From Cryomorphaceae bacterium (GTDB taxonomy: Bacteria; Bacteroidota; Bacteroidia; Flavobacteriales_D; Cryomorphaceae): 64,000 bases of DNA. The stretch lies in assembly GCA_047633195.1 (NCBI GenBank), contig JBLIEU010000004.1, forward strand, positions 6,145 through 70,144. Reading direction: 5' to 3'. A program made the translations under genes and the position numbers. Below are positions 1-64,000 of this stretch, piece after piece. The number at the start of each line of letters is the position of its first letter. The stretch's first letter is position 1. A model generated the notes under the pieces. The model searched no databases. It saw nothing but the letters and a program-made list of their open reading frames with translations, and had not been told where the DNA came from.

Positions 1-916
1 CGATGTCTATATCATCCTCCAATCTTAAGGTGACGCTCATAGGAGCGAAAGCCTCATCAATTTCACCGTTGAATGTATCTATCGAAGCTATTTTTGATGT
101 AAACCCTGAAGGAAGAACGACCACGTCGTCTCCTTTTTTGAAGACTCCACCAGCTACGCGACCTGCATATCCTCTGTAATCGTGATGTTCAGCGGACTGA
201 GGGCGCACCACATACTGCACTGGAAAACGACAGTCAACGAGGTTTTGATCACTCGAAATATGGATGTTTTCCAAAGTGTACATCAGAGTGCTTCCTTCGT
301 ACCAATCCATGTTAGTGGACTTGTGTACGACGTTATCACCCTTTAGCGCGCTAATTGGTATAAAGCGGATATCGTTCACTTCTAATTTTGAACTGAACGC
401 TTCGAGCTCTTCCTTGATTTCTTCAAATCGCTCTTCCTTGTAGTCTACTAAGTCCATTTTGTTCACACAGTAAACTATGTGAGGGATCTTTAGCAGTGAA
501 GCGATGAAAGAGTGACGAGCAGTCTGCTCTACCAATCCGTGGCGAGCATCTACTAGAATAATTGCAAGGTTTGCCGTCGAAGCACCCGTAACCATATTAC
601 GTGTGTACTGGATGTGACCAGGAGTATCGGCAATAATGAATTTTCTCTTTGGCGTTGCAAAGTATCTGTAGGCAACGTCAATGGTGATTCCTTGTTCTCT
701 TTCAGATCGAAGGCCATCGGTCAACAAGGCTAAATTTACTTCGCCGTCAACACCACTTTTTTTGGAAGCTTGCTCTATTGCTTCCATTTGGTCTGCGAAA
801 ATACTCTTCGAATCGTAGAGCATTCTGCCGATCAAAGTTGATTTCCCATCATCTACACTTCCCGCTGTGGTGAAGCGCAGTAGATCCATATCTAAATATC
901 CGTGTTCTTTAGTCAT
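1..916 (-). CDS. cysN: Sulfate adenylyltransferase subunit 1 (GTPase), runs off the window start
   Basis: Not in the ORF track. Translation from ATG at 916 gives [31 protein letters not shown]..., later [12 protein letters not shown] and [19 protein letters not shown]. Lies directly downstream of cysD. Confidence 0.95.
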
Positions 917-928
917 TGCTGAGGTAGG

Positions 929-1834
929 TTAAAAGTATCCTTGTTTCTTACGGTCTTCCATGGCAGCTTCGCTTCGTTTGTCATCAGAGCGAGCGCCACG
1001 TTCAGTTACGCGTGTTGAAGAAACTTCTTCAATAATTTTTTCGAGGTCATCGGCATTAGATTCCACAGCTCCTGTGCAAGTCATATCGCCGATAGTACGG
1101 AAACGAACCGTTCTCATTTCTGGAACTTCACCTTCTCTTCTTTCGATGAATTCGGTGTCGGCTAAAAGCACTCCGTCACGTTCGAAAACCATTCTTTCGT
1201 GGCTCATGTATATGTGCGGAATATCAATCTCTTCCAACAAAATATACTGCCAAACATCCATCTCCGTCCAGTTTGATATTGGGAACACTCTAAAGTGCTC
1301 TCCCATATTTTTCTTTCCGTTAAAGAGGTTCCACAATTCTGGTCGTTGGTTTTTGGGATCCCACTGTCCGAATTCATCCCGGTGACTAAAGAAGCGCTCT
1401 TTTGCACGAGCCTTTTCTTCGTCTCGACGTCCTCCACCCATGGCGGCATCGTATTTCCCTGCCTCCAATGATTCGAGAAGCGTCACCGTTTGCAAAGCGT
1501 TTCGGCTGGCATTGAATCCTTTTTCTTCGACTGATTTTCCTTCGTCAATGGATTGTTGAACCGAGCCCACTATTAGTTCAGCACCAGTTTTTTCCATTAA
1601 TTGATCTCGAAAAGCGATCGTTTCAGGGAAGTTATGACCCGTATCTACATGTAGCAGAGGGAATGGAACTTTGGCGGGAAAGAAAGCTTTCCGAGCCAAA
1701 TGAAACATTACAATAGAATCCTTTCCTCCCGAAAATAACATTACCGGGTTCTCAAATTGAGCGGCAACTTCCCTAAGGATGAAGATCGACTCTGATTCGA
1801 GTTCTTTTAAGTGTGTTAGACTGTAAGATTGCAT
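929..1834 (-). CDS. cysD: Sulfate adenylyltransferase subunit 2
   Basis: LFSGGKDS PP-loop, GGGRRDEEKARAKERFFS, WDPKNQRPELW and C-terminal MEDRKKQGYF. Confidence 0.97.
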   Translation of the reverse strand: MQSYSLTHLKELESESIFILREVAAQFENPVMLFSGGKDSIVMFHLARKAFFPAKVPFPLLHVDTGHNFPETIAFRDQLMEKTGAELIVGSVQQSIDEGKSVEEKGFNASRNALQTVTLLESLEAGKYDAAMGGGRRDEEKARAKERFFSHRDEFGQWDPKNQRPELWNLFNGKKNMGEHFRVFPISNWTEMDVWQYILLEEIDIPHIYMSHERMVFERDGVLLADTEFIERREGEVPEMRTVRFRTIGDMTCTGAVESNADDLEKIIEEVSSTRVTERGARSDDKRSEAAMEDRKKQGYF

Positions 1835-2442
1835 CAGTCGTATTTGATTTTGGTTGATATAAAATTTAAGAGTTCGTTAGCGGATTCCTCCACCGTTTTG
1901 TTTTCAGTAAATAAAGTTAATTCAGGTTTAACAGAAGCTTCGAAAGGTGAATCAATGCCTGTAAAGTTCTTGATTTCACCTTTACGGGCTTTTTTGTACA
2001 AACCTTTCACATCTCGCTCTTCGCAGATTTGAAGTGGAGTGTCTATAAAGACTTCATTGAAGCTTTTATCGCCGATTATCTCGCGGGCCATGGCACGTAT
2101 TTCTACGGTTGGGCTTACAAAACAGTTCAGGGTAATAATACCACATTCATTAAAAAGTTTATTCACCTCAGCAATACGTCGAATGTTCTCTGTTCGATCT
2201 TCTTCGGTGAAGCTCAGATTCTTGTTCAAGCCATGGCGCACATTATCTCCATCGAGAAGTTGTGTAAGGTGTCCTTGATCGTGAAGTTTTCTTTCCACGA
2301 TTTTGGCAATGGTCGTTTTCCCCGAACCAGAAAGACCAGTCATCCAAATGGACACGGCTTTTTGCTTAAGCAATTGTTCTTTTTCACCTTGTTGAACGAC
2401 TTCGTCGTAAAAGGTAAAAATGTTGTTTTCTCTTTCCTTCAT
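1834..2442 (-). CDS. cysC: Adenylyl-sulfate kinase
   Basis: WMTGLSGSGKTT, LLDGDNVRHGL, RDVKGLYKKARKGEIKNFTGIDSPFE. Confidence 0.97.
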   Translation of the reverse strand: MKERENNIFTFYDEVVQQGEKEQLLKQKAVSIWMTGLSGSGKTTIAKIVERKLHDQGHLTQLLDGDNVRHGLNKNLSFTEEDRTENIRRIAEVNKLFNECGIITLNCFVSPTVEIRAMAREIIGDKSFNEVFIDTPLQICEERDVKGLYKKARKGEIKNFTGIDSPFEASVKPELTLFTENKTVEESANELLNFISTKIKYD

Positions 2443-2455
2443 AATAAATAGAGCG

Positions 2456-2463
2456 CAAAAGTA
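2456..2463 (-). promoter_or_regulatory. Bacteroidota sigma-A -7 element for cysCDN
   Basis: Minus strand reads TACTTTTG(CGC), matching TAnnTTTG, just upstream of cysC. Confidence 0.6.
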
Positions 2464-2732
2464 AGAATACTTGTCTGCAAATGAAGAGAATGACGATTCT
2501 ATCGCGACAAGAGATTAAAAAGTATCAGATTGTGTAAACGGATCCATATCGATTAAGGTTACCAAACGTCCTCAGTAATTTATTCAAAGGCAGAAATGTA
2601 AGGAGCAACAAGGGAAAAGGCTTCTTATAAGCTCAGACAGAAGGATTCGATTAAATCTAAGACTCATTGAAGTCAAATCTGCTTTCTTTGTACCGATGTT
2701 TTATGCATCTAACGCCAAGCCTGTCACGACTT

Positions 2733-4106
2733 ATGAATCTTCAGTCCATTCGAAAAACGCTTTCTGGTAAGGGAGACAAAAACCTCGGAGAACTTATTAA
2801 GGGGGGGCTCTTTGCCTTTGGTTACCGCCTTATCACTATGTGCGTGAGCTATGGTTTAGTTATTCTCATTTCCAAAAAATTGGGAAAAGAAGGTATCGGA
2901 GTTTGGAATTTATGTATCGCCACTCTAAATATCTGGGTGATGATCGGGTGCTTCGGGTTCAATACTTCTATTGTTCGATTCGTCTCTCAGTACCGAGCAA
3001 AGAACTGGCACGCGACTGTTAGAACGCTTTACCGTGTCATCATACGATACTCAAGCTTAGGTGGGATAGTCCTAGGGTCAATCTTGTTTTTTTCAACGGA
3101 ATTTTTGGCCACCCATTATTTCAAAGATCCCGCTATGAACATTCCTTTGAAGATCACAGCTTTCATTGTGCCGCTGGTGGTTATTTCGACGATTAATGTG
3201 GAGTTCATCAGAGGAATGAAGAGAATTCAGGTCAGTGAGTTTTTCAGAACCTTAGTTTTGCAGGTCACCGCGCTCGTTGGAACTTTAGTGTTGTCTTACT
3301 ATTCTTTGGCGGCAGAAGATCCATTGATCGCCTATGCTTGTGGTGCATTTTTAGCACTGGCTGGAACTACGATCTTCATTCATAAGTATTTAAAAAAGGC
3401 AGCAGGTTCAACAGATAAACCTACTGAGACCGAACCTTTCTTCTCGTTCAAAAACCATTTAATGATCTCCTTACCCATGATCATGACCTCTTTTATTCAG
3501 CTCTTGAATGGAAGGGTGGATATATTGATGCTGGGTTATTTTGCCGATACGGGAGTCGCAGGTGTATTTGGGATGGCCTTCAAATTATCGATCATTACCA
3601 ACTTCGTAATTGGCGCCATGAAGGCTATTGCTATGCCAAAGATCAGCGAGTTATTTTGGTCAGACAAAAAGGACGAACTCAAAAAGGTCGTTCATTTTTC
3701 GACTCTGTTCATCTTTGCTTTTGCCTTTCCTATATCCCTTTTGTTAATGATCTTTCCGGAGTTTGTCCTCTCCCTGATTGATGAGGAGTTTATTGAAGGT
3801 GCGGGCGTATTGAGGATTTTTGCATTGATGCAATTGATCAATGCAGGCTCAGGAATGGTGGCGGTCTTTCTAAATATGTCGGGAAATCAGGTATTCTTTA
3901 CCAAAATTGTTTCGATTACCACTTCCATGAACATCATCCTCAACATTATTTTAATTCCAATCTACGGAATGGAAGGAGCGGCATTTGCTACTTTACTCAG
4001 TACGGTCACTTGGAATATCGTCGGGGTGAGATTTATTTATAAGAAGTATAAAATCTCAACTTTTTTCAATCCCCTCACCATAATTAAGATGTTGAGAAAG
4101 AGCTAG
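2733..4106 (+). CDS. Wzx-type polysaccharide flippase (MATE-like)
   Basis: Many TM helices, LNGRVDILMLG and NIILNIILIPIYGMEGAAFAT. Start placed at ATG 2733; the ORF is open from 2667. Confidence 0.85.
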   Translation: MNLQSIRKTLSGKGDKNLGELIKGGLFAFGYRLITMCVSYGLVILISKKLGKEGIGVWNLCIATLNIWVMIGCFGFNTSIVRFVSQYRAKNWHATVRTLYRVIIRYSSLGGIVLGSILFFSTEFLATHYFKDPAMNIPLKITAFIVPLVVISTINVEFIRGMKRIQVSEFFRTLVLQVTALVGTLVLSYYSLAAEDPLIAYACGAFLALAGTTIFIHKYLKKAAGSTDKPTETEPFFSFKNHLMISLPMIMTSFIQLLNGRVDILMLGYFADTGVAGVFGMAFKLSIITNFVIGAMKAIAMPKISELFWSDKKDELKKVVHFSTLFIFAFAFPISLLLMIFPEFVLSLIDEEFIEGAGVLRIFALMQLINAGSGMVAVFLNMSGNQVFFTKIVSITTSMNIILNIILIPIYGMEGAAFATLLSTVTWNIVGVRFIYKKYKISTFFNPLTIIKMLRKS

Positions 4107-5035
4107 CTTTTCAACCAGTGTCGTAAGTCTCGATCCATTGTTTCTTGAAGTCTTTCTATGTCCTGTCGGAAATATGCTGTGAGTTCTTGTCTGGTTTCAG
4201 GCATCATCGGTTCTTTTACCAGTAGCTTGCTCATGAGCTTATCGCGCTTATTTTTTAAATTGCTTTGCAAAGATAAGGGCAGTGCTTTACCGATTTTCTT
4301 TGCCAAAGGATTCTTTCTCAGAAGATTTACAATGCCTTTGTTTTTGGGAATCCCGCTCGGATTGGCTTTCATAGAAGTATCAAACTTCATCAACGGTACA
4401 TCCAGGAACTTCAGCATTTCGTCGGTGGTCTCGCTTCCTTTTTTGAGGTCTTCCAATAGCCAAACTTGGGTTTGTGGAATGGCACTTTTAAAAGCGGAAA
4501 CCTGAGCGGCATACTTTCCATAGGCTAGGTAGTCAAAGCCCCACCTTTTCTTTTTCCACTCGGCTATTCCTTTTTTAGAAATAGCCTCTTCAAAGCTGCG
4601 GTTTTCAAACCCATTACGAATCAAGTAGGTATAGTGAGAATAGGCTCGGTCCACAGGGTTGCGCAGAATGATTATGGATTTCAAGTCTTTGAGCCCATCG
4701 CCGTAGAAGCTCTTCAGCAGCCTTAAACTTTTCTCGTAGGTGTAGAGATACGAAGTAGACGCTTCGCCACAGAGTTGATTTTCAGAGGCGGTATCGAAGA
4801 GCTCCAAGTACTTTTTCGTTTCCCAAATGGGGATGGCATTGAATTGCTTATCGGAGTAAGTCGGCTGGTCTCCGCCGAAACTAAAGTAAAAAGGCTCCTT
4901 TCGCGAAGGCGGAAAAAATAAATCAGGATGCTGAGACAGCAATTGATAAAGGGTTGTCGTACCGCTTTTGGCCGCTCCAGGGATAATAAAATCCGGCAAC
5001 CTGTAGGATTGTTTTTCGTAGTCGTAAGTGAACAT
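4103..5035 (-). CDS. PAPS-dependent sulfotransferase (1 of 5)
   Basis: 5'-PSB motif PGAAKSGTTTL, KEPFYF, GEASTSYL and 3'-PB motif LRNPVDRAYSHY. Confidence 0.92.
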   Translation of the reverse strand: MFTYDYEKQSYRLPDFIIPGAAKSGTTTLYQLLSQHPDLFFPPSRKEPFYFSFGGDQPTYSDKQFNAIPIWETKKYLELFDTASENQLCGEASTSYLYTYEKSLRLLKSFYGDGLKDLKSIIILRNPVDRAYSHYTYLIRNGFENRSFEEAISKKGIAEWKKKRWGFDYLAYGKYAAQVSAFKSAIPQTQVWLLEDLKKGSETTDEMLKFLDVPLMKFDTSMKANPSGIPKNKGIVNLLRKNPLAKKIGKALPLSLQSNLKNKRDKLMSKLLVKEPMMPETRQELTAYFRQDIERLQETMDRDLRHWLKS

Positions 5036-5117
5036 CTGGGCAAAAGTGATAATAAAGTTGCTGGCTCAAAGAAAGTCTCGTTCAAATTTTCAACATTTGC
5101 ACCGCAACTTACTCCTT

Positions 5118-6065
5118 ATGCTAGTAAAACTTAATGGCCAACAAGTGAACCTTCCCGACATCCTGATCTTGGGTGCTGCCAAAAGTGGAACTACATCCTT
5201 GGCTTTTTTCTTAAAGCAACATCCGGATGTGCACATGCCGAGAAAAGAACCTGGGTTTTTTGCCTATCACGATCGAGAGGCCTCTGAGATTCCATCCGGA
5301 ATTAGAGACCGTCAAATTGTAGACTTGAAAGTGTATACTGACATGTACGCAGGAGTTGGTGAAGGCCAAAAAATTTGCGACAGTTCGGTTGCTCAATTTA
5401 CCAACCACAAAGACACCCTTCGCAATATCAAGGCCTTGTATGGAGAGCGAGCCAAGGAGTTAAAAACTTTCGTGATCCTTCGCAATCCCATTGATAGATC
5501 TTTCAGTCATTATTTGATGTTTGTTAAAAATCAACTGGAGAGTCTCGATTTTCAAGTAGCCTTGGCTCCCGATATCGTTGAGCGTCGAAGGAAAGAGCAA
5601 TTGGGCTTCGACTACATTGGTGGAAGCCTCTACGCCGAGAGGATTGAAGAAATTCTGGAGGAGTTGCCACAAACCAAGGTCTACATCACCAGCGACTTGA
5701 AAAGACCTGATCTCTTAGATGAGTTTTTAACCGCTTGCGGTCTTCGCACAGATGTAGATATCAACACCAACGCCAGATTAAATCCTAGCGGTATTCCAAA
5801 GAAGAAAGGCTTGATATCGGCGCTGAATCATCAGAACCCGTTAAAAACATTCATGAAGAAAGCACTGCCTGGTAAGGCGCTCTTTAAGCTCTATGCGCTT
5901 AAATCCAAACTAATGGAGAAAGGGATACAACGTGTTGATATGGATCCAAAGGTCCGCATGGAGCTGACCGAGAAATACTTCAAATCAGATATTCAAAAAC
6001 TCGAAAAGATATTGGATAGAGATTTGTCAAAGTGGTACACAACGCCTGAAACGGTCAAGGCCTAG
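5118..6065 (+). CDS. PAPS-dependent sulfotransferase (2 of 5)
   Basis: GAAKSGTTSL, KEPGFF, LRNPIDRSFSHY. Start moved to ATG 5118 to avoid overlapping the divergent gene. Confidence 0.9.
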   Translation: MLVKLNGQQVNLPDILILGAAKSGTTSLAFFLKQHPDVHMPRKEPGFFAYHDREASEIPSGIRDRQIVDLKVYTDMYAGVGEGQKICDSSVAQFTNHKDTLRNIKALYGERAKELKTFVILRNPIDRSFSHYLMFVKNQLESLDFQVALAPDIVERRRKEQLGFDYIGGSLYAERIEEILEELPQTKVYITSDLKRPDLLDEFLTACGLRTDVDINTNARLNPSGIPKKKGLISALNHQNPLKTFMKKALPGKALFKLYALKSKLMEKGIQRVDMDPKVRMELTEKYFKSDIQKLEKILDRDLSKWYTTPETVKA

Positions 6066-6967
6066 TCCTTCCAAATGGCCAAAGATTTTCCTAAAAGTCC
6101 TTCCAATGCTTCAATGTCCTTGGAGTAAAAGTTGATTAGTTCGCCGCGAGTCTCTGGATTCATCGGTGGGTACGAAGAGATGTTGATGTTCTTTACCTTC
6201 TTGCGCATCTTCGCTCTTTTCTCCTTGTTAAATGCCGCGCGAAAAAAGGGTCTCAGCGTTTTTTTCACCAGATTTTCTTGGGTAATGAGTTTTTGAAGGT
6301 TTTTAAACTTGGGTTCTCCTGACTTATTGTGCTCTTTGTTGGTATCAAACTGAACGTCGGGATTGACACCAAGAAATTCCAAGATGCTTTTCATCTCGGC
6401 TTCTTGGTTTTCCTTAAACTCCTCTGTTATTAGGATTTTCACATTCTTGAAAGCGGCCAAGTATGCCTTGACTTGCTCGTAATAGAGACCCATATCGCGG
6501 TGTATCCACATGAAGTCGTATTTCTGCTCCATCCGTTTCGCTTCCATCTTGATGGATTCTTCAAAGCTTAACTTCTCGTGCACATCTTTCACGAAATGCA
6601 TGTATGAAGAATAGGCTCTGTTTACCGGGTTTCGGAGAATTATCAAGATTTTGACATCTTCTCCAAACGTCTTCTTTATCAGCGGGATACTATCCTGGTG
6701 GTGATAGAGATATCCCGTTCCTATCTCCCCATATAGCTTAGTGCTGCCTTGAGGATAAATAGATTCAAATTCTGACTTGTTCAGAATGAGCTCCTCTTTT
6801 GGCCGTTGAGCAGGGTATCCAAGGTTAAAATCGGAGTAAACATTGCGGAGGAAATAAAACGTTTCTTTAACCGGAATTTCGATTTCGGGATGCTGTCGGA
6901 GATATTCAAAAATGGAAGTCGTTCCAGCCTTGGCTGTTCCTACAAATAGAAAGTGAGAATTGCTCAT
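6062..6967 (-). CDS. PAPS-dependent sulfotransferase (3 of 5)
   Basis: GTAKAGTTSI, KETFYF, LRNPVNRAYSSY. Confidence 0.92.
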   Translation of the reverse strand: MSNSHFLFVGTAKAGTTSIFEYLRQHPEIEIPVKETFYFLRNVYSDFNLGYPAQRPKEELILNKSEFESIYPQGSTKLYGEIGTGYLYHHQDSIPLIKKTFGEDVKILIILRNPVNRAYSSYMHFVKDVHEKLSFEESIKMEAKRMEQKYDFMWIHRDMGLYYEQVKAYLAAFKNVKILITEEFKENQEAEMKSILEFLGVNPDVQFDTNKEHNKSGEPKFKNLQKLITQENLVKKTLRPFFRAAFNKEKRAKMRKKVKNINISSYPPMNPETRGELINFYSKDIEALEGLLGKSLAIWKD

Positions 6968-7154
6968 TAATTCTTTTCGAAGTGTTTAATTTGCACTGTT
7001 GATTTTACTAATAAGTAGAAAATTGAAACATGGTTTGAAAAATCTCCACCAAAACCATGCACGCCGAAGCGAAAATAGGGTTATTTTGTCATCTTTGATT
7101 TGAAACCTAATGAGCTGATAATTCGTTCAAAGAATCTATTCTTCCCCTTAGAAA

Positions 7155-8531
7155 ATGCTTAAGAACCCTTATATTTCATTAGACAGGAACGGCAATCACC
7201 TTTCGGTGAAAAAAAGTTTTTTCACTATGCTCGGTCTGGTACTGCTGCTAGCGCTCACATTCAGGAGTTTTTGGGCGAGCGTGTTGTATCCCGTAGAGCT
7301 CGTCTTGGAGGCCATCTTGGAAGGAGCTATTTTTCTTTATGTCCTATACCGCTTAGTATGTAGGGTTATCGAAAAGAATTATCGTTTTAGTGGGATGGAA
7401 ATATACCTCGCCTTCCTATTTATTTTCCCCATTTTTCCAGCTCTTGCGGCATGGAGAGAATTTGATCAACCAATATTTTACGGAGTAGCGACCTATCGAG
7501 ATTTTTATCTTTTATTCGGAGGGTTGATTGTTTACAATCTTCTGAGAGAAGGCTATGTGAGCATCAAAACGGTGGAACATTCTTTTGTCACATTTGCAGT
7601 GATTTACATGCTCTTTTCCTATTTCCTCACCATTTTTATTGATCCAGCCCAATTTCAAGATACCGCCATATCAGGTGCAAACCCAGAGAAAGGCGGAGAT
7701 GTGTACTACCGCCTCAATATGTCATTGTTCTTCTTTGGATCGGTCTACTTTACTGTAAAATCGTTTTACCAGAAGAATTTGATTTATCTCGGCATAGCCG
7801 CTCTATTCATATTTTATGTCGTTTTTATTCGTCTCGATCGTACTTCTATTGCCGGACTTGGTTTAGGTTTGGGGATCTTTTTCTTAACGGCACTGCCCGC
7901 CAGAACCCAATTTCTCACAATCTTTCGCGCACTGATACCCGTGGTAACTGTCGCATTGATCATTGCCATTTTTAATGCAGAGGTCTATGAGCAGTATTAC
8001 AAAATGTTTCTCGATGTTTTTAACACGGCAGGAAAAGCAGGTTCGGGTTCTCTTGAGGACAACATTCGACTAATGGAAGTAGACATCGCCGTAAATGGAT
8101 TTCTGAAAAACCCCATTTTTGGAAATGGCAAGATTAGTACTTACTTCATTCCCGATGGATACAATCATTTTTATGGATTCTTCTATACATCTGATGTGGG
8201 AATCTTCGGGTACTTGTTTTCATCCGGACTACTGGGGCTGGGACTCATTTTTTTCCAATTCGTTTTGGCGATCAAATACATTTTCGGAATCAAGTACATC
8301 AAGAGAAATGTATTTCTAGTCACCCTAAAAATTACTTTGCTCGTTCACGCATTGGATGCTATTACTACTGAGTACCTCACCATTTATGCAGGGCAAACTT
8401 TGACTTTGATTCTATTGATTTTCTATTTTTACCAAAGAGATAAAGTGATCCAAGCTAGAGTCAACAGCGGAGAATCAATGGAAAACATTAATATTGAAGG
8501 CACCGTGAGAAAAGACCGAGTAACATCATGA
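7155..8531 (+). CDS. Wzy-like polysaccharide polymerase / O-antigen ligase family membrane protein
   Basis: About 11 TM segments and a loop with IRLMEV...NPIFGNG...SDVGIFG; sits in the polysaccharide locus. Confidence 0.7.
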   Translation: MLKNPYISLDRNGNHLSVKKSFFTMLGLVLLLALTFRSFWASVLYPVELVLEAILEGAIFLYVLYRLVCRVIEKNYRFSGMEIYLAFLFIFPIFPALAAWREFDQPIFYGVATYRDFYLLFGGLIVYNLLREGYVSIKTVEHSFVTFAVIYMLFSYFLTIFIDPAQFQDTAISGANPEKGGDVYYRLNMSLFFFGSVYFTVKSFYQKNLIYLGIAALFIFYVVFIRLDRTSIAGLGLGLGIFFLTALPARTQFLTIFRALIPVVTVALIIAIFNAEVYEQYYKMFLDVFNTAGKAGSGSLEDNIRLMEVDIAVNGFLKNPIFGNGKISTYFIPDGYNHFYGFFYTSDVGIFGYLFSSGLLGLGLIFFQFVLAIKYIFGIKYIKRNVFLVTLKITLLVHALDAITTEYLTIYAGQTLTLILLIFYFYQRDKVIQARVNSGESMENINIEGTVRKDRVTS

Positions 8532-9505
8532 CGACAAAAAAGCAATTGCCCAATTTCTTTGTCGTAGGTGTAGTCAAAGGTGGAACCACTAGTTTGTATC
8601 ATTATTTGGCTCAGCACCCTGATGTGTACCTTCCTCCCATCAAGGAGACCAATCATTTTGCGGCAAAGGATATTTCCGAAAAACACTTTTTGAAGGGCTA
8701 TGCCCAAGACGTCAATATCGACCTCGATAAATACATCAATGGTGGAATGAAGGAGACGGTTCACATTGCTCATGTAAATGAAGACCGTCACTACGAAGCA
8801 TTGTTTTCAAAAGCAGGAAACGAGAAAGCCATTGGTGAGATCAGTAATTCATACATGATTTGTCCCAGCTCAGCCAAAGCGATTCATGACTTCAATCAGG
8901 AGGCAAAGATTTTAGTCGTACTTAGGAATCCAGTTCGAAGAGCGTGGTCTCAGTTTTTGATGAATTTGCGCGAAGCAAAAAGCGACGCTAACAGCTTCAT
9001 TCAGGAGTTAGAGAATGACCATGGCCAATCGCCAAAGGGTTGGGGAGTAAACCATCAATACCTCGAGCTAGGAAATTATAGCGAGCAGCTCAAAAGATAT
9101 TTTGACCTTTTCGGAAGAGAGCGAGTACTCCCTATTTTCTTTGAAGACTACAAGAAGAATCCCGAGGAAATTTTGACTTCTGTTTGTCAGTTTTTGGAAA
9201 TTGACGGTTCGTTTGAATTTGATTTCTCTGAAAAGAGTAATGCTTCAGCACTGCCTCGAAACCCGGGGCTAAATCGCTTTCTAGTGAATTCGGGAATCTT
9301 GAGTACTGCAAAAAAATTGACGCCAAAACCTTTAAGGCAAAAATTGTCTGGAGCCCTTTATTCCGACAAGAATATGCCAACGCTTCAGGAAGCTGACTCG
9401 AAGTGGCTACGCGATTATTACCAAGACGAAGTTGGACAACTGTCGGAACTTATGGGAATAGATATCACAAAGAAATGGCCTGTATTCGGGCAATCAAATG
9501 GATAA
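8528..9505 (+). CDS. PAPS-dependent sulfotransferase (4 of 5)
   Basis: GVVKGGTTSL, KETNHF, GEISNSY, LRNPVRRAWSQF. Confidence 0.92.
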   Translation: MTTKKQLPNFFVVGVVKGGTTSLYHYLAQHPDVYLPPIKETNHFAAKDISEKHFLKGYAQDVNIDLDKYINGGMKETVHIAHVNEDRHYEALFSKAGNEKAIGEISNSYMICPSSAKAIHDFNQEAKILVVLRNPVRRAWSQFLMNLREAKSDANSFIQELENDHGQSPKGWGVNHQYLELGNYSEQLKRYFDLFGRERVLPIFFEDYKKNPEEILTSVCQFLEIDGSFEFDFSEKSNASALPRNPGLNRFLVNSGILSTAKKLTPKPLRQKLSGALYSDKNMPTLQEADSKWLRDYYQDEVGQLSELMGIDITKKWPVFGQSNG

Positions 9506-10538
9506 TAAGGCACCACATAGCGACGACCCTGTTGTATTTATTGTAGGAAATTCCCGCAGCGGAACCACTATGATGATGCGCATTATGAACAACCACAGTA
9601 TGGTGCACTCTATCAATGAGCCGCACTTTTTTGAGAAGATGTGGACGCCGAAAGATGACGGAATTCCAATCAATTCAAAAGTGGCATTCGATCTTTACGC
9701 CAAGTTATTCACTTGCCAGCGCGCTGGCTTTTTTGAGCCTGTTGAGAAGCACGTGGCAAGTTACAAGGCAGAGATTGACCAATTGGTTGCTCAACTTAGC
9801 GAAAGTCCTTCGCGACTAGCCGTGTACTCCTCTTTTCTGAAATACGAAACGGAGGTAAATGGCAAGGCCATTCCCTGTGAGAAGACTCCTCAAAATGTTT
9901 TTTACCTCAAGGAGATTTTAGATAAATTTCCAAAGGCAAGGATCATCAACATGGTTCGAGACCCACGAGCGGTTATGCTTTCGCAAAAGCGCAAATGGAA
10001 ACGAAGAGCCTTGGGTGCTGACTTTATGACAAAAAAGGAAACGCTCAGGCTGCAAATCAATTATCATCCACTGGCGGTTAGCAAGCTTTGGAACGCTGCC
10101 ATTTCAGCGGCTAAGCCATTTGCAAACGAACCCAGGTTTATGACCGTTCGGTTTGAAGACATTCTTCAAAAGCCTGATGGGACGGTAAAGTCGATTTGCG
10201 AATTTGCTGATTTTCCTTTTGAACCCGAGATGCTTCAGGTGCCTCACGCTGGATCATCGAGCGAGGCCGACAAGAAATCGGAGCTAGGTATTCGAAAGAC
10301 CAGAGCCAAAGGTTGGCTGGAAAAGGGATTGACCAAAACGGAAATCCAAATTTGTCAAAAGATTTGCGCCAAACTTATGGTCGAATATGACTATAAGCTG
10401 ATTGAGGTGAAGGTCAACCCGATTGAATTGGCATGGAAGTATCTCATTTTCCCATTCAAAATGATACTTGCACTGCTCATTAACTTGAATAGAATGAGGA
10501 GTATCGGGGATACGCTAAAAAGAAGACTGTTTCAATGA
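9498..10538 (+). CDS. Sulfotransferase, Sulfotransfer_3-like subfamily (5 of 5)
   Basis: VFIVGNSRSGTT, EKTPQN, INMVRDPRAV, VRFEDIL. Confidence 0.9.
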   Translation: MDNKAPHSDDPVVFIVGNSRSGTTMMMRIMNNHSMVHSINEPHFFEKMWTPKDDGIPINSKVAFDLYAKLFTCQRAGFFEPVEKHVASYKAEIDQLVAQLSESPSRLAVYSSFLKYETEVNGKAIPCEKTPQNVFYLKEILDKFPKARIINMVRDPRAVMLSQKRKWKRRALGADFMTKKETLRLQINYHPLAVSKLWNAAISAAKPFANEPRFMTVRFEDILQKPDGTVKSICEFADFPFEPEMLQVPHAGSSSEADKKSELGIRKTRAKGWLEKGLTKTEIQICQKICAKLMVEYDYKLIEVKVNPIELAWKYLIFPFKMILALLINLNRMRSIGDTLKRRLFQ

Positions 10539-11323
10539 TTAAACGATTAGAAATGCTGGGCTTTAACTTTTACTCCGCAAAGGATGTAAAGGTGATCGCC
10601 GAATTCGTGCACAACGACGTAGTAACAGATGAGGGGATTATTCCTCTAATGGTAACCCCGAATGTCGATCAGATTGTAAGACTCGACCGAAAGGAAAATC
10701 ATCTCCTTAGAGAGAAATTGAAAAATGCTAGATGGATTCTGCCAGATGGTCAGCCAGTTATCGCCCTTAGCCGAATTAAATTTGGCAAAGAAAAGGGACT
10801 GGAAGCTCGATTGACTGGAAGTGATTTTTTCCCCGAAATGTGGGGGCTTCTGAAGGACGATTCGAGTAGGAGAGTGCTCTTCGTTCTTCCCCGAGAAGAT
10901 CTTGGCGAACGATTCAAAAATGAGCGACCGAATACGGTTTATTACGCGCCGCCTTTTTTCAAATTGGAAAAGAAGGATGAGTTTGAAGAAGTAATGACTC
11001 AGGTCATGTCCTTTTTCGATGAGAATCCTCCCGAGTATGTATTCGTGGGTCTAGGTTTTCCAAAGCAAGAGAATATAGCGCTGGAGATGTTCAATAGGCT
11101 CAAGGCCAAAAACAAGAATCTGCCCAAGACATTACTTTTGGGAGCTTCATTCGAATTTTATTGGGGAACCAAGAAAAGAGCACCAATGTTCTATCAAAAA
11201 GCAGGGATTGAATTCGTTCACAGAATCATCTCCGAGCCGCGCAGATTGGCCAAAAGATACCTTTGGGATGATCTTCCTTTTCTGGGAATTGCTATCTCTG
11301 AACTGAGGAAAAAGAATAAATAG
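10535..11323 (+). CDS. WecB/TagA/CpsF family glycosyltransferase (GT26)
   Basis: VTPNVDQ, LPDGQP, RLTGSD, VGLGFPKQE, GASFEF, EPRRLAKRY. Confidence 0.92.
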   Translation: MIKRLEMLGFNFYSAKDVKVIAEFVHNDVVTDEGIIPLMVTPNVDQIVRLDRKENHLLREKLKNARWILPDGQPVIALSRIKFGKEKGLEARLTGSDFFPEMWGLLKDDSSRRVLFVLPREDLGERFKNERPNTVYYAPPFFKLEKKDEFEEVMTQVMSFFDENPPEYVFVGLGFPKQENIALEMFNRLKAKNKNLPKTLLLGASFEFYWGTKKRAPMFYQKAGIEFVHRIISEPRRLAKRYLWDDLPFLGIAISELRKKNK

Positions 11324-11355
11324 GTATTTCCGAAACTACCGTTTACTCAACTGAA

Positions 11356-12390
11356 TTACTCTGAGTTCAGTAGGAAAGCAATGTCGTCGTTTAGCACGTC
11401 ACAAAACCTTCTGGCCCCGTCTAGATTGATGTGACTCGAGTTCTTAAAACAACTATCGGGCAATTCGAATTTCGAATAATCGAAAGCATAAATGTTCGAA
11501 ATGTCGTTGTTCCAATGTTCGAAAAGTGAATCTACTTTCTCCATATTTCTTACACCCGCCAATTCACTTGGGTGATGGGGTGTAAATACCATGATGAAAT
11601 CCCGATTTGGATGCTCGTTTGCCATGGATTCAAATTTTTGGATTCTTTCTTTATTCTCGGCAAAATCAGAGTTAAGTTGGAGTTGATCGAGCATTTGAAC
11701 CTCCATGTATGTAAGGGGAATCCCAGTTGCTTTTTTACCTTCCAGCTCTATACGCTTTTCGATCATTTTGTATCGACTATCGGTAAATCTTTTCAGCAGT
11801 CGATCACCTGGATAGTGGTCGATGAAAATACCACCTCGATTGGTAATCTTATTTGAAGTGACTTTGCGCGTAAGTGAACGCAGATAGCGAATGTAGCTTC
11901 CATAGTACCGCACTCCTGGTACGAGCTGGAAATTGTCCAAGCGATCGTTTTCACTTAAATAGTCAATGACCTCTTGACTGTCCTGGACAGGCATGAAAGT
12001 GGACAAATCAATGGTGTGATCGGGACGGTGGACAAATGATCGGGTGTTAAACTCTATGATGATTGGAGTATCCTTATCCTTTGCAAGCTCTGTTTCTAAT
12101 AGAAAAAAGATTACATCAAAATTGGACTTTTCCATGGAGTAATTGAACACATTTTTACTCAAAGAGTCAGGGATGAATGACGATCTTCCTTTCGAGCTTC
12201 CAAACACCGGAATCTCTTCAGAATCTGTCTCTGCGAGAATTCGCTCAATCTTATAAGAATTGGAAATGTCTGTTCTCAAAGGGAGAACAAAGTGTTGGAA
12301 TACCTGATCAATTGTCAGGGCAACTAGCATTGCAAGAACAAGTGGAATAATGAATATTTTCAATCCTTGTGTTGATCCAAACGGTGTCAT
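11356..12390 (-). CDS. Membrane-anchored SGNH/DltD-like protein, probable partner of the MBOAT
   Basis: N-terminal TM, FGSS motif and C-terminal FKNSSHIN...GA; directly downstream of the MBOAT gene. Confidence 0.55.
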   Translation of the reverse strand: MTPFGSTQGLKIFIIPLVLAMLVALTIDQVFQHFVLPLRTDISNSYKIERILAETDSEEIPVFGSSKGRSSFIPDSLSKNVFNYSMEKSNFDVIFFLLETELAKDKDTPIIIEFNTRSFVHRPDHTIDLSTFMPVQDSQEVIDYLSENDRLDNFQLVPGVRYYGSYIRYLRSLTRKVTSNKITNRGGIFIDHYPGDRLLKRFTDSRYKMIEKRIELEGKKATGIPLTYMEVQMLDQLQLNSDFAENKERIQKFESMANEHPNRDFIMVFTPHHPSELAGVRNMEKVDSLFEHWNNDISNIYAFDYSKFELPDSCFKNSSHINLDGARRFCDVLNDDIAFLLNSE

Positions 12391-12396
12391 ATTATT

Positions 12397-13797
12397 TTAG
12401 AATTGGAAGTATACAAATGAGTTTTTCAAATCCTGGCCCAAGAATATGATCAAAAACAACATCACCGTTACATAGAGCCAATTGTATTTGAATTTCAGAT
12501 TCTTATTGAAGAGAACAGTAACCCACAATAGCCCACTAACTCCCATTGCCATTACGAATTCGAATTTATATAAGGAGAGTAACTCACCAATATTGAGATT
12601 GAATTCCGTGAATATTTTCCCATAGATTTTGTGAGCCATGTTTAAATCTATAGAGCGAAAGTACACTGCCTCAAGAATAAGTAAATTGAAGTTGAAATAC
12701 TTCTGAAGCCGCAATGTGAACACATTGCTTCTTAGTAATTTACCGAATGCTGTGTTGCGAATTAATCTTTGAATTAGCATGACGATACCATTGACAAATC
12801 CGAACACGATGAAGGTCCAGTTTGCACCATGCCAAAAACCGATCAATACCAAGATGAAAACAGACCAGAGCATTAAGGCGCCTTTGGATCTATTAATCTT
12901 GGCTAGTGGGATGTAAATGTAATCCCGTATCCAACTAGTCAGCGAGATGTGCCAATTGGACCAATATTGACTGTGATTCTCCTGCCACATTGGCTTGTTA
13001 AAGTTCTCCATGAGCCGCACACCCATCAGGCGAGCAGATCCCATGGCAATATCCGTATATCCTGAAAAGTCAGCAAAGAGTTGAACCGCAAAAAGGAAAG
13101 CGGCCCAATAGAGTTGTGATCCTGTAGTCCCGTCTACATTGGCATAGACCAAATTGACATACTGAGAAACCGTATCGGCTACAACGAGCTTCTTGAAGAA
13201 CCCGAGCAGGATTTTATTGACAGCGTAACGAATATCATCGCTGGTGACATTCGGTGCTCTTTTCAGCTGCGGAATGAGCCGTGTAGATCGCTCAATAGGC
13301 CCCGCCACGAGTTGAGGGAAGTATGCCACGTAGAGCGCAAAATATCCAAGATGCGTTTCTGGTTCCGACTTTCCTTGGTATACATCAATGGTATAACTCA
13401 GCGTCTGGAAGGTGTAAAAAGAAATGCCGACAGGTAGGAGGATATCGTAGTACTCGAAATTGGCCAGAATATTGAACTGAGAAAGTATGATTGAAGTGTT
13501 CTCAGTGAAGAAATTGAAGTATTTGAAATAGAATAGAAACCCAAGATTCACGAAGAGACTGAGCATCAAGAACCATCGCTTTTTCTTTTTATCAGGCGTT
13601 TTGGCTATTTGGATTCCTGCATAGAAATCTACCATAGTCGAAATGACAATCAAAAAAATGTATTGCCACTTCCAACACATGTAGAAGTAGTAACTAGCAG
13701 CTAACAGCAGCACCCATCTAAACCGATTTGGAATAAGATAAAACGCGACAACTACTAGCGGCAGAAAAATTAGATAGTCTAATGAATTAAAAAGCAT
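12397..13797 (-). CDS. MBOAT family O-acyltransferase (AlgI/PatA-like)
   Basis: LPVGISFYTFQTLSY, FPQLVAGPIER, DFSGYTDIA, WHISLTSW, GFWHGANWTF. Confidence 0.95.
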   Translation of the reverse strand: MLFNSLDYLIFLPLVVVAFYLIPNRFRWVLLLAASYYFYMCWKWQYIFLIVISTMVDFYAGIQIAKTPDKKKKRWFLMLSLFVNLGFLFYFKYFNFFTENTSIILSQFNILANFEYYDILLPVGISFYTFQTLSYTIDVYQGKSEPETHLGYFALYVAYFPQLVAGPIERSTRLIPQLKRAPNVTSDDIRYAVNKILLGFFKKLVVADTVSQYVNLVYANVDGTTGSQLYWAAFLFAVQLFADFSGYTDIAMGSARLMGVRLMENFNKPMWQENHSQYWSNWHISLTSWIRDYIYIPLAKINRSKGALMLWSVFILVLIGFWHGANWTFIVFGFVNGIVMLIQRLIRNTAFGKLLRSNVFTLRLQKYFNFNLLILEAVYFRSIDLNMAHKIYGKIFTEFNLNIGELLSLYKFEFVMAMGVSGLLWVTVLFNKNLKFKYNWLYVTVMLFLIIFLGQDLKNSFVYFQF

Positions 13798-13809
13798 TTT
13801 CTAGTTTTT

Positions 13810-15012
13810 TTACTGCTCGGATTCTTTTTTCTTGGTTAGCGAATTGATCACTTCATCGTGATCGCTCAGCAACTTTTTCCAAGTATAGTTTTTAGCGATT
13901 TCTCGCGAATGATTTCTCAAGCTCTCCCATTTTGATTTCGATTCGACCAATGTGGTGATAGCTGCGACCTGTTCTTCTTCAGACTGGGTGCAGAATAAGT
14001 CCCTTCCCGAAACAACCTCTAGCCCCTCCGTTCCGATAGGAGTAGTGACGATCGGGATTCCGCGGTACATCGCGTTAAGCAGTTTTACTTTAATCCCGCT
14101 CCCAAAACGCAAGGGTATGACAAAAGCCCGCGCCTTTTTGAAATAAGGCTCCAGCTCTTCAACAAAGCCCGTCAGTTCTACGCTATCAAATTTTTGAGCT
14201 CGGGAAATTAGTCTTTGATCTGGGTTTTTTCCGACGATGTAAAAGTGAATATCAGGATGGTTCTTTAAAACCAAAGGATAGATTTCGTCCAAGAACCAAA
14301 TCAGTCCGTCAACATTAGCCTCCCAGGTTAAAGTTCCTACAAAAAGCAAGGCCTTTTCTGTTTGATCAAATTCTAAATCGGGACGTTCCAATAAAAAATC
14401 TTCACCGAGGTGATAGGTTGGCTTAAGTTTATCTCGATCTACGCCAATCTTAGCCAATTCTTCAATATCGTTGGGCGCTGCAAAAACTATTGAAGCGTCT
14501 TCAGCATACATCTTCTCCGCTCTTTTTATTCTGCCAGCTTCCAATTTGATCAGCGCCTTTTTGATCGGATTGTTCTCTATCTCCGCCAATCTTTCCCACA
14601 TCACAAATTCTGCATTGTGCTCATGCAAAACCACTGGCTTGCCAAAGGACTTGTGGACATACTGCCCCATCTCGTAGTGATCCACAAAAATCAAATCACA
14701 TTGGGGTGCCCATTCCTTTACCTTTATATCCAGTTGCTTATTGTAATTTCTGAACACATTAAGTGAGGGGGCAGTAAAGTAGCTTCTGAGTAAATTCAAA
14801 GGAGTTCTCTTCCTATCGAAGGGAATAGTGAAAAGCTCCACATTTGGCACTTTCTCTTGGAACTCGGCCATATGGTTTTCCTCTCCTTCTTTCAACGCAC
14901 AAACGAGCATCAAATCATTGGAAGACCAGTGCTTGACTAGGTTCCAAGTTTTGATAACTCCTCCGCTAAAGGGAGGATAAGGCAGTTGAGTGGTCAGAAA
15001 TAGAATCTTCAT
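13810..15012 (-). CDS. Glycosyltransferase family 4
   Basis: LPYPPFSGG, HEHNAE, PLRFGSGIKVKLLNAM..G.PIVTT. Confidence 0.9.
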   Translation of the reverse strand: MKILFLTTQLPYPPFSGGVIKTWNLVKHWSSNDLMLVCALKEGEENHMAEFQEKVPNVELFTIPFDRKRTPLNLLRSYFTAPSLNVFRNYNKQLDIKVKEWAPQCDLIFVDHYEMGQYVHKSFGKPVVLHEHNAEFVMWERLAEIENNPIKKALIKLEAGRIKRAEKMYAEDASIVFAAPNDIEELAKIGVDRDKLKPTYHLGEDFLLERPDLEFDQTEKALLFVGTLTWEANVDGLIWFLDEIYPLVLKNHPDIHFYIVGKNPDQRLISRAQKFDSVELTGFVEELEPYFKKARAFVIPLRFGSGIKVKLLNAMYRGIPIVTTPIGTEGLEVVSGRDLFCTQSEEEQVAAITTLVESKSKWESLRNHSREIAKNYTWKKLLSDHDEVINSLTKKKESEQ

Positions 15013-15029
15013 CTTACTGGTAAGTGCTT

Positions 15030-17420
15030 TTACACTTTAGCGAATACTATTTTAATTCTTTCCTTAAAACTCAGTTTTTTATTCTTCTGATAAGGATTGC
15101 GACGTATATTCAGTGACGTCTTCGGACTGAAGGTTCCTGTAACTATGCAATTCAATTCTTTCAGAGAGCCGTTTGCGTAAAGCTCTTTCAAATCTAGAAG
15201 ATCTTGAATATCCGTATGGCTTCGCTTTGTTAAAACGATTGGCATATCGGTGGCATTCAATATGGCTAGAGATCTTGCATCGTTTCCAATAGGCGCAGTA
15301 TCTACTATAACTCGGTCATAAGAAGAACCCAAACTTCGCAATAACTCAGAAAAGGACTGAACCTCAACATTGTTAAAGATCACTTTACCCAAACTGAGCA
15401 CATCAATATTTGAGTTGGAGGTATTCTTGATAGCTAGATTTATCTCGCTTATATCAAACGAATTAAGTTCATCGTGTCCACCTGAGATTCTGAACAATTT
15501 GGCCACCGAAGGATGTCTTCTGTTCGCATCGATCACGATGACCTTGTATCCAGCCTGCGCGTATTGCACTGCTAGCATACTCGAGGTAAATGACTTTCCT
15601 TCTCCTCTTTTGTTCGAGCTAATTCCCAGGCTTGAAACATCAGATTTCTTAATGCCTAGGTTGTAAATCAGTCCATTTACTTGGTTGGCCAATGTAGAAA
15701 GCGGGTAATCTTCTAGCTCTCCTGGGCGACGTATGTTGGTGTAATAAATTTCTGATAGCAAAGAAGCCTGCGGCAGGTGGCGTTTGATATCGAGTCCAGA
15801 ATCAATTCCGCTATTAAATATCCAGAGCAATATCAGAAGTCCAACTCCTGTAATCAATCCCAAGAGTACCGAAACCGTTATGGTGAGTGGTCCCCATGGA
15901 ATAATTGGTTCTGCCGATGTGAGGTGGGCATGTTCAATAATTCTAAAATCGGAAGTAGTAGAAACAAGGCTCAACTCCACATTGGATTTCTTCTCCATCA
16001 ATGAAGTATAAAGAGTTTCGTTGATTCGGAATCGTCTTTCTAATTTTAAAAGCTCGCTTTGTTCTTTTGGAAATTCTTTTGCAGTAGCGTCAATTTCGCG
16101 AATCCGCTTTTCGGTGTCAGCGAGTTTCATCAAGTTACTCGATTTGAATCCTTCTACAGATCGAAGTATGGTAGCTCGCTTTCCTTCAATGGCATTTTTT
16201 ACTTGTCCATAGGCTGGGTTTTCTTGAGCTCCCTGAGCTTCCAGTGATTTTAAATCCTGCTGCAGCTCAACCAGTTCTTGCGTCAAACGAATGAGAAAGG
16301 CATCTGTAATGCCAAATGCTTCAGGTGAAATAAGCGTAGAATAGTCATCGTTCGTGCGAAGGGTTTCCTCTAAATAGCTGAAGTACTTGTTTCTTACGAC
16401 CAGTTCAATTTTATCGTCTTGAAGTTGCGCGCCCTGATTGAGTAAAAGAGCCCCTTCAGCATCGATACTTGTAATCGAGTTTTCTGATTTGAAGTACTTC
16501 AATGAGTCTGCGCTATCTTCGAGAAGGCCAGCGGTGTTCTCGATTTCATCTTCCAAAAAGGCTAAAGCCATTCGCAAGGTGCGCGTCTTCAAATCTAGGT
16601 GATTCGCAATAAATGCATCACCCAATGTAGAAAGGAAATTGAGCTGTCGCGGTGCAGAAAGGCCCGAGAGGGAAGCACTGAAAACGGTCGATTCAATGTC
16701 CTGATCTATTACTTCGAGAGATGAGATCATCTCAGCCACTTGAGTGGTTAAATCCATTAGAACAAAGCCGAACTCATCTTCAAAGAGTTCATTATTCAAG
16801 TTAATGTTCGGGTTCATCAAAGTATCCTGAGGAATCAATCGAAACTTCATTTGACCTAAAATCACCCATTCTCCAAATTGGAACTCGCCTTCATGGTAAT
16901 ATTCTCCAGTGCCTTCCAGATACTCACCTTCTCCTTCGATGGTGTATTTATTGAAATCGGTAAAGTTCACATAGAATGGATATTCGTAGGGAGTTTCAAA
17001 ACGCTCAAAACTCATGAAGGTAGAATCCAGCTCTAGCTTGAAGGGCGACGAGTCGTAAATCTCACGATTGATCAGCCCTGATTTGATGTATTTTATGAGA
17101 CCTGTAGTTTGCAGCGCTTCTGATACCAGAGGATAACTGGCAAAGACGATTCTTTGGTTATTGAAGTAGTAAGCTTCGGCTTTTCTGAATACAGGTTCTC
17201 CCGTTACAAGGACTCCTGGATCCATCTGTCCTTTAGGCTCTTCAGTTAAAACCGTCGTCTTGGCAGTGTAGTAAGGAGGAAATGAAATCTGGAATAATAC
17301 GCCTATTCCAAGCCAAAAAACGAGTGATACGGCTATAATTGGCCAGCCTCGTTTGAAGCGATTTATTACGCCTCTAAAGTCGACCTCTTCCTTTCGGATA
17401 ATATCTTTTTCGTCGATCAT
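15030..17420 (-). CDS. Wzc/GumC-like polysaccharide co-polymerase with a BY-kinase-like domain
   Basis: Two TM segments around a coiled-coil periplasmic region; C-terminal GEGKS Walker A, VIDANRRHP and VIVDTAP. Confidence 0.85.
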   Translation of the reverse strand: MIDEKDIIRKEEVDFRGVINRFKRGWPIIAVSLVFWLGIGVLFQISFPPYYTAKTTVLTEEPKGQMDPGVLVTGEPVFRKAEAYYFNNQRIVFASYPLVSEALQTTGLIKYIKSGLINREIYDSSPFKLELDSTFMSFERFETPYEYPFYVNFTDFNKYTIEGEGEYLEGTGEYYHEGEFQFGEWVILGQMKFRLIPQDTLMNPNINLNNELFEDEFGFVLMDLTTQVAEMISSLEVIDQDIESTVFSASLSGLSAPRQLNFLSTLGDAFIANHLDLKTRTLRMALAFLEDEIENTAGLLEDSADSLKYFKSENSITSIDAEGALLLNQGAQLQDDKIELVVRNKYFSYLEETLRTNDDYSTLISPEAFGITDAFLIRLTQELVELQQDLKSLEAQGAQENPAYGQVKNAIEGKRATILRSVEGFKSSNLMKLADTEKRIREIDATAKEFPKEQSELLKLERRFRINETLYTSLMEKKSNVELSLVSTTSDFRIIEHAHLTSAEPIIPWGPLTITVSVLLGLITGVGLLILLWIFNSGIDSGLDIKRHLPQASLLSEIYYTNIRRPGELEDYPLSTLANQVNGLIYNLGIKKSDVSSLGISSNKRGEGKSFTSSMLAVQYAQAGYKVIVIDANRRHPSVAKLFRISGGHDELNSFDISEINLAIKNTSNSNIDVLSLGKVIFNNVEVQSFSELLRSLGSSYDRVIVDTAPIGNDARSLAILNATDMPIVLTKRSHTDIQDLLDLKELYANGSLKELNCIVTGTFSPKTSLNIRRNPYQKNKKLSFKERIKIVFAKV

Positions 17421-18211
17421 CGGTTGTCTGTGATAAGTAAGTAAAGAGTTAGGATACTGACTGTCGCAGAAATAGCGTTAAATACATTCTGTACATCTCT
17501 CGTCGAGTATTTTTTGCGCTTTTGCGGCTTCACCATCAAAATATCATTGGGCTGTAAATAAAATTTATCTGAAGCCAAAATATTTTGATCAGTAAGGTCT
17601 ACCGAGTAGAGATGATTCTTTCCGTCTCGAGATCGGATTACTTTCACACTCTCCCTGCTAGCAAAGTCGGTCGCATCGCCTGCCAAACCCATAGCCTCGA
17701 AAATATTTAGCCTGTGGTTGAAAATGGAATATCTTCCTGGCCGATTGACTTCACCTAAAACCGTAACAAAGTAGTTTAGCATAAATACTTTAATAGCGGG
17801 GTCTGAGAAAACTGCGGAGGCACCTTCTTTTACAGTTGTCTCAGCTTCGAGCATGGTCTGTCCGCCCACGTCGATCATGCCAATTAGTGGCAGATCAATT
17901 CGCCCAGCCTCATCTACAGTGAACCCTGCCAGAATAGGCAAGCTTTGGATAATTCGAGTGTCGGCCATGTAGAGTTGGTCTATTTGACCAAAAGACTTTG
18001 ACAATACAGGATGGTCAGATCGCACGTACAAAACATCACCTGTTTGAAGTTTGTAGTCAACTGGTTCGTTTTCAAAAACGGTATCTGCCAGATGGTTATA
18101 TGGCTTATTTTCGGAATAATCCTGCACATAAACAATTCGCTTATTATTTATGCAAGAGGCTAGAAAAAAACCAATAAATACAATTGGTAGAAATCTTCTT
18201 AACTTATTCAT
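17417..18211 (-). CDS. Wza-like polysaccharide export lipoprotein
   Basis: Lipobox FLASC, YKLQTGD, VDEAGRIDLPLIG, VTVLGEVNRPG, FYLQPNDI. Confidence 0.9.
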   Translation of the reverse strand: MNKLRRFLPIVFIGFFLASCINNKRIVYVQDYSENKPYNHLADTVFENEPVDYKLQTGDVLYVRSDHPVLSKSFGQIDQLYMADTRIIQSLPILAGFTVDEAGRIDLPLIGMIDVGGQTMLEAETTVKEGASAVFSDPAIKVFMLNYFVTVLGEVNRPGRYSIFNHRLNIFEAMGLAGDATDFASRESVKVIRSRDGKNHLYSVDLTDQNILASDKFYLQPNDILMVKPQKRKKYSTRDVQNVFNAISATVSILTLYLLITDNR

Positions 18212-18554
18212 TTAAGGGGATATTGGTGCTTTTAATGAATGTTTTTAATTGCAATCCAGAAAAGGAAAATGAGACGACTTTAAGTCTTGAATTAGTTTCG
18301 ATTCGACGGATACATCTACCCCCTTATTCGAAATGAATGCGGCATAAGTTTCATTATGAGTAAAAAACTTCGAGTTAGCATATTGGCGCAATTGGAGGTT
18401 GTTTCGACAAATGTAAAAAGATTTCCTTATTAACCCTTTTCATCAATGTCGCTTTGTCTTATTTTTTGCGTCTTAACATTGTGCGATTTATTGAAGTCTG
18501 AGACATCATCCAATTAACTGAATATATTTGCCTTTTGTCAACCCTAAATAGAAC

Positions 18555-20324
18555 ATGGAATTCTCTCCTCAATCTCTTGTTGTAGCTTGCTCAATCTTTT
18601 TTTTGATCATTGTGCTTTTTCGCGAGCTCATGAGGCCCGGTATCGCATTCATGATTGTGACGGTCGTGCTATTGATGTTTGGTATTATTTCTCCGAAAGA
18701 AGCATTAAAAGGATTTGCCAATGAACAGCTAGCAGTTATTGTCATGCTTATGTTAGTGAGCAATACTATGCGAAAGACCAATCTTCTGGATCGAGCTTTC
18801 AAGAAATTCTTTAAACCGTCGGATGGCAGAGGATTATTCATGACTAAGATGACTGGGAGTGTTGGAGTGGCATCGGCTTTACTCAACAACACACCCCTCG
18901 TGGCCATGATGATGCCCTATGTGTATTCTTGGTCGGAACAGAAAAAATTAGCCGCTTCCCAATTTCTCATACCACTTTCCTATGCATCCATTCTCGGAGG
19001 TTGTGTAACGCTTATTGGCACCTCCACAAACCTCATTGTAAATGGTTTGGCAATGGAGTACGGAGAAGAGAGCTTGGGAATCTTCGATTTCGCTATTCTA
19101 GGGGTTCCTGCATTGCTGATCGGGGGACTCTATCTTTTTGCCTTTTCTAAAACCCTTCTTCCAAACAATCGCTCTGGAACGGAAGAATCGGCATCACGCG
19201 AATACTTCGTTGAAACTCATATTCAACCAGGAAGTAAACTTATTGGAAAGTCTGTAAAGGATGCTTCGCTCAGGAATTTGCAAGGACTATTCCTTGTAGA
19301 GATACGAAGAAAGAAAAAGGAAATTACACCCGTTCCTCCAGATATGGTTTTGGAAAAAGGGGATAAACTATTCTTTGCAGGAGATCCTTCTGGAGTGGCT
19401 GAACTTACTAATCCGTCACTGGGCCTTTCTTTGCCCCAAGAATGTGACTTGCCTAAAGAAAGCCAGGCACAGCTGATCGAACTAGTGATTGCTCCTCAAT
19501 CGCCATTAATCGGTGAAATCGTTAAGAATACGGATTTTAGAAACCGCTACAACGGAGCCATTATGGGAATCCATAGAGGCGAGGAAAGGTTGAAAGGAAA
19601 AATCGGAGATATTGAGATCCGAGGAGGTGACGTGATCTTGGTGCTATCAGGAAATGGTTTTGTGAAGAGGGTGGGGACCAGTCAGAACTTCTATATTTTG
19701 TCTCAAGTTAAAGAGGTGCACAACCTCTCTTGGTGGAAAACCTTAGTGATCATAGGTGGTTTGTTATTGTCCATTCTCTTGGCTGCGACCAATTTGGTGC
19801 CCCTCTTTATTTCTTTGGTTGCCCTCATCACCATTTGCATTTTATTGAAGCTTATAAAGACCAGAGAAATTAAGAAGAATGCCGACATGAATCTCATTGT
19901 CATCATTGCACTTGGACTGGCCTTAGCACAAGGAATGATCAATAGCGGCCTAGCAGATATGCTGGCTATTAGCGGATTGAATCTATTGAGGCCATTTGGC
20001 GGTTATGGATTAATTGCGGGGATCTTTATTGTTACCAATTTGCTTTCAGCATTTATAACGAGTAAAGCTGCTGTGGCCATTATCCTACCGGTGGCATTGG
20101 CCATAGGCCACGATTTAGGGCTGCCTATTGAGCCGTTTATTCTCGTAGTAGCTTTTGGTGGTGCGGCCAACTTTATCACCCCAATCGGTTACCAAACCAA
20201 CCTCATGGTTTACACTCCAGGTGGATATACATTTAAAGATTATTTCAAGTTCGGCTTGCCTCTTACCATTATTTGCCTGTTAATTTGCACCCTGGTTTTA
20301 AACACTTACTACAACCTTAATTAA
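18555..20324 (+). CDS. SLC13/CitMHS-type permease with TrkA-C domains (probable sulfate transporter)
   Basis: LLNNTPLVA, GGCVTLIGTSTNL, two RCK_C regions, FITPIGYQTNLMVY.PGGY.F.DY; next to cysQ. Confidence 0.85.
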   Translation: MEFSPQSLVVACSIFFLIIVLFRELMRPGIAFMIVTVVLLMFGIISPKEALKGFANEQLAVIVMLMLVSNTMRKTNLLDRAFKKFFKPSDGRGLFMTKMTGSVGVASALLNNTPLVAMMMPYVYSWSEQKKLAASQFLIPLSYASILGGCVTLIGTSTNLIVNGLAMEYGEESLGIFDFAILGVPALLIGGLYLFAFSKTLLPNNRSGTEESASREYFVETHIQPGSKLIGKSVKDASLRNLQGLFLVEIRRKKKEITPVPPDMVLEKGDKLFFAGDPSGVAELTNPSLGLSLPQECDLPKESQAQLIELVIAPQSPLIGEIVKNTDFRNRYNGAIMGIHRGEERLKGKIGDIEIRGGDVILVLSGNGFVKRVGTSQNFYILSQVKEVHNLSWWKTLVIIGGLLLSILLAATNLVPLFISLVALITICILLKLIKTREIKKNADMNLIVIIALGLALAQGMINSGLADMLAISGLNLLRPFGGYGLIAGIFIVTNLLSAFITSKAAVAIILPVALAIGHDLGLPIEPFILVVAFGGAANFITPIGYQTNLMVYTPGGYTFKDYFKFGLPLTIICLLICTLVLNTYYNLN

Positions 20325-20330
20325 AACAAT

Positions 20331-21116
20331 ATGAAAGATTTAATTTCCACTGCAATTGAAGCGGCCTACTTAGGTGGACTCGAAATTCTCGATGTATATG
20401 AAAGCGACTTTGCAGTAGAAACCAAGGATGATAAGTCACCTTTGACATTAGCCGACAAGAGAGCTCACTTAAAGATTGTCGAATTATTGGGTGATGGCTT
20501 ACCTGTTCTCAGCGAAGAGGGTAAAGCGATTGAATTCAATGAGCGTTCGGGGTGGGATCGGTTTTGGATGGTTGATCCACTCGACGGAACCAAAGAGTTT
20601 GTAAAGAGGAACGGAGAGTTTACTGTTAATATCGCTTTGATCGAAAACGGTAAATCTGTTGGAGGGGTTATATACGTTCCCGTGAAAAAGGACCTTTATT
20701 TTGGAGCTGTTGGAATGGGTTCATACAAAGTTTCGGATTTTGAAGGGAGCTCATACCAATGGGATGAGCTCATAGCAAAAGCCGAAACCCTTCCTGCACC
20801 CAGTGATTCTGACAAGTATCGTGCGGTAGGAAGCAGATCACACATGTCTCCTGAAACAGAGGAGTTTTTTGAAGAACTTAAAAAGGAGCATGGAGAAATT
20901 GAGGTCGTTTCAATGGGAAGTTCACTCAAGATTTGCTTAGTAGCTGAAGGCTCAGCCAATGTGTATCCGAGATTTGCTCCTACTATGGAGTGGGATACTG
21001 CCGCAGGTCATGCCATTGCTAAAGGCGCTGGAAAGAATATTATGGATCATACCACCAAGGAAGAGATGAAGTACAACAAAGAAAACTTATTGAATAACTG
21101 GTTCATTGTGAACTAA
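20331..21116 (+). CDS. cysQ: 3'(2'),5'-bisphosphate nucleotidase
   Basis: KDDKSPLTLAD, LSEEG, WMVDPLDGTKEF, GSSLKICLVAEG, TMEWDTAAGHA. Confidence 0.96.
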   Translation: MKDLISTAIEAAYLGGLEILDVYESDFAVETKDDKSPLTLADKRAHLKIVELLGDGLPVLSEEGKAIEFNERSGWDRFWMVDPLDGTKEFVKRNGEFTVNIALIENGKSVGGVIYVPVKKDLYFGAVGMGSYKVSDFEGSSYQWDELIAKAETLPAPSDSDKYRAVGSRSHMSPETEEFFEELKKEHGEIEVVSMGSSLKICLVAEGSANVYPRFAPTMEWDTAAGHAIAKGAGKNIMDHTTKEEMKYNKENLLNNWFIVN

Positions 21117-21135
21117 AATCAAGATTCAATTAAAT

Positions 21136-21167
21136 AAAAAAAGTCCCGCTCAAGCGGGACTTTTTTT
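21136..21167. terminator. Bidirectional intrinsic terminator
   Basis: AAAAAAAGTCCCGCT-CA-AGCGGGACTTTTTTT between convergent cysQ and the S41 peptidase gene. Confidence 0.85.
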
Positions 21168-21197
21168 GAAATGAAAATTATATGGGTCGACTGGTCG

Positions 21198-22817
21198 TTA
21201 CAATGACGCCGTGTTCGAGATGGAGATCAACGCCTCTCTAATCACTTTATCATCGTCAGTCATGATGGAGTAAAAGCCATCATTTCCCCAAATATTTCGA
21301 GCGATGTATGCCTTTATGCGCAGTTTTAAAACTTCTTTTGAAAGATTAATTCCGCCAATATCGGGAGTCACTCCCTTTTCTTCGGCGTAGCCCACAAAGC
21401 TGTCAAACATGCTTTTGTCTATATCGAAGTTGCGTTCGAATTCTTTGTAATCTTCAAAGTTTGCTAGATCCTTTCGATGCGTATCAGCATAGTCAAAGCC
21501 AAATTGGTTCAAGACGCCTCGGTAGCTCACAATACTGAGGTATTCAGAAGCCCCCACAGTGTCAAGTCCAACAAAAATGTCGGGCATGATTCCGCCGCCG
21601 CCATAAACGATTCGCCCACCAGGAGTCACGTATTGGAGTGAATCGGGGAAATGTATGCTATCGGCAGAAACTAGTTCACCAGTCTCAAAACGATTTTCAT
21701 AATCCGCTTCGTAGTCGATATCTTGTCCATAAGGCTTTTGGATACTTCTGCCAGAGGGCGTGTAGTAGCGGGCCACCGTGAGCCTCAAAGCAGAATTATC
21801 GGGAAGACTCATATGTTCTTGTACCAGTCCTTTTCCAAAAGATCGACGACCAACGATTACTCCTCGGTCATTGTCTTGAATCGCTCCTGCCAAAATCTCT
21901 GATGCTGAGGCCGATCCTTGGTCAATCAATATAGCCAGAGGAATATCAGAGTATTTACCTCTCTTTGAGGCGGTGTATGATTTTTTCGGACTAGACTTTC
22001 CTTCGGTGTATACGATCAGCTGCCCTTTTTGGAGAAATTCTTCGGTGATCTGCACGGCCGCGGTTAAGTACCCGCCACCATTTCCACGCAAATCAATCAC
22101 CAACTCGTTCATTCCCTCCTCCTTGAGCTTCTTGGCACTTTGGGAAAATTCCTCATACGTTGTCCGTGCAAATCGACTGATTTTTATGTAGCCGGTGGTA
22201 TTGTCAATAATCTGAGCGGTCGCCACGCTATTGATGGGAATGGTGCCGCGAGTAATTTCGAAAGGGATCAGTTTTTTATTTCGTAGAATGTCTACTTTGA
22301 CTAGAGTTCCGCCTTCGCCTTTCAAGCGAGAAATGACGTCATCATTTTTAATTTCAACACCCGCGATGTTTTCTTCGTCAACGTTAATAATCTTGTCACC
22401 CGCCTGTATTCCCAATTCTTGACTCGGTCCGCCATCAAGTGCAGCAACAACTCTTACGGTGTCATTTTGAATCAAAAACTCTACTCCAATTCCTTCGAAG
22501 TTTCCTTCCAATGGCTCAGTGTAGGAAGCCATTTCTTCTGCACTTATATAATATGAATGAGGGTCCAAATCTTCTAAAATCGAGGCAATGGCCTTTTCAA
22601 TCATTTGATTCTTGGCCACAGTATCCACATACTCGCGGTCTATGTAGCTAATGATTTGAGTGATTTTATCGGCATTGGAAGAACTGCGCGTTGGTAAAAA
22701 AGTTCTTGAGCCGTCTTCAGCGAAAAAGGTACCAAGGTAAATCCCAAATACCAGCATAAATGCTAGCATTAACGGGTAGTATATTATTAGTTTGTTTTTA
22801 TTTGAATTTTGGTTCAT
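21198..22817 (-). CDS. S41 family C-terminal processing peptidase (PDZ)
   Basis: LDPHS, DLRGNGGG, SASASEILAGAIQD, GRRSFGKGLVQ, ARYYTPSGRSIQ. Confidence 0.93.
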   Translation of the reverse strand: MNQNSNKNKLIIYYPLMLAFMLVFGIYLGTFFAEDGSRTFLPTRSSSNADKITQIISYIDREYVDTVAKNQMIEKAIASILEDLDPHSYYISAEEMASYTEPLEGNFEGIGVEFLIQNDTVRVVAALDGGPSQELGIQAGDKIINVDEENIAGVEIKNDDVISRLKGEGGTLVKVDILRNKKLIPFEITRGTIPINSVATAQIIDNTTGYIKISRFARTTYEEFSQSAKKLKEEGMNELVIDLRGNGGGYLTAAVQITEEFLQKGQLIVYTEGKSSPKKSYTASKRGKYSDIPLAILIDQGSASASEILAGAIQDNDRGVIVGRRSFGKGLVQEHMSLPDNSALRLTVARYYTPSGRSIQKPYGQDIDYEADYENRFETGELVSADSIHFPDSLQYVTPGGRIVYGGGGIMPDIFVGLDTVGASEYLSIVSYRGVLNQFGFDYADTHRKDLANFEDYKEFERNFDIDKSMFDSFVGYAEEKGVTPDIGGINLSKEVLKLRIKAYIARNIWGNDGFYSIMTDDDKVIREALISISNTASL

Positions 22818-23269
22818 CCTATTTTCTCAATATGTTCAATCTCTATTCCTGCATCTCCTAGCAGCTTCACACCTTCTCCATCCTTATACGATTTGGCAAA
22901 CACCACGCGGCGAATCCCAGCTTGTAGAACAAGCTTGCTGCAGTCCTTGCAAGGAGAGAGTGTTAAGTATAACGTAGCATCCTGGGCATTGTTGGTGCTG
23001 CGCGCAACCTTCGTTATAGCGTTTGCTTCCGCATGAAGTACAAACCAATGTGTATCACCATTGTCGTCTTCGCAGCAATTGTCAAATCCAGCAGGGGTAC
23101 CGTTGTAACCGTCGGAAATGATCATTCCGTTTTTGACAATAATTGCCCCTACTTGCTTTCTGCTGCAGTGAGAAAGCTTGCTCCACTCCGCTGCCATCCG
23201 CAGATAGGCCACGTCGTAACGGTGCTGCTTTGCTTTATTTTCAAATGTGAGTGTGCCTGCTGCAGTCAT
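22814..23269 (-). CDS. dCMP deaminase (ComEB-like)
   Basis: GYNGTP, HAEANAI and SPCKDC zinc motifs. Start moved to ATG 23269 because the longer ORF runs into the tRNA. Confidence 0.92.
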   Translation of the reverse strand: MTAAGTLTFENKAKQHRYDVAYLRMAAEWSKLSHCSRKQVGAIIVKNGMIISDGYNGTPAGFDNCCEDDNGDTHWFVLHAEANAITKVARSTNNAQDATLYLTLSPCKDCSKLVLQAGIRRVVFAKSYKDGEGVKLLGDAGIEIEHIEKIG

Positions 23270-23425
23270 AAGTGCGAATATAAAACGGAATTGTGGGCAA
23301 TGGTTGCTGGGAGAGTAAGTTAAATTAAGTGAAAGGACTTCAGCCTCTGGGTGCTGTAAGGGCTGCCATTGGACCAAAAAAAAAGTGAGAAACTTTGCTC
23401 TCGCTCTGTTTCTCACTCCGTTTTG

Positions 23426-23507
23426 TACCCGGGGCGGGAATCGAACCCGCACTCCCGAAAGAACTGGATTTTGAATCCAGCGCGTCTACCAGTTCCGCCA
23501 CCCGGGC
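23426..23507 (-). tRNA. tRNA-Leu(CAA)
   Basis: GCCCGGG acceptor, D arm TGGCGGAACTGGTAGACGCG, anticodon arm CTGGA-TTCAAAA-TCCAG, long variable arm, GCGGG-TTCGATT-CCCGC, discriminator A. Confidence 0.96.
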
Positions 23508-23521
23508 ATTGTTGAATGCCG

Positions 23522-23529
23522 CAAAATTA
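23522..23529 (-). promoter_or_regulatory. -7 element upstream of tRNA-Leu
   Basis: Minus strand TAATTTTG(C) matches TAnnTTTG. Confidence 0.6.
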
Positions 23530-23612
23530 CTCATTCATTGCAATAAGCCAAACAAAATCTGAAAAGCCTAGATTTGCACCCAATGTTTCTTTGGATGTCA
23601 AGGCCATAATCG

Positions 23613-23620
23613 TAGCTTTG
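23613..23620 (+). promoter_or_regulatory. -7 element for prs-rplY-pth
   Basis: TAGCTTTG(CA) just upstream of the prs ATG. Confidence 0.6.
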
Positions 23621-23634
23621 CAGCCATTTTCAAA

Positions 23635-24570
23635 ATGAGCAATTCAGTCAAAATATTCGCAGGAAGTGCATCCGAAGATCTCGGTACGAGGATCGCACGT
23701 GCATACGGTCAGGAGTTAGGAAATCTAAAGATGTCCAAATTTAGTGATGGTGAGTTCCAGATTTCTTACGAGGAGAGCATTCGTGGTAACGACGTTTTCA
23801 TCATTCAATCCACATTTCCACCAGCAGATAATCTGATGGAGCTGCTTCTTATGGTTGACGCAGCCAAGAGAGCCTCTGCCAAAAGAATTGTTGCCATATT
23901 GCCTTACTTCGGTTTTGCTAGGCAAGACAGAAAGGATAAGCCACGTGTGGCGATCGGCGCTAAATTGGTAGCCAATCTACTCACTGCCGCAGGAGTGGAT
24001 CGTGTGATGACAATGGATCTTCACGCTGACCAAATTCAAGGATTTTTTGAAGTACCAGTAGATCACCTTTTTGCATCTTCTATCTTTTTGCCTTTTATAG
24101 AAACCCTCGATACGTCAAACTTGATCATGGCTGCTCCCGATACAGGAGGAACCAAGCGCGCAAATGCTTACGCCAAGTATTTGAACGTGGATATGGCTAT
24201 CTGCTATAAGCAGAGAAAAGTAGCCAACCATATCGAGAGCATGACAGTGATCGGTGATGTAGAAGGAAAAGACGTTTTATTAGTAGATGATATTATTGAT
24301 ACTGCTGGGACATTGACAACGGCTGCCGATATGATGATGGATCGAGGTGCAAAAAGCGTTCGCGCCCTTTGCACGCACGCTGTATTATCTGGTCCTGCGT
24401 ATGATAGAATCGAAAAGTCCACCATCAAAGAATTGATCGTTACAGATACCATTCCATTGAAGAAGAAACATGACAAAATACGTGTGTTGACTGTTGCGGA
24501 CTTATTCGCAGACGTTATTCACAGCGCGATCAATTACCAATCCATTAGCAAATATTTTATCGTTTCATAA
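23635..24570 (+). CDS. prs: Ribose-phosphate pyrophosphokinase
   Basis: FSDGE, PYFGFARQDRK, MDLHADQIQGFF, LVDDIIDTAGT. Confidence 0.97.
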   Translation: MSNSVKIFAGSASEDLGTRIARAYGQELGNLKMSKFSDGEFQISYEESIRGNDVFIIQSTFPPADNLMELLLMVDAAKRASAKRIVAILPYFGFARQDRKDKPRVAIGAKLVANLLTAAGVDRVMTMDLHADQIQGFFEVPVDHLFASSIFLPFIETLDTSNLIMAAPDTGGTKRANAYAKYLNVDMAICYKQRKVANHIESMTVIGDVEGKDVLLVDDIIDTAGTLTTAADMMMDRGAKSVRALCTHAVLSGPAYDRIEKSTIKELIVTDTIPLKKKHDKIRVLTVADLFADVIHSAINYQSISKYFIVS

Positions 24571-24582
24571 ACACAATCAAAA

Positions 24583-25221
24583 ATGAAAACAGTATCGTTG
24601 AGCGGTTCTCCGAGAGAGAACGTAGGGAAAAAAGATGCTAGGCTCGTTAGAGCGGAAGGGAAAATTCCTTGCGTACTTTACGGCGGCGAAGACCAAAAAC
24701 ATTTTTCCATTAATTACATTGAGTTTAACAAGTACATCTATACTCCTGATGTATACATTTATGAATTGGATCTAAACGGAACAAAGGTGAATGCGATCAT
24801 TCGTGACATCCAGTTTCATCCAGTAACGGATGCAACAATTCACGTTGACTTCTTGGAGCTTGTCGAAGGAAAGCAAGTTACAATGGATCTTCCTCTCAGA
24901 TTCTCAGGAAATTCAATCGGAGTAAGAAATGGAGGGCGCCTTTTGTCCAACTTCCGTAGTGTAAATATAAAGGGAATTCCCGCTGACCTTCCCGAAGCGG
25001 TTGAAGTTGATATCACGAATCTGCGTATCGCTCAATTTATTCGTGTTGAGGACCTGAAATTACCATCTGCAACTATTTTGCACAGCCCAAAAGCGGTTAT
25101 AGTAGGTGTGAAAATGGCTCGTGGTGCTGTTGACGATGATGCAGAACCAGGTGAAGAAGGTGCTGAAGGAGAAGCTGCTGAAGGTTCTGAAGAAGCTACC
25201 GAAGCCAAAGCTGAAGATTAA
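24583..25221 (+). CDS. rplY: 50S ribosomal protein L25/Ctc
   Basis: IPCVLYGG, DIQFHPVTD...HVDF, acidic tail; prs-rplY-pth gene order. Confidence 0.95.
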   Translation: MKTVSLSGSPRENVGKKDARLVRAEGKIPCVLYGGEDQKHFSINYIEFNKYIYTPDVYIYELDLNGTKVNAIIRDIQFHPVTDATIHVDFLELVEGKQVTMDLPLRFSGNSIGVRNGGRLLSNFRSVNIKGIPADLPEAVEVDITNLRIAQFIRVEDLKLPSATILHSPKAVIVGVKMARGAVDDDAEPGEEGAEGEAAEGSEEATEAKAED

Positions 25222-25240
25222 GTCTAACCCTACCGATACC

Positions 25241-25804
25241 TTGAAATATCTCGTAGTCGGCTTGGGAAATGTGGGCGTTAAATACCTAAACACGCGCCAT
25301 AATATAGGATTCAAAGTAGCCGACGCTCTCGCTGAGCGATCGGCTGCTTCGTTTTCAGAAGATCGGTACGGAGCCATATCTTCCATAAAGCACCGAGGAA
25401 GAACTCTGATTGTATTGAAGCCCAATACTTTCATGAACCTTAGTGGAAAGGCAGTAAACTATTGGCTTCAAAAAGAGAAAATCCCTTTGGAGCGCCTGCT
25501 TCTAGTCACCGATGATTTGGCTTTGCCTTATGGCAAGCAAAGGCTTCGGATGAAAGGCAGTGATGGCGGACACAATGGTCTGAAAGATACAAATGCTATC
25601 ATAGGAAGGCAAGATTATGCACGACTTAGAATAGGGATTGGGGACGAGTTTCATAAGGGTGGTCAAATAGATTACGTCTTAGGTGACTGGTCTATGACCG
25701 AAGAAAAAACATTAGATGAGAGAATCGAAATTGCCGTCGATACTTGCCTCTCTTTTTGCTCCATAGGTGGCCCTCAAACAATGACAGCTTTTAATAACAA
25801 ATAG
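25241..25804 (+). CDS. pth: Peptidyl-tRNA hydrolase
   Basis: TTG start, LVVGLGN, TRHNIGF, KPNTFMNLSG, GSDGGHNGLK, RLRIGIG. Confidence 0.95.
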   Translation: MKYLVVGLGNVGVKYLNTRHNIGFKVADALAERSAASFSEDRYGAISSIKHRGRTLIVLKPNTFMNLSGKAVNYWLQKEKIPLERLLLVTDDLALPYGKQRLRMKGSDGGHNGLKDTNAIIGRQDYARLRIGIGDEFHKGGQIDYVLGDWSMTEEKTLDERIEIAVDTCLSFCSIGGPQTMTAFNNK

Positions 25805-25841
25805 TTAACCCGCGCAAACTTCTTAACTTGGCGTTAACTCA

Positions 25842-25849
25842 TACTTTTG
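25842..25849 (+). promoter_or_regulatory. -7 element
   Basis: TACTTTTG(CAC) upstream of the T9SS cargo gene. Confidence 0.55.
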
Positions 25850-25873
25850 CACCCATAATAAAACCCAATTAAA

Positions 25874-28800
25874 ATGAAGAAAATTTACTTCTTGCTATTT
25901 GCAGCAATGACCATGACTTTTCAGTCAGCAGTTGCTCAAAGCGACCTCCTGATTTCAGGAGTCGTAGATGGTGACCTTCCTGGTGGTAAACCTAAGGCCA
26001 TTGAGATCTATGTGATCAATGATATCGCAGACCTTAGCGTTTATGGAATTGGATCTGCCAACAATGGTGGAGGCACCGATGGTGTTGAATTCATATTTCC
26101 AGCAGATGCAGCCACTGCCGGCGACTTTATTTACATAAGGTCTGCCGACGGTGGAGATGATGTATTGTTCAATGATTATTTTGGATTTGATGCAGACTAT
26201 CAATCTAGCGCTGCAGCCATTAATGGTGACGATGCTGTTGAACTCTTTCTAAATGACGCAGTAGTAGACGTCTTTGGTGACATTAATGTAAACGGTGACG
26301 GCGAATCTTGGGATTACACAGACGGTTGGGCTTATCGCCAAAACGGAACTGGCCCATCAGCTGTATTCACCGAATCAGAATGGCCTATTGAAGGTGCAGG
26401 ACTTCTTGATGGATTTATGACCAACGCAGAAGCTAACTTTCCTTTTCCTATAGGGACATACTCTACTGAAGGTGGCGGAGGCGACCCAGTTGAAGCGACC
26501 ATCCAAGAAATTCAAGAAACAGTAGATCCTGATGGAGATTCTCCATTGGTCGATCAGATAGTGATTACAACGGGTATCGTTACAGCTTTATACGATGAAG
26601 GATTCTGGATCCAAGATGGAACAGGCACATGGAGCGGGGTTTTTGTAAGAGAAGACAATCCTGCAGCAGCAATTGGTGATGAGGTTAACATTACTGGAAT
26701 TGTTCAAGAAAACTTTGGACTTACTAGAATTAACAACCTTACTGATCTTACAGTAGAATCAAGCGCAAACGCCCTTCCGGCAGCTGAAGTTTTAACTACT
26801 GCGATCGCAGGAACTGAAGAATGGGAAGGAGTTCTTATTCAGATTCTTGAAGTTACTTGTACTGACAATAACCTTGGATTTGGTGAGTGGTTGATCAATG
26901 ATGGATCTGGAGACTACCGAGTAGATGATGAACTTTACGATGCCGATCCTCAGCTATTGGTAGGTTATGATGTTACTGGTGTAGCTCATTTTAGCTTCAG
27001 CGATTTTAAACTTTTTCCGAGAGATGCAGCTGATGTTGCTGTCAACGCTGATGCGAGTGAACTTGGGTTGGCTTTTGAAGCTTCAGCCATTGGCGAAGGC
27101 GAAACTTCAGGGACAATCATCATCGAAGTTGAGATCATCAACCCCTCAGATGTTGAAACAACTGTAGAAGTTACTGTAACAGGCGGTACTGCTGTGAATG
27201 GAACAAATTACAACTTTACTGACCTTACGGTATTGACTTTCGCTGCAAGTGACGCGACTGCTCAGACGTTTGAGGTGGAAATTCTAGACGACTTAGATCC
27301 GAATGAAGACCGCACGGTGATCTTCACGCTTCAAAATGCTACGAACGGAGCTACTCTTGCTACCAGCGAATTAACGTTGACCATTCAAGATGACGATACA
27401 GCTATCGAACTTACTGATATTGTTGTAGCTGCTGAAGAAGATGCGAATGGTGTCGCAGTTAATATTGGTAATGAATACACTGTTGCTGGAATCGTTTATG
27501 GTGTAAACATGGGTGGATCCGCTCAGTCTTTTACCCTTATTGACCAAACAGGTGGTGTAGGAACATATTCTAATTCACCTGTAGATGACTACGTCGTTAC
27601 TGAAGGAGATAGTATTGTGCTAACTGGAACAATTAGTCAGTTCAATGGATTGACTCAATTCAACCCAACGGCGATTGACCTTATTTCTCAAGGGAATGAG
27701 CTCAATGAGCCAGTTGTTATTACTGAGTTTTCCAATGACATAGTATCTCAATTGGTGAAGCTAGAATGTGTTTTCTTAGTTGATCCAGGACAATGGTCAG
27801 GAACAGGATCTGGATTTAATGTAACAGTTGGTAATGGGACTACTGAGTTCACCTTGCGCATCGACAATGATGTTGACCTTTACAGTGCGCCTGCTCCAGA
27901 TGGAACTTTTGACGTAACAGGTATTGTAGGGCAATTTGATTCTGAAGCACCATTATTGGAAGGGATTCAGTTGCTTCCACGCAGAATTTCAGACATCGTT
28001 TCGCAAGAATGCGGAATCGTAACTCCACCTATCAATGATAATTGCGATGCCGCGATCAATCTTGACGACCTTCTTGGAGGACCGATTGGGGAAGCGCAAT
28101 TCTCAAGTCAATTTTCAAATGATGGAGCAACCGTTCCTGCGGACGCTGTAACAGCTGGATTTGAATGTTTTGGAGAGCCTGATGGCTCTGCATCGGGTCC
28201 TTCATTGGAAAACAATGTTTGGTTTGAATTCACTGGTGATGGAAATACTTACTTTCTTGAAACGAACGACTGCAATGGTACTGCCGAAGAATACATTCCT
28301 GACGGAGACACGCAAATTGCGGTTTACTTAGGTTTCTGTGGAATCTTCCAATCCCCACTATTGTGTAATGAAGATGGACCCAATGCTGCGGCAGGAAACT
28401 ATGCTGCTGGTTTAGAGATTCCAACTGAGGCTGGAGCATTCTACACAGTTATGGTTGACGGTTACTTAGGAGTAGCTGGAGACTTTTGCTTGTCTTTGAC
28501 GAGACTTGCTTCTCCAATTGATGAGTGCGCTGGAGCGGCCGATCTTTCTGATCTTACAGGCGGAGCTTTGAACGAAGCGCAGACTTCAGGAGCTTTCTCA
28601 AATGTAGGTGCTACATCAGTTGATGATCCTAATCCAAACGATGTTGAAGCTGATTGCTGGTTCGGAGATCCTCTTATCTCGGCTACAGTTTGGTTTAGCT
28701 TTGAAGGAGATGGTAATGAGTACTTCATCGAAACAGTAAACTGTGGAGAGGTGACTGATTACATCGATGACGGGGACACTCAAATGGCAATCTTCACAGG

Positions 28801-29233
28801 AGAATGTGGTGATTTAGCCCAAGTAGCTTGTAACGAAGATGGACCTCAATCGACAGGCACTGAATTTCCAGCTGGAATCTCATTTGTTACTGAAGTCGGA
28901 GTGACTTACCAAGTGATGATCGACGGATACGCAGGTGTTGACGGTGAGTTCTGCATGCAAATGACAGCAACAAGCCTTCTAGCTACTGATAATTCTGATG
29001 AATTTGAATTCAGCGCTTACCCTAATCCAACGAACGGAATGGTGACGATCGAATCCCCTGTTTCATTGGAAAATGTGACATTAGTGAATGTTCTAGGACA
29101 GCGAGTTAAGCAATGGAACATCATTTCTGCTGAGCGATTTGAATTCAACACAAATGACGTTGAGCCTGGTGTTTACCTTTTGCAAGCGATGAGCGAAGGA
29201 AAGATATCTACATTGAAGCTTATTGTTGAGTAA
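25874..29233 (+). CDS. Secreted multidomain T9SS cargo: lamin-tail-like domain, OB folds, Calx-beta-like domain, two Cys-containing repeats, type A CTD
   Basis: Signal peptide; KAIEIY and INGDDAVEL (LTD-like); GFWIQD and GDEVNITGIVQE (OB-like); GGTAVNG and TLTIQDDD (Calx-beta-like); C-terminal YPNPT...GVYLL...KLIVE. Confidence 0.75.
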   Translation: MKKIYFLLFAAMTMTFQSAVAQSDLLISGVVDGDLPGGKPKAIEIYVINDIADLSVYGIGSANNGGGTDGVEFIFPADAATAGDFIYIRSADGGDDVLFNDYFGFDADYQSSAAAINGDDAVELFLNDAVVDVFGDINVNGDGESWDYTDGWAYRQNGTGPSAVFTESEWPIEGAGLLDGFMTNAEANFPFPIGTYSTEGGGGDPVEATIQEIQETVDPDGDSPLVDQIVITTGIVTALYDEGFWIQDGTGTWSGVFVREDNPAAAIGDEVNITGIVQENFGLTRINNLTDLTVESSANALPAAEVLTTAIAGTEEWEGVLIQILEVTCTDNNLGFGEWLINDGSGDYRVDDELYDADPQLLVGYDVTGVAHFSFSDFKLFPRDAADVAVNADASELGLAFEASAIGEGETSGTIIIEVEIINPSDVETTVEVTVTGGTAVNGTNYNFTDLTVLTFAASDATAQTFEVEILDDLDPNEDRTVIFTLQNATNGATLATSELTLTIQDDDTAIELTDIVVAAEEDANGVAVNIGNEYTVAGIVYGVNMGGSAQSFTLIDQTGGVGTYSNSPVDDYVVTEGDSIVLTGTISQFNGLTQFNPTAIDLISQGNELNEPVVITEFSNDIVSQLVKLECVFLVDPGQWSGTGSGFNVTVGNGTTEFTLRIDNDVDLYSAPAPDGTFDVTGIVGQFDSEAPLLEGIQLLPRRISDIVSQECGIVTPPINDNCDAAINLDDLLGGPIGEAQFSSQFSNDGATVPADAVTAGFECFGEPDGSASGPSLENNVWFEFTGDGNTYFLETNDCNGTAEEYIPDGDTQIAVYLGFCGIFQSPLLCNEDGPNAAAGNYAAGLEIPTEAGAFYTVMVDGYLGVAGDFCLSLTRLASPIDECAGAADLSDLTGGALNEAQTSGAFSNVGATSVDDPNPNDVEADCWFGDPLISATVWFSFEGDGNEYFIETVNCGEVTDYIDDGDTQMAIFTGECGDLAQVACNEDGPQSTGTEFPAGISFVTEVGVTYQVMIDGYAGVDGEFCMQMTATSLLATDNSDEFEFSAYPNPTNGMVTIESPVSLENVTLVNVLGQRVKQWNIISAERFEFNTNDVEPGVYLLQAMSEGKISTLKLIVE

Positions 29234-29254
29234 GTAGAATTAGATCATAAAATG

Positions 29255-29288
29255 AAAGCCGGCTATCTGAGAAGATAGCCGGCTTTTT
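29255..29288. terminator. Intrinsic terminator
   Basis: AAAGCCGGCTATCT-GAGA-AGATAGCCGGCTTTTT between convergent genes. Confidence 0.85.
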
Positions 29289-29313
29289 CTTGAGTCTCAA
29301 TACCCAATATCAA

Positions 29314-30855
29314 CTACAACTGTTTCAACATTGCCTTCATAGAAACCTTGCCGCTGATCACCTCTTCAAGTTTGTCCAAAGACACTCTTTCCTGAGCCAT
29401 GCTATCTCTTTCGCGAATGGTGACGCTGCGGTCTTCCAAACTGTCGTGATCCACTGTGATGCACAAAGGAGTCCCGATCGCATCTTGTCTGCGGTAGCGT
29501 TTTCCAATCCCGTCTTTCTCGTCGTACTGGCAATTCTGATCGAGTTTTAGGCGATCCATTATCTCACGAGCCATTTCGGGCAATCCATCCTTTTTAACCA
29601 ACGGCAATACAGCCACCTTTACAGGAGCCAGCGCATGTGGAATTCTCAATACGATTCTTTCTGAGCCGTCCTCCAATTTCTCTTCGGTATAGGCTGCGGT
29701 AAGAACTGCTAAAAACAATCTATCCAACCCGATGGAAGTCTCCACTACATATGGAATATAGCTCTCCTTGTCCTGAGGGTCAAAGTAGCGAAGCTTCTTT
29801 CCGCTGTGCTCTTCATGACTCGAAAGGTCAAAGTCTGTTCGGGAATGGATACCCTCCAATTCTTTAAAGCCCATCGGGAAGTTGAACTCAATGTCACAAG
29901 CGGCATTGGCATAGTGTGCCAGTTTTATGTGATCGTGAAAACGGTAATTCTCTTGACCCAATCCCAATGAATCGTGCCATCTTTTTCGTCGTTCTTTCCA
30001 GGTCTCGTACCATTCGAGTTCGGTACCTGGTTTTACGAAATACTGCATCTCCATTTGCTCAAATTCGCGCATGCGGAAAATAAACTGGCGAGCAATGATC
30101 TCGTTTCTGAATGCTTTTCCAATCTGAGCAATCCCGAATGGGATTTTCATCCGACTGCTCTTCTGTACGTTCAAGAAATTGACGAAGATTCCCTGCGCTG
30201 TTTCAGGTCGGAGATAAATGGTGCTGGCATCCCCTGCCACTGATCCAAGCTCTGTTTTGAACATCAGGTTAAACTGGCGTACATCCGTCCAGTTCTTCGA
30301 ACCCGTTTCCGGATCAGCTATTTCCAAATCTTCAATAAGCTTCTTTACCGCGGCTAGGTCTTCCCTTTCCATGGCATCTTTGAAGCGACCGTGTACTTCG
30401 TCAATCTTTGTCTGATTGCGTTGTACGTTGGGATTTGTAGCTCTGAATTGTACTTCGTCGAAATCATCGCCAAAACGTTTCTTTCCTTTCGTTACATCCT
30501 TTTCAATTTTCTGGCGGTACTTCTCTAGGTAGTCTTCGACCAGTACATCCGCTCGGTAGCGTTTCTTACTGTCCTTATTGTCTATCAAAGGGTCGTTAAA
30601 CGCATCTACGTGACCAGAAGCCTTCCAAGTGGTTGGGTGCATAAAGATCGACGAGTCCAGCCCTACGATTTCTTCATTGAGCCTCACCATCGCTTCCCAC
30701 CAGTAGAGTTTCAGGTTATTCTTTAGCTCGGCGCCGTAAGGCCCGTAATCGTAAGCGGCGCTTAGTCCATCGTAGATTTCACTCGATGGGTATACAAAGC
30801 CATATTCTTTGGAATGGCCTATTATCTTCTTGAGTAAGTCGTCGTGTTGGCTCAT
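29314..30855 (-). CDS. glyQS: Glycine--tRNA ligase (single-chain, class IIa)
   Basis: WKASGHVDAF, YLRPETAQGIF, GKAFRNEI, REFEQMEMQ, ELEGIHSRTDFDL, IGKRYRRQD. Confidence 0.96.
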   Translation of the reverse strand: MSQHDDLLKKIIGHSKEYGFVYPSSEIYDGLSAAYDYGPYGAELKNNLKLYWWEAMVRLNEEIVGLDSSIFMHPTTWKASGHVDAFNDPLIDNKDSKKRYRADVLVEDYLEKYRQKIEKDVTKGKKRFGDDFDEVQFRATNPNVQRNQTKIDEVHGRFKDAMEREDLAAVKKLIEDLEIADPETGSKNWTDVRQFNLMFKTELGSVAGDASTIYLRPETAQGIFVNFLNVQKSSRMKIPFGIAQIGKAFRNEIIARQFIFRMREFEQMEMQYFVKPGTELEWYETWKERRKRWHDSLGLGQENYRFHDHIKLAHYANAACDIEFNFPMGFKELEGIHSRTDFDLSSHEEHSGKKLRYFDPQDKESYIPYVVETSIGLDRLFLAVLTAAYTEEKLEDGSERIVLRIPHALAPVKVAVLPLVKKDGLPEMAREIMDRLKLDQNCQYDEKDGIGKRYRRQDAIGTPLCITVDHDSLEDRSVTIRERDSMAQERVSLDKLEEVISGKVSMKAMLKQL

Positions 30856-30898
30856 TTAGCGATCAGTTTAGTCTGAGAAAGGTTCTTTCTCAAGGGCG

Positions 30899-30906
30899 CA
30901 AAAGTA
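30899..30906 (-). promoter_or_regulatory. -7 element for glyQS
   Basis: Minus strand TACTTTTG(CGC). Confidence 0.55.
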
Positions 30907-30952
30907 AGGTAATGGAAGCGATATTGAAATGGTGAATGCCTAACTTCGCAGC

Positions 30953-31531
30953 ATGATTCAAATTGACGATACCCTCCTTTCGGAAGATCTTTTCTCAAAA
31001 AGGTTTGTGTGTGATTTAGGCGCTTGCAAAGGAGCCTGCTGTGTAGAAGGAGATAGTGGTGCCCCGCTTGAACCCGAAGAAGTAGGTTTGCTGGAAGAAG
31101 CACTCGAGGACATAAAGCCTTACATGCGCCAAGAAGGGATAGACAGGGTAGAAGAGACCGGAGTTTTCACCATTGATATAGATGGTGAATTTGTGACTCC
31201 CTTAGTGAATGATGAGGAATGTGCATTTGTCTCTTTTGATAGGAATGGAACAGCGAAGTGCTCCATTGAGCAGGCACACCGCGACGGAAAAACAGACTTT
31301 CTAAAGCCAGTGTCTTGTCATCTCTATCCCATCAGAGTTACGCAGCTAAAGGATTCCGTCGCTTTGAATTATCACTACTGGCCTATTTGCGACCCTGCCA
31401 GATCTTGCGGTGCCAAGCTGGACGTCAAAGTCTTTAAATTCCTAAAAGAACCAATCACCAGAAAGTTTGGAGAAGAGTTCTTTGAGAAACTCGTAGAGGC
31501 CGACAAATTGATGGATTCATCCAAAATATGA
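30953..31531 (+). CDS. DUF3109 family Cys-rich protein
   Basis: FVCDLGACKGACCVEGDSGAPL and KPVSCHLYPIR. Confidence 0.85.
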   Translation: MIQIDDTLLSEDLFSKRFVCDLGACKGACCVEGDSGAPLEPEEVGLLEEALEDIKPYMRQEGIDRVEETGVFTIDIDGEFVTPLVNDEECAFVSFDRNGTAKCSIEQAHRDGKTDFLKPVSCHLYPIRVTQLKDSVALNYHYWPICDPARSCGAKLDVKVFKFLKEPITRKFGEEFFEKLVEADKLMDSSKI

Positions 31532-32125
31532 ATCATTTTTTGCTAAAAGCGGAGTGAGTATCGTCTCTTTGATTTGTAGGATTTGAGCACAGTTATCATA
31601 ATCTCATCCCGATTGTCGTAGGTGATTCTCATCTTTTCATTTGACTCTCAGTCTTCTTTACGAAATTGCCAATGGGCGCTACAAATTTTCGTCTCAAGAA
31701 TTCAATTGCTTTGGACATTATATTTTTCAACAGGTCGCTATTCTCTTGTAAGCGTCATTGAATCAGAGGTATGAGGTGTTGTTAATCCGCTATTTCTAAC
31801 ATCTCCCGAAAAATGGTGCCAAGAATTTTATTCAAATGTCACACATTAGGTGCTCCATCAACACCCTTCAATTTCTGTATCAACCGCCGCTATTGAGCCG
31901 GTAGCAGATGTCAACTCTTCGTGTTGAAAACTTGAACCGAATGTGAATTAAAACTGATTGGACTCGCGGCCATTTTTTCCAATTTTTGTTGGCGGTCAAA
32001 CCAATGGATCTTGGAGACGTTATCTTTCTAAAATCGACTTGTACCTCGCACTCTTTCTTTAAGGGACTATTTATCAAGATTATAACAGATTTATTAATAA
32101 CCCGATAAAAAACCAAGCTTTTATC

Positions 32126-33163
32126 ATGGACGAAGTGACCTCTAAAAACAGTGAAGTGGAGATTGAAAATGTGCTCCCTGAAAACACCACAGTAACCGAG
32201 CCGATTCTCGAAGAGAACGAGAACCGATTTGTGCTTTTCCCCATCGTACACGATGATATCTGGAAATTCTACAAGCAATCTGAAGCCTCTTTTTGGACGG
32301 CGGAAGAAATTGACCTTGAAGCCGACCTAGTAGACTGGAGCAACAAGTTGAATGATGATGAGCGTTACTTCATTAAGCATGTGCTGGCATTTTTCGCAGC
32401 CAGCGATGGAATTGTAAATGAAAACCTAGCGCAGAATTTCCTCTCTGAAGTGCAGTACACTGAAGCGAAGTTCTTCTACGGATTTCAAGTGATGATGGAA
32501 AACATCCACTCGGAGACATACTCCTTGCTGATTGACACGTACATCCAAAATAAGGAGGAGAAAGACACCCTTTTCAATGCCATCGAAACGCTGGATTGTG
32601 TAAAGCTGAAGGCTGAGTGGGCTTTGAACTGGATCGACAATGGTTCCTTTGCCGAAAGGCTGATCGCTTTCGCAGCGGTAGAAGGAATCTTTTTTAGTGG
32701 TTCTTTCTGCTCTGTTTTCTGGTTGAAGAAAAGAGGTCTTATGCCAGGTTTGAGCTTCTCAAACCAGTTGATTTCTCGCGACGAAGGAATGCATTGCGAC
32801 TTTGCCTGCTTGCTTTACAATGACCACATCGTAAATAAGCTTCCAAAAGAGAGAGTAAAGAAGATCATTGTAGACGCAGTCAACATCGAGAAAGAATTTG
32901 TGACCGACGCCCTTCCCGTAAAACTAATCGGGATGAATGCAGACTTGATGGCGCAGTACATCGAATTTGTTGCTGACCGACTATTGGTGGAGCTAGGAAA
33001 TGAGAAAGTTTACAACGCGACCAACCCATTTGATTTTATGGATATGATTAGCCTTCAGGGTAAATCAAACTTCTTTGAAGTGCGCGTAGGTGAATACCAG
33101 AAGGCGAGTGTGTCGAACACTTCTGCTGAAGACAAGAGTTTCACTATGGACGCTGATTTTTAA
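32126..33163 (+). CDS. nrdB: Ribonucleoside-diphosphate reductase class Ia beta subunit
   Basis: [47 protein letters not shown]. Confidence 0.96.
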
Positions 33164-33203
33164 TAAATCATTCTGACCCACCATTTAACCCTTATAAAAC
33201 AAT

Positions 33204-35561
33204 ATGTCATACGTACTTAAGCGAGGAGGTCGGCGTGAAGCGATCAAGTTTGATAAAATTACTGCACGAATTAAGAAGCTTTGCTACGGCCTTCACCCTG
33301 CGGTAGATCCGATTGAAATTGCAAAGAAGGTGATCAACGGTCTGTACGAAGGAGTTACCACAAGTGAGTTGGATAATCTAGCCGCTGAAGTAGCCGCCAC
33401 CAATACGGTAAAGCATCCTGATTACGCTTTGTTGGCTAGCCGTATTGCGGTAAGCAATTTGCACAAAAACACGCAGAAGTGCTTCTCTGACGCCATGAAG
33501 GCGCTCTATGAATATGTGGATCCTAACACTGGAGAGCCTGCTGCTCTTCTTGCCGATGATGTGCACGAAATAATCGAGAAGAACAAAGATATTCTTGATT
33601 CTGCTATTATCTATGACCGCGACTTCCGCTATGACTTCTTCGGTTTCAAAACCCTTGAGCGCTCCTATTTGCTGAAGCTAAATGGCAAAGTAGGAGAGCG
33701 GCCGCAGCAGATGATTATGCGCGTGTCAATCGGGATTCACAAAGAGGATATCGACGCGGCTATTGAGACCTACCACAAAATGTCTGAAGGGTGGTTTACT
33801 CATGCTACCCCGACACTTTTTAATGCTGGAACACCGAAGCCTCAGATGTCCTCCTGCTTCTTGCTTACGATGAAGAAAGACAGCATCGACGGTATTTACG
33901 ATACCTTGAAGCAATGCGCACAGATTTCGCAGAGCGCTGGAGGTATCGGCCTTTCTATTCACGATATCCGTGCAAAAGGGACTTACATAAAAGGTACGAA
34001 CGGAACGTCCAACGGAATTGTTCCAATGTTGAGAGTATTCAACGATACGGCTCGTTACGTTGACCAAGGTGGAGGAAAGCGCAAAGGATCATTCGCAATT
34101 TACCTCGAGCCATGGCATGCAGACGTATTCGATTTCCTCGATATGCGCAAGAACCACGGTAAAGAAGAAATGCGCGCTCGTGACCTTTTCTACGCCCTAT
34201 GGATGCCCGACTTGTTCATGAAACGAGTGGAAGAAAACGGAGAGTGGACATTGATGTGTCCGCACGAATGTCCGGGCCTTTCTGATACTTACGGTGCAGA
34301 CTTCGAAAAGCTCTACACGAAATACGAGAAGGAAGGAAAAGGCCGCAAGACGATCAAAGCCCAAGAGCTTTGGTTCAAAGTTTTGGAAGCCCAGATAGAA
34401 ACGGGCAATCCTTACATTCTATACAAGGATGCCGCCAATGAGAAGTCGAATCAGAAGAATCTCGGAACGATCAAGTCTTCGAACCTCTGCACGGAAATTA
34501 TTGAATACACTGCTCCAGATGAGGTAGCCGTTTGTAATCTCGCATCCGTTGCATTGCCTAAGTTTGTTATCGATGGGAAATTCGATCACGATAAACTCTT
34601 CGAAGTATCTTATCTCATTACGAAGAACCTTAACCGAATTATAGACAATAACTTCTACCCCGTTCCCGAGGCGCGCAATAGCAACATGCGTCACCGCCCA
34701 ATAGGAATTGGAGTGCAAGGATTGGCAGATGCATTTATCTTGCTTCGCTACCCATTCGATAGTGAAGAAGCGCGCAAATTGAACCGCGACGTATTCGAAA
34801 CAATCTATTATGGAGCCCTTTCAGCTTCTAAGGATTTAGCAAAAGAAGATGGCCCTTACGAGACGTACGAAGGTTCTCCAGTAAGCCAGGGCATTCTCCA
34901 GTTCGATATGTGGAACGAGAAGCCCAGCGACCGCTGGGAATGGGATATTCTTCGAGAAGAAATTAAGGAGCACGGAGTGAGAAACTCATTACTGCTGGCT
35001 CCGATGCCAACAGCAAGTACGGCTCAAATTCTTGGAAACAATGAATGCTTCGAGCCTTACACTTCGAATATCTACACCAGAAGAGTATTGTCGGGTGAGT
35101 TCATCGTGGTGAATAAGCACTTGCTCCGTGACTTGGTGAAACTCGACCTTTGGGATGAGGATATGCGCCAGAAGTTGATGGCAGCCAATGGATCGGTTCA
35201 GAATATCAGAGAGATTCCTGGCAACCTCAAGGCACTTTACAAAACGGCTTGGGAGATAAGTCAGAAGGCGATTATCGACATGGCAGCAGATAGAGGGGCA
35301 TTCATCTGCCAGTCTCAGTCGCTAAACATCTTCATGGAAAGCGCCAATTTTGCGAAGCTAACATCCATGCACTTTTACGGTTGGAAGAAAGGGTTGAAAA
35401 CAGGAATTTACTACCTCCGCACCAGAGCGGCAGTGGACGCTATTAAATTTACTGTAGACAAATCGCGACTCGAGCAGCCCGTAGTAATGACCGAGGAAGA
35501 GATAGCGGCACAAGCCTGTTCCATTGAAAATGGTCCTGATTGCGAAATGTGCAGCGGTTAA
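33204..35561 (+). CDS. nrdA: Ribonucleoside-diphosphate reductase class Ia alpha subunit (ATP cone)
   Basis: N-terminal ATP cone, [30 protein letters not shown]-terminal CEMCSG. Confidence 0.97.
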
Positions 35562-35590
35562 TATTTTCTGTTTGTTTATTTGATTGGAAA

Positions 35591-35618
35591 AGAAAGGCTG
35601 CCGTAAGGTGGCCTTTCT
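35591..35618 (+). terminator. Intrinsic terminator after nrdA
   Basis: AGAAAGGCTGCC-GTAA-GGTGGCCTTTCT. Confidence 0.75.
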
Positions 35619-35703
35619 TATTTAGAACCCCTTTAAATAAACGCTCCTGACAGTTCTATGACAGTACAACAGTGCTCCATTAGGACATTTGTATCCGAAT
35701 AAT

Positions 35704-36936
35704 ATGGAAAAGCTGAATCGGTTTTATACTATTGCCTTTAACCACAAGCGTTTGCCGCTTGAGGTGGTGGGTAAGTTCCATATTGATGAGGACAACCAAA
35801 CCAGAGTTCTTACTTCTTTAAAGGAGAAACTAGGCCTCGAAGAGCTGATGTTCCTTTCCACTTGTAACCGCGTTGAGTTTTTTATGGTCTCTAAGCAGGT
35901 TAAAACTGTTGAAGATATTCTCGCTTTGGGTCTCTTTAATCTTTCTGAAGAGAACGCGTTGATGGCAAAGTCAAATGCGGAAATCCATTTTGGAAAAGAC
36001 GCTGTAAGGCATCTTTATAAAGTAACCTCCTCACTCGATTCGATGGTAATCGGAGAGCGTGAGATTATCACACAAGTTAGAAAGTCATACGAGTTTGCTG
36101 AGGCGACTGGTTTAACGGGAGAGTTTCTCCGTCTCTTGATGATGAAGAACATTATGTCGGCAAAGAGAGTATTTACTGAAACGGCCATATTTAGAAAGCC
36201 GGTCTCGGTAGTGTCTATCGCCTTCCATAAATTGAAAGACTTGAACGTACCCTCTGACGCGAGAATGCTGATGATAGGAGCGGGAAGGACGAACAAGGCC
36301 ATGGCCAGGTTCCTTTCAAAACATGGATACAAGAACATCGCCATATTCAATCGCACTGAATCGCGAGCCAAAGAACTAGCCGCTCAAGTTGGAGCAAGTG
36401 GTTACGCTTTGGATCAACTTCCGAATTACCAAGAAGGCTTCGACGTTTTAATTGCTTGTACTGGTTCAGGAAATTCGGTAGTCAGTCGAGACTTGTTCGA
36501 CCACCTTTGTGGCGAAGAGACGAGTGGTAAAGTTCTTATCGATTTGGCGATACCCGCCGATATTGAAGCGAGTGTTTTTGATCGCACTGACCTGCGCTTG
36601 ACACACATCAATATTGAGGAGTTGCGAATTACCGCAGAGAAAAACTTGCATGAGCGATCTCAAGAGATTTCGAAATGCGAAGAAATTGTGGAGGAGGGAA
36701 TCGCTGAGTTTGAGCAAATTCATAAAGAGCGAGTGGTGGAATTGGCCATGCGTGAAATTCCCCGAAAGGTGAAAGAGATCCGAGAAAACGCAATGAGCAC
36801 TGTTTATGCCAAGGAAATCGAAAGCCTCGACCCACAATCAAAGGAAGTACTCAACAAGGTGATTTCTTACCTTGAGAAAAAATACATCTCCGTTCCTATG
36901 AAAATGGCTCGCGAGGTTATGTTGAATTCTAAGTAG
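35704..36936 (+). CDS. hemA: Glutamyl-tRNA reductase
   Basis: LSTCNRVEF, SLDSMVIGEREI..QV, IGAG, IDLAIPADI. Confidence 0.95.
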   Translation: MEKLNRFYTIAFNHKRLPLEVVGKFHIDEDNQTRVLTSLKEKLGLEELMFLSTCNRVEFFMVSKQVKTVEDILALGLFNLSEENALMAKSNAEIHFGKDAVRHLYKVTSSLDSMVIGEREIITQVRKSYEFAEATGLTGEFLRLLMMKNIMSAKRVFTETAIFRKPVSVVSIAFHKLKDLNVPSDARMLMIGAGRTNKAMARFLSKHGYKNIAIFNRTESRAKELAAQVGASGYALDQLPNYQEGFDVLIACTGSGNSVVSRDLFDHLCGEETSGKVLIDLAIPADIEASVFDRTDLRLTHINIEELRITAEKNLHERSQEISKCEEIVEEGIAEFEQIHKERVVELAMREIPRKVKEIRENAMSTVYAKEIESLDPQSKEVLNKVISYLEKKYISVPMKMAREVMLNSK

Positions 36937-37856
36937 TGAATAACAATAAGATTACGATAGGATCCAGAGGCAGCGATTTAGCGCTTTGGCAGGCTTACCA
37001 TATAAAGTCGAAGCTGGAAGACCTCGGGCACGACGTGGAAATAAAAATCATCAAAACACAGGGCGATATCATTCAGCACTTGAGTTTTGACAAGATGGAA
37101 GGCAAGGGTTTTTTCACAAAAGAACTCGAAAAAGAGCTTTTGGAAAACACCATCGACCTGGCCGTGCACTCCTTTAAAGACTTGGAAACGAATTTCCCCG
37201 AAGGGCTTACTATTGCTGCCGTGACTGACCGAGCAAATCCGCGAGATGTCCTGCTCATTCGCAAAGAGAATGTGGATACTTCTCAAAAATGGGATTTGAA
37301 AGAAAACGCATTGGTAGGAACTTCTAGCGCCAGACGGAAGGTGCAGCTGATGAAGCACCGCCCAGACGTGCGCATTGACGACATTCGTGGAAACGTACCG
37401 ACCCGTGTCAATAAACTACGCGACGGCATGTTTGACGCCATCGTTTTGGCGAAAGCCGGACTGGACAGATTGGAGCACGATGTGAGTGATTTGCACGTAC
37501 ACGTTTTCGATCCAAAAGAATTTATCCCTGCACCTGCTCAAGGTGCATTGGCAATGCAGATTCGTGAGGACGATGTGCGGATGAATGAAGTTATGGTCAA
37601 AATCAATCGAGAAGATATTGCCACCACCACTTCCATTGAGAGACGAGTACTCAATCTCTTTGAAGGCGGATGCCAGATGCCTTTGGGAGCGTACTGTGTT
37701 CCGGCAGCCAATGGTACTTTTGAATTGAGAGCGGTGATGGCAGAAACGATAAAGCATTCTCCCGTCGAGGTTACCGTGACTGGGACTGATCCCGAAAAGC
37801 TGGCCCAGGAAGCCGTAGCTCAGCTAAAGTCCAAAGCCCTTGAAGGTATTTCTTAG
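36936..37856 (+). CDS. hemC: Hydroxymethylbilane synthase
   Basis: GSRGSDLALWQA, KGFFTKE, AVHSFKD, GTSSARR, RGNVPTR, EGGCQMPLG. Confidence 0.96.
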   Translation: MNNNKITIGSRGSDLALWQAYHIKSKLEDLGHDVEIKIIKTQGDIIQHLSFDKMEGKGFFTKELEKELLENTIDLAVHSFKDLETNFPEGLTIAAVTDRANPRDVLLIRKENVDTSQKWDLKENALVGTSSARRKVQLMKHRPDVRIDDIRGNVPTRVNKLRDGMFDAIVLAKAGLDRLEHDVSDLHVHVFDPKEFIPAPAQGALAMQIREDDVRMNEVMVKINREDIATTTSIERRVLNLFEGGCQMPLGAYCVPAANGTFELRAVMAETIKHSPVEVTVTGTDPEKLAQEAVAQLKSKALEGIS

Positions 37857-38496
37857 TCGAGACAATCCAAGCGAAGCATTAGTCAACCACGCCCAAAAAT
37901 CAGGTTGGGAACTCACTTGTTTTTCCTGCATTCAAAAAAGTATTACCACATCGGAAAGCCCACCCGAAGCGGATTGGATCTTTTTTTACAGCCCAAGTGC
38001 GGTCAGGTTTTACGCCAAATATTTCGAACGTTCATTTCACCGTTTGGCAGCCTTAGGAGAGGGAACTGGCCAAGCTATGCATGAGTACGATATGAAACCT
38101 GAATTCGTTGGCTCATCGGCCAATCCTTCGGAAGTGGTAGCTGAGTTTGGACAAATCTTAACTACCAAAGAACGCGTAGTTCAGGCAAGAGGAGAGAAGA
38201 GTTTTGAACGCCTGCGCGAAGCTTTAAATTCCGAGCAGATTATCGACTGGCCTTTTTACCGATCAAACCTAATTGATTCCATTCCGCTTATTGAAGCGGA
38301 CTACTACATCTTTACCTCACCTTCGAATGCAGAGGCATATTTGGCTAAGCACCTTTTACCCCGAGAAGCTATTGTGGTCGTTTTTGGCGAAAGCACAAAA
38401 GCCTTTGTCGAGATTAATTCGAAAAATCAAATTTTAATGGCGCCTGAGCCAGGGGAAAAATCCGCTGCTCTGGTGATCGAGGAGGATATTAAGTAA
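37840..38496 (+). CDS. hemD: Uroporphyrinogen-III synthase
   Basis: WIFFYSPSAV, ALGEGT, FTSPSNA; follows hemC. Confidence 0.75.
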   Translation: MKVFLSRDNPSEALVNHAQKSGWELTCFSCIQKSITTSESPPEADWIFFYSPSAVRFYAKYFERSFHRLAALGEGTGQAMHEYDMKPEFVGSSANPSEVVAEFGQILTTKERVVQARGEKSFERLREALNSEQIIDWPFYRSNLIDSIPLIEADYYIFTSPSNAEAYLAKHLLPREAIVVVFGESTKAFVEINSKNQILMAPEPGEKSAALVIEEDIK

Positions 38497-39667
38497 AAGC
38501 GTTCTCGCCTGTAATATCCAGCCCCGTAATCAATAAATGAATGTCGTGGGTTCCCTCGTAAGTCACTACCGACTCCAAGTTCATCATGTGGCGCATGATT
38601 GGGTACTCGTTTGTGATTCCCATTCCACCGTGCATTTGACGTGCGTCACGAGCTACTTTCATAGCCATTTCTACATTGTTCCGTTTCGCCATGGAGATTT
38701 GAGCGCTAGTGGCTCTATCCTCATTTTTGAGCTGGCCGAGACGCAAGGTGAGCAACTGCGCTTTTGTGATCTCGGTGATCATCTCTGCTAATTTCTTTTG
38801 CTGAAGTTGGAAACCTGCGATCGGTCTTCCGAACTGCTTGCGCTCCTTGCTGTAACGAAGGGCAGAGTCGTAGCAATCGAGTGCAGCACCGATGGCACCC
38901 CAAGCGATTCCGTAACGAGCACTGTCTAGGCAGCTAAGTGGCGCACCCAGTCCTGAGCGTCCTGGAAGCAAATTCTCTTTGGGAACTTTTACATTATCGA
39001 AAACCAACTCACCAGTAGCACTAGCGCGAAGGCTCCACTTTCCGTGAGTTTCGGGAGTGGTAAAACCTTCCATTCCTCTCTCTACGATCAGTCCATGGAT
39101 TCGTCCTTCCTCGCTCTTGGCCCACACCACCGCAATGTTGCAAAACGGTGAATTGGAGATCCAAAGTTTCGCTCCATTCAAGACGTAATGGTCTCCCGCG
39201 TCTTTGAAGTTGGTAAGCATTCCGCTTGGGTTTGAACCGTGATCGGGCTCGGTAAGACCGAAGCTACCTATGAATTCTCCTGAGGCCAATTTTGGGAGGA
39301 ACTTCTTTCGTTGCTCTTCGGTTCCGTATTTAAAGATCGGAAACATCACCAATGAACTCTGCACGGATGCCGTGGAACGAAGGCCACTATCGCCACGCTC
39401 CAGTTCTTGCATAATCAATCCGTAAGAGATTTGATCCATTCCTGCTCCGCCGTATTCCTCCGGGATGTAAGGACCAAAAGCTCCAATTTCAGCCAAACCT
39501 GGAATGAGTTGTTTTGGAAACTCTGATCGTTCGTAATACTCTTCTATGATTGGAGACACTTCCTTCTTCACCCAAGCTCTCGCTGTTTCACGAATGAGTT
39601 TGTGCTCATCGGTGAGCATTTCATCCATCTCGTAATAATCGTGTCCTTGATATTGATCGGTACGCAT
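38489..39667 (-). CDS. Acyl-CoA dehydrogenase (glutaryl-CoA dehydrogenase-like)
   Basis: ELERGDSGLRS, FGLTEPDHGS, GAKLWISN, RKQFGRP, TYEGTHDIH; start at ATG 39667. Confidence 0.9.
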   Translation of the reverse strand: MRTDQYQGHDYYEMDEMLTDEHKLIRETARAWVKKEVSPIIEEYYERSEFPKQLIPGLAEIGAFGPYIPEEYGGAGMDQISYGLIMQELERGDSGLRSTASVQSSLVMFPIFKYGTEEQRKKFLPKLASGEFIGSFGLTEPDHGSNPSGMLTNFKDAGDHYVLNGAKLWISNSPFCNIAVVWAKSEEGRIHGLIVERGMEGFTTPETHGKWSLRASATGELVFDNVKVPKENLLPGRSGLGAPLSCLDSARYGIAWGAIGAALDCYDSALRYSKERKQFGRPIAGFQLQQKKLAEMITEITKAQLLTLRLGQLKNEDRATSAQISMAKRNNVEMAMKVARDARQMHGGMGITNEYPIMRHMMNLESVVTYEGTHDIHLLITGLDITGENAFT

Positions 39668-39687
39668 ATACTTTTGTTTTACGAGCG

Positions 39688-39695
39688 CAAAGTTA
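39688..39695 (-). promoter_or_regulatory. -7 element for the acyl-CoA dehydrogenase gene
   Basis: Minus strand TAACTTTG(CGC). Confidence 0.55.
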
Positions 39696-39734
39696 AGCAT
39701 ATTGTCGGCAGAAATCGCGAGTTTTGCAGTACGA

Positions 39735-40412
39735 ATGGAGCCAATTTTACGTGAAAATCCGATCCTCTTCGAACCTTGGATGGCAGGAGTCTTCCTCATT
39801 TCTTTAGGAGCCTTGGCCTATATTCGTATGGTGTATTCAAAGCGTTTTGGTCTTTTATTCAAGACAGCCGCTCGCCTTCAGATATTGAGGCAAGTCATGC
39901 GCGAGGAACTCCTTTTTTCTCACAGAGCTTCCTTGGTACTTTTCGCTCATTTTGTGGTTATGGCATCGCTAATTGTCTACGCCGCTTTTAACTTTTACGG
40001 GGTGGTAGACGAGGAGAGCATTGGGATCTCACTCTACCTCATCGTCTTCTTTGGACTGCTGCTACTCTATCTCCTTAAATTTCTTTTTATGGGTGTTTTG
40101 AGGTGGGTTTATCAAGACAAGGGATTACTCAGGGAATATCGATTCGAAGTATTCTCGGTCAGCAAAATTTTGGGGATTATCTATTTACCATTAGCACTAA
40201 TATCAGTTTCCGTTAATGTTGGAGAGCTTGAATGGGTTTTTCCATTGGCCGCTCTTCTATTTGGGTTTTCTTTTGTGTTTAGAGCTGTCCAAGGCTTGGC
40301 AATGAGCTTTTCTTACAACGTTTCTCGAATCTATATAATTTTGTATCTTTGCACCCTCGAAATTTTGCCTTTTGTACTGTTTCTGAGCCTCTTCAATAAG
40401 AGCTTTGCATAG
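39735..40412 (+). CDS. DUF4271-like membrane protein
   Basis: Multi-TM protein ending YIILYLCTLEILP, upstream of a HemD-like gene. Confidence 0.75.
   Translation: MEPILRENPILFEPWMAGVFLISLGALAYIRMVYSKRFGLLFKTAARLQILRQVMREELLFSHRASLVLFAHFVVMASLIVYAAFNFYGVVDEESIGISLYLIVFFGLLLLYLLKFLFMGVLRWVYQDKGLLREYRFEVFSVSKILGIIYLPLALISVSVNVGELEWVFPLAALLFGFSFVFRAVQGLAMSFSYNVSRIYIILYLCTLEILPFVLFLSLFNKSFA
40344..40351 (+). promoter_or_regulatory. Internal -7 element for the HemD-like gene
   Basis: TATCTTTG(CAC) inside the 3' end of the DUF4271-like gene. Confidence 0.45.
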
Positions 40413-40442
40413 GCACGAAACGAGCTTAAAACTGAACTGTAT

Positions 40443-41189
40443 ATGACGGACAAAGTCAAATCAATTCTGATTTCCCAACCAAAACCAGCCTCTGATAAAT
40501 CGCCTTATTTCGAACTGGCTGATAAGTACAAGATTCAAATTGATTTTAGGCCATTCATTCACGTTGAAGGAGTTCCTGCAAAGGAGTTTCGCCAGCAAAG
40601 GGTGAATATAATGGAACATACGGCGATCATCTTGACCAGCCGAAATGCTGTTGACCACTTCTTCAGAATGTGCGAAGAAACGAGGGTGATCGTGCCTGAT
40701 TCACTAAAATACTTTTGCTTGTCAGAATCGACTGCTTACTACCTGCAGAAGTATGTGGTGTACCGCAAGAGGAAGATTTTTCACGGGAAGCAGAAATTCG
40801 AAGACTTGATGGAAGTGATCAAGAAACACAAGAATGAGAAGTTCTTGCTTCCTTGCTCTGATATCCACAAGCGCAGCATTACCGACCTGCTCGATAAGTT
40901 CAACATCAAGTACAGCAAGTCTGTTTTTTATAGAACGGTGTGTAGCGATTTGTCAGATTTGGCGGACGTGAACTATGATATGCTGGTGTTTTTCAGCCCA
41001 TCGGGTATTGAGTCTTTGCTCAAAAACTTCCCTGACTTCAAGCAGAATGCTACACGGATAGCTGCTTTTGGAACTACAACTGCCGAGGCAGTAAAAGATG
41101 CTGGCTTGACAATAAATGTCCATGCGCCAGCCCCTGGATTTCCGTCTATGTCAATGGCTATTGAGCATTACGTCAAGAAAGTGAAATAA
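40443..41189 (+). CDS. Uroporphyrinogen-III synthase family protein (HemD-like)
   Basis: KSILISQPKP, DFRPFIHVEG, TSRNAVDHFF, VFFSPSGI, IAAFG.TT. Confidence 0.85.
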   Translation: MTDKVKSILISQPKPASDKSPYFELADKYKIQIDFRPFIHVEGVPAKEFRQQRVNIMEHTAIILTSRNAVDHFFRMCEETRVIVPDSLKYFCLSESTAYYLQKYVVYRKRKIFHGKQKFEDLMEVIKKHKNEKFLLPCSDIHKRSITDLLDKFNIKYSKSVFYRTVCSDLSDLADVNYDMLVFFSPSGIESLLKNFPDFKQNATRIAAFGTTTAEAVKDAGLTINVHAPAPGFPSMSMAIEHYVKKVK

Positions 41190-41212
41190 CTCTTAAGAAA
41201 TATAAATCAATG

Positions 41213-41242
41213 AAAAAGGCGACCTTTTGGGTTGCCTTTTTT
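41213..41242 (+). terminator. Intrinsic terminator
   Basis: AAAAAGGCGACC-TTTTG-GGTTGCCTTTTTT. Confidence 0.75.
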
Positions 41243-41256
41243 ATTATTACCCTCTG

Positions 41257-41643
41257 ATGAGTTTTAAATTTCCAAAAGCTGAAAAAATTTGCTCTAAGCA
41301 TGAGATTGATGCTCTTTTTGAACAGGGTAGAAGTCTTAGATCAGGATCATTAGGCTTTAAGCTGTTATGGCAGGATACTCAAGAGTGGCCGCATCTAAAA
41401 TTTCTGGTCGTGGCGCCCAAAAGAAGGGTTAAGAAAGCCGTGGATCGCAATCGGCTAAAGAGGCAGCTGCGAGAAGTGATTCGGTTGAATAAAAAGGGTA
41501 TTGAAAATGAAGTCCTCAAATCCAATAAAAGACTTTTGATTGCCGTTATTTACAATGGGCATCCAAGATCAAACTATTCACAACTCCAGTCGTCTTTTAT
41601 TCGGGTGATAAATGAGATTCCAAAAGTGATTAACAAGATTTAA
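41257..41643 (+). CDS. rnpA: Ribonuclease P protein component
   Basis: FPKAEKI and RNR motif KKAVDRNRLKRQLRE; start at ATG 41257. Confidence 0.92.
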   Translation: MSFKFPKAEKICSKHEIDALFEQGRSLRSGSLGFKLLWQDTQEWPHLKFLVVAPKRRVKKAVDRNRLKRQLREVIRLNKKGIENEVLKSNKRLLIAVIYNGHPRSNYSQLQSSFIRVINEIPKVINKI

Positions 41644-41715
41644 TTGCCAATTGAAGCCAAATCAAAGGAATCAGATAGATTTCTGTTATAATTTTAGTCC
41701 TCAATTTACTTTTAT

Positions 41716-43371
41716 ATGAAGATTAAGGGAAAGAGAATATTTGTAGTTGCAGTAATTCTGGTTGTTGGGCTTTTAGGGATACGCGCAGTAGCTCCTGGAG
41801 ACAATTTTTTTGAAGTCTCAAAGAATCTGGAAATATTCGCGACCCTCTACAAAGAGTTGAACATTTACTACGTCGATGAAACCCAGCCGGGCGATTTGAT
41901 GAAAACGGGTATTGATGCGATGCTGCAATCTCTCGATCCTTATACCAACTACATTACCGAAAGCAATATTGAAGACTACCGCTTCATGACCACAGGTCAG
42001 TATGGTGGAATAGGTAGTTTGATTCGGTCGGTAGATGGGGACGTGTATATATCAGAGCCCTACGAGGACTCGCCCGCGCAGAAGTCTGGGTTGAGAGCGG
42101 GTGACAAGATAATTGAGATTGATGGAATTGCCATTGCAGATAAAGATCAAGAAGAAATCAGCTCATTGCTGAAAGGTCAATCGGGTACCGATTTGAAAGT
42201 CACCTATGAGAGATTTGGAATGGTGAGCGACGTAGCCATAACGAGAGAAGAAATCAAGATACCCGATGTACCGTATTACGGGATGATGCATGACAAAGTT
42301 GGCTACATAAGCCTCAACAGTTTTACACAAACTGCGAGTAAAGAAGTGCGCGAAGCATTCGTCGAGTTAAGGGACGATCACGGTATGGAAAAACTGATTT
42401 TCGATTTGCGCGGAAACGGTGGTGGACTTTTGCGCGAAGCCATTAACATCGTGAACTTTTTTGTGCCAAAAGGACAAGAAGTAGTGAGCACGAAAGGAAA
42501 GATTTCCGAGTGGGATAGAACTCACGTTGCCATTAACGACCCATTGGATTTAGAAATGCCCTTGGTCATTCTAGTAGATCAAGGAAGCGCATCTGCTTCT
42601 GAAATTGTATCGGGAAGTATTCAAGATCTTGATCGTGGTGTGGTGATTGGAAATACCACCTTCGGAAAAGGGCTTGTTCAGCAAACAAAAGATCTACAAT
42701 ACAACAGTAAGTTGAAACTGACTGTAGCCAAGTACTACATCCCGAGTGGTCGCTGCATTCAAAAATTGGATTACTCCAACAAGACAGAAGGCGGAGATGT
42801 GGAGGAGGTTCCCGATTCACTTTTGAAAAATTTTGCTACTAAAAGTGGCAGGGCCGTGATGGATGGCAGAGGAATAGAGCCAGATGTTAAAGTTGAAAAT
42901 AGAGAAATCCCCCATGTCGTTATAAGCTTGCTTACAGAGAATCTTTTTTTCAAATATGCCAGCGATTACGCGAATGATAGAGATACCATCGCCGATGCAG
43001 CTCGCTTCAAGTTGAGCGATGAAGACTACAGTAAATTCGTGAAATACTTAGATGGCAAGAACTACTCCTATACGACCGATACCGAGAAGGAATTTGAAAA
43101 ACTGGTTACCGTAGCTAAGGATGAAAAGTATTACGAGATCACCGAAGAGGCTTTTAAGCAAATGGAAGTAGCCATTAGTTCTAAGAAGAACAATGATTTG
43201 GAAATATTTAGAGAGGACATTGAAACAATTCTTGAGAATGAGATTGTATCTCGATATTACTACCAAAAAGGCCGAATCGAAAACAGTTTGGCAGAAGATC
43301 CAGCGATCGACTCTGCTATGACAATTCTTGCAAATACCGAGAAGTATAGCCAAATTTTAACGCCTCAATAA
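41716..43371 (+). CDS. S41 family C-terminal processing peptidase (PDZ)
   Basis: LDPYTNY, DLRGNGGGLL, SASASEIVSGSIQD, FGKGLVQ, KYYIPSGRCIQ. Confidence 0.93.
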   Translation: MKIKGKRIFVVAVILVVGLLGIRAVAPGDNFFEVSKNLEIFATLYKELNIYYVDETQPGDLMKTGIDAMLQSLDPYTNYITESNIEDYRFMTTGQYGGIGSLIRSVDGDVYISEPYEDSPAQKSGLRAGDKIIEIDGIAIADKDQEEISSLLKGQSGTDLKVTYERFGMVSDVAITREEIKIPDVPYYGMMHDKVGYISLNSFTQTASKEVREAFVELRDDHGMEKLIFDLRGNGGGLLREAINIVNFFVPKGQEVVSTKGKISEWDRTHVAINDPLDLEMPLVILVDQGSASASEIVSGSIQDLDRGVVIGNTTFGKGLVQQTKDLQYNSKLKLTVAKYYIPSGRCIQKLDYSNKTEGGDVEEVPDSLLKNFATKSGRAVMDGRGIEPDVKVENREIPHVVISLLTENLFFKYASDYANDRDTIADAARFKLSDEDYSKFVKYLDGKNYSYTTDTEKEFEKLVTVAKDEKYYEITEEAFKQMEVAISSKKNNDLEIFREDIETILENEIVSRYYYQKGRIENSLAEDPAIDSAMTILANTEKYSQILTPQ

Positions 43372-43372
43372 A

Positions 43373-44908
43373 TTGGCAATAGAATCTGGAAAGCTTCACA
43401 ACTATAGGCTTTACGTCATTTGCCTCTTGGCGATTGGCATGCCGAATTTGAATCTCTTAATGAGCATAGGAATCATCCTACTGCTCATTTTTTGGTTTAT
43501 AGGTCCTGGAGTCAAAAAAAGGATAAGCCGATTGACGCTCAATAATCCCGCTACATGGATGGCCGTACTTTTTCTTCTCCATGTTGTCTGGCTATTCAAT
43601 ACTTCTGATTGGACGTACGCAGTTAAGGACCTGCGGATAAAGCTTCCCTTAGTTGTGCTGGCTTTGGCATTGGGAACCATTAAATTGTCAAGAGACGATC
43701 TAAAGAAAATTTTCGTCGCTTTGGGCGTTGGAATATTTGCAGCAACCCTTGTGGGTTATTACCTCTATTTCTCCGATCCAATGGTTAAGATGGACCCCAG
43801 AAGCATGACTCCAGATATATCGCACATCAGACTCAGTTTGATGATTATCGTTTTCATAGGAGGCTGCCTCGCATTTTTTCGTGAAGCGGAAACCAAATGG
43901 AAGGTTTTGTCGGTCATTTCGGTTTTGAATGCCTGTATTTTCCTCTACTTTCTTCAGACTTTCACTGCTCTAGCCGTTCTTTTCGGAGGGTTGGGAATTC
44001 TTTTGATAAGGCAGGTTTTTATCCGGTCAGGAATCAATGTCAGAATTGCTGTATTGGCAAGTCTCATTGCAGTGCCCGTTGTTTTATTTTTTGCGGGGAA
44101 GAGCTATTACTCAAGCTATTTTGAGCTGTCTGAAGATGCCCTTCCGTTAATGAAACAGACCCTTGATGGCACTGCATATTACCATTATGACACGCTGCAG
44201 ATTGAGAATGGGAATTACCTCTATGCCAATATTGCTAAACTCGAATTGGTGGGAGCTTGGAACGAGCGGAGCTTAGTTAGAATAGACTATGACCCTGCAA
44301 AAAGTGATGCCCTTTTGGATAGGCTAATACGCTACCTTACGTCTAAAGGATTGGCAAAAGATAGACTCGGTGTCGCGAGTCTTTCCGATAGAGATATATC
44401 CAATATTGAAGCTGGATTTCCAGCAGTGGCGTATGCCGAGAAATCAGGGATGGAATTGAGGGTGCACACATTTTTACATGGAACTCACTTGTATTTAACT
44501 AAGGGAACCATGCAAGGGTCTTCTTTCTACCAGCGCTTTGTGTATTGGCAGATAGGATCCAACTTAGCACGCGAAAACTTTTTTGCAGGAGTAGGTACAG
44601 GAGATGTGAAGCAGTCTTTCAAAGATGCCTACGTCGATTACCCCATTTTCATAGAGCCGAAATTTCGCCACCGAGCTCACAATCAGTACATCACCTTTTT
44701 GGTCACTTTCGGCGTATTTGGACTTGTGTATTTTCTTGCCTTTTTAGGGTTTCTGATTTATAGATGGAAAAATAATGGTCTATACCTTTTCTTTACTATC
44801 GTAGCTCTTGTGTCGTTCTTGTCTGAAGATACTCTGGAAACTCAAGCAGGAGTCACTTTCTTCGCGTTCTTTGTTGGTCTCTTTTCTGCCGCTTCAGCAG
44901 AGGATTAG
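43373..44908 (+). CDS. O-antigen ligase family protein
   Basis: Multi-TM, R..YW, GVGTGD, HRAHNQY, EDTLETQAG. Confidence 0.82.
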   Translation: MAIESGKLHNYRLYVICLLAIGMPNLNLLMSIGIILLLIFWFIGPGVKKRISRLTLNNPATWMAVLFLLHVVWLFNTSDWTYAVKDLRIKLPLVVLALALGTIKLSRDDLKKIFVALGVGIFAATLVGYYLYFSDPMVKMDPRSMTPDISHIRLSLMIIVFIGGCLAFFREAETKWKVLSVISVLNACIFLYFLQTFTALAVLFGGLGILLIRQVFIRSGINVRIAVLASLIAVPVVLFFAGKSYYSSYFELSEDALPLMKQTLDGTAYYHYDTLQIENGNYLYANIAKLELVGAWNERSLVRIDYDPAKSDALLDRLIRYLTSKGLAKDRLGVASLSDRDISNIEAGFPAVAYAEKSGMELRVHTFLHGTHLYLTKGTMQGSSFYQRFVYWQIGSNLARENFFAGVGTGDVKQSFKDAYVDYPIFIEPKFRHRAHNQYITFLVTFGVFGLVYFLAFLGFLIYRWKNNGLYLFFTIVALVSFLSEDTLETQAGVTFFAFFVGLFSAASAED

Positions 44909-44926
44909 TTTCTATAACTTTAGGCT

Positions 44927-46042
44927 GTGATTATTAAGGAGAAAATCGGAATTCTGATTTACGGTAAGAAATTAGATGAGTCTAAGCGAGAGATTCTTAC
45001 CGCGGCTAAGATTATTGATAAGGGAGATTATAGAGTGACACTTTTCGGAATGAGTAAAAGTAAGGCTAAGGCAGCTGCGTCTCAAGCCCATTTAGAATAT
45101 GTTAAGCTAGGTCGAATAGCAGGTCGTCACGATTTTAATGCCTCTCTTAAGTTCACTCAGCTCTTAAAAGACAAAGACATTTCAACCGTCATTTTTAGGG
45201 ATCACCGCTCGACTAACCTCTTGGTTACGGCCAAGTTTCTAATGAAAGGAAGATTGAGGCTGGTCTTTATACAGGAGAGACATTTGTCCGAGATGAAATC
45301 CGATTTACTACACACGTTTCGTTTCAACCAAATTGATGCTTGGATCACACCGATCAATCAAACGGCCAACAATGTGAAAGCAGCGACTAATCTCGCTCTT
45401 GATAAAGTTCATGTACTGCCCCTTCCTATCCCCAGAAAACCATTCCAATTTGATGAGGATGAAAGGAACCTGAGAAAATCTATTTTATTTGGCGACCCAG
45501 AAAGCACCGTTGTAGGATGGAGTGTACCAAAAGACCAAGGTCTGATTCAGAGAACTGGGCGAAAGTTATTACAGTTACTCAAGTTGAATAAGGGGATTAA
45601 TGTATGCTTGAATCTTCAAGGGTCAAAACTGGAAGAATTTTTTGCGGAGATACCTGAAATGAATGCATTCAAAGATGTAATCAAGGCAACGCCTTTTGAT
45701 CCCCACGATGCGGATATGTACGCTCATTTGGATGCTTTATTTATCGATCCTGAAAGTGAACCTTTTTCGGGAATAACGCGGAGAGCTCTGATGGCTGGCA
45801 TTTTACCCATGGCTCCGAAATCCTTAGTTGCAGACGAATTACTAAGCAACGGAAAGCACGGTATAATCTATTCCGACATGGATAACTCTGCTTTGTTTGA
45901 GAAGGCTATCGATCGATCTTTTCTAGCTTCTTTTAGGGCAGAATCTCAAGAGTATATAGGGGAGTACTACACAAAAAAGCGCTTCAAGGAGAACCTTGAA
46001 GCGCTGATATATGCTTTGCCTAAACAGGCCAAAGCTCGTTAG
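44927..46042 (+). CDS. Divergent GT-B (GT4-like) glycosyltransferase-like protein
   Basis: C-terminal DALFIDPESEPFSGITRRALMAG resembles the GT4 EX7E region; follows the O-antigen ligase gene. Confidence 0.5.
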   Translation: MIIKEKIGILIYGKKLDESKREILTAAKIIDKGDYRVTLFGMSKSKAKAAASQAHLEYVKLGRIAGRHDFNASLKFTQLLKDKDISTVIFRDHRSTNLLVTAKFLMKGRLRLVFIQERHLSEMKSDLLHTFRFNQIDAWITPINQTANNVKAATNLALDKVHVLPLPIPRKPFQFDEDERNLRKSILFGDPESTVVGWSVPKDQGLIQRTGRKLLQLLKLNKGINVCLNLQGSKLEEFFAEIPEMNAFKDVIKATPFDPHDADMYAHLDALFIDPESEPFSGITRRALMAGILPMAPKSLVADELLSNGKHGIIYSDMDNSALFEKAIDRSFLASFRAESQEYIGEYYTKKRFKENLEALIYALPKQAKAR

Positions 46043-46120
46043 AGTCTGTCCAGAAAGTGCATTGTCATGCCTTCAGCTTGGTCTGAGGACGTACTAATGA
46101 ATTTTCTAGTTCAGTCTCTC
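46040..46120. repeat. Imperfect ~80-bp palindrome between convergent genes (REP/MITE-like)
   Basis: Nested arms AGAGTCTG/CAGTCTCT, AGAAAGT/ATTTTCT, CATT/AATG, CTTCAG/CTGAGG. Confidence 0.5.
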
Positions 46121-46139
46121 GATTAATGATAAACAAACA

Positions 46140-48806
46140 CTAGAGTGTTTTGACCCATTTTCCCGAGCGAAGGTCTTTTCCATCGACCGTTTGCAGTCTG
46201 TAGATGTACATCCCGATCTCAAGTTCTGCAACGTCGATCTGTTGCAATCCTTCATTTACTCTTAGTGCTTTCACTTCCTTACCGGAAACATCGAAAATTC
46301 GGAATACTACATTTTCTCCGCCAACGGATTGGGTTAAGTTGAAATCGAGGTTGAACTGATTCCCAGAAGGGTTAGGATAAACGCTGAAAGCAACCACCCC
46401 ATTGTTTTCATTCACAGAAGTGACATCGGCAATGGTCATGCAGTAATCTTCCGTTTCTCCCCAAACAAAAGTCTCACATGTTGAAATATCGTCGGGAATT
46501 CCGAATCCACCAACATATTTCATGGCGATTCTCATTCGGGTAGCTCCAAGTAATGCATCCTCTGGAATGGTGATTTCACCTTCAACAGGTTGATCCGACC
46601 CTTGATCAGAGCTCAATAATTCTTCGTCATTCGAAAATTGTCCATCTTGGTCTAAATCGATCCATATTTTGAAAAACTCAGGAAAGGTTTGGCCCTGAAA
46701 ACCAGGAGTAAGTAAAGCTTCATACGTTTCTCCTTGACCAAGGATAATATCAAAGTCTTCAAAAAGAGCATATCCGCCGTTGTTCCCAGTTTCAAAAGTG
46801 TATTCCCCGATTATCACTTCTTCGATGAACTCTTCCGAGCTGTCTTCTCCAAAGTTTGGACAATAGGCATTGTCTAAGCAAGCGCCGCAACCCTTGGTTC
46901 TTGCATCACTAATGATACCTGCTTCTTGATCTTCGGCACATGCTGGTGAAACGAGAAATTCGTATTCTGCGCATGACTCGAGACCATCTACTGTTGCTTC
47001 ATTCTGGTCGGGGTAGTTTCCGTATAGAATCCATTCGTTGGAATCCAAGACTCTGTAGTAAACATTGTAAGACTCAATTCCAAAATCAGTAGACCATGAA
47101 ACGTTGGCCTCAGTTTCTAATTCAGTTTCAGCCTCGAAAGTTTCAGGAACCACACAGCAACCCAATGTAGAAATGGTAAGGCATGACGTATACGATACTT
47201 CGCCACCTTCCTCGCACGATGAGCCGATTTCAAAATCGTAGGTGCTACAGATACTCAGCGTGTCGAGTATCAGAGATGTGTCTTCAATACCTTCAATTAC
47301 GATCCACTCATCACTGTCTTGTGGCTTAAAGCGAACTGTTGCAACATTTCCTGAAACATTTGTCCAAGAGACGGTATAAACAGTATCATTTTCCAATGCA
47401 GATGTAAAAGCGAGAGGAGGAATACATATGTTTTCGTCCAGACAGGCATTCATGATTTCCAGTAAGCTATTGAATGCGTTGATTCTCCCACCTGTTAGGG
47501 TTTCTCCTACTAAGTTTGGTATGATATCGACTCCGTCAAATAAGGCTTGACGAACCAAGTCAGCTCCACCTTGAGGGTCGTTTCTTACGAATTCCGCAAA
47601 GCTTTCGCAAGGCGCAGAATACAGGAGTGCAATCACCCCTGCTGTTAGGGGTGAAGCAAATGAGGTTCCCGAAGTAGAGGTTATTCCATTATTCCCAGCT
47701 GTAGTAACTACATTTTCTCCAGGTGCTCCGAGGTCTATTGTTGTAGCTCCAAAGCCAGAGAAAGTCCGAACGTCGCTGCTGTTTGTTGCCGTAACACTTA
47801 CCATATACTCACTTGGCAAAGCTGTAGGAATATCACCTACTGCGTCAATGTTTACGTTGTTATTGGCAGTAGCTCCGCAATTCAAAATTCCATAAGCACC
47901 TAAGCTATCGTATGTGGCATTCCATAATGGTACATCATTTGGGTCACCACCATCAATACCCCATGAAGCATTTGTAGCTACGACGAACGCTCCAGAGTCT
48001 CCGTTTGTCTGATTGTAACGTTGACGCATTACGAGAGGGTATGAATAGGCTTCAATGACCGATGCTTCATTAAAGATATTTTCTCCTGAAACAGACATGA
48101 TTTTAATGTCCCAGTTTGCTCCAATTACTCCAATTTCATTTCCACCAATAGCTCCGATCATTCCCATTACGTTTGTCCCATGACCTCCCTGAAGAACGGA
48201 ACCTCCGTCGGAATTGCTGTTCACATCCCATCCTAAATAATCATCAACGTAACCGTTCAAATCATCATCAATCCCATTATTCGGAATTTCTTGAAGGTTA
48301 GTCCAAGCATTGACTTGAAGGTCGATGTGATTTAAGTTTCCACCTTCTATTACACAAACTACTATTTCATCCCCGATGGCCGTTGTTCCACCTGTTGTAA
48401 GGCCCCAAGCCAAATCAGAATCTATATCAGCATCTATCGTTCCTCCATTTTGCCCCGTATTGTTGTGGTGCCACTGAGCCGAATAGCTAGGGTCATTGAT
48501 TTCATCACATCTCCTTTCTACTACGTGGTTGAATTGAGCCAGACTCACTTTTGGATTGGAACGAATAGCCGCAAGCAGTGCATCTGCATTGGAGCTTTCA
48601 TTAAATTGAAAGCGATAAATATTCATAGGCCCAGATAGAAGCTTGCCTGACTGAAGGTTTCCATATTCGGCGGCCAATTGGTCAGGAGTCACTCCTTTTT
48701 CTAGTTGGATCAGGATCTCTCCTTCTACACGGGCCATTTGCCCTTTCGTGTTTACTGAAAATAAGGCCACTATGCTGGCCGTAAAGAGTAAAGCTTTAAT
48801 ATTCAT
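46140..48806 (-). CDS. S8 subtilase with FN3-like and GEVED domains and a T9SS type A CTD
   Basis: Signal peptide, NNGIDDDLNGYVDD, HGTNVMG, DLGAPG, SGTSFASP, WIDLDQDG, GETEDY, YPNPS. Confidence 0.9.
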   Translation of the reverse strand: MNIKALLFTASIVALFSVNTKGQMARVEGEILIQLEKGVTPDQLAAEYGNLQSGKLLSGPMNIYRFQFNESSNADALLAAIRSNPKVSLAQFNHVVERRCDEINDPSYSAQWHHNNTGQNGGTIDADIDSDLAWGLTTGGTTAIGDEIVVCVIEGGNLNHIDLQVNAWTNLQEIPNNGIDDDLNGYVDDYLGWDVNSNSDGGSVLQGGHGTNVMGMIGAIGGNEIGVIGANWDIKIMSVSGENIFNEASVIEAYSYPLVMRQRYNQTNGDSGAFVVATNASWGIDGGDPNDVPLWNATYDSLGAYGILNCGATANNNVNIDAVGDIPTALPSEYMVSVTATNSSDVRTFSGFGATTIDLGAPGENVVTTAGNNGITSTSGTSFASPLTAGVIALLYSAPCESFAEFVRNDPQGGADLVRQALFDGVDIIPNLVGETLTGGRINAFNSLLEIMNACLDENICIPPLAFTSALENDTVYTVSWTNVSGNVATVRFKPQDSDEWIVIEGIEDTSLILDTLSICSTYDFEIGSSCEEGGEVSYTSCLTISTLGCCVVPETFEAETELETEANVSWSTDFGIESYNVYYRVLDSNEWILYGNYPDQNEATVDGLESCAEYEFLVSPACAEDQEAGIISDARTKGCGACLDNAYCPNFGEDSSEEFIEEVIIGEYTFETGNNGGYALFEDFDIILGQGETYEALLTPGFQGQTFPEFFKIWIDLDQDGQFSNDEELLSSDQGSDQPVEGEITIPEDALLGATRMRIAMKYVGGFGIPDDISTCETFVWGETEDYCMTIADVTSVNENNGVVAFSVYPNPSGNQFNLDFNLTQSVGGENVVFRIFDVSGKEVKALRVNEGLQQIDVAELEIGMYIYRLQTVDGKDLRSGKWVKTL

Positions 48807-48900
48807 GTGTGGTGGTGGGATTGTTCAAAAAAAGTCTCGAGCTGTAAGAACGCATTTTAACAACTCTAAAACCCTCGATCTTGTTCAGAACCTTGGAATT

Positions 48901-51375
48901 CTATTCCTTGAAGAAGACTCTTTTAACCCTTTGAGAAATGTTGGTAAGAACCTCATACGGGATCGTATTCAGATTGTCAGCCAGATCGTAAATCGAATTG
49001 TTTTCGCCAAAGATCTCTACCTCGTCGCCTTCGTCACATTCGATGTCAGAAAGATCGATCATAGCCATGTCCATACAAATATTGCCGATGAACGGGGCCG
49101 TCTTACCATGGATATTAACCTGACCATTTCCATTGCCGAGAGCCCTCGGAAGACCATCGGCATAACCCATGGCTATTATTCCTATTCGTTTGTCAGCGTC
49201 CAGCACTTGCTTGGGTGAGTATCCAATACCTTCACCCTTTGGAGCAGTTCTTATTTGAGATAAAACTGTTTTTAAACGACCGATTGGCTGCAGTCTTTTT
49301 CTAAATATTACGTTTGCCGAAAGGCCGTATAGACCCAAGCCAAGTCGTACCATGTCCATTTGAGCCTCCTCGTGACGCAGTATCCCGTTCGAGTTTAGAA
49401 TATGTCGAATGAACCCCGTAATCCCCTTTTGCTCCAATTTTTGGCATGCATCATTGAATCGACTAATTTGACTTTTGGTCAATTGATCAAACTTTTCGTC
49501 ATCGCTGCTAGCTAAATGTGAAAAAGCTGAATACACCGTCACTTGATTTTTTAGTGAGAGAAGCTCATCTGACAAACGATCAATTTCTGTCAAATCAAAT
49601 CCCAACCTATTCATACCTGTATTCACTTTGAGGTGAATACGGTAGGGCATCTGATCCGAATGGGCGGACAATGCCATCTTAAATTTTTCCAGCGTAAGAA
49701 AGCTGTAGATCTGAGGTTCCAGCTCATACCTTATCATAGAGTCGTATGCAGAAGAGACGGGGTTCAGCACCATTATGGGAGTTTTGATACCCGATTCGCG
49801 CAATGCGATTCCTTCATCTGCATAGGCCACTGCCAAGTAATCTACGCCAGAGTACTCCAAAGCGGCGGCTACTTCTGAGCTTCCGCTCCCGTAAGCAAAA
49901 GCCTTCACCATGGCCATAATCTGAACAGAAGGTTTGAGCAAAGACCTGATGTAGTCCAGATTGTGGTTCATCTTGTTCAGGTTGATTTCCATTACGGTTT
50001 CGTGCGTCTTGGCTTCCAACCGATGCACGATTCGCTCAAATCGAAAAGTACGAGCACCTTTAACCAAAATGCTTAATTCTATAAATTCATTCGGAATGAA
50101 GGCATGGAGAAATTCGTCCGTGTCTTTAAAAAAGTGGCCGTCAAACTCCTCGAACAAATGCTTTTGGTTGCTGATTTCATTTCCAATACCATAGAAGAAT
50201 TTTATTTTCTTCCGCCTCATATTTTCAGCAACGCGTCCATAAAGAAATTCAGACTCCTCGCCCGTCTGTAAGACATCGCTGAGAATAACGACCTTCTCTT
50301 GCCCCTGAGATTGCATATTCAAAAAATCGAGAGCAATATCTAGTGAGGCAAAATCAGAATTATAGGAATCGTTGATGATGGTACAATTGTTAATTCCCGC
50401 TCGTTTTTCGAGCCTCATTGCTATCGGTCGAAGAGCAGCTAAACGAGCTGTGATATCATTTTGATCGAGTCCTTGATGCAGCAGAAATAGCCAACAATGA
50501 CAGGCATTCTCAATGGACGCACTATCTGAAAATGGAATGGTTACCTCCAGCTGCTCGCCTTGATAGCTTCCTTGAATGGTGGATGTTTCGGCATTTGTGT
50601 CAATGGCTCTAATCACCAAATCACAATCCTCACTTTGTCCCCAGGTAAAAGTTTTTCCTCGGTATTCTTTTGAGATAACGTCTTGGACGATCTCGTGATC
50701 CCCGCAAGAAATAAGCACTTCAGTATGCAGAAAGAGCTGCATTTTTTCCAATGCTTTTTCTCTGTAATCCTGAAAATTCTCTTGGTGAGCAGGACCAATA
50801 TTTATAAAGATACCAATGGTTGGCTTTACGATTCGTTCCAGCTTTGTCATTTCCCCTTTTTTGGAAATGCCGCATTCGATGATCGCTAGATCGTGGTTGC
50901 TCCGCATTTGCCAAAGAGAAAGCGGAACACCGATTTGTGAGTTGTAGCTCCGTGGACTTCGCACGACGGATATGTCGGGCTGCAGTATTTGAAAAAGCCA
51001 TTCTTTGATAATGGTTTTCCCATTGCTACCCGTAATTCCCAGAACGGGATAATTAAACTTTTGGCGGTGAGCAGAAGCTAGAGTCTGCAGTGCAGAAAGC
51101 GTATTTTCAACGCGGAGAAAATTCGCGTCAGGAAACTCCCTTTCGTCGATCGGGTTGGAAATCACGAAAATCCGCACACCTTTTCTGTACAGTTCTCCGA
51201 TGTATTTGTGACCGTTGTTTCTCTCCGTATTTATGGCAAAGAACACAAAGCCCTTCCCTCCTGAATAGGTGCGGCTGTCGGTTAGTAGGTCGTGAATGTA
51301 TTCGTCACTATGTATGGAAGTTTCTGCTCCAATGATTTGAATTATTTCAGAGAGTTTGTAAGAGGTCCTGCTCAT
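48901..51375 (-). CDS. alr: Bifunctional MurF-like ligase / alanine racemase
   Basis: [18 protein letters not shown] and INDSYN (MurF-like); [33 protein letters not shown] and TIPYE (Alr). Confidence 0.93.
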
Positions 51376-51977
51376 ATTTTTTTGGCAGAAGTTTCTTCTT
51401 GAATTTTAGCTCTCAAATAAGCTTCACGGCACAATGGCTCGTAGCGATCGAGCTCTCCCAGTTCTATGGTATCGATGCCTCCGCTTATTCTGTGGGAGTA
51501 ACTCGCTAGCTTTCCTGTCTTCACGCAGATGGCGTGTACTTTGGTCACGTATTCGGCTACAGCCAAAACATTGGGCATGGGCCCAAACGGATTGCCTTGA
51601 AAGTCCATGTCCAATCCTGCTACGATCACGCGAATGCCTTGATTGGCTAATTCGTTGCACACATTGTGCAGATTGGTATCGAAAAATTGAGCTTCGTCAA
51701 TTCCAATTACATCTACGTCAGACGCGAGCAGTAAGATGTTTTCAGAAGAATCTACTGGTGTGCTGCGAATCGAATTTCGGTTGTGGCTCACCACTTCGTT
51801 GTCGTCGTAACGCGTGTCGATGCGCGGCTTGAAAATCTCAATCCTCTGGTTGGCAATTTTGGCTCGGTTTAGTCTACGGAGCAATTCTTCTGTTTTACCA
51901 GAAAACATTGAGCCGCAGATGGCTTCAATCCAGCCTCCTCCGGGTTTTTTTGATCTGACGGTATCTTCTAAAAACAT
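51372..51977 (-). CDS. tdk: Thymidine kinase
   Basis: [38 protein letters not shown]; start at ATG 51977. Confidence 0.95.
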
Positions 51978-52089
51978 ATAATCGTAAACACAACCATTCA
52001 GGCAATATGCCTTAGTTTTGTCGTTCAGCAAATTTAGCATTAATCAATAGCCATGGAAGACACGAGGGCGATTGACTCACCGTTAAATT

Positions 52090-52830
52090 ATGAACAAGAA
52101 TAAGCGTTTCATGACTATTCAGGATATCATTAAGCAACTCGACGAGTTGGGGACCAAATTGGAAGCCGGCCGACTGGCGCCAGAAGAAGTCATAGAGATG
52201 GCTGATCTCAGCCGAGATCTCTACGAACGCTTGGTGGTGATTCGGCACAAGTCCTACGAGGATTTGATACGCGAAGAGAGACAAGTAGAAGTAGTAGCAG
52301 AGCCAGAAGAACAGCCGATTCCAGAGGCAGTAGAAGAGCCTCAAACACCTCCCGTGGCTTCTGAAAAAGAAGTGATTGATGAGGCTATTTTCGATGACGA
52401 GTCTGCTCTACACACAGATTTAATAGAGGAAATCTCGGGCCCCGAGATTGCGATAGGAAGTGCAGATGTCACTCCAAACCAAATCTCGCTAATCGACTCC
52501 ATCGAAGAGATCAAGCAAATGGAGCAAAGCTTGAACGACAAGTTTCATGAGCAAAGCGATGAGAAATCATTGGCGCAAAGACTTCAGCAAAAACCCATCG
52601 AAGATTTAGTGGGTTCGATCGGCATCAATCAGAAATTTCGTTTTATCAGTCAGCTTTTTAATGAAGATCACCGGGCATTCGAAAATTCGGTGAAGAAGCT
52701 GAACTCTTTTGGATCTTATATAGAAGCCGACGAGTACATTCAGAATACGCTGAGTGAGCAGTATGCCTGGAACCCCAAAGATCCCGTGGTAAAGGAGTTG
52801 ATCGATTTGGCTCAACGCAGGTTTCTATGA
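52090..52830 (+). CDS. Hypothetical protein with an acidic linker and a conserved-looking C-terminal domain
   Basis: SLNDK...IGINQKFRFISQLF...RRFL; translationally coupled to the next gene. Confidence 0.7.
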   Translation: MNKNKRFMTIQDIIKQLDELGTKLEAGRLAPEEVIEMADLSRDLYERLVVIRHKSYEDLIREERQVEVVAEPEEQPIPEAVEEPQTPPVASEKEVIDEAIFDDESALHTDLIEEISGPEIAIGSADVTPNQISLIDSIEEIKQMEQSLNDKFHEQSDEKSLAQRLQQKPIEDLVGSIGINQKFRFISQLFNEDHRAFENSVKKLNSFGSYIEADEYIQNTLSEQYAWNPKDPVVKELIDLAQRRFL

Positions 52831-54047
52831 AAAAGCTTTTCGCGTTAATCTCATTCATTCTTGCCATCCAATTAAATGGGCAGAACCTCAATCAGGTAAA
52901 GGCTGATTTGGAGAAGCTAACATCGCCCGAGTTTGCAGGAAGAGGTTACGTAGAAGACGGCTTGGGCAAAGCTTCTGATTTTTTGCAAAATCGTCTGATG
53001 GTGATGGGTCTAAAGCCTGCGATTCAATCCTATGGTTATGCTGTGAACACTTTCCCCAAACTATCGACATTGAAAATTGGGAAGCAAAAGCTGAAAGAGG
53101 GAGTTGATTTTATCATTGATCCGCGATCAAATTCGCACAAGGGCAAATGGAAAATCATGCGCTTGGATTCGGCCACTCTTCTTTCAACTGCAGTTCCTGT
53201 TTTGCCCAAAGGCAGCGTTCCCGTTATCGATACCAAGGGAATTGATACACCAGATGAGGTGACGATTCAGCATGATTTTGTTAAAGCCGCATTGAGCAGA
53301 GGCCCCGTCATTCTGCTCAAGGATAAATTGACTTGGTCGGTCGGTCAACAGACACTTAGCAGTGCGATTTTTGAAGTGCTCGCTTCCTCTTTTCCTGCAG
53401 ACGTAGAAAAGTTGAGGGTAAAGACTCAGCCCATTCAAATTGAGTTCACGGCCGAAAATATCATTGCGAAAATCGAAGGAAAAAGATCGGATAGCCTTTT
53501 GGTTTTCACAGCACATTACGACCATCTGGGAAAGATGGGGAATGCCCTCTTTGCTGGTGCTAGCGACAATGCGACGGGAACGGCGACATTGCTGGACTTA
53601 GCGAGCCATTATTCTCAAAATCAGCCTGAGTATGACACCTACTTTATTTTCTTTTCAGGTGAAGAAGCGGGACTGATCGGCTCGCGTTATTTCGTGGAGT
53701 ATCCCACATTTGATTTGGAGGAAGTCAAGTTTTTGATCAATCTCGACTTGATGGGTTCTGCTGAAAAAGGAATTACCATTGTAAACGGTCGTTTGCACCA
53801 AGACCGCATGGCCAAAATGGCCTCCATTAACACAGACCAAAATTTGGTGCCCAAAATAAAACTCCGCGGAAAAGCAGCCAACAGTGATCACTTCTGGTTT
53901 TCCGAAAAGGGAGTTCCCGCCGTCTTTATTTATACTGAAGGAAATATTACGGCTTACCACGATGTATACGATCTTCCTGCGGTGGTGGATTGGAGCAACT
54001 ACGAGGAAGTTTTTACCTTGCTCACAGAATTCGTCAAAACCCTCTAG
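52827..54047 (+). CDS. M28 family metallopeptidase
   Basis: Signal peptide, TAHYDHLG, GASDNATG, SGEEAGLIGS, NLDLMG, NSDH, YHDVYD. Confidence 0.92.
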   Translation: MKKLFALISFILAIQLNGQNLNQVKADLEKLTSPEFAGRGYVEDGLGKASDFLQNRLMVMGLKPAIQSYGYAVNTFPKLSTLKIGKQKLKEGVDFIIDPRSNSHKGKWKIMRLDSATLLSTAVPVLPKGSVPVIDTKGIDTPDEVTIQHDFVKAALSRGPVILLKDKLTWSVGQQTLSSAIFEVLASSFPADVEKLRVKTQPIQIEFTAENIIAKIEGKRSDSLLVFTAHYDHLGKMGNALFAGASDNATGTATLLDLASHYSQNQPEYDTYFIFFSGEEAGLIGSRYFVEYPTFDLEEVKFLINLDLMGSAEKGITIVNGRLHQDRMAKMASINTDQNLVPKIKLRGKAANSDHFWFSEKGVPAVFIYTEGNITAYHDVYDLPAVVDWSNYEEVFTLLTEFVKTL

Positions 54048-54049
54048 CC

Positions 54050-54721
54050 TTGTCAAAACTCTATCTGGTTCCTACCCCCGTCGGCAATCTCGGCGACATG
54101 ACTTTTCGATCTGTCGAAGTGCTCAAATCGGTAGCGGCTATTCTCGCTGAAGACACGCGCACTTCAGGGAAGCTGCTCAAGCATTTTCAGATTGAGAACT
54201 CCATGATTCCCTTTCACTCTCACAATGAGCACCGGATGCTTGATCGGGTGATCGCGCGCCTCCAAAAAGGAGATGAGTTGGCTTTGATCACTGATGCGGG
54301 TACTCCTGGCGTTTCCGATCCTGGCTTTTTGTTGGTTAGGGCTTGCGCCGAAAATGACATTATTGTGGAAACCCTGCCGGGAGCCACTGCCGTAATTCCC
54401 GCTCTGATCAATTCGGGATTGCCCGCAGATCGATTTTGCTTTGAAGGTTTTCTCCCTCCTAAAAAGGGAAGGAACAAACGAATGATCGCTTTGGCGGAGG
54501 AAGAGCGCACCATGATCTTTTATGAATCGCCCCATCGTATTGTCAAGACATTGGTTCAGTTTGCTGAGTTTTTCGGAGACGATCGCCAAGCGGCTTTGGT
54601 GCGGGAGATTTCAAAAATTCACGAGGAAACCGTCCGCGGAAGTTTGGGCGAGTTGGTTGCAAGATATACCGATCATCCGCCAAAAGGGGAGATCGTTTTA
54701 GTCGTCCACGGAAAGAAATAG
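54050..54721 (+). CDS. rsmI: 16S rRNA (cytidine(1402)-2'-O)-methyltransferase
   Basis: TTG start, LYLVPTPVGNLGD, AEDTR, TDAGTPGVSDPG, YESPHR, REISKIHEE, KGEIV. Confidence 0.95.
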   Translation: MSKLYLVPTPVGNLGDMTFRSVEVLKSVAAILAEDTRTSGKLLKHFQIENSMIPFHSHNEHRMLDRVIARLQKGDELALITDAGTPGVSDPGFLLVRACAENDIIVETLPGATAVIPALINSGLPADRFCFEGFLPPKKGRNKRMIALAEEERTMIFYESPHRIVKTLVQFAEFFGDDRQAALVREISKIHEETVRGSLGELVARYTDHPPKGEIVLVVHGKK

Positions 54722-54845
54722 TGTCAGTCCATGCAGTCCGTTATCTGCGTTGCACTTGTTTTTAAAACGGTCATTGCCCAAAGGCAAATCCCTGATTTTA
54801 AAAACTTCGTGCGCCTTGTTACCGAACTACTTGGCTCAGCCACTT
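54719..54845. repeat. 127-bp ERIC-like palindromic element
   Basis: AGTG/CACT ends, GCAC/GTGC, GTTTTTAAAA/TTTTAAAAAC and central TTGCC-CAAA-GGCAA; CTGCGTTG, GTCA and GCGCCTTG sit in the same relative positions as in ERIC (from memory of the consensus). Confidence 0.6.
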
Positions 54846-54872
54846 CAGTATAACGAATAACTCTAAGAAGTC

Positions 54873-55895
54873 ATGAAGGCAGTATTTTTAAAATCATTCG
54901 GCAAACCAGAACAAGCTTTTGAAATCAGGGAAACCGATAAACCGGTTTGCAAAGATTTTCAAGTATTGATTAAGGTGGAAGCCTTCGGATTAAACTTTGC
55001 CGATGTCCTAGCTCGCAGCGGCATGTACCCTGAAACGCCGCCAACGCCTTGCGTGATTGGCTACGAAGTAGTAGGCAGAATCGAAGAAGCTGGTAAAGGT
55101 GTCCCCGATGGGAATGTTGGAAAACGCGTTGTTGCCTTGACCCGTTTTGGCGGTTACGCAGAATATGCCGCTAGTGATTATCGGGCTCTTGCCGAAATTT
55201 CAGATGATTTTGATGCTTCGAAAGCATTGGCACTCGGGACTCAAGGAACCACTGCTTACGTGTGCTTCGAAGAGAGTATGAACCTTTATAAAGGAGACAA
55301 AGTGCTTGTGCATGCCGCTGCCGGTGGAGTGGGTTTGATGCTTTGTCAATTGGCTTTGGCCAAAGGATGCGAGGTTTTCGGAACAGCGAGTCAATCAAAA
55401 AAACTCGACTTCTTAAAAGAAATGGGCGTTCAGCATCCCATCAATTACAAAGAGCAGGATTACTCAGAAGCCATCAACAAAATTTTGAAGAAAGACAGGC
55501 TAGATGCCACTTTCAATTCCCTTGCTGGAAAGAGCACGAAGAAAGATTTGAAACTTCTGGGAGCAGGAGGGAAGTTTGTGATTTTCGGCGCAGCTTCGAG
55601 GGTTGGAGGCTCGAAAGGAATTATCTCAGGGCTGAAGTTGCTTTGGCAAACGGGGTTATTTTCGCCACTTACCTTAATCATGCGGTCGAAATCGGTGATT
55701 GGTATCAATATTCTAAAGCTGGGAGATTACAAACCTCAGGTTGTGGCGAAGTGCATGCAGGAAACTGTCGCACTTGCGGAGAAAGGAGTTTTGAAACCCG
55801 TAGTTCATGAAACCTACTCTGTCGATCAATTGGAGGAAGCCCACAAGGCTTTGGAGAATCGAGGAACGATTGGAAAATTGGCTGTGAGGTGGTAA
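54873..55895 (+). CDS. MDR/zeta-crystallin family NADPH:quinone oxidoreductase (VAT1-like)
   Basis: GLNFAD, GYEVVG, TRFGGYAE, HAAAGGVG, GTIGKL. Confidence 0.88.
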   Translation: MKAVFLKSFGKPEQAFEIRETDKPVCKDFQVLIKVEAFGLNFADVLARSGMYPETPPTPCVIGYEVVGRIEEAGKGVPDGNVGKRVVALTRFGGYAEYAASDYRALAEISDDFDASKALALGTQGTTAYVCFEESMNLYKGDKVLVHAAAGGVGLMLCQLALAKGCEVFGTASQSKKLDFLKEMGVQHPINYKEQDYSEAINKILKKDRLDATFNSLAGKSTKKDLKLLGAGGKFVIFGAASRVGGSKGIISGLKLLWQTGLFSPLTLIMRSKSVIGINILKLGDYKPQVVAKCMQETVALAEKGVLKPVVHETYSVDQLEEAHKALENRGTIGKLAVRW

Positions 55896-55899
55896 TTGC

Positions 55900-56811
55900 T
55901 TAAGCCATCTTTCTTAAAAAATCCTCTAGCTCTTTTTGAAACTCGCCTTCGGGAGCGCCAATCAGTGCTTTTACATTGGCGTCTTCGTTCACTCTGATTT
56001 GTCTCAACTTTAGTTGTTGGTCGACATAAAGCATCTCCATTTCGGGCATGATGTCTTTTAGGGTGTAGGCCACATCGTTGACCGAAAGATTGCGATCAAC
56101 CAGATTGTAAATCTTCTTTCTGCTGTTCGCAAAGCTCAGTTTTTCAATGAAATCGGCCACTCTCTGGATTTGGACAAAAGCGCGCAACTGCTCCCCCGAG
56201 CCATTGATGGTTACTCGGTTGAAATTCTTGGCCTGAAATACAAAACGATTGATCACCGAATCGAAGCGCATACTCTTTGAGTATCCATAAACATTGGCAC
56301 ATCGAACAATAGATACTTCTTTTTTGCCAGCAAGTCTGCCGATGTGCTCTTCTCCTTTTAGCTTTGATATTCCGTAAAAAGTCTTAGGATTTGGAGTTGA
56401 TTCGGGTGTGGCGGATTCTTCTCCAGAGCCATACACGCTCGCGCTACTCAGGTAGATCACTTTATCGCAATCGGACTCTTCTAGAGCATAAGACAGTTCG
56501 GCTGTTCCCCAATGGTTTACCTGATCGAAAAGGTGGGGGCTGATGTCGGCAAAAGGAGTACTCACTTTCGCCGCTAAATGAATGACTAAATCGGCATTGG
56601 CAATCTCCTTCTTCAACGTATAGGAATCGAGAATATCTGCTTCGACAAAACTCGTCTTCTCGTTAAGTTTCTCGGGGCCTAAGAAAATGTTGTAATTTTT
56701 TCGACTTAGGTTGTCGTAGATACGGATCGACTCCACTTCTTCGTGGTTCATCAAGCGTAAGCTGATTTCGGTGCCGAGGTATCCAGCACCTCCTGTGATC
56801 AATATTCTCAT
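55900..56811 (-). CDS. NAD-dependent epimerase/dehydratase (extended SDR)
   Basis: ITGGAGYLG, HLAA, SSASVYG, YGISK, RCANVYG. Confidence 0.88.
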   Translation of the reverse strand: MRILITGGAGYLGTEISLRLMNHEEVESIRIYDNLSRKNYNIFLGPEKLNEKTSFVEADILDSYTLKKEIANADLVIHLAAKVSTPFADISPHLFDQVNHWGTAELSYALEESDCDKVIYLSSASVYGSGEESATPESTPNPKTFYGISKLKGEEHIGRLAGKKEVSIVRCANVYGYSKSMRFDSVINRFVFQAKNFNRVTINGSGEQLRAFVQIQRVADFIEKLSFANSRKKIYNLVDRNLSVNDVAYTLKDIMPEMEMLYVDQQLKLRQIRVNEDANVKALIGAPEGEFQKELEDFLRKMA

Positions 56812-57468
56812 CTAACTTTTTTCTGTCAATTCAGTGTGAAGACCACACTCAGTTTTACTCAAGCCAAACCATCTGGCGGCGCGAGGATCATCCAAATCTG
56901 TTTTCCGAGTACACGGAATGCACCCGATGCTCTGGTAGCCTTTTGCGTCAAGCGGATGTCTGGGCAAATTGTGCTCTTTGATGTAATCAAAAACGTCTTT
57001 CCCCGACCAGTCCAGCATGGGGTGAAAGCGTTCTGTTTCGAACTTGGCAGCTTGGTAAGTAGTCATATTGCGGCGATTCAAATTTTGATCGGCCCGCACG
57101 CCGTTTACCCAAATATCATATGCGTGAAGCAATCGTTCGGTTGGTTCTACCTTATTCAAATGGCAACAGTAATCAGGATTGGAAGTAAAAAAGAAATTTC
57201 CGTTTGCATCTTTTTGCTGATGTTTGGGAGTCGAAGAAGAGATAGTTCTCAAATCCAAGTTTAGCTGACCGGCGACCTCATCGCGAAATGCCAAAGTCTC
57301 GGGAAATAGAAATCCAGTATTCAGACAGTACACAGGTATTGGAACCTCGCTTTTGCTGATGATATGCAATAAGGGAATGGAGTGCGTTTGAAACGACGAG
57401 GTGAGAAATAGCTTCTTTCCTTCTGCCTCTAATTTCCTTAGTTCATCTATAGCTGACTCTACTTTCAT
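56812..57468 (-). CDS. cysH: APS/PAPS reductase (Fe-S motif type)
   Basis: TSSFQ, NTGFLFPET, DYCCHLNKVEP, YQSIGCIPCT, RWFGLSKTECGLH. Confidence 0.9.
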   Translation of the reverse strand: MKVESAIDELRKLEAEGKKLFLTSSFQTHSIPLLHIISKSEVPIPVYCLNTGFLFPETLAFRDEVAGQLNLDLRTISSSTPKHQQKDANGNFFFTSNPDYCCHLNKVEPTERLLHAYDIWVNGVRADQNLNRRNMTTYQAAKFETERFHPMLDWSGKDVFDYIKEHNLPRHPLDAKGYQSIGCIPCTRKTDLDDPRAARWFGLSKTECGLHTELTEKS

Positions 57469-57482
57469 TGGGATAAAGTTAA

Positions 57483-57953
57483 TTAGTCTTTCTTTGAAAG
57501 AGGTGCCTTTCGTCTGATGCTTTGTTCGAGCGAAATCATGGTTTCAGTGCGCTGTATGCCATCTACCTTTTGAATTTTTTCATTCAGTACTTGTCTTAGG
57601 TTTTCAGTATTTCGACAAACCACTTTCAAAAAGATGCTGTAGCCACCTGTTGTGTAGAATGCCTCAACTATTTCTTCAATGGCGTTGAGCTGCTTTATCA
57701 CATCTTGGTAAACGGCTCCTTTGTCCATGAAGACTCCTATAAACGCAGTAAGATCGAAGCCCAGCTTCGCAGAGTCAACGACAATTTCAGTTCCTTTTAC
57801 CACTCCCGCCGCTTCCATTTTTTTCATACGAACATGGATGGTTCCAGCCGAGACAATGAGTTTTTCGGCGATTTCAGTGTATGGAGTGCGGGCGTTAGCA
57901 CTTAATATTTCTAAAATCTGACGATCGAGTTTATCGATTTGATAATTCATCAT
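57483..57953 (-). CDS. asnC: Lrp/AsnC family transcriptional regulator, AsnC-like
   Basis: YQIDKLDRQIL, NARTPYTEIA, VSAGTIHVR, LGFDLTAFIG, YTTGGYSIF, IQRTETMISL; close to the E. coli AsnC pattern. Confidence 0.85.
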   Translation of the reverse strand: MMNYQIDKLDRQILEILSANARTPYTEIAEKLIVSAGTIHVRMKKMEAAGVVKGTEIVVDSAKLGFDLTAFIGVFMDKGAVYQDVIKQLNAIEEIVEAFYTTGGYSIFLKVVCRNTENLRQVLNEKIQKVDGIQRTETMISLEQSIRRKAPLSKKD

Positions 57954-58082
57954 TGACTATTTATTATCTAAATATAGTATTCGAAATGAATGGGTGATAA
58001 AATAGTGATTCTGTAAAAATACATCCATTATGTAACGAATATAGCAATGAAAAGGTATAACCTCTAAATTAGTCCTAATCCT

Positions 58083-58199
58083 TGTAGGGTGATGAAACCG
58101 GCAGACATGCCCTCCTGTCTCGAGGGTGGAGGTAAAGAATAAATTCTGATCTCGATCGGAACTAACTGCTCCATGGAGGTTCGAATCCTTCTCCTACAG
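58083..58199 (+). ncRNA. tRNA-like RNA, GUC (Asp) anticodon, 48-nt variable arm (copy 1)
   Basis: Acceptor TGTAGGG/TCCTACA plus G73; D arm ATG-AAACCGGCAGA-CAT; anticodon arm CCCTC-CTGTCTC-GAGGG; T arm GGAGG-TTCGAAT-CCTTC; no encoded CCA. Confidence 0.85.
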
Positions 58200-58206
58200 C
58201 TCAAAA

Positions 58207-58241
58207 AAAAGCGACATCCGACTAAGTCGAATGCCGCTTTT
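58207..58241 (+). terminator. Intrinsic terminator after tRNA-like copy 1
   Basis: AAAAGCGACATCCGAC-TAA-GTCGAATGCCGCTTTT. Confidence 0.7.
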
Positions 58242-58284
58242 ACTTTTACAAAAGTTGTGACAGCGCTTTCAAATAAAGCCTTAC

Positions 58285-58575
58285 TTACTTTGTTACAGTG
58301 GTCATTGTTGGTGTGTATAAACCGAAGGTGAGACCTGCGACAAGACCATTTACGAATGAATGTTTGTGTTCTATTGTATAGTCAGTTGCGCCACCTGCAA
58401 GCTCTGCAGCATCAGATACTCCGACAGGAGCCAATCCAAAAACTACAAAGTGATTCCAAGCAGTAACTTCTTGGTTGCCTTGAGCACCGTTTCCGACTAC
58501 TATCGTATACGTATAGCAAGAGCTGAGCAAAAGGATCCCAGCAAAGGCAAAGAATAAACTCTTTAAATGTTTCAT
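58285..58575 (-). CDS. Bor/Iss-like small lipoprotein (copy A)
   Basis: Lipobox LLSSC, WNHFVVFGL, SFVNGLVAGLTFGLYTP; start at ATG 58575 by alignment with copy B. Confidence 0.8.
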   Translation of the reverse strand: MKHLKSLFFAFAGILLLSSCYTYTIVVGNGAQGNQEVTAWNHFVVFGLAPVGVSDAAELAGGATDYTIEHKHSFVNGLVAGLTFGLYTPTMTTVTK

Positions 58576-58584
58576 TGAACTATT

Positions 58585-58648
58585 TTTTTCTCCTACTCGT
58601 ATGGCTTTTCGGTTTCGCCTCGTTTGAAATGGTTTCAGAACTCCACTT
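58585..58648 (-). promoter_or_regulatory. Conserved leader upstream of Bor-like copy A
   Basis: 64 nt nearly identical to 59212-59274. Confidence 0.6.
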
Positions 58649-58682
58649 TGTTTTTTGATCCTTAAAATCACTCTTAGAATCG

Positions 58683-58880
58683 TCAATCCACCGCTTTGAA
58701 GATTTTTCTTCCTAGTACAATCACGCCTGCCAACCCGACAATAAATAGGAGGACAAGACCCACCACATAGCCGTAGCCATAGGGTGTGATTCCATCTCTA
58801 ATTATTAGAGCCACATTGACTAATGAGATTAGCGCCAAAAGTAGAATTGCGACAGATAAACCAAATCCAATCTTTTTCAT
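58683..58880 (-). CDS. Small two-TM membrane protein
   Basis: 65 aa; two hydrophobic helices linked by TPYGYGY. Confidence 0.6.
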   Translation of the reverse strand: MKKIGFGLSVAILLLALISLVNVALIIRDGITPYGYGYVVGLVLLFIVGLAGVIVLGRKIFKAVD

Positions 58881-58911
58881 TTTCTCAAGCGTTTTAAGAA
58901 GTCAGAGTGGT

Positions 58912-59202
58912 TTACTTGGTAACCGTAGTTGTTGTCGGAGTGTAAAGACCGAATGTAAGCCCGCCTACTAATCCGTTTACAAACGAACGTTGTATCTGAA
59001 CATCATAGTTTTCAGCTTCGCCCGCCATTTCTTTTGGATCAGAGACTCCAACCGGAGCAAGACCTGCAATAAGGTAGTGGTTCCAAGATTTGGTTTTTTC
59101 ATTTCCTTGTGCACCGCTACCTATTGATACCGAGTAAGTGAAGCAACTGCTCAGTAAAAGCACCCCTGCGAAGGCAAAAAACAAACTTTTTAAGTGTTTC
59201 AT
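58912..59202 (-). CDS. Bor/Iss-like small lipoprotein (copy B)
   Basis: Lipobox LLSSC, WNHYLIAGL, SFVNGLVGGLTFGLYTP; paralog of copy A. Confidence 0.8.
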   Translation of the reverse strand: MKHLKSLFFAFAGVLLLSSCFTYSVSIGSGAQGNEKTKSWNHYLIAGLAPVGVSDPKEMAGEAENYDVQIQRSFVNGLVGGLTFGLYTPTTTTVTK

Positions 59203-59211
59203 CGATTTATG

Positions 59212-59274
59212 TTTTTCTCCTACTCATATGGCTTTTCGGTTCCGCCTCGTTTTAGTGGTTTCAGAACTCCACTT
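59212..59274 (-). promoter_or_regulatory. Conserved leader upstream of Bor-like copy B
   Basis: 63 nt nearly identical to 58585-58648. Confidence 0.6.
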
Positions 59275-59549
59275 GCAGAGGCAATGATAATAATACTATT
59301 CGCAAAAAGAGCCTTGAATTGTGAATTCTATATTACTTATTGGGAAGCCCTATGTATTGATTTCGAACAGTCGTTCAACACGAACGAATTTGATTCTACT
59401 AACCTGGGATGAATGGCCTTCGCAAGATATTTACACTTTCGTCGTAGCTCAGAATTCTCAGTCTTCCCTATCGATCGAAGACTTATGACTTACCGCCCTT
59501 CAAGGGTTCCTCCTAGATCGCAGCCAGTAATGTCAGCGGTGATCTTTAT

Positions 59550-59696
59550 GGCTTTGTTTAAGATCAGACCAATGAAAGTAGTAAGGTCGAATCCAAGATG
59601 GGTCTAATAAACTACGATTTCAGTGTAGGGAGTGCGGGCGTTTGCACTTAATATTTCTAAAATCTGACGGTCGAGGTTATCGATCTGATAATTCAT
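59550..59696 (-). pseudogene. asnC: asnC remnant with an internal deletion and a stop
   Basis: MNYQIDNLDRQILEILSANARTPYTEIVVY* followed by LGFDLTTFIGLILNK, matching two separated segments of the intact AsnC. Confidence 0.85.
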
Positions 59697-59828
59697 CTAT
59701 TGCTATTTATTATCTAAATGTAGTATTCGAAATGAATAGGTGATGAAATAGGGATTATGTAAAAATACGTTTATTATGTAACGAATATTTCAATGAAAAG
59801 GTATAATCTATAAGTTATTCCTAATCCT

Positions 59829-59942
59829 TGTAGGGTGATGAAACCGGCAGATATGCCCTCCTGTTTCGAGGGAGGAGGTAAAGAATAAACCGGCCTTAGG
59901 CGGACTAACTGCTCCATGGAGGTTCGAATCCTTCTCCTACAG
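59829..59942 (+). ncRNA. tRNA-like RNA, GUU (Asn) anticodon, 45-nt variable arm (copy 2)
   Basis: Same acceptor and T arms as copy 1; D arm ATG/TAT; anticodon arm CCCTC-CTGTTTC-GAGGG. Confidence 0.8.
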
Positions 59943-59947
59943 CATGA

Positions 59948-59981
59948 AAAAAGGCGGCACCTAGTTAGGTGTCGCCTTTTT
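59948..59981 (+). terminator. Intrinsic terminator after tRNA-like copy 2
   Basis: AAAAAGGCGGCACCT-AGTT-AGGTGTCGCCTTTTT. Confidence 0.8.
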
Positions 59982-60091
59982 ACTTTAAGTAGATTTTTAG
60001 ATGATTCGGATTTAATTTAGGTTGTGTTCAGAAAAAATAGATGGTTGCGTTACACTCAGTGAAACCCTCTAATATGAATTTGATAAGGAAT

Positions 60092-60119
60092 AAAAAAGCC
60101 CGTTGTTTTCAACGGGCTT
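60092..60119 (-). terminator. Intrinsic terminator after the Cys-rich lipoprotein gene
   Basis: AAAAAAGCCCGTTG-TTTT-CAACGGGCTT, with the U tract on the minus strand. Confidence 0.75.
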
Positions 60120-60152
60120 AATACTTCTACTTATTCCAAAAATGGAGTTTTC

Positions 60153-61808
60153 TTACTCGTAAGTGCTGTATTGAATTTGGAATATAATGTTGGTGATTGG
60201 AATATTTTCTGTGTTCAGAGGATTGAATGCTTGCTTGACTCTTGTGAAGGTGATTTGTCCCTTGAGGTAGGCGTAGCCTTGAGGACTGACCTCATACTTG
60301 TAAAAGAGGCTAAACTCTGGGTCTGGGTCAAAATCTTCATAATCGTTGTCAGTTGATTGATAAGTTGCAGTACCAGCAAATGGGCCATCCAAGAAGCCTT
60401 CCGTAAGCTCGACTGTTGGGGGTTCTGTGAGTCCCAACTCAAAACCGACTACTTCTATAGGATCATCTCCGACCTCCACATTATTCGGAGCAGGAATATA
60501 AACTTTTAAAATCCTTTGGAAAGTACCGTTCGACGTTTCTACCTGCTGTATGCCCTGTATAACGCGATACGCATTTTCTGGAGTCGGAAACAGCCCTTGA
60601 GTAGGCGCTATCGTAAGTGCATCAGGGACAAAAAGGGTATCTGGGTCATTGGAATTTCCTGGTGCCACTGATCGGTTAAAGAAGAATTGATCGGTAAAAC
60701 CAGAACCGTCGATGTCCGCAACTAAGAATTGTTCGCAAGGTTTACAAGTTGGACCTCCGCAGTCAATTTCAAGTTCAAACAACTCTACATTCTGGATAAG
60801 GTCGTGACAAGAGATACACTGAGGACATGATCCATTATCGTATGGCGGTATAAAGTAATCAACGCAATCTATTTCAAACTCAGGGCCGTTTTGAATTCCA
60901 TCTGAGCAAGTGGCACAAGGAGGACAGTCGGTTGTAGGATCGTCGTCACAATCTACTCCAGTTTCATCACCATCTTGATAGCCATTACCACAAGCGGGTA
61001 CAGGATCACAAGGAGGGCAGCCGTTGTTATCAATTTCGTCACAGTCGATACCTGTTTCAGTGCCGTTTTGCAATCCATCGAAGCAAGTTGGGATAGGACA
61101 GTCAGGACAAGATGTTTGGAAATCGGCGTCGCAGTCAGGCCCAGTCTCCACCACTACTATATATCCCTGAGGATTCTGGGGTGTAGGATCGATGTACTCA
61201 ATGTGAATGTTTCGAATACCATCGTTACAGGTAGGAGTGGGGCAATCAGGACAACCGGGAGCTCCGCAATCGATACCCGTTTCTTGACCGTTCTGAAGAC
61301 CATCTCCGCAAGTGGGTGGAAAGCAAGTGGTAGAGCAATTCGTCCCTCCGCAGTCTACACCCTGTTCGTCACCGTTTTGGATACCGTCATTGCAAGTGGC
61401 TACGCAGAACGTATCGCAAGGAACACCGCAGTCAACTCCTTGCTCTAGAACCAACCTCCAAAGCACGCCTCCAGCCATTCCAACGCTATCGTCCGAATTA
61501 AAGTCGGCCATAGTTAGGTTTGGGTCAAATTTCCAATGGGCGTTTTGAATATTGTCTTCGCAAGTTGCACACGGAACGCAATCTTCGCCACCACAATCGA
61601 TAAATTGCTCGGTACCGTTAAGCACTCGATCGTCGCAAGTAGGCAAACAATCGGGACAAGGACCACCGCAATCGATGCCTACCTCACCTTGATTTTTCAC
61701 TTCGTCGAAGCAGGTAGGCTCAATTCTATTATCTTCATTTCTGCAAGAGCTTAATGCAAATGCCACAGAAGCAGCGATGAAGAGGAGTCTCAGTATTCTA
61801 AATTTCAT
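60153..61808 (-). CDS. Lipoprotein with 10 Cys-rich repeats (TC.DG.QNG.E.G.DC...C..C)
   Basis: Lipobox ALSSC; repeats visible in the translation; non-repetitive C-terminal domain. Confidence 0.8.
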   Translation of the reverse strand: MKFRILRLLFIAASVAFALSSCRNEDNRIEPTCFDEVKNQGEVGIDCGGPCPDCLPTCDDRVLNGTEQFIDCGGEDCVPCATCEDNIQNAHWKFDPNLTMADFNSDDSVGMAGGVLWRLVLEQGVDCGVPCDTFCVATCNDGIQNGDEQGVDCGGTNCSTTCFPPTCGDGLQNGQETGIDCGAPGCPDCPTPTCNDGIRNIHIEYIDPTPQNPQGYIVVVETGPDCDADFQTSCPDCPIPTCFDGLQNGTETGIDCDEIDNNGCPPCDPVPACGNGYQDGDETGVDCDDDPTTDCPPCATCSDGIQNGPEFEIDCVDYFIPPYDNGSCPQCISCHDLIQNVELFELEIDCGGPTCKPCEQFLVADIDGSGFTDQFFFNRSVAPGNSNDPDTLFVPDALTIAPTQGLFPTPENAYRVIQGIQQVETSNGTFQRILKVYIPAPNNVEVGDDPIEVVGFELGLTEPPTVELTEGFLDGPFAGTATYQSTDNDYEDFDPDPEFSLFYKYEVSPQGYAYLKGQITFTRVKQAFNPLNTENIPITNIIFQIQYSTYE

Positions 61809-61930
61809 CAGGTAAAGGTTGAAATGCGGTAATTTCCCGCAAATTAAGTATATTCTTCAGACGCTCAAATATAAGGAAAGTTGTTTCTGATTGCCTGTCT
61901 GCCCACATTTGTGAAAGATGAAAACCAAGA

Positions 61931-63688
61931 ATGGATCGATTGATAAATAGAGAAAGTGAATTGGACAGCAAGAGGTTTGCCTGGAAAAGGTTGAATGCTC
62001 CCAATCGTGAAAGAGTGAGAACGCTTCACACAAAGTTTCCCAGACTGCACCCTGTTTTAGCAGACTTGCTAATAGCCAGAGGCTTGAACTCAGGAGATGA
62101 GATAGGCGCGTATTTTTCTACTGACATTGGTGCCCTTCAGGGTGGAATCAAAATGAAGGACCTGGAAAAGGCTGCAGATCGATTGATTGTGGCTCTCCAA
62201 GAGAGCCAGAAAATTAGACTCTACGGGGACTATGATGTGGATGGCACCACCTCAGTGGCGATGATGAGCCTTTTCTTGGAAAATTTGGAGGCAGACTTTG
62301 GGCATTATATTCCCGACCGATATGGAGAGGGATATGGCGTGAGCGATAGGGGTATTGATGATGCAATCGCCCAGAAGGTAAATCTCTTTATTACCCTCGA
62401 CTGCGGTATTAGAGCGGTAGATAAGGTTGAAAGGCTTAAAGAATCGGGGATTGATACCATCATTTGCGACCACCATGAAGCTGGTGAAAAGGCGCCTCCT
62501 GCCTTTGCCATTTTAAATCACAAGCAAAAGGACTGTCCATACGAAGAGAAGATACTCTGCGGATGCGGTGTGGCACTTGCGCTTATTAAGGAAGTGGTTG
62601 AAAAACTGGAAATAGCAGACTTTGATTTCGATCGGTTCTATGAACTCGCGGCCATAGCTACCTGCAGTGATATTGTTCCGCTAAGAGGAGTGAATCGAGC
62701 AATTGTTGCCAAAGGACTTGAGGTCATCTCGAGAAACCCTGGATACGGCGTGTCCGCTTTGCTCGGAAATGCTGGGCACAACGGTGGTGCAGTTCAAGTA
62801 AGCGACATTGTCTTCAAGATCGCACCGCGCATTAATGCTGCTGGCAGAATGGACCACGCGGATATCGGCGTAAAGCTGCTCCTCGCTCATAGCGAGGAAG
62901 AGGCAAGTGATTTGGCTGAGAAAATAGAGAAGCTCAATATTTCCCGAAAGGAAAGAGACATTATAATAACCGAGGAGGCACTGGAGTTAATGCTTTCAGA
63001 AGACCAGAAGCTGGAGAATTCGTCTACCATTGTAGCTAAAAAATCTTGGCACAAAGGTTTGGTAGGTATTGTGGCATCGCGACTCATGGAGACCTGTTAT
63101 CGCCCTACCATTGTTCTTACCGAAAATGATGGGTGGCTAAGCGGCAGCGCTCGCAGTACTCCGAGTTTCAATCTTCACGAGGCACTCACGGCTTGTGATG
63201 AGCATTTGGAAAAGTATGGTGGCCATGCAGCGGCAGCGGGACTCACTCTTAAGAAAGAGAACTTTGATCGTTTTAAGTCAGACTTTGAGGCTTACGCTAA
63301 AAAAGTGCTCGGCTCCGAACGAAAGTATCCATCGATTGAAATTGCTTTGGAGGTAAACTTCGAAGATTGGCACAACGAGGATTATCAGGACTTTTATACT
63401 CAGCTAAATAGGTTCAGGCCCTTTGGTCCAGAAAATTTGCCACCCGTTTTTGCAACAGCTCATTGCCGCGCTCGAAACCTTAAAGTCTTGGGAGGGAAGC
63501 ACCTCAAATTTACCGTTCATCAAGATGGAAAAGACGAGCGAGAACTTCCCGTAATCGCATTTGGCTTCGCCGAAAAATTTGACCACTTGGCTTCAGGCGG
63601 CCCCTTTGAGCTGGCATACAGCATCGAAGAGAACGTATGGAAAAACCGAAGAACGCTTCAGCTTGTCGCGAAGGACATTAAGTCTTGA
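61931..63688 (+). CDS. recJ: Single-stranded-DNA-specific exonuclease
   Basis: YGDYDVDGTTS, PDRYGEGYG, TLDCG, CDHH, APRINAAGR, GIVASRL, GSARS, GGHAAAAG. Confidence 0.96.
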   Translation: MDRLINRESELDSKRFAWKRLNAPNRERVRTLHTKFPRLHPVLADLLIARGLNSGDEIGAYFSTDIGALQGGIKMKDLEKAADRLIVALQESQKIRLYGDYDVDGTTSVAMMSLFLENLEADFGHYIPDRYGEGYGVSDRGIDDAIAQKVNLFITLDCGIRAVDKVERLKESGIDTIICDHHEAGEKAPPAFAILNHKQKDCPYEEKILCGCGVALALIKEVVEKLEIADFDFDRFYELAAIATCSDIVPLRGVNRAIVAKGLEVISRNPGYGVSALLGNAGHNGGAVQVSDIVFKIAPRINAAGRMDHADIGVKLLLAHSEEEASDLAEKIEKLNISRKERDIIITEEALELMLSEDQKLENSSTIVAKKSWHKGLVGIVASRLMETCYRPTIVLTENDGWLSGSARSTPSFNLHEALTACDEHLEKYGGHAAAAGLTLKKENFDRFKSDFEAYAKKVLGSERKYPSIEIALEVNFEDWHNEDYQDFYTQLNRFRPFGPENLPPVFATAHCRARNLKVLGGKHLKFTVHQDGKDERELPVIAFGFAEKFDHLASGGPFELAYSIEENVWKNRRTLQLVAKDIKS

Positions 63689-64000
63689 ATGGATTGTTAT
63701 CAGGAGTGGTAATGAGGTGAAGATCCCGTTGAGGAAAAGGAATTTGAATCTTGTGTTTCCTGAATTCCCTGTCAATGTCAAAGCGGATTTCACTTTGCAA
63801 GGTTTCCACGACCCACGTCTTTTTTGCCCAAAAGAAAACGGTAAAGATTAGAGCGCTATCTCCAAAATTATCAAAGCGAACGATGATTTCTCTGTTTTTA
63901 CTCACGTCGGGATGACGAAGAGCACAATTGTAAAGGACGTCTTTAACCAGCGTCGTATCACTCCCATATTTTACGCCTACCTCTACATTGAATCGGGTTA
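63678..64000 (-). CDS. MscS family mechanosensitive channel, C-terminal part (5' end outside the window)
   Basis: RFNVEVGVKYGSD...VRFDNFGDSALIF...IQIPFPQRDLHL. Confidence 0.88.
   Translation of the reverse strand, partial: TRFNVEVGVKYGSDTTLVKDVLYNCALRHPDVSKNREIIVRFDNFGDSALIFTVFFWAKKTWVVETLQSEIRFDIDREFRKHKIQIPFPQRDLHLITTPDNNPFKT

Follow-up and report, generated by a model that had tools for sequence, protein, structure and literature searches.

In the indirect pathway to asparaginyl-tRNA, as covered by the accessible text of PMC4206432 and PMC9976931, an ND-AspRS and the amidotransferase GatCAB form a transamidosome that acts on tRNA-Asn; the examples are Thermus, Deinococcus, Bdellovibrio and Staphylococcus. 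The accessible part of PMC4206432 describes a relaxed AspRS in Bdellovibrio, lists Bacteroidetes among the genera that keep AsnRS, GlnRS and GatCAB without asparagine synthetases, assumes that tRNA-Asn is the carrier in those genera, and counts asnB in Chitinophaga, Dyadobacter and Spirosoma (Table S1). According to the accessible sections of PMC9976931, aspartate identity is determined by G34, U35, C36, C38 and G73, with G2-C71 as a minor element; the amidotransferase uses U1-A72 as its determinant and G1-C72 and U20a as antideterminants; and A73 is the key determinant for leucine, with Leu-to-Ser switches being known for G73. The same sections describe two dedicated tRNAs that are kept from EF-Tu: tRNA-Sec, on which the amino acid is made, and the non-proteinogenic tRNA-Gly of Staphylococcus aureus.

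The window analysed here, i. e. the whole stretch of 64,000 nucleotides, contains a tRNA-like RNA gene with an Asp anticodon and a giant variable arm (the giant-arm RNA), a second copy of it, and a divergent gene for an AsnC/Lrp-family regulator (Table 1). A sequence-only reading of the locus had claimed a complete cloverleaf, and the acceptor stem, G73, the D stem, the loop CU-GUC-UC and the T loop are all in place, as are the 48-nt variable region and U37. The pairing check of copy 1 found no non-standard pairs; U8 and G9 follow the acceptor strand, and the D arm is of the Leu/Gln type. The terminator that had also been claimed was borne out in part: there is a plausible hairpin (the segment 58204-58250 folds at -14.2 kcal/mol), but its U-run is broken and it was not among the calls of the terminator scan. 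Otherwise, the scans for sigma-70 promoters and terminators near copy 1 were uninformative. That annotation pipelines would miss the gene proved correct for both programs used: With default settings, ARAGORN reported the tRNA-Leu at 23425-23507 as its sole find in the window, and relaxed settings gave no valid call for copy 1 either. Rfam returned nothing over copy 1 except a chance match on the opposite strand (E 4.8). The Rfam 15 models (tRNA RF00005, tRNA-Sec, tmRNA and others) matched neither copy 1 nor four long homologues, and only a short-arm relative of 76 nt scored as a tRNA (40.8 bits) in this comparison.

Table 1. Features of the giant-arm RNA locus (positions in the window)
Feature	Position	Strand	Details
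AsnC/Lrp-family regulator gene	57483..57953	-	divergent from the RNA; best NCBIfam model AsnC PRK11179
Divergent intergenic region	57954..58082		129 nt, A+T-rich
tRNA-like RNA gene, copy 1 (giant-arm RNA)	58083..58199	+	U1-A72, G2-C71, GUC, U37, C38, G73
Acceptor stem, copy 1	58083-58089/58192-58198		7 bp, G·U at 7-66
D stem, copy 1	58092-58094/58106-58108		3 bp, 11-nt loop
Anticodon stem, copy 1	58110-58114/58122-58126		loop CU-GUC-UC
Anticodon GUC, copy 1	58117-58119		U37 at 58120, C38 at 58121
Folded variable domain	58127..58174	+	48 nt; basal stem, covarying pairs, internal loop, distal hairpin
Basal stem, variable domain	58128-58131/58169-58172		4 bp
Two covarying pairs, variable domain	58136-58137/58166-58167
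Conserved asymmetric internal loop	58138-58143/58162-58165		resembles UAA/GAN
Variable distal hairpin	58144-58161
T arm, copy 1	58175-58191		loop UUCGAAU
G73, copy 1	58199		then one C (C74 encoded at 58200)
Terminator-like hairpin	58207..58241	+	A-run before, broken U-run after; not called by terminator scan
Duplicated segment	59615..59959		duplicate of 57869-58216; 88.8% over 349 columns
Second copy	59829..59942	+	114 nt, anticodon GUU, weakened D stem

Folded alone, copy 1 reaches a minimum free energy of -34.3 kcal/mol (z -1.05), and the comparative structure has -26.4. Since single-sequence folding does not favour the cloverleaf for copy 1, the evidence for the fold is comparative. Across 96 distinct homologues, 98.3% of the cells are paired and 17 of the 29 pairs show two-sided changes, with shuffled and slid controls scoring far below; this alignment had been fitted to the model, and the anticodon stem, which the search pattern already contained, is biased towards invariance. 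The idea of a conserved tRNA mimic or specialised tRNA is thus upheld by 96 distinct sequences that keep the structure. Structure-keeping homologues exist and no known family is matched, the two points at which the sequence-only reading had exposed itself to refutation by sequence. It had also denied that this is an ordinary decoding tRNA. The 84%-complete genome shows 24 tRNA genes, none of them for Asp or Asn; in each of the five carrier genomes checked, ordinary tRNA-Asp genes accompany the RNA, and we therefore conclude that it is not the decoding tRNA-Asp.

The giant-arm RNA is widespread. In 41 related genomes, a search at the DNA level detected 20 loci including the window's own, all of them full copies of 111-125 nt. 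When the genome collection was scanned with an exact pattern, 3 of its 64 parts gave 122 loci, corresponding to an estimated 3,100 or so stretches overall. Among the matches listed (80 records), all come from Bacteroidota, i. e. from Chitinophagales, Cytophagales, Saprospiraceae and some MAGs labelled 'Flavobacteriales'. The cultured genera with the RNA are Chitinophaga, Dyadobacter, Algoriphagus, Cyclobacterium and Spirosoma, and the homologues measure 96 to 204 nt. Sampling 151 genomes of the phylum, with emphasis on other classes, gave a full copy in only a single genome outside the class, where it too lay next to asnC; this search scored 24 candidates per genome, so that copies could escape, and counted only matches of at least 77 bits and more than 100 nt. 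Our first model had cross-matched ordinary tRNA-Leu and tRNA-Ser, and such cross-matches reach up to about 60 bits. Five viral contigs match as well, one of them within a tRNA cluster. One phage copy (L027:1470-1586) follows an ORF that looks PhoH-like, and the next 100 nt or so appear structured and were not called by ARAGORN; another (L030:1451-1587) ends a cluster of six tRNAs and has a disrupted 5' end. BLAST found no match for a phage copy among named phages and none for a bacterial copy among plasmids. The RNA commonly occurs in tandem, with two to five copies per array (L163, L112, L328-L329, L331, L033, L225). The 76-nt relative lies on the minus strand (L239:1501-1576) in a genome with AsnA and GatB (G263); it has U1-A72, G73, the same D arm and the loop CU-AUC-UC, and is possibly an ancestor or a reduced form.

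The fold of the variable region goes beyond the first reading of the sequence, as does the second copy. Across the family, the internal loop places CUAA opposite RAUAAA and has a covarying closure on one side only; in the UAA/GAN internal loop, as described in the accessible text of PMC2615604, UAA faces GAN and the loop is closed by Watson-Crick pairs at either side. The distal part of the variable region carries a GGGUUGACCAC-type motif in 90 of 163 distinct sequences, both window copies being without it, and the motif is unpaired in the consensus fold of 11 sequences that carry it. The motif contains GAC, which might pair with the anticodon; the copies of genome G357 with an AUC anticodon lack it. 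Paired tandem copies often differ in having the motif, which hints at a division of labour.

Several positions of the RNA bear on its identity. U1-A72, G2-C71, U8, G9, U48 and G73 are invariant in all 96 sequences, and none of them was part of the search pattern. A C after G73 is encoded in 175 of 176 copies, and the whole CCA in 19. Position 34 is G in 91 and U in five of the 96 sequences, and A in the three copies of G357, whereas C36 is found throughout the family, with GUU confined to the window's copy 2. The variants at position 34 keep U35, C36 and C38, giving UUC in L033, L145 and L175 and AUC in L328-L329; as an anticodon, UUC would specify Glu. A pyrimidine occupies position 37 in 94/96, a count biased by the pattern, but finds made by the model alone have G or U there; U33 is kept in 83 and replaced in 13 of the 96. 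The pyrimidine at 37 and the variable U33 argue against decoding. At 51-63, 89 of the 96 sequences have A-U; this is also the pair of tRNA-Gln, whereas tRNA-Asp has G-C there. A-U at this position binds EF-Tu weakly. The D loop is longer by one base than that of this genome's tRNA-Gln (four bases separate G19 from position 23), and position 20a is mostly A. True tRNA-Asp begins with G1-C72 in 5/5 carriers. Most of the sampled tRNA-Asn genes keep U1-A72; in the GatB genomes G104, G263 and G314 we found tRNA-Asn genes with G1-C72 (L258, L262 and L265, respectively), and G104 is a carrier with GlnRS, AsnRS, GatA and GatB. As judged from these letters, the giant-arm RNA is a chimera that combines the marks for AspRS and the mark for GatCAB on a Leu/Gln-like body. 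A close origin from tRNA-Gln was considered and weakened: the tRNA-Gln of five other genomes share just U1-A72 with it.

The recurring neighbour of the RNA is asnC. In the window, the regulator scores 193.8 bits against AsnC PRK11179, below the cut-off of 227, and this is by far its best model. Of the loci L065-L144, those with at least 500 nt upstream number 71; in 49 of them, asnC is encoded on the opposite strand, with its start 125-313 nt upstream of the RNA. When 27 GatB-positive, pattern-negative genomes were searched, a close asnC turned up in one of them (G393), and there two RNA copies that the pattern had missed were found at it; three of six GatB-less genomes have asnC homologues without the RNA nearby. 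The intergenic region presumably holds both promoters and the AsnC sites. It contains one TAnnTTTG-type element (58065-58072, one mismatch), and this motif is known from Bacteroidetes promoters. In the upstream regions of homologues, a perfect element is present on the RNA strand in 95 of 163 cases and on the other strand in 33. Given the association with asnC and GatCAB, which the sequence-only reading had not noticed, its 'mimic or specialised tRNA' can be narrowed down to a role in asparagine metabolism.

The duplicated segment around the second copy holds a 5' stub of asnC, the intergenic region and the RNA. G002, a close relative, has one copy, with GUC; compared with it, copy 2 has four substitutions including GUC to GUU, and such a pattern suggests that it is probably drifting. 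A functional Asn version with GUU was considered for copy 2 and set aside, since GUU is just one among the four changes private to this copy, which lies in a duplicated segment. In a related contig in the public run X2, position 58127 is joined directly to 59874, and the stretch between the copies is therefore an insertion. It contains two DUF805 RNA motifs on the minus strand (Rfam RF03081, about 71 bits; 58586-58651 and 59213-59277), each directly upstream of a gene for a 96-aa Bor-family lipoprotein (PF06291; minus-strand ORFs 58285-58575 and 58912-59202). Further on, a minus-strand ORF (60153-61808) encodes a 551-aa cysteine-rich, repeat-containing, lipoprotein-like protein that has no Pfam match and is kept downstream of the RNA across relatives.

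The gene content of 261 genomes of the class was profiled for the RNA pattern, GatB, PRK09431-type AsnB, AsnA and GlnRS. The 51 carriers comprise 47 found by the pattern (degenerate in G383) and four from a second model run on 80 genomes; the unpublished genomes G258 and G317 enter the tally as single counts. Counted without regard to the tree, in which kin are not independent, GatB is present in 51/51 carriers and AsnA or an orthodox (PRK09431-type) AsnB in none, with 39 of the 261 genomes having AsnA or such an AsnB. The RNA pattern is absent from all 58 GatB-less genomes, and a model recheck of 20 of them was negative throughout. The 96 genomes with GlnRS are informative because GatCAB has no glutamine job there: The RNA is present in 29 of the 40 with GatB and in 0/56 without it. 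The 11 exceptions are nine members of family f84, G286 with a partial GatB, and G288. In f84, which has no RNA, all six genomes tested (G218, G250, G277, G302, G327, G411) encode a GatB-AspRS fusion, and a normal AspRS is kept as well. The locus in G218 (L230:1907-6624, G218:C19) has gatA followed by the 1,106-aa fusion, a single-chain transamidosome core, and the fusion carries a histidine at what we take to be the non-discrimination site. Family f19 splits cleanly: six genomes have the RNA and GatB and no synthetase, whereas three have AsnB and lack both the RNA and GatB, and the two of these three that were checked kept asnC and lacked the RNA. Families f17, f58, f73 and f89 show similar, less complete contrasts. 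GatA was found in 5/5 carriers tested; it was not found in the 84%-complete genome of the window, and two congeners have it. GlnRS was found neither in this genome nor in five relatives, and GatCAB therefore also serves glutamine here.

We lean, with modest confidence, towards the idea that the giant-arm RNA is a non-decoding carrier under the control of AsnC, on which AspRS loads aspartate and GatCAB amidates it to asparagine, which is then released for AsnRS. Its footing is the observed fold, identity marks, synteny and co-occurrence, from which the following steps are extrapolated. At low asparagine, AsnC would turn the RNA gene on, by analogy with asnC-asnA of E. coli. The transcript would be processed and receive its CCA end, as we propose because C74 is genome-encoded in nearly every copy. 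The ordinary AspRS would charge it through G34, U35, C36, C38 and G73 as well as G2-C71; with these ordinary Asp marks, no relaxed synthetase would be required. GatCAB would accept the charged RNA through U1-A72, which true tRNA-Asp lacks. Since asparagine on a GUC anticodon would misread Asp codons, the RNA would have to be kept off the ribosome, and the pyrimidine at 37, the variable U33, A51-U63 and the bulky variable domain might all contribute to this. Finally, it is tempting to speculate that asparagine leaves by hydrolysis or with the help of some further factor.

Several observations speak against such a carrier. The base at 20a belongs to a reported GatCAB antideterminant, in that case U20a; all tRNA-Asn genes sampled from the class, f84 included, carry U20a, and the rule may thus be loose here. 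The U or A at position 34 of some copies and the short-armed relative in an AsnA genome also count against it. Carriers have AsnB-like paralogues that score under the PRK09431 cut-off, and this genome has two, beside what look like polysaccharide genes. The asnB counted in Chitinophaga, Dyadobacter and Spirosoma (PMC4206432, Table S1) also speaks against it, as does the fact that neither GatA nor GlnRS turned up in the 84%-complete genome of the window. Moreover, 132 of the 163 GatB-positive, GlnRS-negative genomes have neither the RNA nor AsnA or AsnB, most of them as judged by the pattern only; in a model recheck of 56 GatB-positive, pattern-negative genomes, 52 stayed negative. These RNA-less GatB genomes may be auxotrophs, which is plausible because 27 of the 56 GatB-less GlnRS genomes also lack both synthetases. 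Alternatively, their single AspRS may be relaxed by analogy with that of Bdellovibrio, and this would make the RNA dispensable. An archaeal-type ND-AspRS was dropped as an explanation for the RNA-less genomes, as none of 80 tested had one. Comparison of AspRS sequences did not separate 13 carriers from 16 pattern-negative genomes with GatB (G393 among the latter is a carrier) except by one weak column, and a histidine at the non-discrimination site was seen in none of 31 aligned AspRS. All in all, about 160 of the 261 genomes have no recognisable asparagine route (132 with GatB, 27 without).

The same synteny and co-occurrence would fit a regulatory decoy or scaffold, the main rival, which we regard as rather unlikely: Asparagine would be made on tRNA-Asn by a relaxed AspRS and GatCAB, and the RNA would bind AspRS, GatCAB or AsnC and thereby tune this route, with no flux passing through the RNA itself. 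The many GatB genomes in which neither the RNA nor another route was found agree with it, as does the U1-A72 kept in most sampled tRNA-Asn genes, and the large conserved variable domain with the distal motif (90/163) suggests extra binding partners. However, the fixed G73 and the encoded C74 point to a charged 3' end, the tRNA-Asn of G104 has G1-C72, and the need for a second, fused AspRS in f84 suggests that the resident AspRS discriminates. A second rival is a charged, non-ribosomal donor that passes Asp, or Asn after the action of GatCAB, to a cell-envelope, lipid or protein acceptor. Dedicated tRNAs that escape EF-Tu, such as the non-proteinogenic tRNA-Gly of Staphylococcus (PMC9976931, accessible sections), provide the precedent, and the decoding features have been lost; yet the gene that recurs beside the RNA is asnC and not a transferase gene, and the absence of AsnA and AsnB from all 51 carriers would be left unexplained, so that we consider a donor improbable.

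A third rival is a conditional decoding or mistranslating tRNA that would insert Asp, Asn or Ser at GAY codons under starvation. Such a role draws on the intact T arm and the GG in the D loop, on the phage contigs that carry the RNA, one of them in a tRNA cluster, and on the serine identity that a long arm plus G73 can confer, Leu-to-Ser switches being known (accessible sections of PMC9976931). A purine at 37 is nevertheless missing in 94/96 sequences (a pattern-biased count, but finds of the model alone have G or U), U33 is replaced in 13/96, the total length reaches 204 nt, and canonical tRNA-Asp is present, and we would be surprised if the RNA decoded. Copy 2, which resembles a drifting duplicate, and the unremarkable single-sequence fold might suggest a non-functional remnant or the relic of an integration site; covariation over 96 sequences, invariant identity bases, conserved synteny and the strict gene-content pattern make this very improbable.

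No description of the RNA family was found in the literature searched, in which subscription journals are thinly covered, and the accessible text of PMC8450103, PMC7954030 and PMC8762117 makes no mention of the giant-arm RNA. What is new is thus an undescribed RNA family, large, present in cultured genera and missed by ARAGORN and Rfam, which we propose to carry a variant of tRNA-dependent asparagine synthesis. The carrier proposal offers testable answers to two questions: what many Bacteroidota that have AsnRS and GlnRS retain GatCAB for, and how asparagine is supplied without AsnA or an orthodox AsnB. If it is true, an RNA gene provides the carrier for the job of a biosynthetic enzyme, the dedicated gene of the pathway is an RNA, and a route is missing from metabolic models in which these bacteria figure as asparagine auxotrophs. 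Taken further, and only tentatively, much of Bacteroidota may make asparagine on a recyclable RNA cofactor: a chimera would replace the synthetase, a strict AspRS would charge it and GatCAB amidate it, the arm would bar it from the ribosome, free asparagine would be supplied under AsnC control, and phages would borrow the RNA. The RNA is also a natural scaffold, as variable-arm insertions of more than 100 nt are tolerated while the synthetase marks are kept.

Compared with known RNAs, the giant-arm RNA shares G34, U35, C36, C38, G73 and G2-C71 with bacterial tRNA-Asp(GUC); the differences are the first pair, U1-A72 rather than G1-C72, the D stem, which has 3 bp and goes with A15:U48, the pyrimidine at 37, and the variable region, whose length is 48 nt in copy 1 instead of 5. 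It resembles this genome's class II tRNA-Leu in D-loop length, A15:U48, G18G19, A20a and the geometry of the arm, and this genome's tRNA-Gln in the first three acceptor pairs and the frame of the D arm; unlike tRNA-Leu, it has G73 in place of A73, an Asp anticodon loop, and an arm with an internal loop and a large distal domain. tRNA-Sec differs in that it decodes via SelB and has a longer acceptor branch, and the tRNA-Gly of S. aureus in that it donates to peptidoglycan; to our knowledge, neither feeds the free amino-acid pool. In E. coli, asnC and asnA form a divergent pair, and here, too, an AsnC-like gene is divergent from its presumed target, but this target is an RNA gene and not a synthetase. 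With the tRNA-Asn of the indirect pathway, the giant-arm RNA shares U1-A72 and G73, the company of GatCAB where asparagine synthetases are missing, and the predicted chemistry. It differs in its giant variable domain and in its anticodon, GUC rather than GUU, with which a discriminating AspRS would suffice; it has a gene of its own, next to asnC, in cells that retain tRNA-Asn and AsnRS as well, and its product would not be usable directly for decoding.
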